A stretch of DNA of 64,000 nt from Alphaproteobacteria bacterium (lineage in GTDB: Bacteria > Pseudomonadota > Alphaproteobacteria > UBA2966), in contig OZ219858.1 of assembly GCA_964291395.2 (NCBI GenBank), positions 96,001-160,000 of the forward strand, read 5' to 3'. Below are positions 1-64,000 of this stretch, piece after piece. Made by a program: the position numbers and the translations under genes. The notes beneath the pieces are model-generated. The model was not told the DNA's origin. It made no database searches and worked only from the letters and a program-made list of their open reading frames with translations. How positions within the stretch are numbered: the stretch's first letter is position 1; each line of letters begins with the position of its first letter.

Positions 1-360
1 CTTTTCCCCTGATCACCCGCGACCTCGGCGGTGCGGCAGTTCAGGGGCAAATAAGTCGAAGGACCTCCGTCAGAAGACGGTGTCCGCCCAGCGACAGGAG
101 CCCATCCTGGCAGCACGATGCCATACGGTTAACAAGGACTCGTTGCGTCGAACTGGTCATCTTCACGGACACATGCCGTCGGATATTACAGAAGCGGGAA
201 ACCGTCTCCGACCGAAGTTGACAATCGGTAAAAGAAACGGCTGCCCGAGCATTTTATACCGTGGAGTCCGAGATTTACTTCCTCCACGGAGGATTTCCTT
301 TTACGCTGAATTGGAGCCAAGGTGCAACCGGTTTGTCGGTTCCGGACCGGCGTCAATCGC

Positions 361-1344
361 TTATCGTTTGATTCTTCGCATCTCCTCGACGAGATGAGGC
401 AGAATTTCTCGGCAATCCCCGACGACACCGAAGCGCGCAGAGGCGAAAATGTCGGCGTCCTCGTCCGTGTTTATGGCGACGATGGTTTTGGCGTTGCCGC
501 AGCCCGCCATGTGCTGGCCCGCCCCCGAAATTCCCAGGGCGATATAGAGATCGGGTGCCACGGTCTTTCCGGAAAGGCCGATCTGGTAGCCCGGCGGGCA
601 CCAGCCAAGATCACAGGCCACGCGGCTGGCGCCGACCGCGCCATCCAGCACGTCGGCGAGTTCCTTCGCGTCGGCGAAGCCGTCGGGACCGCCGATGCCA
701 CGTCCGCCGGCGACGATGACATTGGCATTCTCCAGGCGCACTCCCACCGCACGTTCCGTGTCGCGTTCCACTACCCGCGTTCGAATTCTATCGGGCGTTA
801 CGACGGCGTCACGGGCGATCAGGGCGCCGCTCCGGGTATCGTCACGTGGCAACGCATCGAAGGATTTGGCCTTGATCGTGGCGATTGCGGGGGTACTCCT
901 GAAGGAGACCTGCTCCAGCGCGATGCCGCCGTAGCAAGGACGGGTGAAGCAGAGATCTTCGGCGTCGACGTCCACGCAGCCGGTCGCCACGGAGCTTCCC
1001 AGGCGGAATGCCAGGCGCGGGGCGAGATCGGCACCGACGTTCGTATGCGGCACGAGAATGGCCACCGGAGCGACTTCGCTGCTCAGAGCCTCCAGGTCGG
1101 GCAGCCAAGCGTCCGCCTGGTAGGGCTCGAACAGCTCGTCGTCGATGGTGTGAACCTCGTCGGCACCTCCCGCAATGAGGTTCCTGCCGACAGCCTCGCC
1201 GACACCGGCACCGAGACACGCGGCGATGACTTTGCCGCCCTTGGCTCCTGCGATAACGCTGGCCAGGGCGATCAGCTCCAGCGTCAATTGGGTCGGCGTG
1301 CCTTCTTCGAGCTCCACGACCGCCAGAACATTACCCGTCCCCAT
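361..1344 (-). CDS. etfA: Electron transfer flavoprotein alpha subunit (EtfA/FixB family)
   Basis: FAD-domain motifs VIVAGGRG, GAVGASR, QIGLSGKTVAPDLYIALGISGAGQHMAG, IVAINTD; adjacent to the beta subunit. Confidence 0.95.
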   Translation of the reverse strand: MGTGNVLAVVELEEGTPTQLTLELIALASVIAGAKGGKVIAACLGAGVGEAVGRNLIAGGADEVHTIDDELFEPYQADAWLPDLEALSSEVAPVAILVPHTNVGADLAPRLAFRLGSSVATGCVDVDAEDLCFTRPCYGGIALEQVSFRSTPAIATIKAKSFDALPRDDTRSGALIARDAVVTPDRIRTRVVERDTERAVGVRLENANVIVAGGRGIGGPDGFADAKELADVLDGAVGASRVACDLGWCPPGYQIGLSGKTVAPDLYIALGISGAGQHMAGCGNAKTIVAINTDEDADIFASARFGVVGDCREILPHLVEEMRRIKR

Positions 1345-1356
1345 GACTCCTCGCCC

Positions 1357-2169
1357 TCACACTATTTTCTCTTCGACGAGCCGCCGGGCGAGCGCGCTGG
1401 CGACCGCCTGCGCTCCGTCGCCTTCGATGAACTCGCACCGAGCGTCGGAGACAGGCACGTAAAGCCGCTCCAGGGTCCGGCGCGCGGCCGCCGCGCCTAC
1501 GTCCTGGGCGTCCACGCCGATATCGGCTGGTGCCCAGGCCTCGACCGGCTTTTTTGCCGCACGCATGGTTTCACGCAGACTCGCGTTACGGACGTTGCCC
1601 ATCTCGTGCGAAACGGTAACCAGGGCGGGGAGCGGCGCTTCGACGGTCTCGGAGCCGTCCCCCAGAACCCGAACCACCCGGACCGCGCCGTCAACGACGT
1701 CGATCTTCCGGGCGAATGTGATCGCGGGGACACCGAGCAACTCGGCCAAGCCGGGCCCCACCATGCCGGCATCGAAATCGGCGGCCTGCCGTCCGGCGAG
1801 CACGAGATCGACGGCCCCGAGCTTCGCAATCGCCTTGGACAGGGCATAGGCGGTCGCATACCCGTCCGAGTCGGCGAAGGCGGGATCACTCATCATCACG
1901 GCGTCGTCCACGCCGAGCGCCAGCACGTGCTTGAGGATCTTCCGCGCGCTCTCGTCGCCGATCGTCAGCGCCGTGACTCGGACTTCAGCCTCTTCTCCCA
2001 TCGCATCTCGGACGCGCAACGCCGCTTCGACCGCCTGTTCGTCGAACGGACTGATGACCGGCGACATGCCCGGAACCACGATGACCTGCTTGGCGTCCTC
2101 GTCGACGCGAAACAGGCTCGGCGCGATTTCCGGGTCGGGAATTTGCTTGATGCAGACCGCGATATGCAC
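1357..2169 (-). CDS. etfB: Electron transfer flavoprotein beta subunit (EtfB/FixA family)
   Basis: N-terminal IAVCIKQIPD, SPFDEQAVEAAL, GRQAADFDAGMVGP, PALVTV; 12 nt from etfA. Confidence 0.95.
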   Translation of the reverse strand: MHIAVCIKQIPDPEIAPSLFRVDEDAKQVIVVPGMSPVISPFDEQAVEAALRVRDAMGEEAEVRVTALTIGDESARKILKHVLALGVDDAVMMSDPAFADSDGYATAYALSKAIAKLGAVDLVLAGRQAADFDAGMVGPGLAELLGVPAITFARKIDVVDGAVRVVRVLGDGSETVEAPLPALVTVSHEMGNVRNASLRETMRAAKKPVEAWAPADIGVDAQDVGAAAARRTLERLYVPVSDARCEFIEGDGAQAVASALARRLVEEKIV

Positions 2170-2187
2170 GGACCCGTCCCTTTCGTC

Positions 2188-3447
2188 TTACTCGATCTCG
2201 ATATCCACGGGGACGATCCCGTCGAAGTGCTTACGCTGGAAATTCCATTCGGTCACCGGCTGCCTGCGGCCCTTCTCATCGGTACCACGGGACATCAACG
2301 TATGATACCCCGGCTGGGCGTCCCACAGATAAGACCAGCGGCGCCACAAGTAGCGGTCGGCGTGCTCTTCGATGTGGGCGTCGTTCCACGTCTCGCCGTT
2401 GTCGGTAGAAACCTCGACCCGGATCATGGCGCCCTCCCCGCTCCAAGCGAGGCCCCGAATCGCGTACGTGTCGGCCGGCAACGGCGACTCCTCCTCGAGT
2501 GGCTCGGTGATCACCGTTTTCACGCCGAGGGCGGTCATCATCTCCTTGTCGGGATCGTCGGGCCCCTTGCCCGATACGAAGTAGTGGGTCTGGTGGTAAC
2601 AGTCCGGCATACGGTCCATCACCTCGATCTTGTGGATCCACTTGACCCACCAATTTCCCGCCCAGCCCGGGACCACCATGCGGACGGGCGCACCATGCAC
2701 GTGGGTCAGGTATTCGCCGTTATGGGCCCAGGCGAGAATGGTCTCGGAATCCATCGCCTTTTCGATGGGCAGTCCCTTGTCGTAGTTGATGACGCCGGGA
2801 TCATGGACCTCAAAGTCCGTGCGCCCCACCGAGCGGTACTGGATGGTGGAATCCGGGCGGCCACGATCGAACCCTTCGACGCGAATGGCGACGGCGGAAT
2901 CCTTGATCCCCACACGCTCCAGCACCTCCCTGAGACGGGTACCGGTCCACTCACCTCCCGACACGATGCAGGTGGCAGGGATCAACGAACTCAGCTCCTC
3001 CAGGTCCAACGCTCCGCTCTCCGCCATGCCGTGCCAGTCAATGCCCTCCACCTCCTCGCGCACGGTACGCGAAGGCTTGGGCATGTTGCCGCCCTTGGCA
3101 CGAGACTCCAGATAATCCCAGAATTCCGTGTCATCGCCCGCACACTCCGTCACCGCGCGAACGGTATGGCCGGGCAGCTTTCGCAGGTCCCCAAGCGTGT
3201 AGGTCATGGGGTTCTCGACCTCGCCGAAGATCTCGAAGGAATAGTCGTCCGGATGAACCGGCTCCGGCATTTGTAGCTGAGCAACGATGTAGTAGGCATC
3301 CGTCGGCGTGATGAGACCTTCCAGCTCGAGAAACGGGGTGCGCGCGTGGATCGTGCGGCCTTCTTGGTCCTTGCTTGGCGACAGCCGGTAGCGCTTGCGG
3401 TCCGGCCAGCCCATCACCCAATCACCCTCGATCTCCTTCCGCGGCAT
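2188..3447 (-). CDS. Sulfite oxidase-family molybdopterin oxidoreductase (Moco domain plus dimerisation domain), no signal peptide or heme domain
   Basis: ITP, Mo-ligand ECAG, EWTG, NGEYL..HGAPVRMVVPGWAG..VKW, GLAWSG..IRVEVSTDNGETW, RGTDEKG..QP; SD GAGGT upstream. Confidence 0.9.
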   Translation of the reverse strand: MPRKEIEGDWVMGWPDRKRYRLSPSKDQEGRTIHARTPFLELEGLITPTDAYYIVAQLQMPEPVHPDDYSFEIFGEVENPMTYTLGDLRKLPGHTVRAVTECAGDDTEFWDYLESRAKGGNMPKPSRTVREEVEGIDWHGMAESGALDLEELSSLIPATCIVSGGEWTGTRLREVLERVGIKDSAVAIRVEGFDRGRPDSTIQYRSVGRTDFEVHDPGVINYDKGLPIEKAMDSETILAWAHNGEYLTHVHGAPVRMVVPGWAGNWWVKWIHKIEVMDRMPDCYHQTHYFVSGKGPDDPDKEMMTALGVKTVITEPLEEESPLPADTYAIRGLAWSGEGAMIRVEVSTDNGETWNDAHIEEHADRYLWRRWSYLWDAQPGYHTLMSRGTDEKGRRQPVTEWNFQRKHFDGIVPVDIEIE

Positions 3448-3571
3448 GCTTACCTCTTCTCATTTGTGGGAGCCGGTGCCCCGAAGGGCGCCAGCGCATT
3501 CGCCGCAGAATAGCAGGCGGCATGTGCGATGGGGAGGCGGGGAGAAGGCCGAAGACACCAAGCAGAGGAAA

Positions 3572-4156
3572 TCAGAACGACGAGCGGGGTTCCTTCAGAA
3601 ATGCCAATTCGTTTGCGGTCGACTGGCGGCCCAACGTCTCGTTGCGATGGGGGAAACGCCCGAACCGCTCGATGATCTCGCAGTGCCGATGCACCGAGAA
3701 ATGCGCCCTCTCCCGGAAATCTTCGTCGAAATCCGGCAGTATCTGCGAGTAGAGCGCGACGCAGTGCCGCTGATCGGCCAGATTCTCACTGTGCTCGAAA
3801 GGTAGATAGACGAACAGGCGCTGTACGGTCATCAACTGGCGATCGACTCCGCGATCCACTGCCCGCCGCGCGATCGAGCGTGCCTTGGCGTCCGCAGAGT
3901 AAGCCTTGGGGAGCCCTCGAAAGATGTTTCGGGGAAACTGATCGAGCGTGACGATCAGAGCCAGGGTGCCTTCCACCGTTTCCTGCCACGAATCGTAGCT
4001 ACCCGCCGACGCCTTCGCGACGACCCGTCCGAAGCGGTCGCGGATCTCCGCATCGAAGGCGGCATCCTTTTCGAACCAGGCCGCCCGGTGTGAGCCAAAC
4101 TCCGTGCCGGCGGGGTCACCGAACCAAAACTTCAACACGTCCGGGTACTCGGTCAT
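3572..4156 (-). CDS. DUF924 family protein (copy 2)
   Basis: VLKFWF, WFEKDAAFDAEIR, LDQFPRNIFRG, YLPFEHSE, IIERFGRFPHRN; start moved to ATG 4156, 4 nt after the stop of copy 1. Confidence 0.9.
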   Translation of the reverse strand: MTEYPDVLKFWFGDPAGTEFGSHRAAWFEKDAAFDAEIRDRFGRVVAKASAGSYDSWQETVEGTLALIVTLDQFPRNIFRGLPKAYSADAKARSIARRAVDRGVDRQLMTVQRLFVYLPFEHSENLADQRHCVALYSQILPDFDEDFRERAHFSVHRHCEIIERFGRFPHRNETLGRQSTANELAFLKEPRSSF

Positions 4157-4160
4157 AGCC

Positions 4161-4748
4161 TCAACCAAAACTGGATCGTGGTTCCTCAAGAAATGCCGCC
4201 TCCGCAGCGCTGGTCGCCCGCCCCAGCGTCTCGTTGCGGTGGGGAAATCGCCCGAATCGCTCGATGATCTCGCAATGGCGATGAATCGCGAAATGGAAGC
4301 GTTCGTAAAGAGCGCCGTCGAAGTCCCCAAGAATGGTCATCAGGTGCGCAACTCCCCGACGCTGATCGGCGAGGTTCTCGCTGTGCTGGAACGGCAGATA
4401 GAGAAACAGCTTCCGCATGGTCGAGAATCGCCGGTCGAAACCGCGATCCAAGGCCTGGCGCGCGACGGAGCGCGCCCTGGCGTCCGTCGCGAAGGCCGTC
4501 GGATGCCTGCGAAAAATGTTCCGAGGAAACTGGTCGAGGACGATGGTCAGCGCGAGCGCGCCGTCCGGTGTCTCCTGCCAAGCATCGCAATCGCCCGCCG
4601 ACGCCTTCGCGACGACACCTGCGAAGCGCGAACGCACCTCTGAATCGAACGCGTCGTCCTTCCCGAACCAAGCGTCCCGGAATTCGTTGAAATCCTCGTC
4701 GCCGGGATCGCCGAACCAGAACGCCAAAACCTCCGAATACCCCGTCAT
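4161..4748 (-). CDS. DUF924 family protein (copy 1)
   Basis: VLAFWF, LDQFPRNIFR, YLPFQHSE, IIERFGRFPHRN; start moved to ATG 4748 by alignment with copy 2. Confidence 0.9.
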   Translation of the reverse strand: MTGYSEVLAFWFGDPGDEDFNEFRDAWFGKDDAFDSEVRSRFAGVVAKASAGDCDAWQETPDGALALTIVLDQFPRNIFRRHPTAFATDARARSVARQALDRGFDRRFSTMRKLFLYLPFQHSENLADQRRGVAHLMTILGDFDGALYERFHFAIHRHCEIIERFGRFPHRNETLGRATSAAEAAFLEEPRSSFG

Positions 4749-4809
4749 GGGCGGCACCCCACGGACGCGCGGCCTATTGACGCACGGCCGCGCCGAATCC
4801 GACACACGA

Positions 4810-5907
<1,098 letters not shown>

Positions 5908-6414
5908 CTACATTGGATTGGTACCCCTCGAGATAGCGACAACACCCGTTCGGGAAATGTCGACGAGCCCCAAGGGCTTCATGAGTTCGATGAACGCATC
6001 CAATTTGTCGGTCGACCCCGTCATCTCGAAAACGAACGACTCGGCGGTGCTGTCGACGACGCGCGCCCGGAATATGTCGGCGATACGCAAGCTCTCGACC
6101 CGCTTCTCGCCGGAGCCTCGGACCTTGACCAGTGCCAGCTCTCGCTCCACGGACGGCCCGTCGACGGTCAAGTCCATCACCTTGTGGATGGGCACCAGCC
6201 TTTCAAGCTGTGCCTTGATCTGCTCGATCACCATCGGTGTCCCAGAGGTGACCAACGTGATGCGCGAGAGCTTCTCCTCGGTGTCCACCTCCGCCACGGT
6301 CAGGCTTTCGATGTTGTAGCCGCGACCCGAGAAGAGACCGATGACCCGAGCGAGGACACCCGCTTCGTTGTCTACGAGGACGGTGATGGTGTGATAATTC
6401 TGTTCGGTATCCAC
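5908..6414 (-). CDS. ilvN: Acetolactate synthase small (regulatory) subunit
   Basis: ACT domain LVDNEAGVLARVIGLFSGRGYNIESLTV, ERELALVKV, SRTG; GTG start 6414 inferred. Confidence 0.95.
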   Translation of the reverse strand: MDTEQNYHTITVLVDNEAGVLARVIGLFSGRGYNIESLTVAEVDTEEKLSRITLVTSGTPMVIEQIKAQLERLVPIHKVMDLTVDGPSVERELALVKVRGSGEKRVESLRIADIFRARVVDSTAESFVFEMTGSTDKLDAFIELMKPLGLVDISRTGVVAISRGTNPM

Positions 6415-6486
6415 GACGATTGTCCCTAGCCAAGCCGGGCGACGAGACACGCCCGGGCGCGGGCCCGAACGCGAGAGCGCTCGTGC

Positions 6487-8241
6487 TCACACCATCGCGA
6501 GTCCGTCTTCGCTGACCTCGGTATCCCCGTCAGGCCCGAGCATCATGTCGTAGTGGGCCGAGCCCGCAGGAATCATGGGGAAGCAATTCTCGTCGGGATC
6601 GACCTGAATATCCGCGATCACGGGTCCCGGGTCCGCCATCATCTTCTCAAGGACCCCATCCAGTTCGCCCGGTTCGCTCGCCCGCAGACCCGTAACGCCA
6701 AACGCCTCGGCCAACCGCACGAAGTCGGGCAGCGAATCCATGTAGCTTTCGGCGTAACGCCCGCCGTGGAGAATCTCCTGCCATTGGCGCACCATTCCCA
6801 TGTAACGATTGTTGAGCAGATACACCTTGACCGGCGCGCGATGCTGCACCGCGGTGGACAGCTCCTGGATACACATCATCAACGATGCCTCGCCGGAAAC
6901 GCAGATGACAGGAGCCTCGGGGTGGGCGATCTGGACACCGATGGCTGCAGGGAGACCGTATCCCATCGTCCCCAAACCACCGGACGTCATCCAGCGGTTA
7001 GGTTTCTCGAACGGCAGGAACTGCGCGGCCCACATCTGATGCTGGCCGACGTCGGTGGTGACATAGACGTCGCGGTCCCCGCAAAACTCGCGCAGCCGCT
7101 CCAACGCGTATTGCGGCTTGATCAGGCCATCACCCTGCTCGTACCGGAGACAGTTCCGGCTGCGCCACGTGTCGATCTGGGCCCACCAATCCTGGATGGC
7201 CGACGCGTCGGGGCGCCTTCCGGATGCCTTCCAGACCTTGATCATGTCTTCCAGAACGTGGGCACAGTCGCCGACGATGGGAACCTCCACCGGAACATTC
7301 TTGTTGATCGACGATGGATCGATGTCGATGTGAATCTTCTTCGATCCCTTGCTGAACTCATCCAGCCGTCCGGTGATGCGGTCGTCGAAACGGGCACCGA
7401 CCGCGATCATGACGTCGCAGCCAGCCATCGCCAGGTTGGCCTCGTAGGTGCCGTGCATGCCGAGCATCCCCAACCACCGAGGATCTGAAGCCGGGAAACA
7501 ACCAAGGCCCATGACGGTGCTCGTGATGGGATAACCCGTCAGACGGACGAATTCGGTCAGCAACTGCGACGCCGCCTGGCCCGAGTTCACAACCCCACCG
7601 CCGGAATAGACGATCGGCCGCTTGGCGGAGAGCAGCATCTTCACCGCTTGTTCGATGGCTCCGAGATCACCTTTCAATTGGGGACGATAGGTCTTGTGCC
7701 GAATCGTCTCCCGCGGAACGTATTCGCCTTCGGCGATGGAAACGTCCTTGGGAATATCGACGACCACCGGTCCCGGGCGGCCGGAGCTCGCAACGTAAAA
7801 CGCTTCGTGGATGACGCGCGCCAAGTCATCGACATCCTTCACGAGATAGTTGTGCTTGGTGCATGGCCGGGTAATGCCGATGGTGTCCGCCTCCTGAAAG
7901 GCGTCATTGCCAATGAGATGCGTGGCCACCTGACCCGTCAGGCACACGACGGGAATGCTGTCCATCATCGCGTCGGTCAGCCCGGTCACCGCGTTGGTCG
8001 CCCCCGGACCCGAGGTCACGAGGACGACACCAGGCTTGCCCGTGGAGCGGGCGTATCCCTCGGCCATGTGCGTCGCGCCCTGTTCATGCCGCACGAGCAC
8101 ATGGCGAATCCGGTTTTGCTGGAACATCGCGTCGTAGAGCGGAAGTACGGCACCGCCAGGGTAACCGAAAATCACATCGACCCCTTGATCCTCAAGTGCC
8201 TTGAGGACGATCTGTGACCCCGACATGCGCGCGTTCGGCAT
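6487..8241 (-). CDS. ilvB: Acetolactate synthase large subunit
   Basis: [60 protein letters not shown]; start moved to ATG 8241. Confidence 0.96.
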
Positions 8242-8372
8242 TGGTTCAATCCCACTATTGCGACGAAACCGCCCAGTGCCGTTCGGCGCTGGACGGTCGA
8301 AAACCCGGGCCGTTGTGTCACGAAATCCCAGGCCCAAGCCCGAAAATTCTGCGACAACCTATCCTCTGCCGT

Positions 8373-9338
8373 TCAGGGGGTCAATATAGACTGACGAATA
8401 AATGAAAAGATTTTTGGGAAAAAACTTTCCAAATCTTGCGTCGGAAATTGCCGCCAATCGGCCATCCGGTTGCGGAACCAAGTCATTTGACGCTTGGCAT
8501 AGCGGCGCGTCGAGCGCTGTCCCGCCGCAACTGCTCCATCCAGGGTGTCCTCGCCGCTCAGACAGCGCGCGAGCTCGCGAACTCCAACCGCCTTCATGAC
8601 GGGATGTGAAGCCGGAACGGCCCGCGCGAGGAGACCCCGCACCTCGTCCACGGCGCCGCTCGTCACCATCTCCTCGAAGCGACCGTCGCATCGGGCATAG
8701 AGGGTCTCCCGCGGCACCGACAATACGATCTTGGCAAAACGTCCGGGGCAATGCGTCCCCGTTTGGCGGCGTTGCCACTCCGCCAACGATATACCCGTCG
8801 CCTCGATGACTTCCCACGCCCGCACCATCCGCCACCGGTCGGAGGGCCGGATGCGTTCCGCCATGAGCGGATCCTTCCGGGACAACTCCTCATGGAATGG
8901 AATGTTGCCCAGCTGGTCGAGACGCTTTCTGCCTTGTTCCCTGACGGCAGGGGGAATGTCGGGAACGGGGGCAAGGCCTTCGACAAGTGCCTGAAAATAC
9001 AGGCCGGTTCCGCCGACGACGATAGGCATGCGGCCGTCCGAACGTGCTTTCGATATTGCCTCGCCGGCCAGCTCGCACCAGCGACCGGCCGAACACCGCT
9101 GATTACTCGGGAAAACCCCGTAAAGGCGGTGCGGTGCTCGATCCTCGTCGTCCCGGGACGGTCGGGCGGTCAATATCCTCAGGTCGCGATAGACCTGCAT
9201 ACTGTCCGAATTTATGATCGTTGCCCCGCCGAATGGCTCCAGTGCCTCCGCGAGCGCGAGCGCGAGCCGGGATTTGCCGCTGGCGGTGGGACCCGCGATC
9301 AGCACGCCAGTGTGCGTCGACTTATCCGGCATGGGCAT
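8373..9338 (-). CDS. miaA: tRNA dimethylallyltransferase
   Basis: GPTASGKS, DSMQVY, ILTARP, VGGTGLY, YAKRQMTWFR. Confidence 0.96.
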   Translation of the reverse strand: MPMPDKSTHTGVLIAGPTASGKSRLALALAEALEPFGGATIINSDSMQVYRDLRILTARPSRDDEDRAPHRLYGVFPSNQRCSAGRWCELAGEAISKARSDGRMPIVVGGTGLYFQALVEGLAPVPDIPPAVREQGRKRLDQLGNIPFHEELSRKDPLMAERIRPSDRWRMVRAWEVIEATGISLAEWQRRQTGTHCPGRFAKIVLSVPRETLYARCDGRFEEMVTSGAVDEVRGLLARAVPASHPVMKAVGVRELARCLSGEDTLDGAVAAGQRSTRRYAKRQMTWFRNRMADWRQFPTQDLESFFPKIFSFIRQSILTP

Positions 9339-9402
9339 TCAAGGATACGGATCCTGCAATCGTATTCCGCAAGCCGCTTTTCCGCATCATGAGGCATGGT
9401 TC

Positions 9403-10302
9403 GTGACCCATGTAATCACGCTTGTCGGCAATCCGCAGCAGTCGCCCGTGTCTCTCGACCTGGCCGATGCGGCCCGTTCGGCCTTGTCCCGCCTCGACGG
9501 CCAAGTCGGGGGTATCGATTGGCTGTCTCCAGGAACGGCCTGCGATGTTCCCATCGACGGGGTCGATCCGACCGTCGCCGTTGAAGCTGTTCGCGCCGCC
9601 CTGGAAGGGCAGCCGGTCGACGTCGTGGCGCAACGCAGGAAACATCGCCGCAAGCGCCTTCTCGTCGCAGACATGGATTCGACGATCATCCGGCAGGAAT
9701 GCATCGATGAAATCGCCGAATTCGTCGGTCGCCGGGCGCAAGTCGCAGCCATAACCGAACGCGCGATGCGCGGCGACATGGACTTTCCCGAAGCTGTTCG
9801 CGAGCGTGCGAACATGTTCGCCGGACTCGGCGCGGACGTCCTCGAGCGTGCCTACGACGAGAGCATTTCGCTCACGCCGGGTGCCGAGACCCTCGTCCGG
9901 GTCATGCGGCGAAGCGGCGCGGTCACGGCCCTGGTGTCTGGCGGCTTCACGCAATTCACGAGCCGCGTCGCGGAACGCGTTGGCTTCGACTACCATCATG
10001 GCAACGAGCTCGAGATCGTGGCGGGCAAGCTCACCGGAAAGGCGCTCGAGCCCATCAAAGGGGGCGATGCCAAGGTAGAACTGCTCGATCGCTACCGTGA
10101 CCGGCTCGGCATTTCCGCCGAGCAAACACTCGCTGTCGGAGACGGCGCCAACGATATTCCGATGATCAAGGTCGCCGGCCTTGGCGTAGCCTTCCATGGC
10201 AAGCCCAGCGTCGTCGAAGCGGCGGACGCGGAGATCAGCAACGGCGACCTGACGGCCCTCCTGTATATCCAGGGGTTTCGCGAGGCCGAGATAAACGCCT
10301 GA
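9403..10302 (+). CDS. serB: Phosphoserine phosphatase
   Basis: HAD motifs DMDSTII, ECIDE, SGGF, GDGAND; divergent from miaA; GTG start 9403 inferred. Confidence 0.94.
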   Translation: MTHVITLVGNPQQSPVSLDLADAARSALSRLDGQVGGIDWLSPGTACDVPIDGVDPTVAVEAVRAALEGQPVDVVAQRRKHRRKRLLVADMDSTIIRQECIDEIAEFVGRRAQVAAITERAMRGDMDFPEAVRERANMFAGLGADVLERAYDESISLTPGAETLVRVMRRSGAVTALVSGGFTQFTSRVAERVGFDYHHGNELEIVAGKLTGKALEPIKGGDAKVELLDRYRDRLGISAEQTLAVGDGANDIPMIKVAGLGVAFHGKPSVVEAADAEISNGDLTALLYIQGFREAEINA

Positions 10303-10379
10303 ACACCGACCGGGAAACGGGGCGGCAGCTTGCGCCGCCACCCTGCCTATTCAGACCCGGCTTCAGGTTCGTTTCGAGC

Positions 10380-11912
10380 CTAGGTCTCTTCCAAGCGCAG
10401 GGCCACGAACCGCAGGTCATCGGACCGCTGCACCAACAGCAATACCGATTTGCGATTCGAGTCCTTGGCCTCCTTGACCTTGTCGAGGACCTGGCTGGGT
10501 GAAGAGACCTCCTCCTGGGCGACCTCCACGATGATGTCCCCAGCCTGAATCCCCTTTTCGGCTGCGGCAGATTCGCCGTCGACCTCGGTGATGACGACCC
10601 CTTTGACCTCCCCGCCGATTTCAAACCTATCGCGAAGATCTCTGGTGATGGAGGACAGGGTCATGCCGAGCGCCTCAATGGAACCCGAGGCCCCGCCACC
10701 CGAGTCGCCGGACGTCAGAGCCGCGACCTCATCCTCCTTCAACTCGCCGATCTTGACGCTCAGGGTGATCTTCCCGCCCTTCCGCCAAACCTCGACGTCG
10801 ACAGCCTTGCCGATTTCGGTCTCCGCGACGATTCGCGGCAAGACACGAACACGGGGCACATCCTTGCCATCGAATTTGAGAATGACGTCACCCGCTTCGA
10901 ATCCCGCGACGGCGGCGGGCCCGGGATCGAAGACGCTGGCGACCAATGCACCACGGGGCTCATCGAGAGCAAGACTCTCGGCGATCTCGTCGGTCACCGG
11001 CTGGATGCGGACACCGAGCCAACCGCGGCGGGTCTTGCCGAACTCACGAAGCTGTTGGATGACCGGTTTCGCCAGGTTGGCCGCGATGGCGAATCCGATT
11101 CCCACGCTGCCGCCGGAGGGCGAGAAGATGGCTGTATTCACCCCGATCACCTCGCCATCCATATTGAACAGGGGACCACCCGAATTACCGCGGTTGATCG
11201 ACGCGTCCGTCTGGATGAAATCGTCATACGGTCCCGCATTGATGTTGCGCGAACGGGCCGAAATGATGCCGGCGGTCACCGAGCCGCCCAATCCGAACGG
11301 ATTGCCAATGGCCATCACCCAGTCGCCGACCCGGGACTTGTCCGAATCGCCAAGCTTGACGAAGGGAAGATCTCCATCCCCCTCTTCCTTCTCCACCTGA
11401 AGGACAGCGAGGTCGGTCTTGGCATCCCGCCCCAACAGTTTCGCGGTGCGACGCTTCTCGTCGCTAAAGATGACGGTGATTTCGTCGGCCTCCGCGATGA
11501 CATGATTGTTGGTGACGATGACACCACTCGGATCCACCAAGAATCCGGAGCCGAGGGACGACACCCGACGCGTCGGACGGCTGTCGCCCCGATCGTCGTC
11601 CCCGGGACGCTGGCGTTCGAAGAAGTCCTTGAAAAACTCCTCGAACGGAGAGCCGGGCGGGAACTGCGGGATCGGAACCTCGCCGCGGCGACCGCTCACT
11701 TTCTGTGTCGTCGAGATGTTGACCACCGCCTGGGTCAGTTCCTGCGCCAAATCGGCGAACGTCTCAGGCGCGGTACGGGCAAAGGCTGCAGTCGACCAAA
11801 CCACCGAGGTCGCAAGGACCGCGATCCCCAGGCGTCGCCTCAACATACCGGTCCGCGGCCGGTGTTGCAGAGAAGCGCGGATTTGCGAAGTTGAAATCGA
11901 GTCCCTGATCAA
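10380..11912 (-). CDS. degP: Periplasmic serine protease Do (DegP/DegQ) with two PDZ domains
   Basis: SLGSGF, TNNHVI, TDLAVL, IGNPFGL, QTDASINRGNSGGP; signal-like N-terminus; start uncertain. Confidence 0.93.
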   Translation of the reverse strand: MIRDSISTSQIRASLQHRPRTGMLRRRLGIAVLATSVVWSTAAFARTAPETFADLAQELTQAVVNISTTQKVSGRRGEVPIPQFPPGSPFEEFFKDFFERQRPGDDDRGDSRPTRRVSSLGSGFLVDPSGVIVTNNHVIAEADEITVIFSDEKRRTAKLLGRDAKTDLAVLQVEKEEGDGDLPFVKLGDSDKSRVGDWVMAIGNPFGLGGSVTAGIISARSRNINAGPYDDFIQTDASINRGNSGGPLFNMDGEVIGVNTAIFSPSGGSVGIGFAIAANLAKPVIQQLREFGKTRRGWLGVRIQPVTDEIAESLALDEPRGALVASVFDPGPAAVAGFEAGDVILKFDGKDVPRVRVLPRIVAETEIGKAVDVEVWRKGGKITLSVKIGELKEDEVAALTSGDSGGGASGSIEALGMTLSSITRDLRDRFEIGGEVKGVVITEVDGESAAAEKGIQAGDIIVEVAQEEVSSPSQVLDKVKEAKDSNRKSVLLLVQRSDDLRFVALRLEET

Positions 11913-12078
11913 TGTTCGTGTCCTTCTCGCCGCGCCGCCGACATTCCGGCGGCACCAGATTGCTGACCAGCGCTCCAGACGTATGGGTTACGGAGCTCCG
12001 AATCAAGTGCCTCGGCAGCCCGGCACGAAGCGCTCACCGGCCTGATAGAAAGGACCAAATATGGATTCAACTTGGCCG

Positions 12079-12107
12079 AAATCGGACCCTCAGTCGGTCA
12101 ATTCAAG
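12079..12107 (-). promoter_or_regulatory. Possible RpoH (sigma32)-type promoter upstream of degP
   Basis: Minus strand CTTGAA-N16-CCGATTT resembles the alphaproteobacterial RpoH consensus CTTGAA-N15/16-CCTATAT. Confidence 0.3.
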
Positions 12108-12128
12108 GCCATTTTGCGGCACATTTTG

Positions 12129-12314
12129 CTAGCTCTTGAGCAGCCAGACAACTCCAAACCCGGCGACGGCCAAGCATAGCCCCGCGCCTCGGAGAAGGCC
12201 GTTCGACTGCTCGAGGGCCGCGGCCATCATCCGCTTCATGCCGTCCGGAAACAACGCATAAAGCGCCCCTTCGATGACCATTACCAATCCCAGGGCCAGT
12301 CCGAGCTCGTACAC
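12129..12314 (-). CDS. DUF2065 (YjeT-like) small membrane protein
   Basis: ALGLVMVIEGALYALFP..LR.AGL; usual position after hflC. Confidence 0.9.
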   Translation of the reverse strand: MYELGLALGLVMVIEGALYALFPDGMKRMMAAALEQSNGLLRGAGLCLAVAGFGVVWLLKS

Positions 12315-12382
12315 GATTTCGTGACCAACCGGCCGTTTCTTTCCGCCGGGCGTCGGTCCCTCAAATCCACGGATACGCCGGA

Positions 12383-13273
12383 CTACCGCGTGCCGAACTG
12401 ACCGCCTTCGCCCAGCATGCTGCCGAAGTACCGAAAAAAGTCGGAGTCGGGCGAGAGCACCATGGTCGTGTCCTCGCCACCCAACGACCCGCGATAGGCC
12501 TGCATGGACCGGTAGAAAGTGAAAAAGTCGATGTCGGTGCCGAAGGCCTCGGCGAATATCCGTACGGCGTTGCCGTCGCCTTCGCCCCGCAAGATCTGCG
12601 CCTGCTTTTGCGCTTCGGCCAACAGGACCGTCTTTTCACGATCCGCCCGTGAGCGGATACGCTGGGAAATCTCGGCGCCCTGTGCTCGGAATTCCCGCGC
12701 CTCCCTCTCCCGCTCCGTCTTCATCCGCGCATAGATCGCCTGGTTGTTCGCCTCGGGCAGATCGGCGCGCTTGATGCGCACGTCGGCGACGCTGATTCCC
12801 AGGTCCTTGGCTTCGGCATTCACCCGCTGAGCGATCTGCGCCATCAGTTGCGCGCGTTCTCCGGTCAAAACCGATTGCAACGGCACCGTACCGATAACCT
12901 GACGCAGGCTGGACGTCAGAAGGGCGTTCAGGCGTTGGCGGGCGACGAGCTCATTGCCCACCGTTTGATAGAACCGCAACGGATCGTCGATGCGGTAGCG
13001 GAGGAAGGAGTCGACCACCAGACGCTTGCGGTCCGAGGCAATGACTTCTTCACCCCCGCCGTCGTAGCTAAGCATCCGCTTGTCCAGGAACACGATGTTC
13101 TGGATGAACGGCAATTTGGCGTGCAGGCCGGCTTCCTTGACCACGCGCTTGGGCTCGCCGAACTGCAGGACGAGGGCCTGCTGCGTCTGATGGATCGTGA
13201 ACAGCGCGCTGAACGCGATGATCCCCGCGACCAGCACGACGATGCCCAGAATGGCGAGCGTCCGACGGTTCAT
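12383..13273 (-). CDS. hflC: FtsH protease modulator HflC
   Basis: N-terminal TM, QALVLQFGEP, DVRIKRADLP, RM..ERER.A, FYRSMQAY. Confidence 0.96.
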   Translation of the reverse strand: MNRRTLAILGIVVLVAGIIAFSALFTIHQTQQALVLQFGEPKRVVKEAGLHAKLPFIQNIVFLDKRMLSYDGGGEEVIASDRKRLVVDSFLRYRIDDPLRFYQTVGNELVARQRLNALLTSSLRQVIGTVPLQSVLTGERAQLMAQIAQRVNAEAKDLGISVADVRIKRADLPEANNQAIYARMKTEREREAREFRAQGAEISQRIRSRADREKTVLLAEAQKQAQILRGEGDGNAVRIFAEAFGTDIDFFTFYRSMQAYRGSLGGEDTTMVLSPDSDFFRYFGSMLGEGGQFGTR

Positions 13274-14373
13274 TGGGTTTCTCCCGTGCGCTTCTGAAGT
13301 TCGGGCAGCGGCAGGTACGGAACCACCCCACTGCCCGAGTTCTTGTCGATGACGATCTTGTTGATGCCGCCCAGCACCTCTTCCATGGTCTCGAGATAGA
13401 TCCGCCGCGTCGTGACGTCCTTGGCGCGGGCGAATTCCTTGTAAACGGCCAGGAACCGGTTGGCGTCACCCTCCGCGCGCGCCACGACCTCCTGGCGGTA
13501 GCCCTCCGCCTCCTGAAGCAGTTGCTCCGCCTCGCCGCGGGCGCGGGGAAGAATGTCGTTGGCGTAGGCTTCGGCCTCGTTCCTCTGCCGCTCGAGATCG
13601 GCCCGTGCCCGCTGGACGTCGCGGAAGGCGTCGATCACGGCCGAAGGTGGATCGACCTTCTGCAGCCTCGCCTGCTGGATCAGGATGCCGGCTTCGTAGG
13701 AATCGAGAATCTCCTGGGTGAGCTCGCGGACGGAGTTCTCGATCGCTTCCTTGTCCTGTGCCAGGGCATCGCCGATCGGCTTGTTGCCGATGACCTCGCG
13801 CATGGCGCTTTCCGCCGCCGCCTTCGCCGTCTCCTCGGGATTCTGCACGTTGAACAGGAACTGCCCGGCGTCCTTGATGACCCAGAACATCGCGAAGTCG
13901 ATGTCGACGATGTTCTCGTCACCGGTCAGCATCAGGCTTTCTTCTGGGACGTCGCGCGTGGTCTGCGCCCGTTCGAATTCCCCGGCGCTACGGTACCCCA
14001 CTTGGATCTGGTTGACCCTTGTGACCTTCGGTGTATCCACCGATTCGATCGGTACCGGAAGATGGTAGTTGAGACCCGGCTGCGTGGTTGCAACCCACTC
14101 TCCGAACCGCAGAACGACACCCTGCTCATCCGGTTGTACGCGATAAAACCCACTGGCGGCCCACACCGCGACCACGATCAGCAAGATCAGGGCCAACCCG
14201 CGGCCGCCTCCGCGGCCGCCAGGCAGCATACCCCGAAATCGATCCTGACCCTTACGCAGAAGGTCTTCGAGATTGGGAGGCTGAGGTCCACGGGGACCTT
14301 GTCCCCACGGTCCACCGCCGCCGCCGCCGCCACCGCCGCCCTGCCAGCCGCCGCCTTGGTTCTTCCATGGCAT
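13270..14373 (-). CDS. hflK: FtsH protease modulator HflK
   Basis: MPW..Gly-rich..PWG, TM helix, MLTGDENIVD, AESAMREVIG, AFRDVQ.A, RIYLETME; start moved to ATG 14373. Confidence 0.96.
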   Translation of the reverse strand: MPWKNQGGGWQGGGGGGGGGGPWGQGPRGPQPPNLEDLLRKGQDRFRGMLPGGRGGGRGLALILLIVVAVWAASGFYRVQPDEQGVVLRFGEWVATTQPGLNYHLPVPIESVDTPKVTRVNQIQVGYRSAGEFERAQTTRDVPEESLMLTGDENIVDIDFAMFWVIKDAGQFLFNVQNPEETAKAAAESAMREVIGNKPIGDALAQDKEAIENSVRELTQEILDSYEAGILIQQARLQKVDPPSAVIDAFRDVQRARADLERQRNEAEAYANDILPRARGEAEQLLQEAEGYRQEVVARAEGDANRFLAVYKEFARAKDVTTRRIYLETMEEVLGGINKIVIDKNSGSGVVPYLPLPELQKRTGETQ

Positions 14374-14553
14374 GCCGTCAACTCCAGTTTCGGATTCGAA
14401 TGAAACCCAATTGCAGGAAATTTTGCATTCAGCGCCGCTCGCGGTTATATGACAGCTTGCCCGGACGCGCAATGAACCGTACGCCTCGCGGTCACCACAA
14501 GCGAGCGTGCTCCTTTATGCGCCGCGCCGAACACGAAAGGCAAGCTCTCCACC

Positions 14554-15675
14554 ATGGCAACGGTCACCGAACAGGACGTCCTGGAGGCGCTCGCGGAAGT
14601 CACCGATCCGGACCGGCGGCTGGATGTCGTCAGTCTCGGGATGATCGAAGGCGTTCAGGTCAAGGACGGGCACGTCGCCTTCGCCGTCCAGGTCCCGCCC
14701 GAGGAAGGCCCGGCCAAGGAGCCGGTTCGCAAGGCCTGCGAGAAGGCCGTCTATGGCGTGCCCGGCGTGCTTTCGGTAGCCGCCGTCCTGACCGCACACC
14801 GTCCTGCCGCACCGTCCGCCCCGGCTGCCGCCCCGTCCCGGGACACTTCGAACACCGTTGCCAAGCCGGGAATTCCCGGCGTCAAATCCATCGTCGCCGT
14901 GGCATCGGGAAAGGGCGGGGTGGGCAAATCTACCGTGGCGGTCAATCTGGCCCTCGGCCTGGCGACCGAGGGCATGCGCGTGGGCATCCTCGACTGCGAT
15001 ATCTACGGCCCTTCGATCCCCCGCATGATGGGAATCAGCGGGCGACCGGTATCTCCCGACGGCAAGCGACTGATGCCCATGGCAAATCATGGGCTCGTTT
15101 GCATGTCGATGGGGTTCCTGGTCGAAGAGGACACCCCCATGATCTGGCGGGGTCCCATGGTCATGAGCGCTCTTGAACAGCTCATGCGTGACGTGGAATG
15201 GGGTACGCTCGACGTCATGGTCTGTGACCTTCCGCCGGGAACGGGAGATGCGCAGTTGACGATGGCGCAACGCGTGCCGTTGACCGGTGCGGTGATCGTT
15301 TCGACGCCTCAGGACGTGGCGTTGGCTGACGTCCGAAAGGCCTACGCCATGTTCGAAAAAGTGGACGTCCCGGTCTTCGGGTTCATCGAGAATATGAGCT
15401 ACTTCCAGTGCCCCCACTGCGGCGACAGGACGGAGATATTCGGACACGGCGGCGCCAGACAGGAGGCCGAACGACTCGGCGTCGATTTCCTTGGCGAAAT
15501 TCCACTGGTACCCCAAATCAGGGAAACGTCCGACTCGGGGACGCCCGTAATCGCGATCGACCCTTCCGGAACGGAGGCAACCATCTTTGAAGACATCGCC
15601 GGACGCGTTGCCGTCAGAATCGAGCAAGCCCTCGCCGCAGCCGAGGCATCCGCTCCGAGGATCGTGATCCAGTGA
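14554..15675 (+). CDS. apbC: Mrp/ApbC/NBP35 iron-sulfur cluster carrier ATPase
   Basis: N-terminal DUF59, SGKGGVGKST, DIYGPS, WRGPM, DLPPGTGD, ENMS..CPHC. Confidence 0.95.
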   Translation: MATVTEQDVLEALAEVTDPDRRLDVVSLGMIEGVQVKDGHVAFAVQVPPEEGPAKEPVRKACEKAVYGVPGVLSVAAVLTAHRPAAPSAPAAAPSRDTSNTVAKPGIPGVKSIVAVASGKGGVGKSTVAVNLALGLATEGMRVGILDCDIYGPSIPRMMGISGRPVSPDGKRLMPMANHGLVCMSMGFLVEEDTPMIWRGPMVMSALEQLMRDVEWGTLDVMVCDLPPGTGDAQLTMAQRVPLTGAVIVSTPQDVALADVRKAYAMFEKVDVPVFGFIENMSYFQCPHCGDRTEIFGHGGARQEAERLGVDFLGEIPLVPQIRETSDSGTPVIAIDPSGTEATIFEDIAGRVAVRIEQALAAAEASAPRIVIQ

Positions 15676-15731
15676 GCCGAGAACGGTCGCGCCGACGGTT
15701 GCGCACTCTCCGTGAGAATGCCCCTCGCGTG

Positions 15732-16670
15732 TCAGGCTTCGCGGCCGAGCGTATCCATGAGCTCTCGCCACTCGCGGCCCGACAATCCGCTTTCCTCCTG
15801 CGTGACGGTCTCCCCGTCGATCATGCGCTTCACCACCTCCAGGCTCTGCGATGAGAGGTTGACGCCCTCCATCTCGTACTTGGAAAATGCCTCGAATGTC
15901 AGAGGCACCCAACGCTCCAGCGTGTCGAGCATCACGTTGGCGTAGGCACGTATCTCGTATTGGGCGTGCTCGTCCGCACGCAGGCTCAGGAAGTGCATGA
16001 AATTGTGAAGATCGATCTTCCAATACCACTGCGTGTAGAAGTTGAGTGAGAGGTTCATGCGCGCCAGTTCCCGCGCGAGACCGTCACGTCCCTCGTCGAT
16101 AACAGTCCCCTCTTCGTTCTCGTTCAGCATTTCGGTGTAGTCCGCGTAGGCCTGCGCTGCGTCGCGCATGAGCAGCTCGTATACCCGGTCCGCCTCCACG
16201 CCGCTGATGACGTTGCCCCGGCCCTGGCGATTGGAAGCCGACTGCGCCGCGAGGTGTTCCCGCGCCGGCAGATAAAATTCATTATCGAGAATCGAATAGC
16301 GGGCGGAGTACTCGTTGACGTTTGCGGTCCGGTGACGGATCCACTGCCGCGCCACGAAAATCGGAAGCTTCACGTGGTACTTGATCTCGCACATTTCGAA
16401 CGGCGTGGTATGCCGGTGGCGCAGGAGGTAATTGATGAGACCCGCGTCGGAACGAAGCGTTCTCGTGCCTTTGCCGTAGGAGACGCGCGCCGCCTGGACG
16501 ATGGCGGAATCATTGCCCATGTAGTCGATGACCCGCACGAACCCGTGATCGAGCACCGGGAGAGCCTCGTAGAGGATTTCCTCGAGACGGGGCGACACGA
16601 CGCGCCGCGTTTCATGCACCTCGGTCCGTTGGGCCTCGATCTCCTCCTGTTGCTCGGGACTGAGCGGCAT
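15732..16670 (-). CDS. thyX: FAD-dependent thymidylate synthase
   Basis: AARVSY, HTTPFE, RHR-X7-S ([14 protein letters not shown]), RELAR, HFLSLR..HAQYEIR. Confidence 0.96.
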
Positions 16671-16922
16671 GACGTCTCTTGTTCCTGGCTCACCAGCCGC
16701 CGCACTTTAATGTCCGCCTGTGTCCATGACCACACCCGGCGCACCCTGGGTGCCCTTCTCGCCTCGCTCGCCTTCGCATGAACTGGCAGATAATTCCGCA
16801 ACCACAGGACCTTACGTCCCAAACCGTCCCGCGCCGCCGCGCGGCTTCCCCGTAGAAACGCCGCCGCGGCTGCTTCCTGCATTACCGCCCGGTCGCGCGG
16901 CCCAAACGAGGAGCCGCAAGCC

Positions 16923-17171
16923 ATGAGCGACAATCCGAAGTCCACCTTCGCCCGGCGCAGGCGCGCCGCCCGCCCCCGCGGCAAGCGCCATGAAGTGCGT
17001 GACGACGCGGTGCCGGGGCTGATGCTCCGGGTCGGCAAGCTGCTCGGCCACCGGCGCCACCGCGCAACGGCGGGCTACGCCCACCTTGCCGATGCGCACC
17101 TGGTCGAAGCGGCGGAGAATCCGTCGCGTCGCCTTCCCGGCGGGTCGGAGCGATCATCGCCACCGCGATGA
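16923..17171 (+). pseudogene. Internally deleted tyrosine recombinase/integrase
   Basis: SD GAGGAG plus ATG; arm-binding-type N-terminus (HEVRDDAVPGLMLRV) fused in frame to the catalytic C-terminus VGKLLGH..TAGYAHL; core domain absent. Confidence 0.8.
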
Positions 17172-17252
17172 CGAGTCAACGCCCGCAACCGGTAACGCAT
17201 CGACAATAGCACCGCAGCGCTCCGGGTCGCGGAGCACGTCGAAAGCGCGCAT
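17154..17252 (-). pseudogene. Truncated ArsR-family regulator stub
   Basis: ATG overlaps the SRPBCC stop (TGATG); MRAFDVLRDPER resembles ArsR N-termini (AFDVL.DP.R); similarity ends there and no HTH follows. Confidence 0.55.
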
Positions 17253-17896
17253 CAATCCGGCGCGATCGTGTCGCCCGTGTAAAAGGCTGCCGTACGCTGC
17301 GCCGCTGCGCGCGCAACGTCGGGGTTCGTTCCCGCTGCCTCGGCCGCCCGGCCCCACGCCGCGCTACTGCCGACGATGAGCGCCTTTCCGTCACGGGTCG
17401 TGTGGAACGTCGCCGCGTCCAACTTGGGTTCGTTCGGCCGCGCGCCAAGATGCAGTTCCATCCCCAGCAAGCCCATCTCCCAGCCGACGCCGACGGCACC
17501 GGGACCGAACGTGCGCCAGTGGTCCGACACCAGCGCGGTATGCGCAATCGCAAGGCGCGAGCGGCCGGTACCATCGCTGCACAGGCGCGCCTCCACCCAA
17601 CTCACGTCACCGCCGAACTCCCACGTCAGCCCGAGTTGCGAGGGACGCTCGCAGCGCTTGATCGTCCCGCCTGCGTTTCCCTCCAGTTGGTAGCGGCCGC
17701 CGGGTTCGAGGCGGCCGCTGACTGGCAGGAACCAGCGTGGGATTCGTTCCGTGCTCGTCACGGCGTCCCAGAGGTCCTCCACCGTCGTCGCGTAGCTGCG
17801 GGCGAGGGTGACCGCGCGCGCGGGCTGTCCGTCGCGCTCCAGGGACGACACCGTGCGCTCCACGGCGCCGAGGAGGCGTTCGACATCCAGGTCCAT
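17252..17896 (-). CDS. SRPBCC / AHSA1 (START-like) domain protein
   Basis: RSY..VEDLWDAVT..RIPRWFLPVSG, CERP..L.LTW, GPGAVGVGWE; SD GGAGAAG before ATG 17896 (ORF track extends it to 18263). Confidence 0.9.
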   Translation of the reverse strand: MDLDVERLLGAVERTVSSLERDGQPARAVTLARSYATTVEDLWDAVTSTERIPRWFLPVSGRLEPGGRYQLEGNAGGTIKRCERPSQLGLTWEFGGDVSWVEARLCSDGTGRSRLAIAHTALVSDHWRTFGPGAVGVGWEMGLLGMELHLGARPNEPKLDAATFHTTRDGKALIVGSSAAWGRAAEAAGTNPDVARAAAQRTAAFYTGDTIAPD

Positions 17897-18448
17897 GGCT
17901 TCTCCGTTTCGTCAAGCAGGCGATTATCCAAATGCTTGCCGCTGCGTACAGCAAATCGAGCCGCGTGGACGATGGCCCGGACCGCCCACAAGGTCGCAGA
18001 CCGTCCGACAACAGCAAGTCGGAAGCCCGCCCAATGGCGACGACACGCCTCGCCGGGCTCCGGCAGGCTTTCACGGCACGAGTCGGTGATGTAATTTCAT
18101 CCGCCGACACTTCGTCCGCGGCGTATGGAGTGCTCTCGTCGCCCCCTCTGGCATCGCGTTCGGCACGACCGCACTTCGCGCCCGAGACGACGACTCCGGC
18201 GGCTGTCATGCCGTCCCGCATGTCGCTGGCAGATGATCTGTCCGGTCGGTTTTCGTAGCACACCGATTGGCCGCTTCTGTTGAGGTTGCCGGGCCTGTGG
18301 GGAAGTGGTCAGGCATGAAACGAAAATCACCGATATCCGATTTATTCGCACATTTTGGTCGGCGAAATCGAAGCACAACTTGAGCGAGGCTTCGTTCAGC
18401 GGGTTTGACCGCAGGATGACCAGCGGAATCTTGGAACCCGAGTCATCT

Positions 18449-19378
18449 TCAACTTTTCCGGAGCGATGCCTGAGCCTCCATGAACTCGTGGCCGAACTCG
18501 TGAGCGATGTCGATGAACCCTGCCGTCAAGGCTGAGTCGTCGTCCGACCGGCAGGAAACGCCGCATTCAATATTCAGCTCTGACGCCGGATCCTTGAGCG
18601 GGACATAGACCGCACCGGGAGGCGAGAACCGTCCCACGGAAGCGGGACATAGAGTTACGCCCAGGCCCGCCGAGACCTGACTCACGGCGTTGTGGATGCG
18701 ATCAACCTGCCGTACGTCCTTGGGAAGGAACCCGGCCTGCTGACAGGCGTAAAGGATACGTGCCCGATTGCCGGTCTCCTGGCGTGAGGGAAGCAGCAGG
18801 AACGTCTCGTCTCTCAAGTCCTGAAGGTCGATTTCCGTCTGCCCGGCCAGTGGGTGGTCGTCGGGCAGAACGGCGATCAAGTGCTCCCGCAGGATCACTT
18901 CCCGGCGGATACCCGGCCTCGCAATCGTCGGCACGTGAAACAGAGCCACGTCAATACGCCTCTGCAACAGTGCGCCTTCGCGCTCCGACGTGCTCAACTC
19001 CTCGAGCCCGACGCTCACGCCCGGAAAGCGATCCCGAAACCGGCGCATGATCCGAGGAAGGATCTCGTAGCTCGCCGCTGGATTGAAACCGACGGAGATG
19101 TGGCCATGCATGCCGCGGGCGATCCCTTGCGTGACATCCATCGCTTCGGAAAGTTGAGACAGGACCAGACGCGCACGGTCGAGAAAGACCACACCCGCTT
19201 TGGTCAATTCGACGGATCGCCGTGACCGTCTTAGCAGTTGCGTACCAAGCTCATCCTCCAGCTGCCGAACCGAATCGCTCAGCGGCGGCTGCGACATGTT
19301 GAGCCGGGCGGCGGCCTTCCGGAAATTGAGCTCTTCCGCGACGGCAATGAACCGTTCGAGGTGTGGGATATTCGGCAT
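18449..19378 (-). CDS. LysR-family transcriptional regulator
   Basis: FIAVAEELNFRKAAARLNMSQPPLS..LEDELG..L.R..R.VELT.AG HTH plus substrate-binding domain. Confidence 0.95.
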   Translation of the reverse strand: MPNIPHLERFIAVAEELNFRKAAARLNMSQPPLSDSVRQLEDELGTQLLRRSRRSVELTKAGVVFLDRARLVLSQLSEAMDVTQGIARGMHGHISVGFNPAASYEILPRIMRRFRDRFPGVSVGLEELSTSEREGALLQRRIDVALFHVPTIARPGIRREVILREHLIAVLPDDHPLAGQTEIDLQDLRDETFLLLPSRQETGNRARILYACQQAGFLPKDVRQVDRIHNAVSQVSAGLGVTLCPASVGRFSPPGAVYVPLKDPASELNIECGVSCRSDDDSALTAGFIDIAHEFGHEFMEAQASLRKS

Positions 19379-19431
19379 GATCCTCTCCCCATCACCGGCA
19401 CCGCGGTGAAGACCAAGAGCATACCATCCTA

Positions 19432-19498
19432 TGATAGGTAATTCCGATCAGTGATTTCTGATAATTGGAATATCCTATCACTCTTCATCTACGATAGG
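19432..19498. promoter_or_regulatory. Probable LysR operator region in the divergent promoter
   Basis: AT-rich stretch with dyad TGATAGG-N5-CCGATCA (19432-19450) and further TGATA/TATCA and CCTATC/GATAGG half-sites. Confidence 0.5.
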
Positions 19499-19631
19499 GT
19501 CCGCAGCAAAGGGTTAATGACTGCGCAACTTCCCCATCGTGCAGGTGGAGCCGATTGTGTCGCGGCGGGAGGGCCGGATCAATTCCAGTGTCCAAGACGA
19601 CATTTCCTGAAAATCTTCAAGGGAGGCGAAT

Positions 19632-20651
19632 ATGAAATTCTTAGCGAGGAGAAACTTGCTCGCGGCCGGTGCGGCAAGCGTCATGCTGGCAGCCGTCTCG
19701 GCAGCACCCGCCAAGGCGGAGGTCGACGTGGTCAATCTCAGCCAGCAGTTCGGACTGCTCTACGTGCCACTGCATGTCGTGCTCGAGCACAAACTCATCG
19801 AAAAGAACGCCAAGGCACTCGGCCTGACGCCGCCCGAAATCAAGCTGTTCAAGATCAGCGGTGCGGCCAACAACACCAAAGCGCTCCTTTCCAAAACGGT
19901 CGATTTCGCCTCGATCGGCATCGGCGGGGTGATCAAGCTCTGGGCCAAATCGGACGGTGCGTTCAAAGTGGCGCGCGGCATCGCCGATATGCCTTTGAAG
20001 CTCATCACCAACGACCCCAAGATCCAGAAGATCGAAGATTATCTGACGATCGAGGATCACAAGATCGCGACGCCGGCCGCCAAGGTGTCGGTCCAGGCCG
20101 TGGTTTTGCAGATCTACACCGAGAAGCTGTGGGGCGATCCCGTCAAGCTCGACCATCTCGTCGTGTCGATGAAGCATCCCACCGCGTATGCCGCGATCGT
20201 CTCGGGCGGGCAGTCGGTGAAGAGCCACTTCGCCACGCTGCCTTATTCCTACCAGGAACTGCAGAGCGGCAAGGCGCGCACGATCGTCACGTCCTACGAC
20301 ATCATGGGTGGCCAGCACTCGGTGCTGCTGATGATGGCGGGCCAGGAGTTCAAGGACAAGAATCCGAAGACCTACAGGGCGGTCACCGCGGCGTTTGACG
20401 AAGCATTGGCCTGGGTGAACGCCAATCCGCTGGAGGCGGCCGAGCTCTACATCAAGTACACCAAGACCAAGCTCGACCCGGAATTGGTGAAGGCGATGCT
20501 GACGGACAAGAATGAGGTCGCGTTTGACGCCACACCCAAGCACACGATGGTTTTCGCAAACTTCCTGCACAAGATCGGTGATCTTCCCAAAAAGCCGAAC
20601 AGCTGGAAGGACTTCTACTTCGAGGACAACCACCACCTGAACGGCAGCTGA
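19632..20651 (+). CDS. ABC transporter substrate-binding protein, NitT/TauT (SsuA-like) family
   Basis: SD GGGAGG; Tat-like RRNLL signal ending AKA; QFGLLY.P, HP.A..A, HFAT.P..YQEL, KPNSWKD.YF. Confidence 0.85.
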   Translation: MKFLARRNLLAAGAASVMLAAVSAAPAKAEVDVVNLSQQFGLLYVPLHVVLEHKLIEKNAKALGLTPPEIKLFKISGAANNTKALLSKTVDFASIGIGGVIKLWAKSDGAFKVARGIADMPLKLITNDPKIQKIEDYLTIEDHKIATPAAKVSVQAVVLQIYTEKLWGDPVKLDHLVVSMKHPTAYAAIVSGGQSVKSHFATLPYSYQELQSGKARTIVTSYDIMGGQHSVLLMMAGQEFKDKNPKTYRAVTAAFDEALAWVNANPLEAAELYIKYTKTKLDPELVKAMLTDKNEVAFDATPKHTMVFANFLHKIGDLPKKPNSWKDFYFEDNHHLNGS

Positions 20652-20680
20652 CGGTGTCGGCTGACAACGATTTGACGTCG

Positions 20681-20717
20681 GGAACGGCGGGACATTTCCC
20701 GCCGTTCCTTTCCTTTC
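20681..20717 (+). terminator. Intrinsic terminator-like hairpin between the binding protein and Rieske genes
   Basis: Perfect 12-bp stem GGAACGGCGGGA-catt-TCCCGCCGTTCC followed by TTTCCTTTC. Confidence 0.6.
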
Positions 20718-20843
20718 GGCTTTTACGTCGGTGGAAGCGAAAGCGTAACCGCCCACGAACGCCAACAGAGCGCCATATAGAGGAGTTCGTTGACGTTCCA
20801 CGGAAGAACGGTTCGGTCGAAGAAGTGGAATGAGGAGCCGCCG

Positions 20844-22043
20844 ATGAACGAGATGACAGGCTACGGCCGGATCGCGCGCCGTCCCCAAGAGAACGCCGAA
20901 TTGACGCACGTTGAATTCGGCACCCCCATGGGCGAGCTGTTGCGACGCTACTGGCAGCCGTTCTGCCTGTCCGAGGAACTGCAAGACCTGCCCAAGAACA
21001 TCCGTATCCTCGGCGAGGACCTCGTGGGCTTCCGCGACGGCAACGGCCGCACGGGCCTGATCGACAGGCATTGCGCCCATCGCGGCACGTCGATGGAGTA
21101 TGCCAAGATCGAACCCGAAGGAATTCGCTGCTGCTATCACGGCTGGCTCTTCGACGTCGAAGGCCGCTGTCTCGAACAACCCGCCGAACCGCCGGAAAGC
21201 AAGAGCAAGGAAAACGTGCGGCAGGCCTGGTACCCGACACACGAATACGGTGGCCTGGTCTTCGCCTACATGGGGCCGCCCGAACTGCAGCCCCAGTTTC
21301 CCGAGTACGACAACCTCGTCGGCGACGATGTGGTGCTGACCGCGTACCGGAACATAAGCCGCGGCACCGTCGCCGAATGCAACTGGCTGCAGATCCAGGA
21401 GAACGCCATGGATCCGATCCATACCGCGTTCCTCCACCAGACCATCAGCGGGACGCAGTTCACCGACCTGTTCGGAGACCACGGCTCGCGGAAACTGGAC
21501 TTCGAGGAGACGCCGACGGGCATGATCTACATCCGGAAGTCGACGCTTTCCAACGGCGCCGAATACATCCGCATCGCGGAAAACTTCGTGCCCAACGCGC
21601 GTTCGATTCCGGACCCCTACTATTCCGAAGAAAGCCCCGACAGCGAACAATCCCGTCTCATCGGCTGGTGGGTGCCCGTGGATAACACCCACACCATGGG
21701 ATTCCACATCGAGCGTCTATGCATGATCGACGGCAAGCCCGTACCGTCCGTGCTGGCCCAGGCTCAGGAGGGGCGCGCCAGCGGCACCCAGGCCGCGCGC
21801 CGAGGCTATGAAGAGACCCAGCGCCAACCGGACGATCGTGAGGCACAGGTCAGCCAGGGGCCCATCGCCATACATGCCATGGAAAACCTGGTGTCGTCGG
21901 ACAAGGGCGTCGCCATGTTCCGGCGGCGGCTGAAGGAGGGCCTCGAGTCCCTTCAAAAGGGCGAGGACCCCATGGGTATCAGCCGGGACCCGTCGAACCG
22001 CACGATCCATGTGACCGCCAGCAACTCGATGGAGAGGAATTAG
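20844..22043 (+). CDS. Rieske non-heme iron oxygenase alpha subunit (phthalate 4,5-dioxygenase/LigX-like group)
   Basis: GTPMGELLRRYWQP, Rieske CAH..CCYHGW, mononuclear Fe ENAMDPIH..FLH, DDREAQ, LVSSDKGV; SD GAGGAG before ATG 20844. Confidence 0.92.
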   Translation: MNEMTGYGRIARRPQENAELTHVEFGTPMGELLRRYWQPFCLSEELQDLPKNIRILGEDLVGFRDGNGRTGLIDRHCAHRGTSMEYAKIEPEGIRCCYHGWLFDVEGRCLEQPAEPPESKSKENVRQAWYPTHEYGGLVFAYMGPPELQPQFPEYDNLVGDDVVLTAYRNISRGTVAECNWLQIQENAMDPIHTAFLHQTISGTQFTDLFGDHGSRKLDFEETPTGMIYIRKSTLSNGAEYIRIAENFVPNARSIPDPYYSEESPDSEQSRLIGWWVPVDNTHTMGFHIERLCMIDGKPVPSVLAQAQEGRASGTQAARRGYEETQRQPDDREAQVSQGPIAIHAMENLVSSDKGVAMFRRRLKEGLESLQKGEDPMGISRDPSNRTIHVTASNSMERN

Positions 22044-22080
22044 CGGTCGCCGGCATTCCGCGGAAGCCCGCGAATTTCCC

Positions 22081-22109
22081 TTCACATGGAGCCTCGAAAC
22101 GCCTATATA
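22081..22109 (+). promoter_or_regulatory. Sigma70-type promoter of ssrA
   Basis: TTCACA-N17-TATATA directly upstream of the tmRNA acceptor piece. Confidence 0.6.
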
Positions 22110-22115
22110 CCCTCC

Positions 22116-22435
22116 GTCGGGCAACCGACTATGGCGATAAACGCCGTTCGGAATAGGCGTTGCGGACCCGGGGGCAGTACCCGGCGCCTCCACCACGAAC
22201 ACATCCGGCCCAGCGTTTACTGCGGCGAGGGCATCGAAATGGCGGGTGTGGTCTTGATGGGGGCGAACCAGGATCGACGTGCGTGACAAAGGTGCGGTTT
22301 TCGCCCGGCATGATACCGCCGTTATCGGGTCACACTCACAAATGCCAACGATAACGAGGCATTTGCCGCTGCTGCGTAGACACCGTTAGCAACGGCGGGG
22401 TTTCGGGGGGCACCTGGCAACAGAAGCCCCCCACT
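22116..22435 (+). ncRNA. ssrA: Circularly permuted two-piece tmRNA (outer ends approximate)
   Basis: Acceptor piece ends in T-arm plus CGCCTCC-ACCA (22195); 63-nt intervening segment; coding piece starts GGGGGCG (22259), giving a G3:U70 acceptor stem; tag ORF 22344-22379 reads ANDNEAFAAAA*; upstream of sspB. Confidence 0.93.
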
Positions 22436-22622
22436 TCACGATCTATCGCACCGAATCCCCGGCGGCCGAACCCGTCGGAGAACTGTCCAACGTCGCGAAC
22501 GCCATCCCGGTCAATTTGTGTTTCAACTCGCGACAGGGCCTCGCTAGTATGGCGTTCGACGAAAGTTCAGTTGTGGTAGTGGCCTGAACGGCGGGCCTCC
22601 GACGCGCCACAGGGTAGTTTCG

Positions 22623-23126
22623 ATGTCAGAAGACCTGATGGGCTACAACCGGATCGTCGAGAATGCTCTCAAGGGCGTCGTTCGCGAAGCGCTGACGCGG
22701 GCTGCGGCCGTCGGACTGCCCGGTGATCACCACTTCTACATCACCTACCGGACGGACGCGCCCGGCGTGGTCGTCCCCCAGTCGCTTCAGGAGCGATATC
22801 CGGAAGAGATCACGATCGTCATTCAGCATCAATTTTGGGACCTCGCCGTCGATCATGAGTCCTTCTCCGTGACACTCTCTTTCGGCGGAAAGAAGGAGCA
22901 TCTCGAGGTGCCCTTCGGTGCGATCACGGGATTCGCCGATCCCAGCGTTCAGTTCGGGCTGCAATTCAAGGCCGATCAAGCGTCCATCAACGAGAATTTG
23001 CATGATCGCGACGAAGAACTGTCGGCCGCCGTTGCCGACGGGAGCTTGGAAGACACCCCAGTCCCCGTGGAAACGAACGCGGCCTCCGCGGACGTCGTCG
23101 TATTGGACCGGTTCCGCAAGAAGTAG
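22623..23126 (+). CDS. sspB: ClpXP adaptor SspB, alphaproteobacterial type
   Basis: GLPGDHHFYIT, YPEEITIVIQHQFWDL, F.DPSVQFGLQF, C-terminal VVVLDRFRKK. Confidence 0.93.
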   Translation: MSEDLMGYNRIVENALKGVVREALTRAAAVGLPGDHHFYITYRTDAPGVVVPQSLQERYPEEITIVIQHQFWDLAVDHESFSVTLSFGGKKEHLEVPFGAITGFADPSVQFGLQFKADQASINENLHDRDEELSAAVADGSLEDTPVPVETNAASADVVVLDRFRKK

Positions 23127-23251
23127 GCCGGTCCGCCCGTCCCCGGGGGAAACCGGCGGACTCCCTGTACCCGTCGGGTAGCAATTTATCTGCGCGGACG
23201 ATCGCCCTCCGGTTTGTCCGAAGTGCGTAGCGCGGAGGGCGGAGCGCGAAC

Positions 23252-24665
23252 ATGAATAACGAAGCACCGAGCAAGGGCATGCGCACCGAACGGGATACGC
23301 TGGGCGCCGTCGTCGTGCCCGCGGACCGCTATTGGGGCGCCCAGACGCAGCGCTCCCTCCTGAACTTTCGCATCGGCGACCGCAAGATGCCCTATGCCGT
23401 CATCCAGGGCCTCGCGGTCGTCAAAAAGGCCTGTGCCCGGGTCAACGCGGAGAACGGAGATTTGGACGGGAGACGTCGCGGAGGCCATTGGGCAGGCGGC
23501 AGACGAAATCATCGGCGAAACCCTGGCGGACCATTTCCCGCTGGTCGTGTTCCAAACGGGGTCCGGTACCCAGTCCAATATGAACGTCAACGAGGTGATT
23601 GCCAATCGTGCCAACGAGGTCCTGGGTCATGCGCTCGGCTCGAACAGGCCCGTCCACCCCAACGATCACGTCAATCGGGGACAATCGTCCAACGACTCCT
23701 TCCCCACGGCCATGCACATCGCCGCCGTCACCGCGCTACGAGGCCAGCTTCTGCCGGCTTTGCGTCACCTTCACGAAGCGTTGGGCACGAAGGCCAATGC
23801 ATGGCAGGACATCGTGAAGGTCGGTCGTACACACCTCCAGGACGCAACGCCCCTGACGCTGGGCCAGGAATTTTCCGGCTACGCGACGCAGGTCGCGCTC
23901 GGCATGGAACGCATCGAAACGGTCATGCCCCGGCTCCATGCGATCGCCCAGGGCGGGACGGCCGTGGGAACCGGCCTTAACGCACCTTCGGCTTTTGCGG
24001 ATGCCGTTGCCCGGGAAATAGCCCGGATAACCGGTTATCCCTTCGTCTCCGCGGCAAACAAATTCGAGGCTTTGGCGGCGCACGACGCCATCGTCGAAGC
24101 GTCGGGAGCGCTGAATACCATCGCCGTGAGCCTCATGAAAATCGCCAATGACGTGCGCCTGCTGGGATCGGGACCTCGGTCGGGCCTCGGAGAATTGCGG
24201 TTGCCCGAAAACGAGCCCGGATCCTCGATCATGCCGGGGAAGGCAAATCCGACTCAGTGCGAAGCATTGACCCAGGTTGCCGCCCAGGTGATGGGCAATC
24301 ACGTGACGATTACGGTGGCCGGATCAAGCGGACACCTCGAGCTCAATGCGTTCAAACCGGTCATGATCGACAATCTGCTCGAGTCCATCCGGCTGCTTAC
24401 GGAAGGCTGCCAAAGCTTTACCGACAACTGCATCACCGGCATCGAGCCGAATCGGGCACGAATCGCCGAGCATCTCGACCAATCGCTAATGCTGATCACG
24501 GCGATTGCACCCCACATCGGGTACGAAAACGCCGCGCGCATCGCAAAGAAGGCACATGCGGAGGGTACGAACCTCCGCCAGGCTGCGCTTCAACTCGGTC
24601 TGATCGAAGCGGAGGAATTCGACCGCTGGGTGAAGCCTGAAGACATGACGGCGCCCAGGCCATGA
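23252..24665 (+). pseudogene. fumC: Class II fumarate hydratase with a +1 frameshift at 23468-23470 (true pseudogene or sequence error)
   Basis: First frame has RTERDTLG..YWGAQTQRS..NGDLD; second frame continues [42 protein letters not shown]; removing one G from GAC-GGG-AGAC joins them. Confidence 0.9.
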
Positions 24666-24690
24666 ACGCGAGACGTTGGGCGCCCTCGCC

Positions 24691-24936
24691 ATGAAACGGT
24701 CGATCACCATTGCCGGTCATCGGACGAGCATCTCCCTCGAAGAGGAGTTCTGGAAGGCGCTGCGTGCGATCGCCAGGGAGGACGGGCAGTCGATCAATGC
24801 CCTGGTGAGCACGATCGACAAGCAGCGGACCACGAACCTGTCGAGCGCGATCCGTGTCTTCGTTCTGAACCGGTACCAGACGCCCGCAGACCACGGGGGA
24901 TCCGGTTGTCGGACACATGACAAGAACGGGGTCTGA
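24691..24936 (+). CDS. Ribbon-helix-helix domain protein (RHH_4 type)
   Basis: KRSITIAGHRTSISLEEEFW.AL, NLSSAIRVFVL; follows fumC. Confidence 0.88.
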   Translation: MKRSITIAGHRTSISLEEEFWKALRAIAREDGQSINALVSTIDKQRTTNLSSAIRVFVLNRYQTPADHGGSGCRTHDKNGV

Positions 24937-25000
24937 CACCGATCCCCGCCGGCCTCGGCCAGCCGGAAGCAGACGATCCAGCCGCCGGGTACCCTGAACG

Positions 25001-26386
25001 CTAGATCTGAACGACCTTGCCCGGGTTCATGATATTGGCGGGGTCCAGCGCCTTCTTGATACCTCGCATGAGGCTGACGGCCTCACCATGCTCCGCGGTC
25101 AAGAAATTCAGCTTGCCATAGCCTACGCCGTGCTCGCCGGTGCAGGTTCCATCAAGTGCGAGAGCCCGTAAGACCAGGCGCTCGTTGAGACGCTCGACTT
25201 CTGCCAACTCGCGTTCGTCATTCGGATCGAAGAGGAAAACGAGATGGAAGTTGCCGTCTCCGACGTGCCCGACGAGGGGTGCCATCAAAAATGACTCCGC
25301 CAAGTCCTTTTTGGTTTCCAAGATGCATTCGGCAAGCTTCGAGATGGGCACACACACATCCGTCGCCCACATCTTGGCGCCGGGCCGGAGGGATAACGCC
25401 GCATATGCCGCGTCGTGCCGAGCTTGCCAGAGGTGGTTCCGGTCTTCCGTCCGCGTCGCCCATTGGAAGTCGCCGGCACCGTTCTCCGTCGCCAGTATCT
25501 GGACGGTTTCAGCCTGCTCGGCCACGCTCGCCTCCGAGCCGTGGAATTCGAGAAACAATGTCGGGGCGACGGGATACTGAAGGTCCGAGTAACTGTTGCA
25601 CGCTTCCATCTGCAGTTCGTCCAGCAGTTCGATACGTGCGACGGGAACACCCATCTGGATGGTCTCAATGACCGTATTGACGGCTCCTTCGATCCCGGGA
25701 AACGAACAGACGGCGGCAGACATCGCTTCCGGGATGCCGTAAAGGCGCAACGTGATCTCCGTGATGACTCCGAGGGTACCTTCCGAGCCCACGAACACGC
25801 GCGTGAGGTCGTAGCCGGCCGCCGACTTACGGGCCCGCCGCGCCGTATTGACGATGCGGCCGTCGGCCGTCACCACGGTAAGCGCAAGAACGTTCTCACG
25901 CATCGTTCCGTAGCGCACGGCGTTGGTACCTGACGCGCGGGTCGCGGTCATCCCCCCGATCGTTGCATCGGCGCCCGGATCGATCGGAAAGAACAACCCG
26001 GTATCCCGCAGATGCTCATTCAGTTGCTTGCGCCGCACACCGGCCTGCACGGTCACGTCCATATCTTCGGCGCTCGCACGCACGATTTCATTCATTTCGC
26101 TGAGATCGATACACACGCCGCCGTGAAGGGCTGCCACGTGGCCTTCCAGGGACGTGCCGATCCCGAAGGGAATAACCGGTGTTCCGTGCTCGGCGCAGAC
26201 CCGCACGATCTCAGCGACTTCCTCGGTGCTTTTCGGGAACACGACCGCGTCCGGCGCGTGCGCGGCATGATAGGACTCATCCCGCCCGTGTTGCTCGCAA
26301 GTGGCTGAGGACGTGGAGAGACGTCCTCCCAGCCGCTGCTTGAGCACCGCAACCGCCGTATTGACCTGCGCCCGTACCGCATCCAT
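25001..26386 (-). CDS. FAD-linked oxidase, D-lactate dehydrogenase/GlcD family
   Basis: PDAVVFP, GTSLEGH, FFPIDPGADATIGGM, GSEGTLG, GHVGDGNFH, TGEHGVG, MNPGK. Confidence 0.92.
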   Translation of the reverse strand: MDAVRAQVNTAVAVLKQRLGGRLSTSSATCEQHGRDESYHAAHAPDAVVFPKSTEEVAEIVRVCAEHGTPVIPFGIGTSLEGHVAALHGGVCIDLSEMNEIVRASAEDMDVTVQAGVRRKQLNEHLRDTGLFFPIDPGADATIGGMTATRASGTNAVRYGTMRENVLALTVVTADGRIVNTARRARKSAAGYDLTRVFVGSEGTLGVITEITLRLYGIPEAMSAAVCSFPGIEGAVNTVIETIQMGVPVARIELLDELQMEACNSYSDLQYPVAPTLFLEFHGSEASVAEQAETVQILATENGAGDFQWATRTEDRNHLWQARHDAAYAALSLRPGAKMWATDVCVPISKLAECILETKKDLAESFLMAPLVGHVGDGNFHLVFLFDPNDERELAEVERLNERLVLRALALDGTCTGEHGVGYGKLNFLTAEHGEAVSLMRGIKKALDPANIMNPGKVVQI

Positions 26387-26570
26387 GGTTCACTCCTTCG
26401 ACGAACTGAACCGGCCGCCGTCGACTTTTGTTCTTGCCCGCAATCGAAGGCGGGTACTCGCTCGTTTACCACAGAACACGACCGGGCCACCAATCGCACG
26501 CTTTAACAATTCGACACCCCGACGAACCTTCAAGCCACACAATCATGGCGCATTTGCAAGGTGGCCCCTA

Positions 26571-26584
26571 TTGACTGCGGTCAA
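26571..26584. promoter_or_regulatory. FNR/FixK-like palindrome
   Basis: Perfect dyad TTGAC-TGCG-GTCAA in the divergent intergenic region. Confidence 0.4.
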
Positions 26585-26609
26585 AGACACCCACGAGAGT
26601 GACCGGGAT

Positions 26610-27089
26610 ATGACCTCTGCAAGCGCTTTGGCCATCCACGAGGAGACCGTTCGTCCCGAATGGATCGACCACAACGGTCACATGAACGTCGCCTACTACG
26701 TGCTGGCCTTCGACCATGCGACGGACCGCCTCTTCGACTTGCTGGGCCTCGGCGCAGTCTACGTGGAACGCGAGCACAAGTCGGTATTCCAGGTCCAATG
26801 CCACGTCAACTACCTCCAAGAGGTGAAGGAGGGCGATCCACTGAGGTTCACGATTCAACTACTGGACTACGATGTGAAGCGAATCCATTTTTTTGCCAGC
26901 ATGTATCATCTCGGCGACGGATTTCTCTCGGCGACGGCGGAATGGCTTGGCATCCACGTGGACCTGACGGCGCGGCGTTCCGCTGAATTGCCCGAGAGGG
27001 CCCTGGAACGACTCGCACGGTTGAAAGCGGACCACGAGGCGCTGCCGCAGCCTCCCCAGGTCGGTCGCACGATCGGCATCCGCAAATGA
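26610..27089 (+). CDS. Acyl-CoA thioesterase, hot-dog (4HBT-like) family
   Basis: VRPEWIDHNGHMNVAYY, HVNYLQEV, LLDYDVKRIH; start moved to ATG 26610. Confidence 0.88.
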   Translation: MTSASALAIHEETVRPEWIDHNGHMNVAYYVLAFDHATDRLFDLLGLGAVYVEREHKSVFQVQCHVNYLQEVKEGDPLRFTIQLLDYDVKRIHFFASMYHLGDGFLSATAEWLGIHVDLTARRSAELPERALERLARLKADHEALPQPPQVGRTIGIRK

Positions 27090-27143
27090 TTCCCATCGGC
27101 CGGATTTTGACCATGGGTTTTTTGGCCTTAGCCTTGTTCCGGA

Positions 27144-27677
27144 ATGACTGATACGCCGTCGTCAGCGCCGCCGCGGGAGTCCCGTCGTCTCGTACTGGGG
27201 ATCGCCTGCTCGTTCGCCATGCTCGCCGGGTGGCCGGCGCTCGCCGCCTGTACAGATCCGCCCAGAAAGAACGTGAACTGGGAACGTTGCTACTTGGAGG
27301 AGCGGAATCTGGCAGGATCCGATCTACGCGGGGCACGATTGCGCGACGCGCGATTCAACCGGTCGAATTTGGAGAGCAGCAATCTCTCCAATGTCGATGC
27401 CCATCGCGCCAAATTCATCTCTGCAACGCTCTCGAAGAGCGTTTTCGACGGTGCCCGCCTGACCGAATCGGACTTCACAAAGGCCGTTCTCCGAGACACA
27501 TCCTTCGCCCGCGCCGATCTGCGACGCGCGCGACTGTTCCGCTCGGACCTCAGAGGGGCAAACTTCACGGGTGCCCGCATGACGGGCGCCGACTTCCTCA
27601 ACGCAGACCTGTCCGGCGCGACCTGGATCGACGGGGAAACGGTTTGCTCCGACGGCTCCATCGGCCAGTGCAAGTGA
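27144..27677 (+). CDS. Exported pentapeptide repeat protein
   Basis: Signal-like segment ending ALA; tandem A(D/N)LXX repeats (SDLRG, ARLRD, ADLRR, ANFTG, ADLSG). Confidence 0.88.
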   Translation: MTDTPSSAPPRESRRLVLGIACSFAMLAGWPALAACTDPPRKNVNWERCYLEERNLAGSDLRGARLRDARFNRSNLESSNLSNVDAHRAKFISATLSKSVFDGARLTESDFTKAVLRDTSFARADLRRARLFRSDLRGANFTGARMTGADFLNADLSGATWIDGETVCSDGSIGQCK

Positions 27678-27932
27678 CGTTGTCCCTACCTTCTTAGGTC
27701 AAGGGGACAAACGCGAAAAAATTTCTACGGTTCCATTCCAACTGGAATCGTTCCGGCCAGGCCCCGGACCGGTCGTGGCGCCTACTGTCGGCTGCCTCGG
27801 CATATGCCTCATGATTCTCTACTTGAATACAATGACTTGGCCGACACTGTGCAATCGGGATATACAGTCAATTCAATAATGACTTGAAAGTCGGCGCATT
27901 ACGGTCGCGCTGGCGAAAGCGAAAGTGGGTCG

Positions 27933-29708
27933 ATGACGTCTCAACTGCCACGTCTCGACGCCGTGGCGGCTCGGTGGCGAAGCTTCGCCGCCAACGATCA
28001 GGTCGTGCTCTCGGCACTCGCACTGGTCATCGGCGTGGCGGTTGGGTACGGCACGATTGGGTTTCGCCTGCTGCTGGGCTTGGTACAGGAAGTCTTCTAC
28101 GGCTTCTCGGCTCAGCAGGTCGCCACCCTGGCCGACAACCTGGCGTGGTGGCACGTCCTTCTCGCCCCCGCTGCGGGCGGCCTGGTTGTCGGCTTGCTCC
28201 TTCAATTCATGGTCCCCGGCCGCAAGGCGGAAGGCGTCGCGCAAGTCATGGAAGCAGGATCGCTGCGCGGCGGTCGCCTGACCCTGAGAAAGGGTCTGGC
28301 CGTGGCCGCCGTATCCGCCGCCAGCCTCGGCGCGGGCGCGAGCGCCGGGCGGGAAGGTCCCGTCGTCCATATCGGCGCCACCGCTGCATCGTTCGTCGCA
28401 CAACGGTTCAAGTTCGGCCCTTCCCTGGCCTTGACCCTGTTGGGGTGTGGCGTCGCCAGTGCCGTCGCGTCATCGTTCAACGCCCCGATCGCCGGTGTGT
28501 TTTTTGCCTTGGAGGTGGTGATCGGTCACTACGCCCTTCACGCTTTTTCCCCGATCGTGATCGCGTCGGTCGCGGGCACCATCGTCTCCCGCATCCATCT
28601 GGGCGACTTTCCAGCCTTTGTTCTTCCCGATTACTCGATCGTCTCGTTCTTCGAACTTCCCGCGTTCCTGATGCTCGGTATCGTCTGCGCCGTGGTCGCT
28701 ATGACCTTCATGTGGAGTATCATGTTCGCCACGGACACCGTCGAGCGTACCCGGGCGCCTATATGGCTCCGCCCTGCCATCGGCGGTCTCGGAGTTGGCG
28801 CCATCGCGGTCTTCTTTCCCCAGGTGCTGGGCGTCGGCTACGAAGCCACCGATGACGCGCTCAAGGGTCTCATCCCCCTGGGATTCCTGATACTCCTCGT
28901 CATCGCCAAGGTGACGGCGACCGCGATCACGCTGGGGAGCGGCTTCGGCGGCGGGGTCTTCAGTCCCTCGCTATACATCGGCGCGATGACAGGTGGTGCC
29001 TTCGGATTCGTCGCGGCCACCGCCTTCCCCGATCTGGCTTCGAGTCCCGGCCTCTACGCAATCGTCGGCATGGGCGCCGTCGCGGCGCCCGTTCTCGGCG
29101 CTCCGATTTCCACCGTCCTCATGATGTTCGAGTTGATCGGCGATCTTTCGGTTACCGTCGCCGCGATGATCGCCATCGCCGTGGCGAGCATCGTGACCCA
29201 CCAGGTCCTGAGGCGTTCGTTCTTTGACTGGCAACTCATGCGCCAGGGTATCAGCCTCAGGGGTGGCCGGGCGCGGCAGCTGCTCCTGGCCGTTCGGGCA
29301 CGCCACATCATGGGCGATGACTTCCGGACCGTCACGGAAGGCACGAGTATCTCCGAGATCCGGCATCTGCTGCGAACCGCGCCGCACGATCATTTTTTCG
29401 TGACGGATGGCGAGGGCCGATACGTGGGCAAGGTCTCGTTCGCGGACATCCGCGATGTCGCCTTCGAGACCGGTGTCGATACCCTGATCAATGCGCGCGA
29501 CGCCGCACGCAAAGTGACGGTGATCGAAGGCGACGACAATCTCGAGCGTGCACTCTCTCTGATGGATGCGGCCGGAGAAAACCATCTGCCCGTCGTGGAT
29601 AACGCACGGGATCTCGTCGTCATCGGCATCCTGCACCACAACCGGGTGCTTCGCGAGTACAACAAGGCACTGCTGTCGGCGCGTGCAGAAGAGCACGGCG
29701 AGCGCTGA
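27933..29708 (+). CDS. ClC-family chloride channel/transporter with C-terminal CBS pair
   Basis: GREGP, FNAPIAG, GGVFSP, APIS; many TM helices; two CBS domains. Confidence 0.93.
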   Translation: MTSQLPRLDAVAARWRSFAANDQVVLSALALVIGVAVGYGTIGFRLLLGLVQEVFYGFSAQQVATLADNLAWWHVLLAPAAGGLVVGLLLQFMVPGRKAEGVAQVMEAGSLRGGRLTLRKGLAVAAVSAASLGAGASAGREGPVVHIGATAASFVAQRFKFGPSLALTLLGCGVASAVASSFNAPIAGVFFALEVVIGHYALHAFSPIVIASVAGTIVSRIHLGDFPAFVLPDYSIVSFFELPAFLMLGIVCAVVAMTFMWSIMFATDTVERTRAPIWLRPAIGGLGVGAIAVFFPQVLGVGYEATDDALKGLIPLGFLILLVIAKVTATAITLGSGFGGGVFSPSLYIGAMTGGAFGFVAATAFPDLASSPGLYAIVGMGAVAAPVLGAPISTVLMMFELIGDLSVTVAAMIAIAVASIVTHQVLRRSFFDWQLMRQGISLRGGRARQLLLAVRARHIMGDDFRTVTEGTSISEIRHLLRTAPHDHFFVTDGEGRYVGKVSFADIRDVAFETGVDTLINARDAARKVTVIEGDDNLERALSLMDAAGENHLPVVDNARDLVVIGILHHNRVLREYNKALLSARAEEHGER

Positions 29709-29782
29709 GATTCGTGCCGGCACCCTCCGGTCGGGAGCTGCTGGCCGCTCCGCCCGGAGGGCTGTGCTATAAGTCGCGAAAG

Positions 29783-32104
29783 ATGTCAGATACGTTCGAT
29801 CTTTCCGCCTTCGACGAGCCTCCCGCCCGGCAGCCGGACGCAGCGCGACACGTCGAGGCCAACGGAGCGGAGCCGCCCTACCTGGCGGCCCTCAATGACG
29901 CCCAGCGCGAAGCCGTCGAGGCGACGGAGGGTCCGGTTCTGGTCCTTGCCGGAGCCGGTACCGGAAAGACGCGTGCCCTGACAACCCGGCTCGCCCACAT
30001 TCTCTGTCTCGGACTCGCACGCCCCGGGGAAATCCTCGCCGTCACGTTCACCAACAAGGCCTCGCGCGAGATGAAGGGCCGGGTAGAGGCTCTGCTTCAG
30101 CGACCGGTCGAGAGCCTGTGGCTCGGCACATTCCACGCGATGGGTGCCAGGATCCTGCGCAGCCATGCGGAACTCGCGGGCCTTAAAGCGAACTTCACCA
30201 TTCTCGACACCGATGACCAGATCCGCCTCGTGAAGCAGGTCATCGAGGCCGCCAATATCGACGAAAAGAGGTGGCCGGCCCGGACTCTCGCGGCAATCAT
30301 CGGCCGTTGGAAGGATCGGGGGATCGGGCCGCAGAAGGCCGGGGCCGACGATACCGGCGACTTCGCCTTCGGCAAGGGCGCGAGCCTGTACGCCGCCTAC
30401 CAGGAGCGGCTGAAATCACTGAACGCCGTCGACTTCGGTGACCTGCTGTTGCACTGCCTGACGATCTTCGGAAACCACGCCGACATTCTGGCGGAATATC
30501 AGCGGCGGTTCCGGTACATCCTGGTGGACGAATATCAGGACGCCAACGTGGCCCAGTACCTGTGGCTTCGGCTCCTGGCGCGCACGCACCGCAACATCTG
30601 CTGCGTCGGCGATGACGACCAGTCGATCTACGGCTGGCGGGGTGCCGAAGTCGGCAACATATTGCGTTTCGAAAAGGATTTCGAAGGGGCCCGTGTCGTG
30701 CGTCTGGAGCAGAACTACCGTTCCACATCGCACATTCTCGCGGCGGCTGCGGGTCTGATCGCGAACAACGCTGGACGACTCGGAAAGACGCTGTGGACGG
30801 AATCGTCCGAGGGCGAGCGCATCAAGATTCGCGGCGTGTGGGACGGCGGGGACGAGGCGCGTTTCGTCGGCGAGGAAGTCGAGGCGTTGCATTCTCGGGG
30901 ACACAGCCTGAACGAGATGGCCATCCTGGTACGGGCTGTCTTTCAAATGCGCGAGTTCGAAGAACGATTCCTCACCCTCGGCCTGCCTTACCGCGTCATC
31001 GGCGGCCTGCGCTTCTATGAACGGCGCGAGATCCGCGATGCCGTGGCGTACTTCCGGACCATCGCCCAGCCGGATGACGACTTGGCCTTCGAGAGGATTG
31101 CCAACGTTCCCCGGCGCGGCATCGGATCGACAACGATGCAGGCCATGCACCAGCTCGCCCGCGCCCGCAATCTCAGCCTAACGCGGGCGGCCGCGGAACT
31201 CGTTGCGACGGACGAGCTTCGGCCGCAGGCCCGGCGCGCGTTATCGGACCTTCTGACGCGCCTCGATCACTGGCGGGTGGAGAAGACCCGGCTGCCCCAC
31301 GCCGAGCTTGCTGAACTCATTCTGGACGATTCTGGCTACACCGCGATGTGGCAGAGCGACAAGTCGCCCGACGCTCCCGGGAAGCTGGAGAACTTGAAGG
31401 AACTGGTCGCGGCGATGGACGAGTTCGAGAATCTCGAAGGATTCCTCGAACACGTCAGCTTGGTCATGGATAACGAGGACTCCGGCGCGGGAGACAAGGT
31501 CAACCTCATGACCCTGCACGGTGCCAAGGGTCTCGAATTCGACACCGTGTTCCTGCCGGGATGGGAAGAAGGCGTCTTTCCCAACCAACGCTCCCTGGAC
31601 GAAGGCGGCTCAACCGCCCTGGAGGAAGAACGCCGCCTCGGACATGTCGGTCTGACGCGCGCCCGTCAACGGGTCCACGTCAGCTTTGCCGCCAATAGGC
31701 GCATTTACAATCAATGGCAGAGCAGCATTCCCTCCCGCTTCATCGACGAATTGCCCAAGGACTCCATCGAATACGTCAGCGAACCAGGCCTTTATGAAGG
31801 CCAACGGACGACGGCTCTCAAGGAAGAGCACGTCAGCCCTTTCGGCGTTTCGGAGAGACCCTCGATGGGACGCCGCCGAAGCCGGTACGATCGCACGGTC
31901 GCGTCGGGCGGACTGATCCTCGAGGGGCGATCCGAAGTCGTCACCGCCAGAGAGTCGGCGGGAGATTTTCACGTGGGTGACCGGGTCTTTCATCAGAAAT
32001 TCGGCTACGGCCGTGTGCTGTCCGTGGACGGAGAGCGCCTTCAAATCGATTTCGACAAAGCGGGAACCAAGAAGGTCGTCGACAGCTTTGTAGAGGCGAT
32101 CTAA
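29783..32104 (+). CDS. uvrD: ATP-dependent DNA helicase UvrD/PcrA
   Basis: AGAGTGKT, TFTNKA, DEYQD, VGDDDQSIYGWRGA, LEQNYRST, TLHGAKGLEF, EEERRL, C-terminal Tudor-like RVFHQKFGYG; start moved to ATG 29783. Confidence 0.96.
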   Translation: MSDTFDLSAFDEPPARQPDAARHVEANGAEPPYLAALNDAQREAVEATEGPVLVLAGAGTGKTRALTTRLAHILCLGLARPGEILAVTFTNKASREMKGRVEALLQRPVESLWLGTFHAMGARILRSHAELAGLKANFTILDTDDQIRLVKQVIEAANIDEKRWPARTLAAIIGRWKDRGIGPQKAGADDTGDFAFGKGASLYAAYQERLKSLNAVDFGDLLLHCLTIFGNHADILAEYQRRFRYILVDEYQDANVAQYLWLRLLARTHRNICCVGDDDQSIYGWRGAEVGNILRFEKDFEGARVVRLEQNYRSTSHILAAAAGLIANNAGRLGKTLWTESSEGERIKIRGVWDGGDEARFVGEEVEALHSRGHSLNEMAILVRAVFQMREFEERFLTLGLPYRVIGGLRFYERREIRDAVAYFRTIAQPDDDLAFERIANVPRRGIGSTTMQAMHQLARARNLSLTRAAAELVATDELRPQARRALSDLLTRLDHWRVEKTRLPHAELAELILDDSGYTAMWQSDKSPDAPGKLENLKELVAAMDEFENLEGFLEHVSLVMDNEDSGAGDKVNLMTLHGAKGLEFDTVFLPGWEEGVFPNQRSLDEGGSTALEEERRLGHVGLTRARQRVHVSFAANRRIYNQWQSSIPSRFIDELPKDSIEYVSEPGLYEGQRTTALKEEHVSPFGVSERPSMGRRRSRYDRTVASGGLILEGRSEVVTARESAGDFHVGDRVFHQKFGYGRVLSVDGERLQIDFDKAGTKKVVDSFVEAI

Positions 32105-32157
32105 CGCCTCTGGAAAGGCGGGCCGGGCCCGATCTGGCGTTTCTACGCGGATACCGA

Positions 32158-33171
32158 ATGGCAAGTGGCGCAGACCTGTGGAACGTCTCGGCGACGGTTG
32201 CAAAAGGCGGCGTTGCCCCCGTCGAGGAGTCCCTGACCCGCGCGTTGAGCGGCGAGCCGAACATTCTCGAAGGGTCGGGCGACCGGATCTTGGCCGTCAC
32301 GGTGAACGCGCTCGGCGATAGCACGATGAACGAATCGCACCAATCGTGGCGCGTGGAAATCCTCTGCGTCATGGAACCCGACGTCGCCGCGCTTACCCGC
32401 TCTATCCGTGAACTCGGCGCAGCGGGCATCCGGATAAAACCCCGCGTGCAGCGCGTCCCCGACCAGGATTGGCTGATCTCGTCCCGGTCCTCGGGCAAGC
32501 CGGTCAACGCAGGCCGATTCTTCGTTTGTGCCAGCCACTACGACGGCCCCAAGCCCGGTAGCGCCATCGAATTGATCGTGAATGCCGGACCCGCCTTCGG
32601 CACGGGAACGCACGAAAGCACGTATGGCTGCCTGATCGCTGTCGATGACTTGGCGAAACGCGACCGCATCAGACATCCGCTGGATTTGGGAGCCGGCACG
32701 GGCATCCTTTCCATAGCCATATGCCGGGCCTGGAACTGCCGGGTTATGGGGGTGGATATCGATCCGCGTGCCGTTGAGTTCGCGCAATCCACCGCCCGCC
32801 TCAACCACGTGCACCGCCAGGTCGAGTTCGTGGTGGGGGACGGATGCCGCCACCGGAAAGTGTTCGAGGGCAAACCCTACGACCTCATCGTCGCCAACAT
32901 CCTCGCCGCGCCGCTGATCTGGATGGCCAAGGACATCGGACGGCACGTCTCTCCCGGCGGCCGAGTGGTTCTATCTGGAATACTGACGCACCAGGAACGC
33001 CGTGTCTTTGCCGCTTATCGACAGATCCGCATGTACCTGGAGAGGCGGATCAGGGTTGGCGGCTGGACCACCCTGATGCTCCGCCGTCCCCATCGTGAGG
33101 CGCGACACACGCGCGTACACGGACCCCGGCGCATTTCGCCGCCGGGATTGTCGGAGGTCGGGCTATTCTAG
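32158..33171 (+). CDS. prmA: Ribosomal protein L11 methyltransferase
   Basis: AFGTGTHEST, LDLGAGTGILSIA, DIDP.AV, YDLIVANILA, LSGIL. Confidence 0.9.
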   Translation: MASGADLWNVSATVAKGGVAPVEESLTRALSGEPNILEGSGDRILAVTVNALGDSTMNESHQSWRVEILCVMEPDVAALTRSIRELGAAGIRIKPRVQRVPDQDWLISSRSSGKPVNAGRFFVCASHYDGPKPGSAIELIVNAGPAFGTGTHESTYGCLIAVDDLAKRDRIRHPLDLGAGTGILSIAICRAWNCRVMGVDIDPRAVEFAQSTARLNHVHRQVEFVVGDGCRHRKVFEGKPYDLIVANILAAPLIWMAKDIGRHVSPGGRVVLSGILTHQERRVFAAYRQIRMYLERRIRVGGWTTLMLRRPHREARHTRVHGPRRISPPGLSEVGLF

Positions 33172-33242
33172 GGAATTGGTGGAGCGGCGCCGTTCAGGAG
33201 TACGGCGCGGTTCCTCCTCATATCAAGCGAGTATCCTGCCGC

Positions 33243-33413
33243 TCATTTTCGGCCGGTCAGAACGTCGGCCGGAAACAGCGGCTCGAGAGCGCAGGTGACA
33301 ATCTCGCGGAGCCCTTTGCGGATCACACGGGACAAGGTGGCGGGCTTTCGCTCGCCGTCACCTTCAATTCCAGGCAAGAACGATCCTTCGGCAAAATCGG
33401 GCAACGTCGTCAT
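33243..33413 (-). CDS. Unannotated 56-aa small ORF (MTTLPDFAEGSFLPG..LEPLFPADVLTGRK)
   Basis: AAGGAAAGGT SD-like sequence 10 nt before ATG; fills the gap after prmA; below the ORF-track size cut-off; no family recognised. Confidence 0.5.
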   Translation of the reverse strand: MTTLPDFAEGSFLPGIEGDGERKPATLSRVIRKGLREIVTCALEPLFPADVLTGRK

Positions 33414-33438
33414 GACGAATACTACCTTTCCTTAAAGT

Positions 33439-33464
33439 TCAGCCGGTCCGCGGGGACCGGCTGA
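33439..33464. other. Perfect 11-bp stem-loop
   Basis: TCAGCCGGTCC-gcgg-GGACCGGCTGA just upstream of the small ORF's SD. Confidence 0.7.
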
Positions 33465-33595
33465 CGCGTCGTGATATACACGCCGAGATACTATGCACTG
33501 GAGAGATTCCTACATGCGCTGATTTCGTGACTCAGCGTTGCAAGAACTGCATGCCGTCCGTCAACGGTTCCTCGGCAGCAAGCTCGCAGACCACC

Positions 33596-33841
33596 TCAAG
33601 CGGCATCCTTGGTCGAGTTGTTCATGTTCGCGGGTGTCTTGCGGAAGTCTCCGTTCGTAGCCGACCAGATGTCCGTCCGGGTCAGACCGATATCCTGGAG
33701 AAGCCGGTCGTCCAGCGCCATCAGGCACATATAAGTCTCACGCCTCACCCTCCATCTGGAGAATAATCGGCCCCCCCAGAGAATCACGGTGGCGACCCAT
33801 TCCGGAACCAGCTTGAGTGCGTTGAGTGCATACGTAGTCAC
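33596..33841 (-). CDS. DUF1127 small protein (81 aa)
   Basis: RWRVRRET...L.ALDDRLLQDIGLTRTDI signature; SD GGGAG 7 nt before GTG 33841. Confidence 0.85.
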   Translation of the reverse strand: MTTYALNALKLVPEWVATVILWGGRLFSRWRVRRETYMCLMALDDRLLQDIGLTRTDIWSATNGDFRKTPANMNNSTKDAA

Positions 33842-34123
33842 AAGGAAACTCCCGACATCGAATTTCGGACACGGGGCCGGCCAACAACTCGCCGCCGTCG
33901 CTTCATCCGTTGACGCCAACGTGGTTGCGGCCACACCGGTTTTCAAGAAGAACTCGCCGGAGTACCCACCTGCTCCACGCGACCCAGGAATGCACCCATT
34001 GCATGGCATGGAGAGTCGGCTCCAGCGGATCGGATTACTCCGCCTGTCGCGCATGAATTTGCCGGGTCGGCAACCAAACTTACATAATGGAAAACCCGTT
34101 ATGTCCGGAGCTGAAGAGATCTC

Positions 34124-35935
34124 ATGAATTCGTCGGCCGAAGCAGGGCAAAGCACCGCGGCGGCGCGCCTGAAGGCCGTGCGTGCCGAACTGAACCGCCG
34201 ACAACTCGATGGATTCCTGGTCCCCCGGTCGGACGAGCACAACGGGGAGTACATGGCGCCCTATGCGGAACGTTTGTCATGGCTCACCGGATTCGATGGC
34301 TCCGCAGGCATCGCCATCGTGCTCCAAAAGGCAGCGGCCATCTTCGTCGACGGGCGATACACGCTACAGGCTGCCGACCAGGTCGACACGTCATACTATG
34401 AGATCAGGCACGTCACTGAAGAACCTGCGAGTGATTGGCTCCGAGACAACCTGTCGGAAGGCATGCGTCTCGGTTTCGACCCACGACTCCATACGGACGG
34501 GTCACTCGATCGCATCAAGAAGGTGTGCCGGAACGCGAAGACTACCCTGAAAATCGCCGATCCCAACCCGATCGATTCGGTGTGGGGGGACCAGCCGGAA
34601 CCGCCCTCCGGCTTGCTCGCGGTTCATGGCATCGCGTTTGCGGGCGAGGAGAGCGCGGATAAGCGCGCCCGTCTCGCCGCCGGTCTCGGCTCGGAAGGTC
34701 TGTCGGCAGCGATACTGACGGCACCGGACTCGATCGCCTGGCTCCTCAACGTACGTGGTTCGGACGTGCCCAACACGCCCATCTCGTTGAGCTACGCGAT
34801 TCTGCGCGCCGATGCCGGCGTCGACCTGTTCATCGATCCCCGAAAGATCGACGACACCGTGCGTGCGCACCTCGGCAGCAGGGTGACCGCGCGGACCGTC
34901 GATGAACTCCCGGAGGCACTTCGAGATTTCAGCGGCAAAAAGGTCCTGGCCGACCCCGACAGTGCGTCCGCCTGGGTATTTCAGCTTCTGGAGAACGCCG
35001 GTGCCGATGTCGTTCGAGCCTTGGATCCCTGCCAGCTTCCCAAAGCCTGCAAGAATGCCGTGGAACTGGACGGCGCTCGCGCCGCCCATCGACGGGACGG
35101 TGCCTCGCTCACGCGTTTCCTGCGCTGGTTCGCTCGGCACGCGCCGGATGGCGGGATCGACGAATTGACGGCCGCCTCAAAGCTTCGTTCGTTGAGAGAG
35201 AGCAACGAGCATTTCAAGGGACTGTCGTTCGACACGATTTCGGGTGCCGGACCGAACGGGGCCGTGGTGCATTACCGGGTAACCGAGAAAACCAACCGCG
35301 AGATCGGGTCAGGAAGCCTCTATCTCGTGGACTCCGGCGCCCAATATCTCGATGGGACAACCGATGTCACCCGCACCGTCGCCGTCGGACGGCCCACCGA
35401 TGAAATGCGCGATCGTTTCACGCGCGTGCTCAGAGGTCATATCGCAGTGGCAAGTTTGCGCTTTCCGGAGGGCACCACCGGCTCGCAGATCGACATCCTG
35501 GCCCGCCGACCGTTGTGGCAGGCGGGCCTCGACTACGATCACGGGACCGGTCACGGTGTCGGCAGCTATCTGGGCGTTCACGAAGGCCCGCAGCGGATCT
35601 CGAAGATTGCGGATACGGTCGCGCTGAAACCCGGCATGATCGTCTCGAACGAACCCGGCTACTACAAATCGGGCGAATACGGTATCCGCGTGGAGAATCT
35701 GGTCGCCGTGATCGAATGCGGGCGCCCCACGGGCGGCGAGAAGGCGATGCTGGGTTTCGAGACCCTGACGCGGGCACCCATCGATAGAAATCTCGTGGAC
35801 ACCTCGCTACTGGATGCGGCTGAGCTGGACTGGCTCAATTCTTACCATCGGTCGGTAATCGAGGACCTCGACGATCTGATCGACTCCGAGACCGCCGATT
35901 GGCTTCGAGAAGCGGCAGCGCCCATCGGACATTGA
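34124..35935 (+). CDS. pepP: Xaa-Pro aminopeptidase (M24B)
   Basis: LTGFDGSAG, FVDGRY, DSGAQY.DGTTDVTRT, HGTGHGVG..VHEGP, SNEPGYY, GIRVEN. Confidence 0.93.
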   Translation: MNSSAEAGQSTAAARLKAVRAELNRRQLDGFLVPRSDEHNGEYMAPYAERLSWLTGFDGSAGIAIVLQKAAAIFVDGRYTLQAADQVDTSYYEIRHVTEEPASDWLRDNLSEGMRLGFDPRLHTDGSLDRIKKVCRNAKTTLKIADPNPIDSVWGDQPEPPSGLLAVHGIAFAGEESADKRARLAAGLGSEGLSAAILTAPDSIAWLLNVRGSDVPNTPISLSYAILRADAGVDLFIDPRKIDDTVRAHLGSRVTARTVDELPEALRDFSGKKVLADPDSASAWVFQLLENAGADVVRALDPCQLPKACKNAVELDGARAAHRRDGASLTRFLRWFARHAPDGGIDELTAASKLRSLRESNEHFKGLSFDTISGAGPNGAVVHYRVTEKTNREIGSGSLYLVDSGAQYLDGTTDVTRTVAVGRPTDEMRDRFTRVLRGHIAVASLRFPEGTTGSQIDILARRPLWQAGLDYDHGTGHGVGSYLGVHEGPQRISKIADTVALKPGMIVSNEPGYYKSGEYGIRVENLVAVIECGRPTGGEKAMLGFETLTRAPIDRNLVDTSLLDAAELDWLNSYHRSVIEDLDDLIDSETADWLREAAAPIGH

Positions 35936-36126
35936 GCCGGCAGTCGTCCTTCATGGCGGAGAGTCAGTTGTCAGACCCCACCTTTGTCGTTCGTCCGGGT
36001 CCGACAACCTGTCCCCGAAAAAAAATCGGCCGCCCGACGTAGATGGGGCTACGCGAATAGATGAACCGTTCGCCCGAGACGGGGGCCTCGGCAGCCCCGT
36101 CCGGCCGTATCGTCACGCGCGGTCGC

Positions 36127-39914
<3,788 letters not shown>

Positions 39915-39925
39915 CGCGCGGCGCG

Positions 39926-40759
39926 CTAGAACAACGATCTCCACACGCGGCTGATCCAGGACCCTTCGATTTCCCGCGGCTGCAAATCGCGTCCGGTCAG
40001 CAACGCGTATGAATCCTGGTACCAGACACTTCCGGGGTAATTGTGTCCGAGAACGGCTACCGCGGTCCGGGCTTCGTCCGTCACACCAAGCGCCAAGTAC
40101 GCCTCGGCGAGACGGTGCAGCGCCTCTGGCGTATGCGTGGTCGTCTGATATTCCTCGATGACGATACGGAACCTGTTGATGGCGGAGATGTAATTCCCTT
40201 CGGCAAGATAGAATCGACCGATCTCCATCTCCTTGCCCGCCAGATGATCCCGCGCAAGCACGATCTTCAATCGAGCATCACGCGCGTATTCGCTGTCGGG
40301 ATATCTGCGAACCAGTTCGTTCAGTGCCGCGAGCGCCTGCTCGGTCACGCGTTGATCCCGCCCGACGTCGGTTATCTGTTCGTAATAGCTGACCGCGATG
40401 AGATAGAAGGCGTAGGGTGCGTCCACGTTGTTGGGATGCAATTGTATGAAGCGGTCAGCGGAGATTATGGCCTGGTCGTATCGATTGGTTTGGTAGTTGG
40501 AGAAAGCAGCCATGAGTTGGGCCTTGGTCGCCCAAACAGAGTACGGATGCTGACGCTCCACTTCGTCAAACTCCTGGGCCGCCCGGATGTAACTACCTTC
40601 CAGAAACGAATCCATGGCGCTGTTATAGAGCTCCTCGACCGGGCGCTCGGTGTACTCGGATCCGGCATCGGAAGAACAGCCGGGCAGCGACAGCACCAGA
40701 ACGATCGCCAGCACCGACAAGGCACATATGTTGATCATGCATGGCCGCTGCAGCTTCAT
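39926..40759 (-). CDS. bamD: Outer membrane assembly lipoprotein BamD
   Basis: Lipobox LPGC, TPR repeats, HPYSVWA, RDQ, LAGKEMEIGRFY; start at 40759 or 40738. Confidence 0.93.
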   Translation of the reverse strand: MKLQRPCMINICALSVLAIVLVLSLPGCSSDAGSEYTERPVEELYNSAMDSFLEGSYIRAAQEFDEVERQHPYSVWATKAQLMAAFSNYQTNRYDQAIISADRFIQLHPNNVDAPYAFYLIAVSYYEQITDVGRDQRVTEQALAALNELVRRYPDSEYARDARLKIVLARDHLAGKEMEIGRFYLAEGNYISAINRFRIVIEEYQTTTHTPEALHRLAEAYLALGVTDEARTAVAVLGHNYPGSVWYQDSYALLTGRDLQPREIEGSWISRVWRSLF

Positions 40760-40953
40760 CGACACGCGTACATCACTACAGGCGACAGTCATTCCGCATC
40801 GGGCAAAGGGCTTGGTTGAACACTCGAATGTTTTGCGGCTCCCCGAGCCGGCACCGGCCGGGGCCGAGAAGTATAACAATGAGGTCAAATGGCGCGAAGC
40901 GCCTACTTGCGCATACAGGCGCTTCGCCGACGTTCAAGCCGGGAACGAAGGGG

Positions 40954-41916
40954 TTACGCGATAGCGGCCACCGGAGCGAGGTCGACCTCCGTCCAGCCCG
41001 GCGCCGAAATGCCGTCGTCGCCACGGGACGCCTCTATCATCTCCCACGCTTCCCCGTCAGCGAACAAGGTTCGCAGCAGGGCATTGTTCAATCCGTGACC
41101 GGCACGAACGCCCTGGTAGGAGCCGACAATTGGAGCGCCTGCCAAATAGAGATCCCCCACCGCGTCGAGGGCCTTGTGGCGAACGAACTCGTCCTCGTAC
41201 CTCAGCCCGCCCTTGTTGATGACCCCTTTTTCGCCTACCACGACGGCATTCCTCAGAGAGCCGCCCCGGGCCAGGCCACGGTTTCGCATCTCTTCGATGT
41301 CCGTCTGGAAACCGAATGTCCGGGCGCGGCAGAGTTCATCCTTGAACGTCAAGCCGTTGATTTCAAACCGATGCGTCTGTCGGGCGACATGGGGATTGTC
41401 GAAATCGATCTCGAGACTCACCGACCACCCCTCGCCCGGGGCCAGCCGCACATGGCGCTCGCCGTCCTCGACCGAGACTTCCTTGACAATCCGAACGGAC
41501 CGCCTGGCGGCGTTCTGGGCAACAAGGCCGGCGCACTCGATCAAGAAAACGAAAGGAGCGGCGCTCCCATCCATGATCGGCACTTCCGGACCGTCAAGTT
41601 CGACGACGACGTTGTCAACTTCACAACCCGCGAGGGCCGCCATGAGATGTTCGACGGTCGCTACCCGCGTCCCCTGGTCATTCGAAATGTTGCTACACAG
41701 CGTGGTGTCGCAGACACGGTCCCACAACGCGGGGATTCGACCCGCATCCCTCGGGACGTCGGTGCGCTGAAACACGATCCCGGTCCCTGGCAACGCCGGA
41801 CACAAGGTCATGGCCACCCGCTTGCCGGAATGAAGCCCGACCCCAGTGCAGCTGATTCGGTGCTTCAGCGTGTGTTGACACGTTTCGCCAGCGACTGCCG
41901 GTCCCATGGAATCCAA
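40954..41916 (-). CDS. lpxC: UDP-3-O-acyl-N-acetylglucosamine deacetylase
   Basis: GVGLHSG, TVEHLMAAL, EVPIMDGSA, ARTFGF, HKALDAVGDL; start uncertain. Confidence 0.96.
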   Translation of the reverse strand: MDSMGPAVAGETCQHTLKHRISCTGVGLHSGKRVAMTLCPALPGTGIVFQRTDVPRDAGRIPALWDRVCDTTLCSNISNDQGTRVATVEHLMAALAGCEVDNVVVELDGPEVPIMDGSAAPFVFLIECAGLVAQNAARRSVRIVKEVSVEDGERHVRLAPGEGWSVSLEIDFDNPHVARQTHRFEINGLTFKDELCRARTFGFQTDIEEMRNRGLARGGSLRNAVVVGEKGVINKGGLRYEDEFVRHKALDAVGDLYLAGAPIVGSYQGVRAGHGLNNALLRTLFADGEAWEMIEASRGDDGISAPGWTEVDLAPVAAIA

Positions 41917-42094
41917 GCCGGACCTCGTTTCCCACCAAACTCATTTCGTGCCCCGATGCCGTGACGGCCTGACTTCACCCGCTTGGCAAACGAACGGAGC
42001 GACCAAACGACGACCACGAACTCCTTGGCGAGTTTGTAGCAATTCCCGGAGAATCCCGACAAGTCACTCTTTATTTCGAAGTGTTACACGGGTC

Positions 42095-42126
42095 TCGCCA
42101 CGCCTGCTTCGACGCAGGCGTGGCGA
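42095..42126. other. 13-bp stem-loop downstream of ftsZ
   Basis: TCGCCACGCCTGC-ttcgac-GCAGGCGTGGCGA; no U-tract after it in the ftsZ direction. Confidence 0.6.
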
Positions 42127-42155
42127 AAACCTAGGTCGCAAAATCTGCTGCGGTG

Positions 42156-43916
42156 TCAGTTCGCCTGCCGCCGGAGGAATGTCGGAATGTCGAGCAAATC
42201 CTCGTTGGGTCGAGGCGGCGCGAGCCGGTCGCTCGTCTCCACCCGCGTCGACGCCGGTGTTTCGGCGCTGGGTGCAGGGGAAGGATCCGCCGTTGGGGCT
42301 TCCGGCTGCCGGGTATCCGACGCTCCGGCAGCGGCTGGCGCTTCACCGGCTGCCGGTGGGGCGGCCGTCTCCTTCGGCTTCTGCACCCGGCCCGTTCCGG
42401 TCATTCGGTCGATCAGACCGGGAAATCCCGAACGGACGGAAGACGTACGCCCCCCGTTCGTCATCGCCGACTCGGCGAACGGCTCGGGCTTTTCCGTGCG
42501 CGGCGCAGGGGATTGCGCTTCCATCGGCTTGGGCGGGATGAACTCATCGCCAGACGAAGAGGCCTCGTCTTGTTGCAGCGTGTTGGGTGCTCCCGCGGCA
42601 ACGGCACTGCCGGCATCGGAGGGGGACACGTCTTGATGCACCGGAAGCGCCTCTGCCGAAGCGCCGGTCCGAGTCTCCATGACCACCTCTTCATCTCCCG
42701 CCTTCGCCACGGTATCCGGCAGGTTCATTGATACGGACGGCTCGCTCGCCGCGGCGGGCTCGCCCATTTGAAGCGGCATGGTCTCCCCGGTCGCATTCGT
42801 CCCGGGCACGGGTCCTTCCGGGGCCGCGGTCGGCGACATCTCCGCAGGCTCGGCTTCAGGTTGTGCGGGCTCTGCAACCGGAGTTTCCGTGTGTACGCCA
42901 CCGACAACCTGAAGGCGCGGCATGGGGAGCGGGGGCGGCGCCGCAATCGCCTCCGACTCGATTCCGGTTGCAATGATCGATACGCGAACTCGTCCTTCGA
43001 GTTCGGGATCAAGGCTGGTGCCAAAGATGATGCTGGCATTCGCATCGACCTCTTCGCGAACCCTGTTCGCCGCACCGTCCACTTCCAGCAGCGTCAGGTC
43101 CGGACCGCCCGTGATGTTGATCAACAGCCCTGTCGCGCCCTTCATGGAAACATCCTCGAGCAACGGATTGGAGATTGCCGCCTCGGCGGCTTCGATGGAT
43201 CTGTTGTCGCCTTCGGCCTCGCCGGTGCCCATCATCGCCTTGCCCATCGCTCGCATCACTGCTCTGACGTCGGCAAAATCCAGATTGATGAGTCCCGGCA
43301 TGACCATCAAATCGGTGACTCCGCGGACGCCTTGGGACAGCACCTCGTCCGCCATCCTGAACGCGTCGGCGAAGGTCGTTTCCTCACTGGCAACACGGAA
43401 CAGGTTCTGATTGGGAATGATGATGAGCGTGTCGACATAGTTCTGGAGTTCCCCGATTCCCTCCTCGGCGATTTCCATCCGACGGCTCCCTTCGAAGTGG
43501 AAGGGCTTGGTGACGACGCCGACGGTCAAAATGCCCCGTTCCCGGGTCGACTTGGCGATCACGGGGGCCGCGCCCGTGCCGGTCCCACCGCCCATGCCGG
43601 CGGTGATGAACACCATGTGGCTGTTCTGGATGTGGTCCATGATCTCGTCATTGGCCTCGGCCGCGGCTTCGCGGCCGATCTCCGGCCTCGACCCCGCGCC
43701 GAGACCTTGGGTTGCGGTGACGCCCAACTGAATCCGTCGTTCCGTCAACGCATGGCTCAACGCCTGCGCGTCGGTGTTGGCTACGACAAAGTCGATGCCT
43801 TCGAGTTGAGCACTGATCATGTTGTTCACGGCATTGCCGCCGGCCCCGCCGACTCCGACTACCGTGATGCGCGGTTTCAACTCGGTGATTTCGGGCATGC
43901 TGAGTTTGATGGTCAT
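42156..43916 (-). CDS. ftsZ: Cell division protein FtsZ
   Basis: [26 protein letters not shown], long Pro/Ala/Glu linker, C-terminal [12 protein letters not shown]. Confidence 0.98.
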
Positions 43917-44035
43917 TGGTTATCTCCCACTGAGCGATTGCATTCCTCTGATGCGGTTCGTCCTAGATCAATCTTTCCCATCGTTCCTCGCCTGGTTTTT
44001 TTCTTGTCGCAGAGCGCGCCGTCGGCAGCGGCGGG

Positions 44036-45322
44036 CTAGAAGTTCCGTTTCAGCCATCGACCGATTCGCGCCAGACCCCGGCGCGAGTCTTGCGATGGGT
44101 CATCAAACGATCGAAGCGGTTCGGCGTATCCATGCGCACCGCACATCAGAAGGCCGGCGCACGTGGCAAACGCAGGTCCACCGGTCGCTTCGGCCAATCC
44201 TCGGATCGCGACCGGCCGGCCGATGCGAACCTGTTTGTCCAACACACGAGACGCCAGCTCTCTCACGCCATGGAGTTGGCTGGCGCCGCCGGTCAATACC
44301 AGTCGCCTCCCGGAAACGCGGTTCGTTCCCGAAAATTCCAGGCGATCACGAACCATTTCCAGCGTCTCTTCCAGGCGGGGCTGGATGATCCCCGTCAGAA
44401 CCGAACGGGGAATGTGGTTGGCTGCAGCCCGATCCAACTCACCGACCTGCGGCACGTCGATCATGTCGCGTTCGTCGGACGGGCTCGGCGTCGCATTCCC
44501 GAAGAGCGTCTTCATTCGTTCGGCTTGCGCCACGGGTGTGGACAGGCCCCGGGCGATGTCGTTGGTGACGTGCTGGCCGCCGAGCGGCACGATATCCGCG
44601 AACACCAGATTTCCTTCGGTGAACACCGCGATGGACGTGGTTCCGCCCCCCATATCCATCAGGGTCACGCCGAGAGTCCGCTCATCATCGACCAGACTGG
44701 AAAGGCCGGCGGCATACCCGGACAAAACCAGTCCCTCGAGTTCCAGCATGGCGCGCTCGACGCAGATTTGAACGTTGCGGAGCGGACCTACCGCTGCCGT
44801 CACGATGTGCATATCGACTCCGAGCCGCGAGCCCACCATCCCTCGCGGCTCTCGAACGCCTCGCGTGCCGTCGATCGTGAAGGACCCCGGAATCGCGTGC
44901 ACGACCTCGCGCTCTCCAGGCTCGGTCCGCGTCATCCCTTGACGCAACACGTGCTGAAGGTCCGTGTCTTCGATCTCATGGCCGGAGACAGGTACCTCGA
45001 CGCCAACGGTATGCGACTCCGGATCGCCGCAGGACAGATTGACGAAAACCCGCTTGACGGTCTCGCCCGCCATGCGTTCCGCCGCGTCCACCGCGCCCCG
45101 GATGGCAGTCTCGGTGGCTTCAAGATCGGTCACCGTCCCGCCTCGGAGACCCCGAGATACCTGATGACCGATGCCAATGACACGTATGCCATCCTGCGGG
45201 CCGACCCTGGCGACGAAACAGCAGACCTTCGTGGTCCCGATATCCAGCGCAGCGATCAATCCACTTCGCGTCATGCGCGTGGCGCCGGAGGCCTGAACGG
45301 GCAGCAGCATGTTCATGCTCAC
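44036..45322 (-). CDS. ftsA: Cell division protein FtsA
   Basis: LDIGTTKV, DMGGGTT, GGQHVTNDI, LTGGASQL, C-terminal amphipathic WLKRNF. Confidence 0.96.
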   Translation of the reverse strand: MSMNMLLPVQASGATRMTRSGLIAALDIGTTKVCCFVARVGPQDGIRVIGIGHQVSRGLRGGTVTDLEATETAIRGAVDAAERMAGETVKRVFVNLSCGDPESHTVGVEVPVSGHEIEDTDLQHVLRQGMTRTEPGEREVVHAIPGSFTIDGTRGVREPRGMVGSRLGVDMHIVTAAVGPLRNVQICVERAMLELEGLVLSGYAAGLSSLVDDERTLGVTLMDMGGGTTSIAVFTEGNLVFADIVPLGGQHVTNDIARGLSTPVAQAERMKTLFGNATPSPSDERDMIDVPQVGELDRAAANHIPRSVLTGIIQPRLEETLEMVRDRLEFSGTNRVSGRRLVLTGGASQLHGVRELASRVLDKQVRIGRPVAIRGLAEATGGPAFATCAGLLMCGAHGYAEPLRSFDDPSQDSRRGLARIGRWLKRNF

Positions 45323-46215
45323 GTACTCCGCCCTTCGCCTCGACGCTTGACGGCGCTGGCTGATCCCAGTCTCACGGCGAGACGGTCCTTCACGCGCAGA
45401 TCGACGGCGATGACATCCCGCTCGAGAAGGCGATGCTCCGTTGCCAGCGCGGCCAGCAAATCCCAGGCCTCGGCCACATCCTCTTCCGGCAATCGAACGG
45501 TGGGACCTCCCTGCAGCCGAATATCCCAGCGCCGTTCGGAAACACGCGTTGCGGACTCGATTCGACCGAACAATGCGGGTTGCCGCGCCAACACGGCGAC
45601 TAGGTCGCCGACATGCCGAGGCGCGTCCTCGCCCACCACGATCGGCAACCGGTTGAACTGCTCTAGATCCCGGGAACTGATCAGTTCCCCGTCGCGATCA
45701 ACGAGCGAGACGCGGCCTTTTCGCTGCCACAAGGCAAATGGGCGGCGCTCGACGATGCTGACCAGGACCGCGTGGGGAAACTGCCGACGCACGGAAGCTG
45801 ACCTCACCCAGCCCAAGGCCTCGATGCGCTCGCGTGCCTCCCGGGGATCCAGATCGGACAACGGATCCCCCTGTCGCACGCCCAGCGCGGCAGCGATATC
45901 CTCATTGGCGGTATGACGGCGCCCCGTGACGACAATCTCGCGAACCGTCAATCCATTCCACGGGATCAGGCGGCGAACTTCCGTCTCGACGCTCGCAGCG
46001 AGGTCCTCGACGGTTCCGCTCCGATACAGCCAATGAAGACCGAGAGCGAGCGGGAAAGCCACCAAGCCAAAGACCGCTACGCGTTTCAGCCTCTTGAGCA
46101 CGATGATCCGTGCGGCACGACTGCGGCGTCCCGTGGGACGGTTCCGCGACGGTCGTGGCGCACCGGAGGTCCTCATCCGGCTACGAGGGGTGGCGCTTGA
46201 ATCGCTGAGCGTCAT
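45319..46215 (-). CDS. ftsQ: Cell division protein FtsQ
   Basis: TM plus POTRA domain, WV..ASVRR.FP, ERRPFALWQ, RRWD, VDLR; ATGA overlap with ddl. Confidence 0.92.
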   Translation of the reverse strand: MTLSDSSATPRSRMRTSGAPRPSRNRPTGRRSRAARIIVLKRLKRVAVFGLVAFPLALGLHWLYRSGTVEDLAASVETEVRRLIPWNGLTVREIVVTGRRHTANEDIAAALGVRQGDPLSDLDPREARERIEALGWVRSASVRRQFPHAVLVSIVERRPFALWQRKGRVSLVDRDGELISSRDLEQFNRLPIVVGEDAPRHVGDLVAVLARQPALFGRIESATRVSERRWDIRLQGGPTVRLPEEDVAEAWDLLAALATEHRLLERDVIAVDLRVKDRLAVRLGSASAVKRRGEGRST

Positions 46216-47126
46216 CGTTCGCATCCCGCGCCCTGAACCAGATGTCGCACGAGTTCAGAGAAAGGAATTCCGGCATGGGCCGCGATCTCCGGCACCAGAG
46301 ACAGCGGAGTCATCCCGGGCTGGGTGTTCACCTCGAGCATGTAGAAGCGGGCCTGGCCGTTGACCGTGTCGTCGTAGCGCAAATCGGACCGTGTGACGCC
46401 GCGGCACCCCAGGGTCCGGTGCGCCAGCACGGCGAGCCGCAGGCTCTCCTGATAGTCGGCTTCGGGAATGTCGGCGGGCATGATGTGTTCGGCCCATCCG
46501 TCCGTGTACTTGGCTTCGTAGTCGTAGAATCTCTTTTTCGGACGTATCTCGATGGCGCCAAGGGCTTCATCATCCATGACGGCCACATGTATCTCGCGGC
46601 CCGGGATATATCTCTCGATCAGCACGTGGTCGCCGTAGGCCCAATTCGAGTCGTCGAGCGGCGGCATATTGTCGCCCTCGAAGACGAGACGCACGCCGAC
46701 GCTGGATCCTTCGTTGGTCGGCTTCAGGACGTAAGGTGGATCGAAGACCGTACCTTCCCGCACCTCGTCCCGGTGCACGACCTTTCCTTCCGGACACGGA
46801 ATGGAGACGGCCTCGAACATCCGCCGAGCGCGCGGCTTGTCCATGGCAAGGGCCGAGGCGAGAACGCCGGAATGCGTGTAGGGGATCTTGAGGACTTCGA
46901 GCATGCCCTGGATGCAGCCGTCCTCGCCGAATCGTCCATGGAGCGCATTGAACGCGACGTCCGGCTTGAGACCCGAAAGTACACCGAAGATGTCCGGTCC
47001 GACGTCGATGGGGGTGACGCGATGGCCCTCGCCTTTCAGCGCGGCGATTACCGCCTTTCCCGTAACGAGCGATACCTCGCGCTCCGCCGACCAGCCACCC
47101 ATGAGAACCGCGATGTGCCTGCTCAT
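46212..47126 (-). CDS. ddl: D-alanine--D-alanine ligase
   Basis: GGWSAEREVSL, LHGRFGEDG, EGSSVG, FYDYEAKY, EVNTQPGMT; ATGA overlap with murB. Confidence 0.96.
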   Translation of the reverse strand: MSRHIAVLMGGWSAEREVSLVTGKAVIAALKGEGHRVTPIDVGPDIFGVLSGLKPDVAFNALHGRFGEDGCIQGMLEVLKIPYTHSGVLASALAMDKPRARRMFEAVSIPCPEGKVVHRDEVREGTVFDPPYVLKPTNEGSSVGVRLVFEGDNMPPLDDSNWAYGDHVLIERYIPGREIHVAVMDDEALGAIEIRPKKRFYDYEAKYTDGWAEHIMPADIPEADYQESLRLAVLAHRTLGCRGVTRSDLRYDDTVNGQARFYMLEVNTQPGMTPLSLVPEIAAHAGIPFSELVRHLVQGAGCER

Positions 47127-48103
47127 GACAGGTCGTCCCGTTCCGTCGAGGCCTGCGCGGAAACCGTCCGGCCGTGTTTGCCGATGCGCCGGATCTCCCA
47201 ACGCAGGACGACACCGGACGTCTCGGCTACCCGCCGTCGAACCTCCTCCCCCAAAGCCTCCAGATCGGCGGCAGTGGCGGACCCGTTGTTGATGAGGAAG
47301 TTGCAATGCAGGTTTGAGACGATGGCGTCACCGCGCCGAAGACCCCTGCATCCGGCCTGGTCGATCAACTCCCACGCCTTGGCGCCGGCAGCCTCCGGCC
47401 CAACCGGATTGGCGAAAGTGCTTCCGCCGGTCTTCGAGCGGATGGGCTGACTGTCCGCTCGCGCAGCCTGAACCGAGGCCATGCCCGCCTCGATGCCTTC
47501 GGATGAACCTTTGCTTCCCCGGAGCGTCGCAGACACGAATATCCAGGCTTCCGGGACGGCGCACGCCCGATAGCCGAGGCCCAGTTCCGGCCTCTTCAAA
47601 ACGTGACGGTTGCCCTGGGGATCGACGGCCTCGGCAGAGACGATGACGTCCTGCAGTTCGCGTCCGTAGGCGCCGGCATTCATCCTGACGGCACCACCGA
47701 TCGTTCCCGGAATGCCGCTCAGAAACTCCAAACCTGAGAGATTCGCGGCCGCGGCTGCGCGGGCTACGCTGACGTCCATCGCCGCCCCGCCGGCGATGAT
47801 CTGATCGTCTTCGACGCGGATCCCGGCGAGCGACTTGCCAAGACGGACGACGACGCCGTCGACACCGCCGTCACGGATAAGAACGTTCGTCCCCGCGCCC
47901 AGGACGGTGACGGGAACTTCGGCGGGCTTCGCCTTCAGAAATTCGATCAGATCGTCGAGATCCTGCGGCCGGAACAAGACTTCGGCGGAACCACCCACCC
48001 GAAACCACGTTCCCTTGGCGAGCGGAACATTCGTCCGGAGCTCTCCGCGCGGCATCGGCAGTCGATCGAGAAGGCGGCGGAGTCGGAGTGCGGAGGCGGC
48101 CAT
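47123..48103 (-). CDS. murB: UDP-N-acetylmuramate dehydrogenase
   Basis: TWFRVGG, G.GTNVL, GIPGTIGGAVRMNAGA, GSTFANP, HCNFLIN; TAATG overlap with murC. Confidence 0.95.
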   Translation of the reverse strand: MAASALRLRRLLDRLPMPRGELRTNVPLAKGTWFRVGGSAEVLFRPQDLDDLIEFLKAKPAEVPVTVLGAGTNVLIRDGGVDGVVVRLGKSLAGIRVEDDQIIAGGAAMDVSVARAAAAANLSGLEFLSGIPGTIGGAVRMNAGAYGRELQDVIVSAEAVDPQGNRHVLKRPELGLGYRACAVPEAWIFVSATLRGSKGSSEGIEAGMASVQAARADSQPIRSKTGGSTFANPVGPEAAGAKAWELIDQAGCRGLRRGDAIVSNLHCNFLINNGSATAADLEALGEEVRRRVAETSGVVLRWEIRRIGKHGRTVSAQASTERDDLS

Positions 48104-49542
48104 TATCCCGTACCCTGCCTGAGCCGGGATCGCCGCATCAGAACATCGGCCAATTGCCCCGGCAATTCGTTCGCCCACGCCGTGATGTTTCCGGCACCCA
48201 GACAGACCACATAGTCGCCAGGCTGAGCGTGTTCTGCGAGGAGCGCAGCCAATCGATCGGGGTCTTCAAGGGCGACCACATGCCGATGACCGTGTTTGCG
48301 CAATCCGGACACGAGAGTGTCGCGATCGACACCGGGAATCGGCTGTTCGCCTGCCGCGTAGACGTCCGCCACGATGATCGTGTCCGCGTCGTGGAAACAG
48401 CCGCAGAACTCCTCGAACAGGTCATGCAACCGGGTGTACCGGTGGGGCTGGACGACCGCCACGATCCGGTGATCGCATGCCTTGCGGGCAGCCGCGAGAA
48501 CGGCGCTGATTTCGATCGGGTGGTGGCCGTAGTCGTCGATCACGGTGACACCGCCGGCCTCTCCTGTCTTGGTGAAGCGGCGTTTCACTCCGGTGAACTC
48601 GGACAGACCGCGCCGGATCGTGTCGGGCGCCATGCCCATCTCCCACGCTACGGCGACCGCGGCGAGGGCGTTCTGCACGTTGTGTTCCCCGAGCATTGGA
48701 AGTTCGAGTCGTTCGATGGCCGTCGATGTTGTTCCGTGGCGATCGCTGATGACCGCGTCGAATTGGGCGCCTTCCGATGAGAACGTCACGTTCGCCCCCC
48801 TGACATCGGCCTGAGGGCTGAGCCCGTAGGTGACGAGTCGGCGGTCGGAAATCCGTCCGATCATCGCCCGCACTTCCGGATGATCGATGCACAGGACCGA
48901 AAGCCCGTAGAACGGGATGTTTTCCACGAACGCCTGGAATGCCGCGCGCTCCGCCTCGAACGTCCCGTAGAAATCCATGTGTTCACGATCGATGTTGGTC
49001 ACGACCGCAATCGTCGCGGGAAGTTTGACGAACGTGCCGTCGGACTCATCCGCCTCGACGACCATCCACTCCCCCTCGCCGAGGCGAGCGTTTGCACCGT
49101 AGGCGTTTATGACCCCGCCGTTGATCACGGTTGGGTCGTAGTCGGCGGCATCGAGAAGCGCCGCGACGAGGGATGTCGTGGTCGTCTTGCCGTGGGTGCC
49201 GCCGACTGCGATCGACCACTTCAGCCTCATGAGCTCGGCGAGCATTTCAGCGCGGCGGACGACGGGCACCAGTCTTTCGCGGGCCGCCACGATTTCGGGG
49301 TTGTCCGGCTTGACCGCGGATGAAACGACAACCACCGCGGCGTCATCGACGTTCGACGCATCGTGGCCCAACACGACGCTGATCCCTTTGTCACGCAGCC
49401 ATTGGACGCTGGCGTTTTCGGCAATATCGCTGCCCTGAACCCGGTAGTTGAGATTGTGCATCACTTCCGCGATGCCACTCATGCCGATGCCGCCGATGCC
49501 CACGAAATGGATCAGGCCGATATCGAGAGGAAGGGATCTCAT
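48103..49542 (-). CDS. murC: UDP-N-acetylmuramate--L-alanine ligase
   Basis: [40 protein letters not shown]; ATGA overlap with murG. Confidence 0.96.
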
Positions 49543-50690
49543 GCGGCTTCCTCCCGAGGATGGTCGTTGGCGACGCGGTGGCCCCGGTTGCCGTTGGGCG
49601 ACACCATCCGGCAGACGACGTCCGCCAGTTCCTGGGCCGCGCTTGGGCGACCTAGACCACGGGCTTTCCGAGCCACGTCGGCGAGATACGGCGGATTTTC
49701 GAACAGCGCTTCGAGGGTTCCCGCGAGTGTACGCGGCGACAACCGACTCTCCGGCATCAACCACGCCGCACCTTCATCCGCCAAAGCCTGGGCATTGGCG
49801 GTCTGGTGATCATCGACGGCGTGGGGATAGGGGACGAGAATTCCCGGCCGTCCCGCCACGGTCAATTCACTGATCGTTGAAGCGCCGGCCCGCGCAATCA
49901 CGGCGTGGGCGACGGCCAGCCGGGCGGGCAAGTCGGCGAAAAACGTGGACAGGTCTGCAACGATGCCGGCTGCGGCATAGGCGTTTCTGACGCGCTCCAG
50001 ATCCTCCAAGCGGCACTGTTGCGCCACTCGAAGGCGTGCCCGGTACTGTTCGGGCAGCGCGGCCAAGGCCTGGGGTATGGTGTCGGAAAACACGGCTGCA
50101 CCCTGGCTGCCGCCGAAGACCAGCAATTCAAACGGTGCGGTCTCATCCGGGATCGTGTACGGAATTGCTCGAACCGCCGCGACCGCGTCGCGGACCGGAT
50201 TTCCGATCACCGTGACGCGCGGGAAGGCGCCCGGGCTCAATTGCCGGGTGTTCAGATAGGCCACGGCGATCGAGTCGACCCGTGAGGCGAGCAGTCGGTT
50301 GACCCGACCGAGAACAGCGTTCTGTTCATGGATCATCGTCCGCATGCCGCTGTACGTTGCAGCCAACATCGGGGGCAGAGAGGGATATCCGCCGAAGCCG
50401 ACAACGACGGCCGGGTTGATCTCCTTGAGAATGCGCCGTGCCTCCCAGAAACCCGCCGCGATATTGGCGAACCCCTTCGCTTTCCCTAGGACCGTTTGAC
50501 CTGTGAACGTTCCGGCTCGGACGGTGTGAAGGTCGACTCGGAGATCGAAGACGGATTGGGCAGCGCCGCGCTCGTCGGTCATGAGGATGGGACGCTGATC
50601 CCGGAGCAGCAGTTCGTCCGCAAGCGCTTGCGCCGGGAACATATGACCGCCGGTTCCTCCGGTCGCCAAAACGATGGCCTGCCCGCTCAT
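49539..50690 (-). CDS. murG: Lipid I N-acetylglucosaminyltransferase
   Basis: GGTGGH.FPA, GFGGY, HEQN, GNPVR, GGSQGA, RAGAST, HQTANA. Confidence 0.96.
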
Positions 50691-51811
50691 ACTGCGAGCC
50701 CCCGCCCGCCGTGGCGCCGAGTCAAAGCGAGCACCATTCCCATGGTCAGGGCCAGCGCGAACAGCGAGGATCCACCGTACGAGATGAAGGGCAGGGTCAT
50801 TCCCTTCGCCGGGAGGAGCCTCGTGTTGACGCCCATGTTCACGATGGCCTGGGCACCGAATTGCACGAGAAGACCGCCCGTTGCCAGCAGAATGAAAACG
50901 TTCCGTTCCTGAAGCATCCGATAGAAACCGCGCAAGACGACGAAGGCGAACACGGCGACGATGGTCAACCCGGCGAAGAGCCCGAACTCCTCCCCGACAA
51001 CCGCGAAGATGAAGTCGCTGTGCGCATCCGGCAGGACCAGCTTGACGACCCCCTCACCAGGCCCTCTGCCCAACACGCCACCGTTCACAAAGGCCTCGAT
51101 CGACTTGTCGACCTGATAGGAATCACCACTGGTGGGATCCAAAAAGCGGTCGATACGGCTGGCCACGTGCGGCAGCAACATGTAGGCCAGAGACACGCCG
51201 CCGAGACCGATCACGACCAACACGGCAACCCAGGTCATCGGCATGCCGCCCATGAACAGCTGCGCAAAAAAGACCGTTCCAACGACGACGGCCATTCCGA
51301 AATCCGGCTGTGCGACGAGAAACGCCAGCACCGCTAACAGCAGCCCGCCGGCGATGCTGTAGCCGGGAAACTCCTCGTTCTTCTGCCGTTCAGCGATAAT
51401 CCAGGCCGTGACGACCGCCAGCGTCGGCTTCACGAATTCCGACGGCTGCATAACCAGCGGGCCCAGCCTGATCCAGCGGGTGGCCCCGTTGACTTCATGC
51501 CCGACCACCATCGTCGCCAAGAGGCCGAGCAGGGCGAGCAGCAATCCCGCCATGGCGACACGGCGAACGGCCAAAGGGGAGAGCAGCGATACGACGATCA
51601 TGACGGCGAGGGCGGGAATCAGAAAGATGAGCTGCCGGCGAACGAAATGGAACGACTCGAGGCCCAAGCGTTCAGCGACCGCCGGGCTCGCCGCCATCAC
51701 CATGAGGATGCCGATAACGGAAAGCGCGAAGAGCGCCACCAGCATCCAGCGATCAACCGTCCACCACCACCGGCCGATGATCGACGTGTCGGCGCGCGTG
51801 GGAGGGATCAT
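50687..51811 (-). CDS. ftsW: SEDS peptidoglycan glycosyltransferase FtsW
   Basis: GATRW, QPSEF.K, QPDFG, PDAHSDFIF, KGMTLPFISYGGSS. Confidence 0.96.
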   Translation of the reverse strand: MIPPTRADTSIIGRWWWTVDRWMLVALFALSVIGILMVMAASPAVAERLGLESFHFVRRQLIFLIPALAVMIVVSLLSPLAVRRVAMAGLLLALLGLLATMVVGHEVNGATRWIRLGPLVMQPSEFVKPTLAVVTAWIIAERQKNEEFPGYSIAGGLLLAVLAFLVAQPDFGMAVVVGTVFFAQLFMGGMPMTWVAVLVVIGLGGVSLAYMLLPHVASRIDRFLDPTSGDSYQVDKSIEAFVNGGVLGRGPGEGVVKLVLPDAHSDFIFAVVGEEFGLFAGLTIVAVFAFVVLRGFYRMLQERNVFILLATGGLLVQFGAQAIVNMGVNTRLLPAKGMTLPFISYGGSSLFALALTMGMVLALTRRHGGRGLAV

Positions 51812-53235
51812 TGCGCACCTCCGCCCGGCGGGCTCACGCCCTTGCTCTCATGGAGAGCCGCGAGGGCCTTCACCAGCTCCTTGAAGCGATTGCCGCGTTC
51901 CTCGAAATCGTTGAATTGATCGAAAGAGGCGCAAGCGGGAGAGAGCAGAACCACCGCATTCGACGCGCCCAGCACGAGGGCACGTGTATGAGCCTCGGGA
52001 ATGGCGGACTCCAGATCCCCGGAAATCGTAACCGGAATCCGGCCGTCGAGACGGGCCGCGAAGCTTTGCGCGGCCTCACCGATCAAGAACGCGTGAACGA
52101 TGTTCGGAAGGTGAGGATAAAGGGACTCGAGGCTCGTGTCCTTGGCTCGCCCGCCCGCTATCCACAGGATGTTCTCGTAGCAGGACAGCGCGCGGCGCGC
52201 GGCATCGATGTTCGTGGCCTTGGAGTCGTTGACGAAGCGCACGCCTGCGACGGTGCCCAGATCCTCCAGGCGGTGCTCGAGTCCGGAAAAGCTCAGCAGC
52301 GCATTCGCTGCGTCCGTTGACGAACACCCGAGACATCGTGCGACGGCGTAGGCGGCAGCCGCATTCTGCCAATTGTGTACACCCTTCAGATCGAGCGCCT
52401 GTCTGAGATCGGCGAGCGACACGGCGTCCGGCGACTCGTTGCGCCGGTCCAGAAGATGTCCATTCACCACGATGATGTCCGCGTCCGGCGCGCCACACGC
52501 GGAGACGGCGATCGTGTCGCCGCGTCCGGCCCGCTTGAGTCCGTCGTAGACCGCTCGGCTTTCCGCGTCGTCCATCCCGACGATCGCGATCTGGCCGTCG
52601 TGCTGGCGCTCGAGAAGCCGGCGTTTGGACGCGACGTAGCCGCGCATGCCCCCGTGTCGGTCCAAGTGATCGGGGCTGAGGTTGAGGAGCACGGCTACGT
52701 CGGCAGCCAGCGAAGGTGCGAGATCGATTTGGTAGGACGACATCTCGATCACGTAAGCGCCTTCGTCGGGCACCTTCGGGAGATCGAGAATTGGGACTCC
52801 GACGTTTCCACCCACGGCGACCGCCATGCCGCCGGCCTGGAGCAGATGTCCCGCCAGCACGGTCGTGGTGGACTTGCCGTTGGTTCCGGTAATCGCCGCG
52901 ATCTTTCCGGGCGGATTTTCGCGGGCAAACAGCTCGATGTCCCCAATGACGTCGCAGTCGGCGTCGCGGGCCGCGGTCACCAACGGATGCGGTGCGGGGT
53001 GATGAAGCGGTATACCCGGGCTGAGGACGAGCGCGGCGAAATCACGCCATCGGGCGGCATAAAGATCGGTCAGGGACAACTCGGCATTCGCGGCTTCGGA
53101 CCGTCGTGACTCGTTGTCGTCCCAGGCATGGACCCGCGCACCACCGGCCGTGAGAGCACGCGCGGCGGACAGACCGCTCCGCCCCAGACCGAGTACCGCG
53201 ACACGTTCGCCGGCGTATGAGGTCGCCTCCAGCAT
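51808..53235 (-). CDS. murD: UDP-MurNAc-L-Ala--D-glutamate ligase
   Basis: GLGRSG, SPGI, TGTNGKSTT, SSYQ, PDHLDRH, NDSKATN, LSPACASFDQF. Confidence 0.96.
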   Translation of the reverse strand: MLEATSYAGERVAVLGLGRSGLSAARALTAGGARVHAWDDNESRRSEAANAELSLTDLYAARWRDFAALVLSPGIPLHHPAPHPLVTAARDADCDVIGDIELFARENPPGKIAAITGTNGKSTTTVLAGHLLQAGGMAVAVGGNVGVPILDLPKVPDEGAYVIEMSSYQIDLAPSLAADVAVLLNLSPDHLDRHGGMRGYVASKRRLLERQHDGQIAIVGMDDAESRAVYDGLKRAGRGDTIAVSACGAPDADIIVVNGHLLDRRNESPDAVSLADLRQALDLKGVHNWQNAAAAYAVARCLGCSSTDAANALLSFSGLEHRLEDLGTVAGVRFVNDSKATNIDAARRALSCYENILWIAGGRAKDTSLESLYPHLPNIVHAFLIGEAAQSFAARLDGRIPVTISGDLESAIPEAHTRALVLGASNAVVLLSPACASFDQFNDFEERGNRFKELVKALAALHESKGVSPPGGGAQ

Positions 53236-53239
53236 CCGG

Positions 53240-54325
53240 TCACCTCAGCTTCAGTGTCGCCAGCCCGGCGAGGGCCAGAATGAAGGCGATGATCCAGAAC
53301 CGAATGACGATGGTCGGCTCGGCCCATCCCTTTTGCTCGAAATGGTGGTGAAGGGGGGCCATGCGGAAGACCCGGCGGCCGGTCAGCCGGAATGAGGCGA
53401 CCTGAACGATCACGGACACCGTTTCGAGAACGAACAACCCGCCGACGATGACCAGCACCAGCTCGTGTTTGGTAACGACGCTGACGGCCCCCAACGCGCC
53501 GCCCATCGCAAGACTTCCGGTATCCCCCATGAACACCATGGCCGGGGGCGCGTTGAACCAGAGGAATCCCAGCCCGGCCCCGACCAATGCACCGCAGAAT
53601 ACGGCGAGTTCGCCGGCACCGGGCACGGCGTGAAGCTGAAGGTAGTCCGAGAAGACCGCGTTGCCCACGATGTAGGTGATGAAGGCGAACGTACTTGCCG
53701 CGATGATGACCGGAACGATCGCGAGTCCGTCGAGTCCGTCCGTCAGGTTCACCGAGTTCGAAGCCCCGACCATGACCAGCACCGCAAAGGGTACGAAAAA
53801 CCAACTCAGATCGATCAGAACGTCCTTGAAGAAGGGAACGGCCAGGGCCGTGCTGAGGGGCTCCCGCGTCACATGCATGATCCAGAGGGTCGCAACCGAC
53901 GCGACCGCGATTTCCAGCAGGAGCTTCAGCCTCGCTGGAAGGCCCCGATGACTGTATCGACTCACCTTCAGGTAGTCGTCGGCAAACCCGACCGCGCCGA
54001 ACCCGATGGTCACGACAAGCGTTGCCCAGACGTAGTCGTTCCCCAGATCTGCCCAAAGCAATGTCCCGAACGCCAGCCCCAACAGGATCAGGAAGCCGCC
54101 CATTGTCGGCGTGCCCTGCTTGGAGATGAGATGCCGTTCCGGTCCATCGTCGCGGATGGGCTGGCCGTTGGTCTGTGTCGACTTGAGCCAGCCGATGACG
54201 ACGGGCCCGAGGATGAAGCTGACGAGCAACGCCGTCAGAACGGCACCGCCGGTTCGGAATGTGAGATATCGGAACAGGTTGAGCGGACCGAACTGATCTG
54301 CGTGTTGGGCGAGGAGATAGAGCAT
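53240..54325 (-). CDS. mraY: Phospho-N-acetylmuramoyl-pentapeptide transferase
   Basis: [35 protein letters not shown]. Confidence 0.97.
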
Positions 54326-54343
54326 CGGACCGTCCGCGCCCTT

Positions 54344-55762
54344 CTACCCGTTGACCGCGCGTCGTCGGGTCTCGGCCGCCAACAGCCGCTCCACGACATG
54401 GCCCATGTCGATCGCGAAGGATCCCTTTACCAGCACGACATCTCCCGGCCTGACGAATTCGCCGACCAGGGGCGCCAATTCGCTTGCCGTTTCGGTATGG
54501 TCCCCACGGCGTGAGGCCGGCAGCGCATCAAGCAGATTCCGCATGTGCGTGCCGCAAGTGAAAACGCGCGCCACTCCATTGCCGGTGACATCCGCAGCCA
54601 ACCCGGCGTGAAGACCGTCTGCCTCAGGCCCCAGTTCGAGCATGTCGCCCAGCACCGCGATTCGCCGGCCACCCTCCGCAACGTCCGCTGCACCCAAGAC
54701 CTCCAGGGCCGCGCGAACCGACGGCGGACTGGCGTTGTAGCTGTCGTCGATCACCGTGAAATACCCCTCGACGCCCCGCACGTGGTGCCGACGTCCGCGA
54801 CCGGCCGGTGGCGCGAGATCGGCGAGCGCCAGCGCACCCAATCCCAGATCGGCATCGAGGACATCCACCGCCGCGAGCACCGCAAGACTGTTGCGCGCCC
54901 AATGGCGTCCCGGAGTACGCATCTTGTAGGTGATGCGCGTCCCCCGGATGTCGGCCGCGACGCAGACGCACTCGGCGTGGAGCGCGACCTTCTCGGCGCG
55001 AGCGTCCGAGTCCTCCGAAAAACCGAAAGAGATGACGTCTGCGCCACGGGCGCGGGCGGTGTCGGCGAGCCGTTGGAAGTGATCGTTGTCCCGATTGAGA
55101 ATCGCGGTTCCACCGGCTTTCAGACCTTCGAAGATCTCGGCCTTGGCGTCCGCAACCGCCCCCACTGTTCCCAGGTATTCGAGGTGGGTTGCTTCGACCG
55201 TCGTTATGATGGCGACGTGCGGGCGCACGGACTTCGCCAATGGGCGAATCTCCCCGGCGTGGTTCATGCCGACCTCGAAGACGCCGAATCCGGCCTCTTC
55301 CGGTAGCCGGGACAGACTCAGCGGCACACCCCAGTGATTGTTCAAGCTACTCGCGCTCGCGTGGCATGGGGCGGTCGCGGCCAACGCCGATTTCAACGCA
55401 TCCTTCGTGCCGGTCTTGCCCACGCTTCCCGTGACTGCAACGACTTTCGCGGAGGAGCGATTGCGGGCATGAACACCCAGGGCCTCCAGCGCAATCTTCG
55501 TATCGCCGACGATCAGGAGATCTTTCCTGCCCTCGAGTCCGACGGGGCTTCGGGACACCACGGCGGCAGCGGCACCGCCGTCCAGGGCCTGACCAACGTA
55601 GTCGTGACCGTCATGATCCGGACCGCGAAGAGCCACGAAGAGATCGCCCGGCGAAACCGTCCGGCTGTCGATGGAGACCCCGCTTGCTGTCCAACGTCCG
55701 GCACATTCTCCGTTCGTCGCGCGCACTGCCTCTTCGGAGGTCCAAAGGGGCCGATCGCTCAT
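54344..55762 (-). CDS. murF: UDP-MurNAc-tripeptide--D-Ala-D-Ala ligase
   Basis: IDSR, TGSVGKT, NNHWGVP, EVGMNH.GEI, DDSYNASP, GDMLELG, LVKGS. Confidence 0.96.
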   Translation of the reverse strand: MSDRPLWTSEEAVRATNGECAGRWTASGVSIDSRTVSPGDLFVALRGPDHDGHDYVGQALDGGAAAAVVSRSPVGLEGRKDLLIVGDTKIALEALGVHARNRSSAKVVAVTGSVGKTGTKDALKSALAATAPCHASASSLNNHWGVPLSLSRLPEEAGFGVFEVGMNHAGEIRPLAKSVRPHVAIITTVEATHLEYLGTVGAVADAKAEIFEGLKAGGTAILNRDNDHFQRLADTARARGADVISFGFSEDSDARAEKVALHAECVCVAADIRGTRITYKMRTPGRHWARNSLAVLAAVDVLDADLGLGALALADLAPPAGRGRRHHVRGVEGYFTVIDDSYNASPPSVRAALEVLGAADVAEGGRRIAVLGDMLELGPEADGLHAGLAADVTGNGVARVFTCGTHMRNLLDALPASRRGDHTETASELAPLVGEFVRPGDVVLVKGSFAIDMGHVVERLLAAETRRRAVNG

Positions 55763-57216
55763 CGTTGCCCCCTGCCCGTTTCCGCAACGGCGGCGCGCGC
55801 GACTTCCGCGTCATCGAATGGACGGACGGCGTCACCGACGATTTGACCTTGCTCGTGGCCTTTCCCCGCGATGACCAGAACATCACCCTCATCGAGCCCC
55901 GCCGTCGCCGACCGGATTGCTTCGGCGCGGTCCGGGACTTCGACGGCGTGATCACAACCCGCCATTACCTGCCGTCGAATTGTGGAAGCGTCCTCGTCGC
56001 GGGGATTGTCGTCCGTGACAATGACGCGGTCCGCATAACGGCCGGCGATTTCGCCCATGAGGGGCCGCTTACCCTTGTCCCGGTCGCCACCACAGCCGAA
56101 CACCAAGACGAGCCGGTTCGAGGCATGGGGGCGCACCGCCCTCAAGACGGTGGCCAGCGCATCGGGCGTATGTGCGTAGTCCACGTACACGTCCGCCCCG
56201 CATGGATGGGTGGCGACCCGTTGTAGCCGGCCGGGAATAGCCTCGAGATCGTTCATCGTGTCGATGGCCGCACCCGGATCGGCGCCGGACACCGTGACAA
56301 TGGCGAGAGCACAAAGGGCATTTTCCGCCTGAAACCCGCCAACGATCGGCAAATTCACGTCACGACGTAGCCCTTCGGCATCAACGTCAAGGACCTGGCC
56401 GCCATTCGTCGGACGTCTTTTCGAGATGTTGAAATCGGCGCCGTTGCATCCGTAGGACACGACGCGCTGTCCGCGGCCCCGGCAAACGGACGAAACGGCC
56501 TCGAATTCCGGCAGGTCCGCATGGAGAAGCGCGGTGCCGTCCGCAGACAAGATCTCGGAGAACAGGCGCAGTTTCGCCTGCAGATATCTCTCCGGTTCGC
56601 CGTGGTAGTCGAGATGGTCCCGCGCGAGGTTGGTAAACGCCGCGACGTCGACCCTCACGCCGTCGAGCCGGCATTGGTCCAGGCCATGACTCGACGCCTC
56701 GATGGCGAGATGGTCAACGCCGTCATCCGCCAACCGGGCCAATGCCTCGTGCAGGACCACCGGATCGGGCGTGGTGTGCGGCAGCGCGTCGGAGATGCCG
56801 GGTGCCGACAGGCCCAGGGTACCGATACAGCCGGCCGCTTTGCCCATACGCGACCAAATCTGCGCCGTGAAGTTGGCGACGGAGGTCTTGCCGTTGGTTC
56901 CCGTAATCGCCGCCACGGTCCCCGGTTGTGCACCGTAGAACCTCGCCGCCATCAGTGCGAGCCGGTGACGCGGATTTTCATCCACGACCAGGGGAACATC
57001 TTTGCGCGGCATCCTCGTGTCCGGAGTGCCGAGGACCGCAACTGCCCCATGATCTACAGCGTCATAGATGTAATCCCGGCCATCGAAGTTCGAACCGCGC
57101 AAGGCGGCAAACAGGTATCCCGGCCGAACTGCGCGGCTGTCGGAAGTGATACCGAGGACATCGACCCGTTTGGCCGGAAGCGGTATATCGCCGTCGATGA
57201 GCTCAGAGAGAAGCAA
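55759..57216 (-). CDS. murE: UDP-MurNAc-dipeptide--meso-DAP ligase
   Basis: TGTNGKTS, TTP, EASSHG, DHLDYH, DYAHTPD, DNPR (DAP-type), AGKGHE; TTG start 57216 after GAAAGGGG. Confidence 0.95.
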   Translation of the reverse strand: MLLSELIDGDIPLPAKRVDVLGITSDSRAVRPGYLFAALRGSNFDGRDYIYDAVDHGAVAVLGTPDTRMPRKDVPLVVDENPRHRLALMAARFYGAQPGTVAAITGTNGKTSVANFTAQIWSRMGKAAGCIGTLGLSAPGISDALPHTTPDPVVLHEALARLADDGVDHLAIEASSHGLDQCRLDGVRVDVAAFTNLARDHLDYHGEPERYLQAKLRLFSEILSADGTALLHADLPEFEAVSSVCRGRGQRVVSYGCNGADFNISKRRPTNGGQVLDVDAEGLRRDVNLPIVGGFQAENALCALAIVTVSGADPGAAIDTMNDLEAIPGRLQRVATHPCGADVYVDYAHTPDALATVLRAVRPHASNRLVLVFGCGGDRDKGKRPLMGEIAGRYADRVIVTDDNPRDEDASTIRRQVMAGCDHAVEVPDRAEAIRSATAGLDEGDVLVIAGKGHEQGQIVGDAVRPFDDAEVARAAVAETGRGQR

Positions 57217-58954
57217 GTTGGCGCCCCTTTCGACCAAGATCCACGCGCCGTGACGGTTCCCCCTCTTCCTCGCCCTCGCCCTCGACCTCGACCTCGACAC
57301 CGAGTAGGGGTGCGGCCTGTTCGATCACCTGACCGACCACGGGAGCCGCGGTCCAGCCTGCGGTCGCGAATCCAAAGGTCTCCTTGATGCCCTGCGGCTC
57401 GTCGAGCATCACGAGCACGACATAGCGCGGCTCCAAGGCCGGAAATACACCGATAAAGGAAGATCGAAGCGCTTTGCGGCGATAGCCTCGCCCGCCCACT
57501 TTCTCGGCGGTGCCCGTCTTGCCGCCGACGAAGTAGCCGGGTACATCGGCTTTCTTGCCCGTTCCCTCCACGACGTTGAGCCGCATCAGCCGCCGTATCG
57601 CCTCGGAGGTTTTTCTCGATATCACGCGCTCGCTCACCGCCCGGACATCCTGGCGATTGGCGATGAACGTCGGAACGACCCGTGTGCCGCCGTTGACCAG
57701 CGACGCGACCGCCGACGCCATTTGGATCGGGGTCACGGCGACGCCATGCCCAAACGCGATCGTCATGGTGTTGATCTCGCGCCAGGGATTCGGTGCAATC
57801 GGTTGTCCGACTTCGGCAACTTCGAGCGGCGCCCGCAGCAGCAGCCCGATCCGCCCGAGAAACTCCCGCTGGCGCTCCGTCCCCACATCCAACGCCATCC
57901 GGGCGGCGCCGATATTGGAGGAGTAGATGAATACTTCCGGAACGGACAGCCACCGCTTCTTCGCATGATCGTCCCGGATCATGAACCGCGACACGCGGAT
58001 CGGCTCGCGTGCGTCAAAACTGTCGGCAAGATCGGCTGTTCCCAGCTCCAGGGCCATTGCAACTGTGAAGATCTTGAAGGTCGATCCCATCTCGTAGACG
58101 CCGAGGCTGGCACGATTGAAACGGCTGGCTTCCGAGGCTCTGTCGACCCGATGAGGGTTGAAATCGGGGAGAGAGACGGATGCGAGAATCTGGCCGTCGT
58201 TGGCATCGAGCACGACGCCCGTCGCCCCGATTGCCTGGTACTTTTCTACTGCGGCTGCGAGCTGGTTGCGCAAGACGTGCTGGACGCGAATATCCACACT
58301 GAGATACAGGGGCGGCTGGGCGCCGCCATCCCGGGCGGCGGCGCCCAGCCTTTCGTCGAGGCGCTTCTCAATTCCCGCGAGACCTCGGTTGTCGACACCC
58401 GTGTAGCCGACAATGTGAGCGACCAGGCGGCCCTGAGGATAAACGCGCTTCTGCTCCTCTAGAAACGCGAATCCCGGCAATCCCAGTGCATTGACGGCAT
58501 ATTGTTGACGAGGCGTGAGGTGACGCTTGACCCACACGAAGCGCTTCGACGTGGACAGTTTCGAAAAGAGCTCGCCCCGGTCGATCCCCGGAAGGACCCG
58601 GGAGATCTTGTCCGAGGCTTCCGCAGCATCAAGGACACGATGAGGGTTTGCATACAGGGACGCGGTGGTCAGATCGCTGGCGAGGAGAACGCCGTTTCGA
58701 TCCACAATCTCCGCCCGCGCAATGCCGATTTCCCCGCTCACGGCCAAACCGGTGCCGCCCGCTTCCCCTATGGACGAGAGATGTACGAGACGGCCGGCCA
58801 GCACGACGAAGGCGCAGGCAAACACGGCCGCGACAATCACGAGCCGATTTCGGCCTGTCTCCACGGCCTGCTTCCGGACACCCTCCAGGCGCACCGATTC
58901 GGCCAACCTCGAGGGCAGATTGCCTGCGGAGAGGCGATCGTACGAGCCGCTCAT
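57203..58954 (-). CDS. ftsI: Penicillin-binding protein 3 (class B transpeptidase)
   Basis: RAEIVDRNG, RVYP.G, G..GIE, STFK, SSN, KTGT. Confidence 0.95.
   Translation of the reverse strand: MSGSYDRLSAGNLPSRLAESVRLEGVRKQAVETGRNRLVIVAAVFACAFVVLAGRLVHLSSIGEAGGTGLAVSGEIGIARAEIVDRNGVLLASDLTTASLYANPHRVLDAAEASDKISRVLPGIDRGELFSKLSTSKRFVWVKRHLTPRQQYAVNALGLPGFAFLEEQKRVYPQGRLVAHIVGYTGVDNRGLAGIEKRLDERLGAAARDGGAQPPLYLSVDIRVQHVLRNQLAAAVEKYQAIGATGVVLDANDGQILASVSLPDFNPHRVDRASEASRFNRASLGVYEMGSTFKIFTVAMALELGTADLADSFDAREPIRVSRFMIRDDHAKKRWLSVPEVFIYSSNIGAARMALDVGTERQREFLGRIGLLLRAPLEVAEVGQPIAPNPWREINTMTIAFGHGVAVTPIQMASAVASLVNGGTRVVPTFIANRQDVRAVSERVISRKTSEAIRRLMRLNVVEGTGKKADVPGYFVGGKTGTAEKVGGRGYRRKALRSSFIGVFPALEPRYVVLVMLDEPQGIKETFGFATAGWTAAPVVGQVIEQAAPLLGVEVEVEGEGEEEGEPSRRVDLGRKGRQLASL
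57262..57297. repeat. Six degenerate hexamer units (CCTCNN) in the ftsI 3' end
   Basis: cctctt cctcgc cctcgc cctcga cctcga cctcga; encodes an acidic VEVEVEGEGEEE tract. Confidence 0.7.
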
Positions 58955-59325
58955 CGGGAAGCCCCCTCGGGTGTCCGCGTCGGGCGCGCGGAGAGCTTCG
59001 CGGAGGAGGTTTGCGCCGCACGGTCAGGGATGTCGGCCCGGTCCGATACTTCCTTGAACGGAAGCCTCGCCATCGCCGAAATCCTGTGGACCGAGACGGG
59101 GGTCAAATCGAGGTGGCGCGCGGTCAGCTTCTCAATTCGTTCGGGATTGTTCAAAAAGCTCCATTCCGCGCGCAAGATCCGGGCCGCCTCGCGTTCGGAT
59201 GCAAGTTGCCTGTGCAGGGATTGAAGCTTCGACTCCAGCCGCTGCACCTCGTGTTTCATGGTGTAGAGGCCGTAAGTCAGCATGACCGTGACGACGAATG
59301 CCCCGATATACAAAGGCTTCATCAT
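58951..59325 (-). CDS. ftsL: Cell division protein FtsL (alphaproteobacterial type)
   Basis: TM, LY..K, coiled coil, ILRAEWSFLNNPERI..L..RHL; between rsmH and ftsI. Confidence 0.88.
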   Translation of the reverse strand: MMKPLYIGAFVVTVMLTYGLYTMKHEVQRLESKLQSLHRQLASEREAARILRAEWSFLNNPERIEKLTARHLDLTPVSVHRISAMARLPFKEVSDRADIPDRAAQTSSAKLSARPTRTPEGASR

Positions 59326-60320
59326 GCCGAGACCTCCAACCGACTGCCCGGCGCGTGCGTCCGCACGGCGGCCCGCATACGGGCGGAGCGGGCGCGGGGG
59401 TTGGCGGCGATCTCATTGTTCGTAGGACGTCGTGCCCCTCTGAACAGGAGCTCAAACGTCGCCGGCGCGGAACGCTCGGGCGATTGCGGAAGGTGGCGGG
59501 AGGGAGCCGGACGGGAGTTGGAACGTGCCCCGAGGAATCGTTTGACCTCCCGATCCTCGAGGGAATGGAACGAGACGACCGCGAGGCGGCCCTGCGGGTT
59601 CAGGAGGCGCTCGGCGGCAACGAGACCCCGTTTGAGCTCGCCGATCTCGTCATTGACGCGGATGCGAAGGGCCTGGAATGTCCGCGTAGCGGGATGAATG
59701 TCGCCATGCCGTCGTCGCGCTCCGCTCGGCATGGCACGGACGATAAGATCGGCCAACTCGCGCGTGGTGCGGATCGGTGAGTTGGCGCGGCCGGAGACGA
59801 TTGCCCGAGCAATCCGCCCCGCATGGCGCTCCTCGCCATAGGTCGAGATCAGATGCCGTAATGTGACTTCGTCTTCTGCGTTCACCACGTCTGCGGCGCT
59901 GCGTCCCTCTTGCCCCATCCGCATGTCGAGCGGACCGTCTGCCTGGAACGAAAACCCTCGGGCCGGATCGTCCAGCTGAAACGTCGAGACGCCGAGATCG
60001 AGCGTGACACCATCGACTCCGCCGACCCCGTGGTCGGCCAGAAGCGACGCCATTTCGGAGAACCTTCCCTCCAGGACGCGCAGGCGATTCGGGTACTCGC
60101 GGGCCAGTTCGCCGCCGCGGGAAACGGCGTCCGGGTCTCGGTCCACGCCCCAAACGCTGCAATGCGCCGCCCTCAGCAACGCGGCGGCGTGACCGCCACC
60201 GCCGAAGGTCCCGTCGAGAAACGATTCACCGTCGCGAGGCGCCAAAGCGGCAAGGACGGCATCCACCATGACGGGAACATGCTCCCGTTCTGGTGTCGCG
60301 GCCTTGCATTCACTGGTCAC
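59322..60320 (-). CDS. rsmH: 16S rRNA m4C1402 methyltransferase
   Basis: HVPVM, DGTFGGGGH, DRDP, DLGVS, RGFSF..DGPLDMRM, HPATRTFQALRI, SFHSLEDR, NPRARSA; GTG start inferred. Confidence 0.96.
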   Translation of the reverse strand: MTSECKAATPEREHVPVMVDAVLAALAPRDGESFLDGTFGGGGHAAALLRAAHCSVWGVDRDPDAVSRGGELAREYPNRLRVLEGRFSEMASLLADHGVGGVDGVTLDLGVSTFQLDDPARGFSFQADGPLDMRMGQEGRSAADVVNAEDEVTLRHLISTYGEERHAGRIARAIVSGRANSPIRTTRELADLIVRAMPSGARRRHGDIHPATRTFQALRIRVNDEIGELKRGLVAAERLLNPQGRLAVVSFHSLEDREVKRFLGARSNSRPAPSRHLPQSPERSAPATFELLFRGARRPTNNEIAANPRARSARMRAAVRTHAPGSRLEVSA

Positions 60321-60324
60321 TCGG

Positions 60325-60789
60325 TTAGCGCTCCCCGGCCGAATCCTTGAAGCGGAGTGAGGTCCGGTCGTCTCTGGCCCGCTTCCGGGCCTCCTCCTGG
60401 CACGCCCGGAATGCTTCCGGCTCCCAAATCTGAAAGGTGGCGCCGCGACCCACGAACGCAGCACGGTCTGATATGCCGGCATGCTCTCTCAGCACATCGG
60501 GAAGCACGATTCGACCTTCCGAATCGAAAGACAGTTGGTGAGAATCTGCGAGAATGGAGATCGCGAAGGCGTCGTGTTCGTCACTGAACGGATCGAACTG
60601 ATCGATACCAGCGCTCAAACGCTCGATGTGATCGATTCCCGACGCCTCGATTGCCGGAGCCACGAACGAGGGAAAGACGATTACGCCGGAAAAGGATTGC
60701 GCCCCCAAAACCGTCCGGAACTGTGCAGGCACGGATATCCGCCCCTTGCGGTCGATCCGATTGACAAACGTGGACAGAAAGAGTGCCAA
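60325..60789 (-). CDS. mraZ: Transcriptional regulator MraZ
   Basis: Two DxxGR motifs (IDRKGRISVP, FDSEGRIVLP), FQIW.P; TTG start 60789 after GGGGGAG gives 154 aa. Confidence 0.94.
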   Translation of the reverse strand: MALFLSTFVNRIDRKGRISVPAQFRTVLGAQSFSGVIVFPSFVAPAIEASGIDHIERLSAGIDQFDPFSDEHDAFAISILADSHQLSFDSEGRIVLPDVLREHAGISDRAAFVGRGATFQIWEPEAFRACQEEARKRARDDRTSLRFKDSAGER

Positions 60790-60855
60790 GCCACTCCCCC
60801 CAAATTCGCCCGCTGTCCCCGTCCCAAGGTCGCTCGCGGACCCATCTGCGCACTT

Positions 60856-60910
60856 TGGCGGCATATGGGACATTCTGGGATAACATGGGGAATTATGGGT
60901 GTCAATGGGA
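60856..60910 (-). promoter_or_regulatory. dcw promoter overlapped by a putative MraZ repeat array
   Basis: Minus strand TTGACA(60905-60900)-N17-TATCCC; plus strand TGGGN at 60866, 60876, 60886, 60896, 60906 and TGGCG at 60856. Confidence 0.75.
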
Positions 60911-61048
60911 AATTAAGTAATTTCAAAACATAACCAAAGACTTCGACCACCCGTTCTCTTGATGTCCATATGTATCCGGCAGACGCGACGAGAACGGACG
61001 TCCGAACCGTGGCCGACGAGATTTAGCCCCGAAATACGGCGAAAGTTT

Positions 61049-61063
61049 GTTCTCTATATGTTC
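61049..61063. promoter_or_regulatory. Alphaproteobacterial LexA-type box
   Basis: GTTC-TCTATAT-GTTC matches GTTC-N7-GTTC; intergenic, AT-rich spacer. Confidence 0.5.
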
Positions 61064-61294
61064 CAGATGGGATTTTGCCCGTTTTCGGTTCTGGAAGGCG
61101 GCGGAATCCCCGCGCTGCCGGCAGCCAGCCGCCCCTCCCGGACAGGCCGATCGGATGACCCTGGTCCAGTCAATCGAAAGTATTCGTGTTCGAATTCTTG
61201 ATCCAATTCTCGATGAACATTGCAATGCTTACTGATATCCCGAATCGGGAATTCACAAGGCGACAAGTCAGATTCATTGAAGTATGAGGAAATT

Positions 61295-61690
<396 letters not shown>

Positions 61691-61721
61691 GAGCTAGATT
61701 TAGAAACCGAGGCGCCCTGCG

Positions 61722-62492
61722 TCAACCATGTCCGTCCACTAGAACGTTCAGGCGATGGTCCGTTTCCGAATCGATGATGCCGTCGACGCGCTCCGGGCGA
61801 AAGTGCCGCTGAAAGGCTACGACGACATCCTTGGTCAGGGCATCGAACTCTCCGGTCGGCATAATTCCATATCCAATTCGAGCCAGGCGGGATTGAGCCG
61901 ACCGGACTTGCCCTCCTGCGCTGCCCTGCGCCAAACGGACCCCGCTCTCCGACCACGGCAACGAGAACGAGCCGGGCCAGACCCCGATTCCTTGGGCGGC
62001 CGCGCCTCGCCAATCGAACAGTTCGCCCGGGTCGCGACGGCGCGACGGCGCCACGTCGGAGTGCCCGAGAACCCGTTCCCGCGGTATGGGATGGCGCGCA
62101 AGTACGGCGGTGGCCAACCGGAAAAACGCTTTCATCTGCCGCTCCGGAAACGCCCGGTAGCCGAATTCGTGACCTGGATTGGCGAGCTCGATACCGATGG
62201 AACAGCCATTGATGTCGGTGCGGCCCTGCCAGGAAGACACACCGGCGTGCCAGGCGCGCCTTTCCTCCGGCACCAGTTGCAGGACCTCGCCGTCCTCGTC
62301 GACGAAGTAGTGGGCGCTCACCTTCGCCGCGGGATCGACCAGCCTTGCAACAGCCGATTCGGAGTCCCTCATCCCCGTGTAGTGAAGTACGAGGGTATCG
62401 ACGGCGGCATCTCCGGGACGCGCGTCGTGGTTCGGTGAAGCGAAGGTCCGCATCACCTCAATGTTTCGTCCTTTGACACAGAGCGTCCGCAT
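61722..62492 (-). CDS. N-acetylmuramoyl-L-alanine amidase (Amidase_2, AmpD/AmiD-like) with C-terminal peptidoglycan-binding domain
   Basis: SPNHD.R, LHYTGM, VSAHY, RAWHAG, SIGIE, GHSDVAP.R..DPG, AFQRHFRP..DG; start 62492 or 62453. Confidence 0.93.
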   Translation of the reverse strand: MRTLCVKGRNIEVMRTFASPNHDARPGDAAVDTLVLHYTGMRDSESAVARLVDPAAKVSAHYFVDEDGEVLQLVPEERRAWHAGVSSWQGRTDINGCSIGIELANPGHEFGYRAFPERQMKAFFRLATAVLARHPIPRERVLGHSDVAPSRRRDPGELFDWRGAAAQGIGVWPGSFSLPWSESGVRLAQGSAGGQVRSAQSRLARIGYGIMPTGEFDALTKDVVVAFQRHFRPERVDGIIDSETDHRLNVLVDGHG

Positions 62493-62516
62493 TCGGAAGC
62501 GGGGTCGGCGGCCGCA

Positions 62517-63242
62517 TCAGGTCAATCCGCGTTCCTTCGCGACCCGGTCATAGGCGTCGTTGATGACCGCCAGCTTCTCGTTCGCCACATCCACGAACTC
62601 TTGCGGTACGCCTTGCGCGATCAGGGTGTCTGGATGGTGCTCGCGAATGAGTGTCCGATAGCGGCTCTTGAGCTCATCGTCGGAGACCTCCCGATCCAGG
62701 CCGAGAATGAGGTAGGGATCGGAATCGTCCGAGCCCACGTGACCTGCGCGGATACGATTGAACTCCGCCTCGCTGAAACCGAATATCGTCGCGACACGTG
62801 CGAGAAACTCGTTCTCCGCGGGATGATAGACACTGTCCGCCTTGGCGATATGGAACAATCCGTCCAACAGATCCTCGAGTACCGCGGGATTGGCCCTGAA
62901 CATTCCCGCCAACTGTTCCGCATAGGGCTCGAACCCTCGTGAATCCTTTTTCGCCAGGTCAAAGACCCGAGCCACGTTCTTCACCTCGTCGTGGGGAACG
63001 TGAAACACCTCGCGAAACGCTTCGATTTCGTCCCGGGTGACGACTCCGTCCGCCTTTGCCATCTTGGCGCCGAGGACGATCACGCCGATCGTGAAGGCGA
63101 CTTGCTTCGTGCCGCCATCCTCGGTCTGGGCGACGCGCATCTTGTCGAATGCGTGGCCGGCGATACCGCCGAGAAGCGCGCCCAGCGGCCCGCCCATGGC
63201 GAAGCCCGCGGCGCCACCGATGATCTTGCCCCAAACGCTCAT
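62517..63242 (-). CDS. djlA: DjlA-like co-chaperone (TerB-like domain plus C-terminal J domain)
   Basis: WGKIIGG..GGPLGALLG, AKMAKADG, DPY.ILG, HPD, INDAY. Confidence 0.88.
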   Translation of the reverse strand: MSVWGKIIGGAAGFAMGGPLGALLGGIAGHAFDKMRVAQTEDGGTKQVAFTIGVIVLGAKMAKADGVVTRDEIEAFREVFHVPHDEVKNVARVFDLAKKDSRGFEPYAEQLAGMFRANPAVLEDLLDGLFHIAKADSVYHPAENEFLARVATIFGFSEAEFNRIRAGHVGSDDSDPYLILGLDREVSDDELKSRYRTLIREHHPDTLIAQGVPQEFVDVANEKLAVINDAYDRVAKERGLT

Positions 63243-63382
63243 TCCGGAATTCCGGCGCGGAGAGAAATGGATGTAACGCCCCGCGAGCCCATCCCGTCGT
63301 TACCCTGACCCGGGCTCAGTCAAGACGTTCTCCGAGGTCGTCGGCGATTTCCGCCCGTGGAAGGTGACCTCGCGTGTCCTGC

Positions 63383-63589
63383 CTACTTCTTGTACCAGGG
63401 ACAGTTCTCATGGCTGGTCTCGATGCCCGTGTAGTTCCCCTTCGAATTCGCGTACTCGATCCGCACGACCGAACCGTCAGGCGCACACACCGGATCGAAC
63501 AGGTTATTGGCTGCCTGCCGGTGTTCTCTGTCACCGTGTTGGCAGGCGCTCAATGCCATCACGATCAGCAAACCCATCACAATTCTCAT
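63383..63589 (-). CDS. Small hypothetical lipoprotein (68 aa)
   Basis: SD GGAG; MRIVMGLLIVMALSAC lipobox; two more Cys in the mature part. Confidence 0.7.
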   Translation of the reverse strand: MRIVMGLLIVMALSACQHGDREHRQAANNLFDPVCAPDGSVVRIEYANSKGNYTGIETSHENCPWYKK

Positions 63590-63755
63590 CGCCTTACTCC
63601 CATCATGGTAACGCTGCCTGGGCAAAGTTCCCGCGCCATACTACCCCAGGGATATCCGCTTGCCACGTCTGTATGAGGCTGCGTTGACCGGCCGGAGGGC
63701 CATTCTTAGGATCGGCAGCAGCCATCACACGGCTTCGGCGATGGGGAGACACAAG

Positions 63756-64000
63756 ATGCAACTCGACGGCAAGGTCGCCATCATCACGGGCGCCGCACGT
63801 GGCATTGGCCAAGCCTATGCGCAGCGGTTCGCCGCGGAAGGGGCTTCCGTGGTCGTGGGCGATATCCGCGACACCTCGGAAACCGTGGATCTCGTCAAGG
63901 AGGCCGGCGGCAAGATCGTCGGCACCCCGCACGACGTGACGGACATGGCAAGCTGCAATGCGATTGTCGAGCTTGCCGTCAAGGAATTCGGAAAGCTCGA
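63756..64000 (+). CDS. SDR-family oxidoreductase (partial, runs off the window)
   Basis: SD GGGGAG; MQLDGKVAIITGAARGIG (TGxxxGIG); open to the window end. Confidence 0.9.
   Translation, partial: MQLDGKVAIITGAARGIGQAYAQRFAAEGASVVVGDIRDTSETVDLVKEAGGKIVGTPHDVTDMASCNAIVELAVKEFGKL

Follow-up and report, generated by a model that had tools for sequence, protein, structure and literature searches.

A cytoplasmic sulfite-oxidase-fold molybdoenzyme encoded beside its own electron-transferring flavoprotein: a candidate respiratory pairing

The window analysed here is a stretch of 64,000 nucleotides, and near its left end, on the minus strand, lie three co-oriented genes: one for a molybdenum (Mo) enzyme (2188–3447; 419 aa, ATG start), etfB (1357–2169; 270 aa, GTG start) and etfA (361–1344; 327 aa, ATG start). 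In agreement with what a sequence-only reading had described, the open reading frame listing places gaps of 18 and 12 nt between them. The Mo–etfB spacer (2170–2187, minus) is without a terminator and the etfB–etfA spacer (1345–1356, minus) contains GAGGAG. A purine-rich, Shine-Dalgarno-like stretch precedes the start of all three genes; for the Mo gene it is GAAGAGG, ahead of the ATG in the 124-nt region 5′ of the gene (3448–3571, minus), in which a consensus scan found no sigma-70-like site. The trio is flanked on one side by two DUF924 genes, ilvC, ilvH and ilvI and on the other, left of the window, by leuA, mreB, mreC, mreD and PBP2-like and rodA-like genes, as named from their translations. 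No acyl-CoA dehydrogenase, cytochrome or fixCX gene is found on either side, left of the window included. The sequence-only reading had said the same of the immediate neighbours and had named a partner dehydrogenase for the ETF just left of the window as the finding that would speak against it; as none is encoded there, that objection falls away. One RNA-library contig covers 2948–3563 with 1 difference, a second (X19 record 19, 2134–2383, 7 differences) bridges the Mo–etfB spacer, and parts of each of the three genes are represented in metatranscriptome contigs from four libraries, three of them from sponges and one from a coral. We take these contigs as a hint of expression, which is proof of neither transcription nor a single transcript.

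The 419-aa protein is a cytoplasmic, heme-less member of the sulfite-oxidase (SUOX) fold family with Moco-binding and dimerisation domains, as seen in its domains, its Cys ligand and its overall fold. Pfam detects PF00174 (Oxidored_molyb, E 1.9e-40, matched in two stretches) and PF03404 (Mo-co_dimer, E 1.2e-13), both above their gathering scores, and finds no heme or cytochrome domain in any of the three encoded proteins. The AF2 model (pLDDT 92.8) was matched by Foldseek most closely to SorA, SoxC, chicken and plant sulfite oxidase (SO), SorT and nitrate reductase (NR), at TM 0.64–0.83 and E 1e-26 to 1e-34. The sulfite-oxidising enzymes and nitrate reductase align over 400 or more columns, whereas the YedY chains (1xdy, 1xdq) align over only 222–251, with TM 0.32–0.34 normalised to the query. 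Every specific NCBIfam equivalog stays below its cut-off (SoxC 203 bits vs 420, SorA 179 vs 600, SorT 140 vs 570, MsrP 44 vs 207). We therefore rejected an identity as MsrP/YedY on its NCBIfam score and short fold alignment; JGI nevertheless names members of the family "DMSO/TMAO reductase YedYZ ... catalytic subunit". No export signal was detected in any of 36 Mo-family members, judged by the hydrophobicity of the first 70 residues and the [ST]RRxF motif: their most hydrophobic 12-residue window scores 0.49–1.20 on the Kyte-Doolittle scale, against 1.99 for the genome's SorA-like paralogue, which carries DRRGFL followed by a hydrophobic stretch. The hydrophobicity scan and Pfam thus bear out the earlier statement that the enzyme is without a Tat/Sec signal and a heme domain.

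The protein belongs to a tight, rare family, in which two further features stand out. Directly after the Cys loop, residues ~107–161 (2965–3129, minus) form an insertion that is a gap in other SO proteins in our alignment and is shorter in the sister clade (P0121/P0123). In the model it contains helices at 108–117, 138–143 and 149–155, with lower pLDDT in blocks 131–160, and it may serve as a lid or as a docking site for a partner. The N-terminal tail (residues 1–31; 3355–3447, minus) is conserved, with M1, E5, G8, G13, D16, R17, D27 and R31 invariant and W14 nearly so. Residues 1–20 have pLDDT 44–58, so the tail is predicted to be disordered in the monomer. It is also present in paralogues that have no ETF and may serve in docking or dimerisation.

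The predicted Mo ligand is Cys102 (codon 3142–3144, minus), which sits in an invariant E-C-A-G-[N/D]-D motif and aligns with the Cys of SorA NQCSGNSR; it is found in 34/34 family rows, and a Cys occupies this position in 91/92 other SO-family rows. The surrounding pocket is different. At the position of SorA R55 (chicken R138, SorT R78; RNH motif) the 34 family rows carry V/I/T/N/M/H, with V/I/T in 31 of them, as against R in 78 of the 92 others, and the Arg is also lost in the pairwise alignment to SorA. SorA R55, chicken R138 and SorT R78 are the residues studied according to the titles of mutant structures among the fold matches. Position 107, corresponding to SorA R109 (C-x-G-N-x-R) and to chicken R190, carries T/A/G/D/S in family members, whereas 78/92 others have R. 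The pocket has instead gained Asp106, Trp266, Trp267, Arg405 and Lys406. Asp106, beside the Cys loop, is invariant, with G or S in its place in other SO-family rows; R405 and K406, in the region of chicken Arg450, are likewise invariant, with G and Y there in other bacterial members. The active-site Tyr (SorA Y236, chicken Y322) is paired with Y289 by HMMER and with F290 in a 127-row MAFFT alignment, in which 86/92 other rows keep the Tyr; the two residues are neighbours, and neither varies in the family. With both arginines gone from its pocket, the enzyme falls outside the canonical sulfite dehydrogenases, an assignment that we rejected also on the missing Tat signal, the missing cytochrome gene and the sub-cut-off scores. 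The lost arginines and a Tyr that is perhaps a Phe argue against sulfite itself as the substrate.

EtfB (PF01012, E 3.4e-35) and EtfA (PF01012, E 5.5e-33; PF00766 ETF_alpha, E 2.8e-31) are a heterodimeric ETF, given their ETF domains, the FAD-binding ETF_alpha domain and their adjacent genes; the window EtfA has no N-terminal ferredoxin domain. The nearest solved relatives of EtfB are CarD (5e-40) and the small subunit of the A. fermentans Etf (1.6e-38), as compared with 1e-25 for Paracoccus and 2e-22 for human ETF, so that bifurcating-type entries are favoured by 13 or more orders of magnitude in E-value. EtfA likewise matches the G. metallireducens, C. difficile and T. maritima proteins and CarE at 1e-50 to 1e-53, against 1e-41 for Paracoccus and 1e-37 for human ETF, and the acryloyl-CoA reductase ETF is its best NCBIfam match and the second-best of EtfB. 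A separate housekeeping ETF is encoded elsewhere in the genome, with a 3-hydroxyacyl-CoA dehydrogenase next to it and an acyl-CoA dehydrogenase in the vicinity, which makes the window ETF an extra one; the family profile gives the window EtfB 424 bits and the housekeeping EtfB 139 bits. The latter carries the motif GKQAIDDDSNQTGQ (type GKQAIDDD[CS]NQTGQ), which the window EtfB does not. With this motif absent and the similarity to Paracoccus and human ETF weaker, a canonical (group 1-type) housekeeping identity for the window ETF was rejected.

The motifs speak against a bifurcating (group 2-type) identity as well. The hallmarks of bifurcating EtfB are the b-FAD motif DGDTAQVGP, the NADH motif RxFxG and the anchor motif SPT (PMC9232219). 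Residues 126–139 of the window EtfB read G-R-Q-A-A-D-F-D-A-G-M-V-G-P (1753–1794, minus), and DFDAGMVGP agrees with the b-FAD motif at 5 of 9 positions; the changes include T→A, A→G and Q→M. These residues are mostly invariant or nearly so in a 36-row alignment of the family, where 90% or more of the rows share T→A and A→G. The RxFxG site is PAFAD in the window EtfB and DPAF in the family consensus, as compared with RAFGG in CarD, and the SPT motif is absent from both. The window ETF thus appears to descend from a bifurcating-type lineage and, as its NADH-binding motif is missing, is most likely a simple carrier.

The association of the three genes is widely kept. Among the best 80 of 486 related genomic stretches, many of them close kin and not independent, 60 have the direct order Mo→EtfB→EtfA, with a spacing of 6–207 nt (median 21). 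In 5 more of these best 80 the ETF pair lies within ~3 kb or divergently (in three it follows downstream, behind a second Mo copy or two genes; in two it is divergent and upstream), 12 have no ETF pair in the flanks examined, and 3 are cut by contig ends. The order therefore occurs in 60 of 77 informative loci among the best 80 of 486, far beyond chance, and the adjacency of etfAB across taxa that the sequence-only reading had proposed to check is indeed kept; record labels of the related loci include Alpha-, Beta- and Gammaproteobacteria, Binatia and others. The ETF-linked state is found in 66/81 labelled rows of a Mo-protein tree (quick IQ-TREE). The order persists at Mo identities to the window's protein down to 57%, and ~41–43% for the ETF subunits, in at least five different gene neighbourhoods, and pairwise identities correlate over 52 trios (Mo–EtfB r = 0.82, Mo–EtfA r = 0.85). 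In a set of 31 relatives, the Mo family and the ETF subtype occur together in 7 genomes, and at E ≤ 1e-60 the remaining 24 contain neither; every one of the 7 encodes a single EtfB of this subtype, adjoining a Mo gene, even with 2–4 Mo paralogues. The Mo family is rare and patchy, and none of 150 other families in the class holds it. Proteins of a SAR116/Puniceispirillum locus and of a complete Njordibacter genome are 96% (Mo), 92% (EtfB) and 93% (EtfA) identical, and the genes have clearly been transferred together between Alpha- and Gammaproteobacteria. One genome with a Mo-family locus without an adjoining ETF (G005, locus L052) has only a canonical-type EtfB (153 bits), so the Mo family can apparently work without the window's ETF subtype. 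Synteny and exact co-occurrence (7 vs 24 genomes) support the pairing of a Moco enzyme with an ETF that had been proposed from the sequence.

Cumulatively, we favour, at a probability of about 0.6 for the reading as a whole, that the Mo gene, etfB and etfA form one operon-like unit whose Mo oxotransferase passes electrons through its own ETF to quinone. With Cys102 as its ligand, the Mo centre would oxidise a small substrate with water (X + H2O → XO + 2H+ + 2e−), and the FAD in the mobile domain of EtfAB would re-oxidise it in two one-electron steps, so that EtfAB would take the role of the c-type cytochrome of periplasmic SorA, SorT and SoxC. Reduced ETF would then be re-oxidised by the genome's single ETF:quinone oxidoreductase (ETF-QO), encoded away from the unit, through which electrons would enter the quinone pool. 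The physical docking of the pair, electron transfer between the proteins, its direction and the substrate are what we infer. Our best guess for the substrate is a sulfur oxyanion from cytoplasmic organosulfur breakdown, either sulfite or an organic sulfinate, because of the gene neighbourhoods of family members. TauE is encoded directly upstream in 5 family loci and at the genome's own paralogue 1, TauD in two loci (L064, L067), NtaA/DmoA-type luciferase-like monooxygenases in three (L039, L067, L076), an ACAD-fold protein in L076, and NMT1 (SsuA-like) binding proteins in L018 and close to paralogue 2. The 32 Betaproteobacteria-type loci of the largest clade lie amid acyl-CoA carboxylase, CoA-ligase and hydratase genes, and the SAR116-type unit is accompanied by a MaoC dehydratase; neither setting has an obvious sulfur link.

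In a special case of this reading, the enzyme would be a cytoplasmic but otherwise ordinary sulfite dehydrogenase, using sulfite as substrate and the ETF as acceptor, with Arg405, Lys406 and Arg97 compensating for the lost arginines. The best sequence and fold matches (SorA, SoxC, SorT), the TauE, TauD and desulfonating-type monooxygenase genes near family members and the new invariant R405 and K406 would suit it, yet the equivalog scores fall far below their cut-offs, positions 55 and 107 have lost the Arg that 78/92 other rows keep, and an invariant Asp106 stands by the Cys loop; we consider it possible and somewhat doubtful. Electrons might also flow the opposite way, with the ETF taking the place of the heme/flavin chain and feeding a cytoplasmic enzyme that reduces an S-oxide, an N-oxide or a comparable oxidised compound, a functional counterpart of MsrP/YedY, of mARC or of the Mo domain in assimilatory NR. 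Flow towards the Mo enzyme would fit the nearest solved ETF relatives, which feed reductases (CarDE, the A. fermentans and C. difficile Etf, also Bcd-type), and the sister-clade protein P0123, in which an F420-dependent oxidoreductase domain is fused to the Mo domain. The NCBIfam ranking of the acryloyl-CoA reductase ETF, the arginine-free pocket, the JGI naming and the FMO-like monooxygenases, which make S- or N-oxides, near some paralogues point the same way. Against this, the EtfB family is without the NADH-binding RxFxG, so that the unit itself encodes nothing to supply the ETF with electrons, no dehydrogenase consistently adjoins it, and resemblance to MsrP is weak (44 bits vs 207), with a dimerisation domain present and YedY aligning over 222–251 columns as against 400 or more for the sulfite-oxidising enzymes and nitrate reductase. 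We judge this direction unlikely.

Two further explanations are less probable still. The ETF could serve other dehydrogenases and owe its position to hitch-hiking on a mobile island, without functional coupling, as the rarity and patchiness of the Mo family, the clear transfer between classes, the wedging of the unit amid housekeeping genes and the Mo-family members without an adjoining ETF might suggest. That is very unlikely given a gene order kept over such divergence and in at least five neighbourhoods, the exact co-occurrence (7/7 vs 0/24) and a separate housekeeping ETF that serves the acyl-CoA dehydrogenase context. Least credible is a new flavin-based electron-bifurcating complex, oxidising NADH at a second FAD in EtfB and sending one electron to the high-potential substrate of the Mo enzyme and one to ferredoxin or flavodoxin. 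The nearest solved relatives are bifurcating ETFs, D131, D133, V137 and G138 of the b-FAD motif are kept, and the invariant EtfA Arg135 may match LctC R205 (a position estimated from alignment offset); on the other side, RxFxG and SPT are absent from the window EtfB and the family consensus, other residues stand in the b-FAD motif at T125 and Q127, EtfA is without a ferredoxin domain, and the unit has no ferredoxin, flavodoxin or FixCX gene.

The oxidising Mo–ETF unit that we prefer shares with SorAB, SorT–SorU and SoxCD the two-domain SO fold, the Cys-ligated Mo with its ECAGN loop and, in the proposed mechanism, re-oxidation of the Mo centre by a soluble one-electron carrier. Those systems are periplasmic, with Tat signals, c-type cytochromes and the pocket arginines, whereas the window unit has no signal peptide, an ETF pair in place of a cytochrome gene, both arginines replaced, a conserved tail at the N terminus and, behind the Cys loop, an insertion of ~55 residues. 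Plant SO (1ogp; TM 0.70/0.75) is alike in being heme-less and non-periplasmic with only Mo and dimerisation domains; it passes electrons to O2 and keeps the sulfite-binding arginines, while the window unit lacks these and has a dedicated ETF encoded alongside. The earlier statement that characterised SO-family enzymes exchange electrons with hemes accordingly needs an exception for the plant enzyme, which is heme-less and uses O2. Eukaryotic assimilatory NR (structural match 2bih/2bii) combines a cytoplasmic SO-fold Mo domain with a flavin-containing chain, but it carries its cytochrome b5 and FAD/NAD(P)H domains on one polypeptide and acts as a reductase, whereas the window unit has no heme, a separate heterodimeric ETF as its flavoprotein and no NADH motif. 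MsrPQ (YedYZ), whose name the public annotation borrows, has an SO-family Mo domain with an arginine-poor pocket; MsrP is periplasmic and its partner is the membrane heme protein MsrQ, and the window enzyme departs from it in both fold alignment and NCBIfam score.

On the flavoprotein side, Bcd–EtfAB, CarCDE, Ldh–EtfAB and FixABCX include the closest solved relatives of both window ETF subunits, from which the window ETF differs in that RxFxG, the complete DGDTAQVGP and SPT are not kept and in that its proposed partner is not a flavoenzyme. With classical ETF partners, such as the acyl-CoA dehydrogenases and the trimethylamine dehydrogenase of Methylophilus, the ETF, whether dedicated or shared, accepts electrons one at a time from a soluble dehydrogenase and delivers them to ETF-QO, which the genome of the window also encodes. 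To our knowledge, all known ETF partners give electrons from a flavin or an Fe-S cluster. No paper describing a pterin-molybdenum centre as a direct ETF partner was found in the literature searched, in keeping with the earlier remark that the pairing was not a recognised one. The persistence of the intact unit in many bacteria that are only distantly related points to an undescribed respiratory wiring of SO-fold molybdenum enzymes.

The putative redox unit lies on the minus strand and comprises the genes of the 419-aa molybdenum (Mo) enzyme (2188-3447, ATG start; Pfam Oxidored_molyb and Mo-co_dimer), the 270-aa EtfB (1357-2169, GTG start; Pfam ETF) and the 327-aa EtfA (361-1344, ATG start; Pfam ETF and ETF_alpha). 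The ORF listing gives spacers of 18 and 12 nt, a Shine-Dalgarno-like purine run precedes each of the three starts, and no heme, cytochrome or Fe-S domain was found by Pfam in the three proteins. A promoter/terminator scan returned no site fitting the unit, the hairpin at 278-293 being on the opposite strand. Left of the window, the same contig carries leuA, mreB, mreC, mreD, PBP2-like and rodA-like genes (named by reading translations rather than by family scan), while two DUF924 genes (Pfam) and then ilvC, ilvH, ilvI and miaA (again named from translations) follow to the right; therefore, no acyl-CoA dehydrogenase, cytochrome or fixCX gene flanks the unit. The sequence-only reading would have fallen had a partner dehydrogenase of the ETF been located just left of the window, a possibility ruled out by this gene content. 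The unit has the look of a segment inserted among housekeeping genes and occupies the identical place in same-genus genomes (loci L001-L005). A contamination of 9% is reported for the source genome, but same-genus genomes share both the unit and its flanks. The tandem DUF924 genes (3572-4805, minus strand, E 1e-65 and 1e-61) separate ilvC from the Mo gene, and their ORF calls overlap because the listed TTG start of the first ORF is probably too far upstream.

The unit stretch (361-3447) was present at half or more of the sampled words in 15 DNA-type runs, 12 labelled sponge metagenome and 3 bearing coded organism names, from which the source organism appears to be a sponge associate. Further, four metatranscriptome libraries (three from sponge, one from coral) contained contigs over parts of etfA, etfB and the Mo gene. 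One of 616 nt with a single difference (X16 record 3) extends from within the Mo gene over its start to 3563, and another of 250 nt with 7 differences (X19 record 19) spans the Mo-etfB spacer, reaching 36 nt beyond it at one end and 196 nt at the other. Keeping in mind that gaps in these RNA libraries are uninformative and that contig depth was left unused, the data are compatible with expression and co-transcription of the unit, and prove neither.

The Mo enzyme scored below every NCBIfam cut-off considered (SoxC, 203 vs. 420 bits; SorA, 179 vs. 600; SorT, 140 vs. 570; MsrP, 44 vs. 207). A structural model built from a 127-row alignment (pLDDT 92.8, pTM 0.91; an earlier 18-row alignment gave pLDDT 64.7 and was discarded) matched SorA, SoxC, chicken and plant sulfite oxidase, SorT, the Thermus enzyme and yeast nitrate reductase in Foldseek with E values from 1e-26 to 1e-34. 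In the family alignment the Mo ligand cysteine is kept as Cys102 within an invariant E-C-A-G-[N/D]-D motif. Two further features of the family are about 55 inserted residues directly past the Cys loop, seen in both alignment and model, and a conserved N-terminal tail predicted to be disordered.

The pocket, compared between 34 family rows and 92 other rows of the sulfite-oxidase (SO) family in window numbering, differs at several positions. Position 55 (SorA R55) is Val, Ile or Thr in 31 of the 34 vs. Arg in 78 of the 92; position 57 (SorA H57) is invariantly Gln vs. His in 71; position 106 is invariantly Asp vs. mostly Gly or Ser; and position 107 (SorA R109) is Thr, Ala, Gly, Asp or Ser vs. 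Arg in 78. Likewise, N-W-W occupies positions 265-267 in place of mostly M-A-S, and R-K positions 405-406 in place of G-Y. A pairwise alignment to SorA and a second family alignment agree with this comparison, and the conserved Tyr of the SO family pairs with either Y289 or F290, depending on the aligner. Taken together, the fold match, the NCBIfam scores and the pocket changes place the enzyme within the SO fold, yet without the tested defining features of a sulfite dehydrogenase, and a canonical one is rejected on the sub-threshold scores and the changed residues. Such a remodelled pocket points to a substrate outside those known for the SO fold.

Export by the Tat pathway is rejected as well: none of the 36 family members examined carries an export signal (hydrophobicity maximum of the first 70 residues, 0.49-1.20) or a twin-arginine motif. 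By contrast, the SorA-like paralogue of the same genome has 'DRRGFL' and a hydrophobic stretch. At C1:2591594-2592889 the genome encodes a SorA/SoxC-type Mo enzyme of canonical appearance that has a Tat-like signal; its gene has no cytochrome c gene beside it and a Phd/PIN toxin-antitoxin pair after it.

As to the ETF, both subunits are nearer to solved bifurcating-type ETFs (CarDE and those of A. fermentans, C. difficile and T. maritima) than to Paracoccus or human ETF. According to PMC9232219, the hallmarks of a bifurcating ETF in EtfB are the b-FAD motif DGDTAQVGP, the NADH motif RxFxG and an SPT motif. The window EtfB reads DFDAGMVGP in place of the first, with the T-to-A and A-to-G changes in at least 90% of 36 orthologues, and PAFAD in place of the second, and has no SPT motif; a bifurcating ETF is rejected on these grounds. 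A profile of Mo-linked EtfB separates the window protein (424 bits) from canonical EtfB (139-153 bits). The genome encodes a second ETF pair, which has the canonical motif GKQAIDDDSNQTGQ and adjoins a 3-hydroxyacyl-CoA dehydrogenase gene with an acyl-CoA dehydrogenase near, and a single ETF:quinone oxidoreductase (ETF-QO).

Among the best 80 of 486 related loci, EtfB-EtfA directly follows the Mo gene in 60 (spacing 6-207 nt, median 21), a count which, like those of co-occurrence and identity correlation, is inflated by the kinship of loci. The pair lies further downstream in three (past a second Mo copy in L069 and L077, past two genes in L076) and divergently upstream in two (L039, L067); it is absent within 466-7000 nt downstream in 12, and the contig ends less than 50 nt from the Mo gene in three. 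Linked loci are labelled as Alphaproteobacteria of several orders, SAR116, Betaproteobacteria/Burkholderiales, Gammaproteobacteria (Njordibacter, Pseudomonadales), Binatia and others. In a quick maximum-likelihood tree of the Mo protein, the linked state occurs in 66 of 81 labelled rows and in most clades, and the unlinked rows form about six small clades that include three of the four paralogues of the window genome. The gene order is kept at Mo identities down to 57% and at about 41-43% for the ETF subunits relative to the window's, across five or more unrelated neighbourhoods, and pairwise ETF identities across 52 complete trios correlate with those of Mo (r 0.82 and 0.85, kinship again included). 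The pairing had been inferred from one unit with adjacency across taxa named as its test; with direct adjacency in 60 of the 80 loci, spread over several proteobacterial classes and Binatia, it survives, and the observed arrangement itself is genuine. Judged by comparative genomics, the Mo-ETF coupling is well supported.

Since the class-wide sample was unusable for co-occurrence (0 of 150), we used 31 relatives, of which the same seven hold both the Mo family and this EtfB subtype and the other 24 neither (E<=1e-60). Each of the seven has one such EtfB beside one Mo gene despite 2-4 Mo paralogues, which fits one ETF serving several paralogues. In all three Chloroflexota (SAR202/Dehalococcoidia) genomes whose Mo gene is unlinked, an ETF of this subtype is encoded at another site, two EtfB being full-length (325 and 288 bits) and the third cut by a contig end; the neighbours of these ETFs gave no partner clue. 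The alphaproteobacterial L052 genome showed a canonical-type EtfB only. In the window genome, three further Mo paralogues, 59-82% identical to the window protein and with no ETF beside them, lie at C1:1608264-1609517 (GST-TauE-OpuAC ABC transporter-Mo-TRAP-Rieske oxygenase), C1:976922-978223 (NMT1, SsuA-like, ABC transporter) and C1:1572879-1574144 (Amidohydro_2 and GntR genes). Some unlinked paralogues are preceded by a TauE sulfite-exporter gene and followed by TRAP transporter and Rieske oxygenase genes; others stand beside SsuA-like ABC transporters or Amidohydro_2 genes.

The neighbourhoods of linked members vary with the clade. In the betaproteobacterial clade (32 rows), BCCP and then a carboxyltransferase precede Mo, EtfB and EtfA in a conserved order, and a second carboxyltransferase, biotin carboxylase and an ADP-forming CoA ligase or FadB-like protein come after them, with GntR, enoyl-CoA hydratase, family III CoA-transferase and TctC genes also near. 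Operons of this type (L033-L080) encode the biotin carrier (73 aa) and the biotin carboxylase each as a protein of its own, and Mo-EtfB-EtfA lies between the genes of two unlike carboxyltransferase subunits (about 522 and 511 aa). Three Burkholderiales loci instead carry LysR, an NMT1-type binding protein, DUF169, a three-subunit xanthine-dehydrogenase-family enzyme and a class III aminotransferase, and the deep-branching L039, L067 and L076 lie among NtaA/DmoA-type luciferase-like monooxygenases, with TauD (L067), MFS transporters (L039, L067) and an ACAD-fold protein (L076). In SAR116 and Njordibacter, a TetR gene stands beside MaoC-Mo-EtfB-EtfA-MFS, close to genes of a glutathione-dependent formaldehyde dehydrogenase (above the NCBIfam cut-off) and an esterase-family protein. 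Proteins of this cluster are 92-96% identical between SAR116/Puniceispirillum records and complete Njordibacter genomes (L028 vs. L036; L021-L037), one Puniceispirillum record and one such genome giving 96, 92 and 93% for Mo, EtfB and EtfA, and this near-identity indicates recent transfer between classes. In a Pseudorhodoplanes MAG (L009:6337-10035), a resolvase and a Cas9-like gene (HNH, RuvC_III, Cas9 alpha-helical lobe) are directly downstream of Mo-EtfB-EtfA. Two themes recur, namely acyl-CoA handling without an acyl-CoA dehydrogenase and oxygenolytic clusters of organosulfur type.

The Mo family is large but tight and rare. A search found 629 matching proteins at E<=1e-10, the best 120 being 57-90% identical, and 50% clustering leaves essentially one cluster, the next full-length relatives being P0121 (43%) and P0123 (40%). 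Species-representative genomes contain 486 matching stretches, and an even sample of other families of the same class none (0 of 150), which shows the family to be rare. No fused form of at least 735 aa was found, the search being weak evidence. In P0123, a 714-aa sister-clade protein, an SO-fold Mo domain is fused with an oxidoreductase domain of the F420-dependent luciferase-like (Mer) type, and a (deaza)flavin-type partner is thus not unique to the window unit; the Mo domain of P0123 shares with the window family an arginine-less loop, 'ECSGNGQDD'. Among more distant SO-fold proteins, P0181 carries a fused cysteine dioxygenase type I domain and keeps the canonical 'RNH' and 'CAGNGR' motifs, and P0210 carries a fused cyclic-nucleotide-binding domain. 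Public names are generic ('molybdopterin-dependent oxidoreductase', 'YedYZ catalytic subunit'), named cluster members inspected come from MAGs or metagenomes except for one Glaciimonas immobilis protein, and a protein atlas returned only generic SO-family clusters.

Taking the neighbourhoods together, we favor a sulfur oxyanion made in the cytoplasm as the substrate, and infer only that an organic sulfinate would suit a pocket that trades arginines for Val and Trp and keeps some basic residues. Co-folding of the full Mo enzyme with EtfA 6-323 and EtfB 1-263, an alignment being supplied for every chain, scored 0.01 and weighs neither way on binding. We tentatively propose, with a probability of roughly one in three, a new redox module: the first SO-fold molybdoenzyme whose physiological partner would be a flavoprotein, a dedicated non-bifurcating ETF, rather than heme or O2. 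Such a cytoplasmic 'S-oxyanion:ETF oxidoreductase' would oxidize sulfinates or sulfite freed inside the cell in the breakdown of organosulfonates, sulfones or thiols, pass electrons via ETF-QO to the quinone pool, and have diversified into a number of paralogues that differ in substrate, four of them encoded by this sponge-associated genome, with a common single ETF. The literature found, including PMC4760952, PMC3578206 and PMC5373536, mentions sulfite oxidase/dehydrogenase and ETF only separately, and the 2017 ETF classification may hold an earlier note. In Variovorax paradoxus B4, work cited by PMC5373536 proposed that sulfite is detoxified in the cytoplasm by a 'putative molybdopterin oxidoreductase'.

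Though rare, the Mo family occurs widely among uncultured bacteria from the sea, groundwater and sponges, with SAR116 and SAR202 records among its holders, and as it carries only generic annotation, a role in the cycling of organosulfur or other elements is now invisible when metagenomes are interpreted. SO-fold enzymes transfer electrons between Mo and heme, or from Mo to O2, and ETFs classically serve flavin dehydrogenases; if the two are coupled, as their conserved gene linkage suggests, both families would gain a new kind of partner. It would also link cytoplasmic oxidation of sulfur compounds, or other oxo-transfer, to respiration without a cytochrome or a membrane-bound complex of the SoeABC type. 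Compared with these known systems, the unit is best filed as a variation on both: an SO-fold enzyme whose pocket is remodelled and whose partner is a flavoprotein, and an ETF paired with a non-flavin enzyme.
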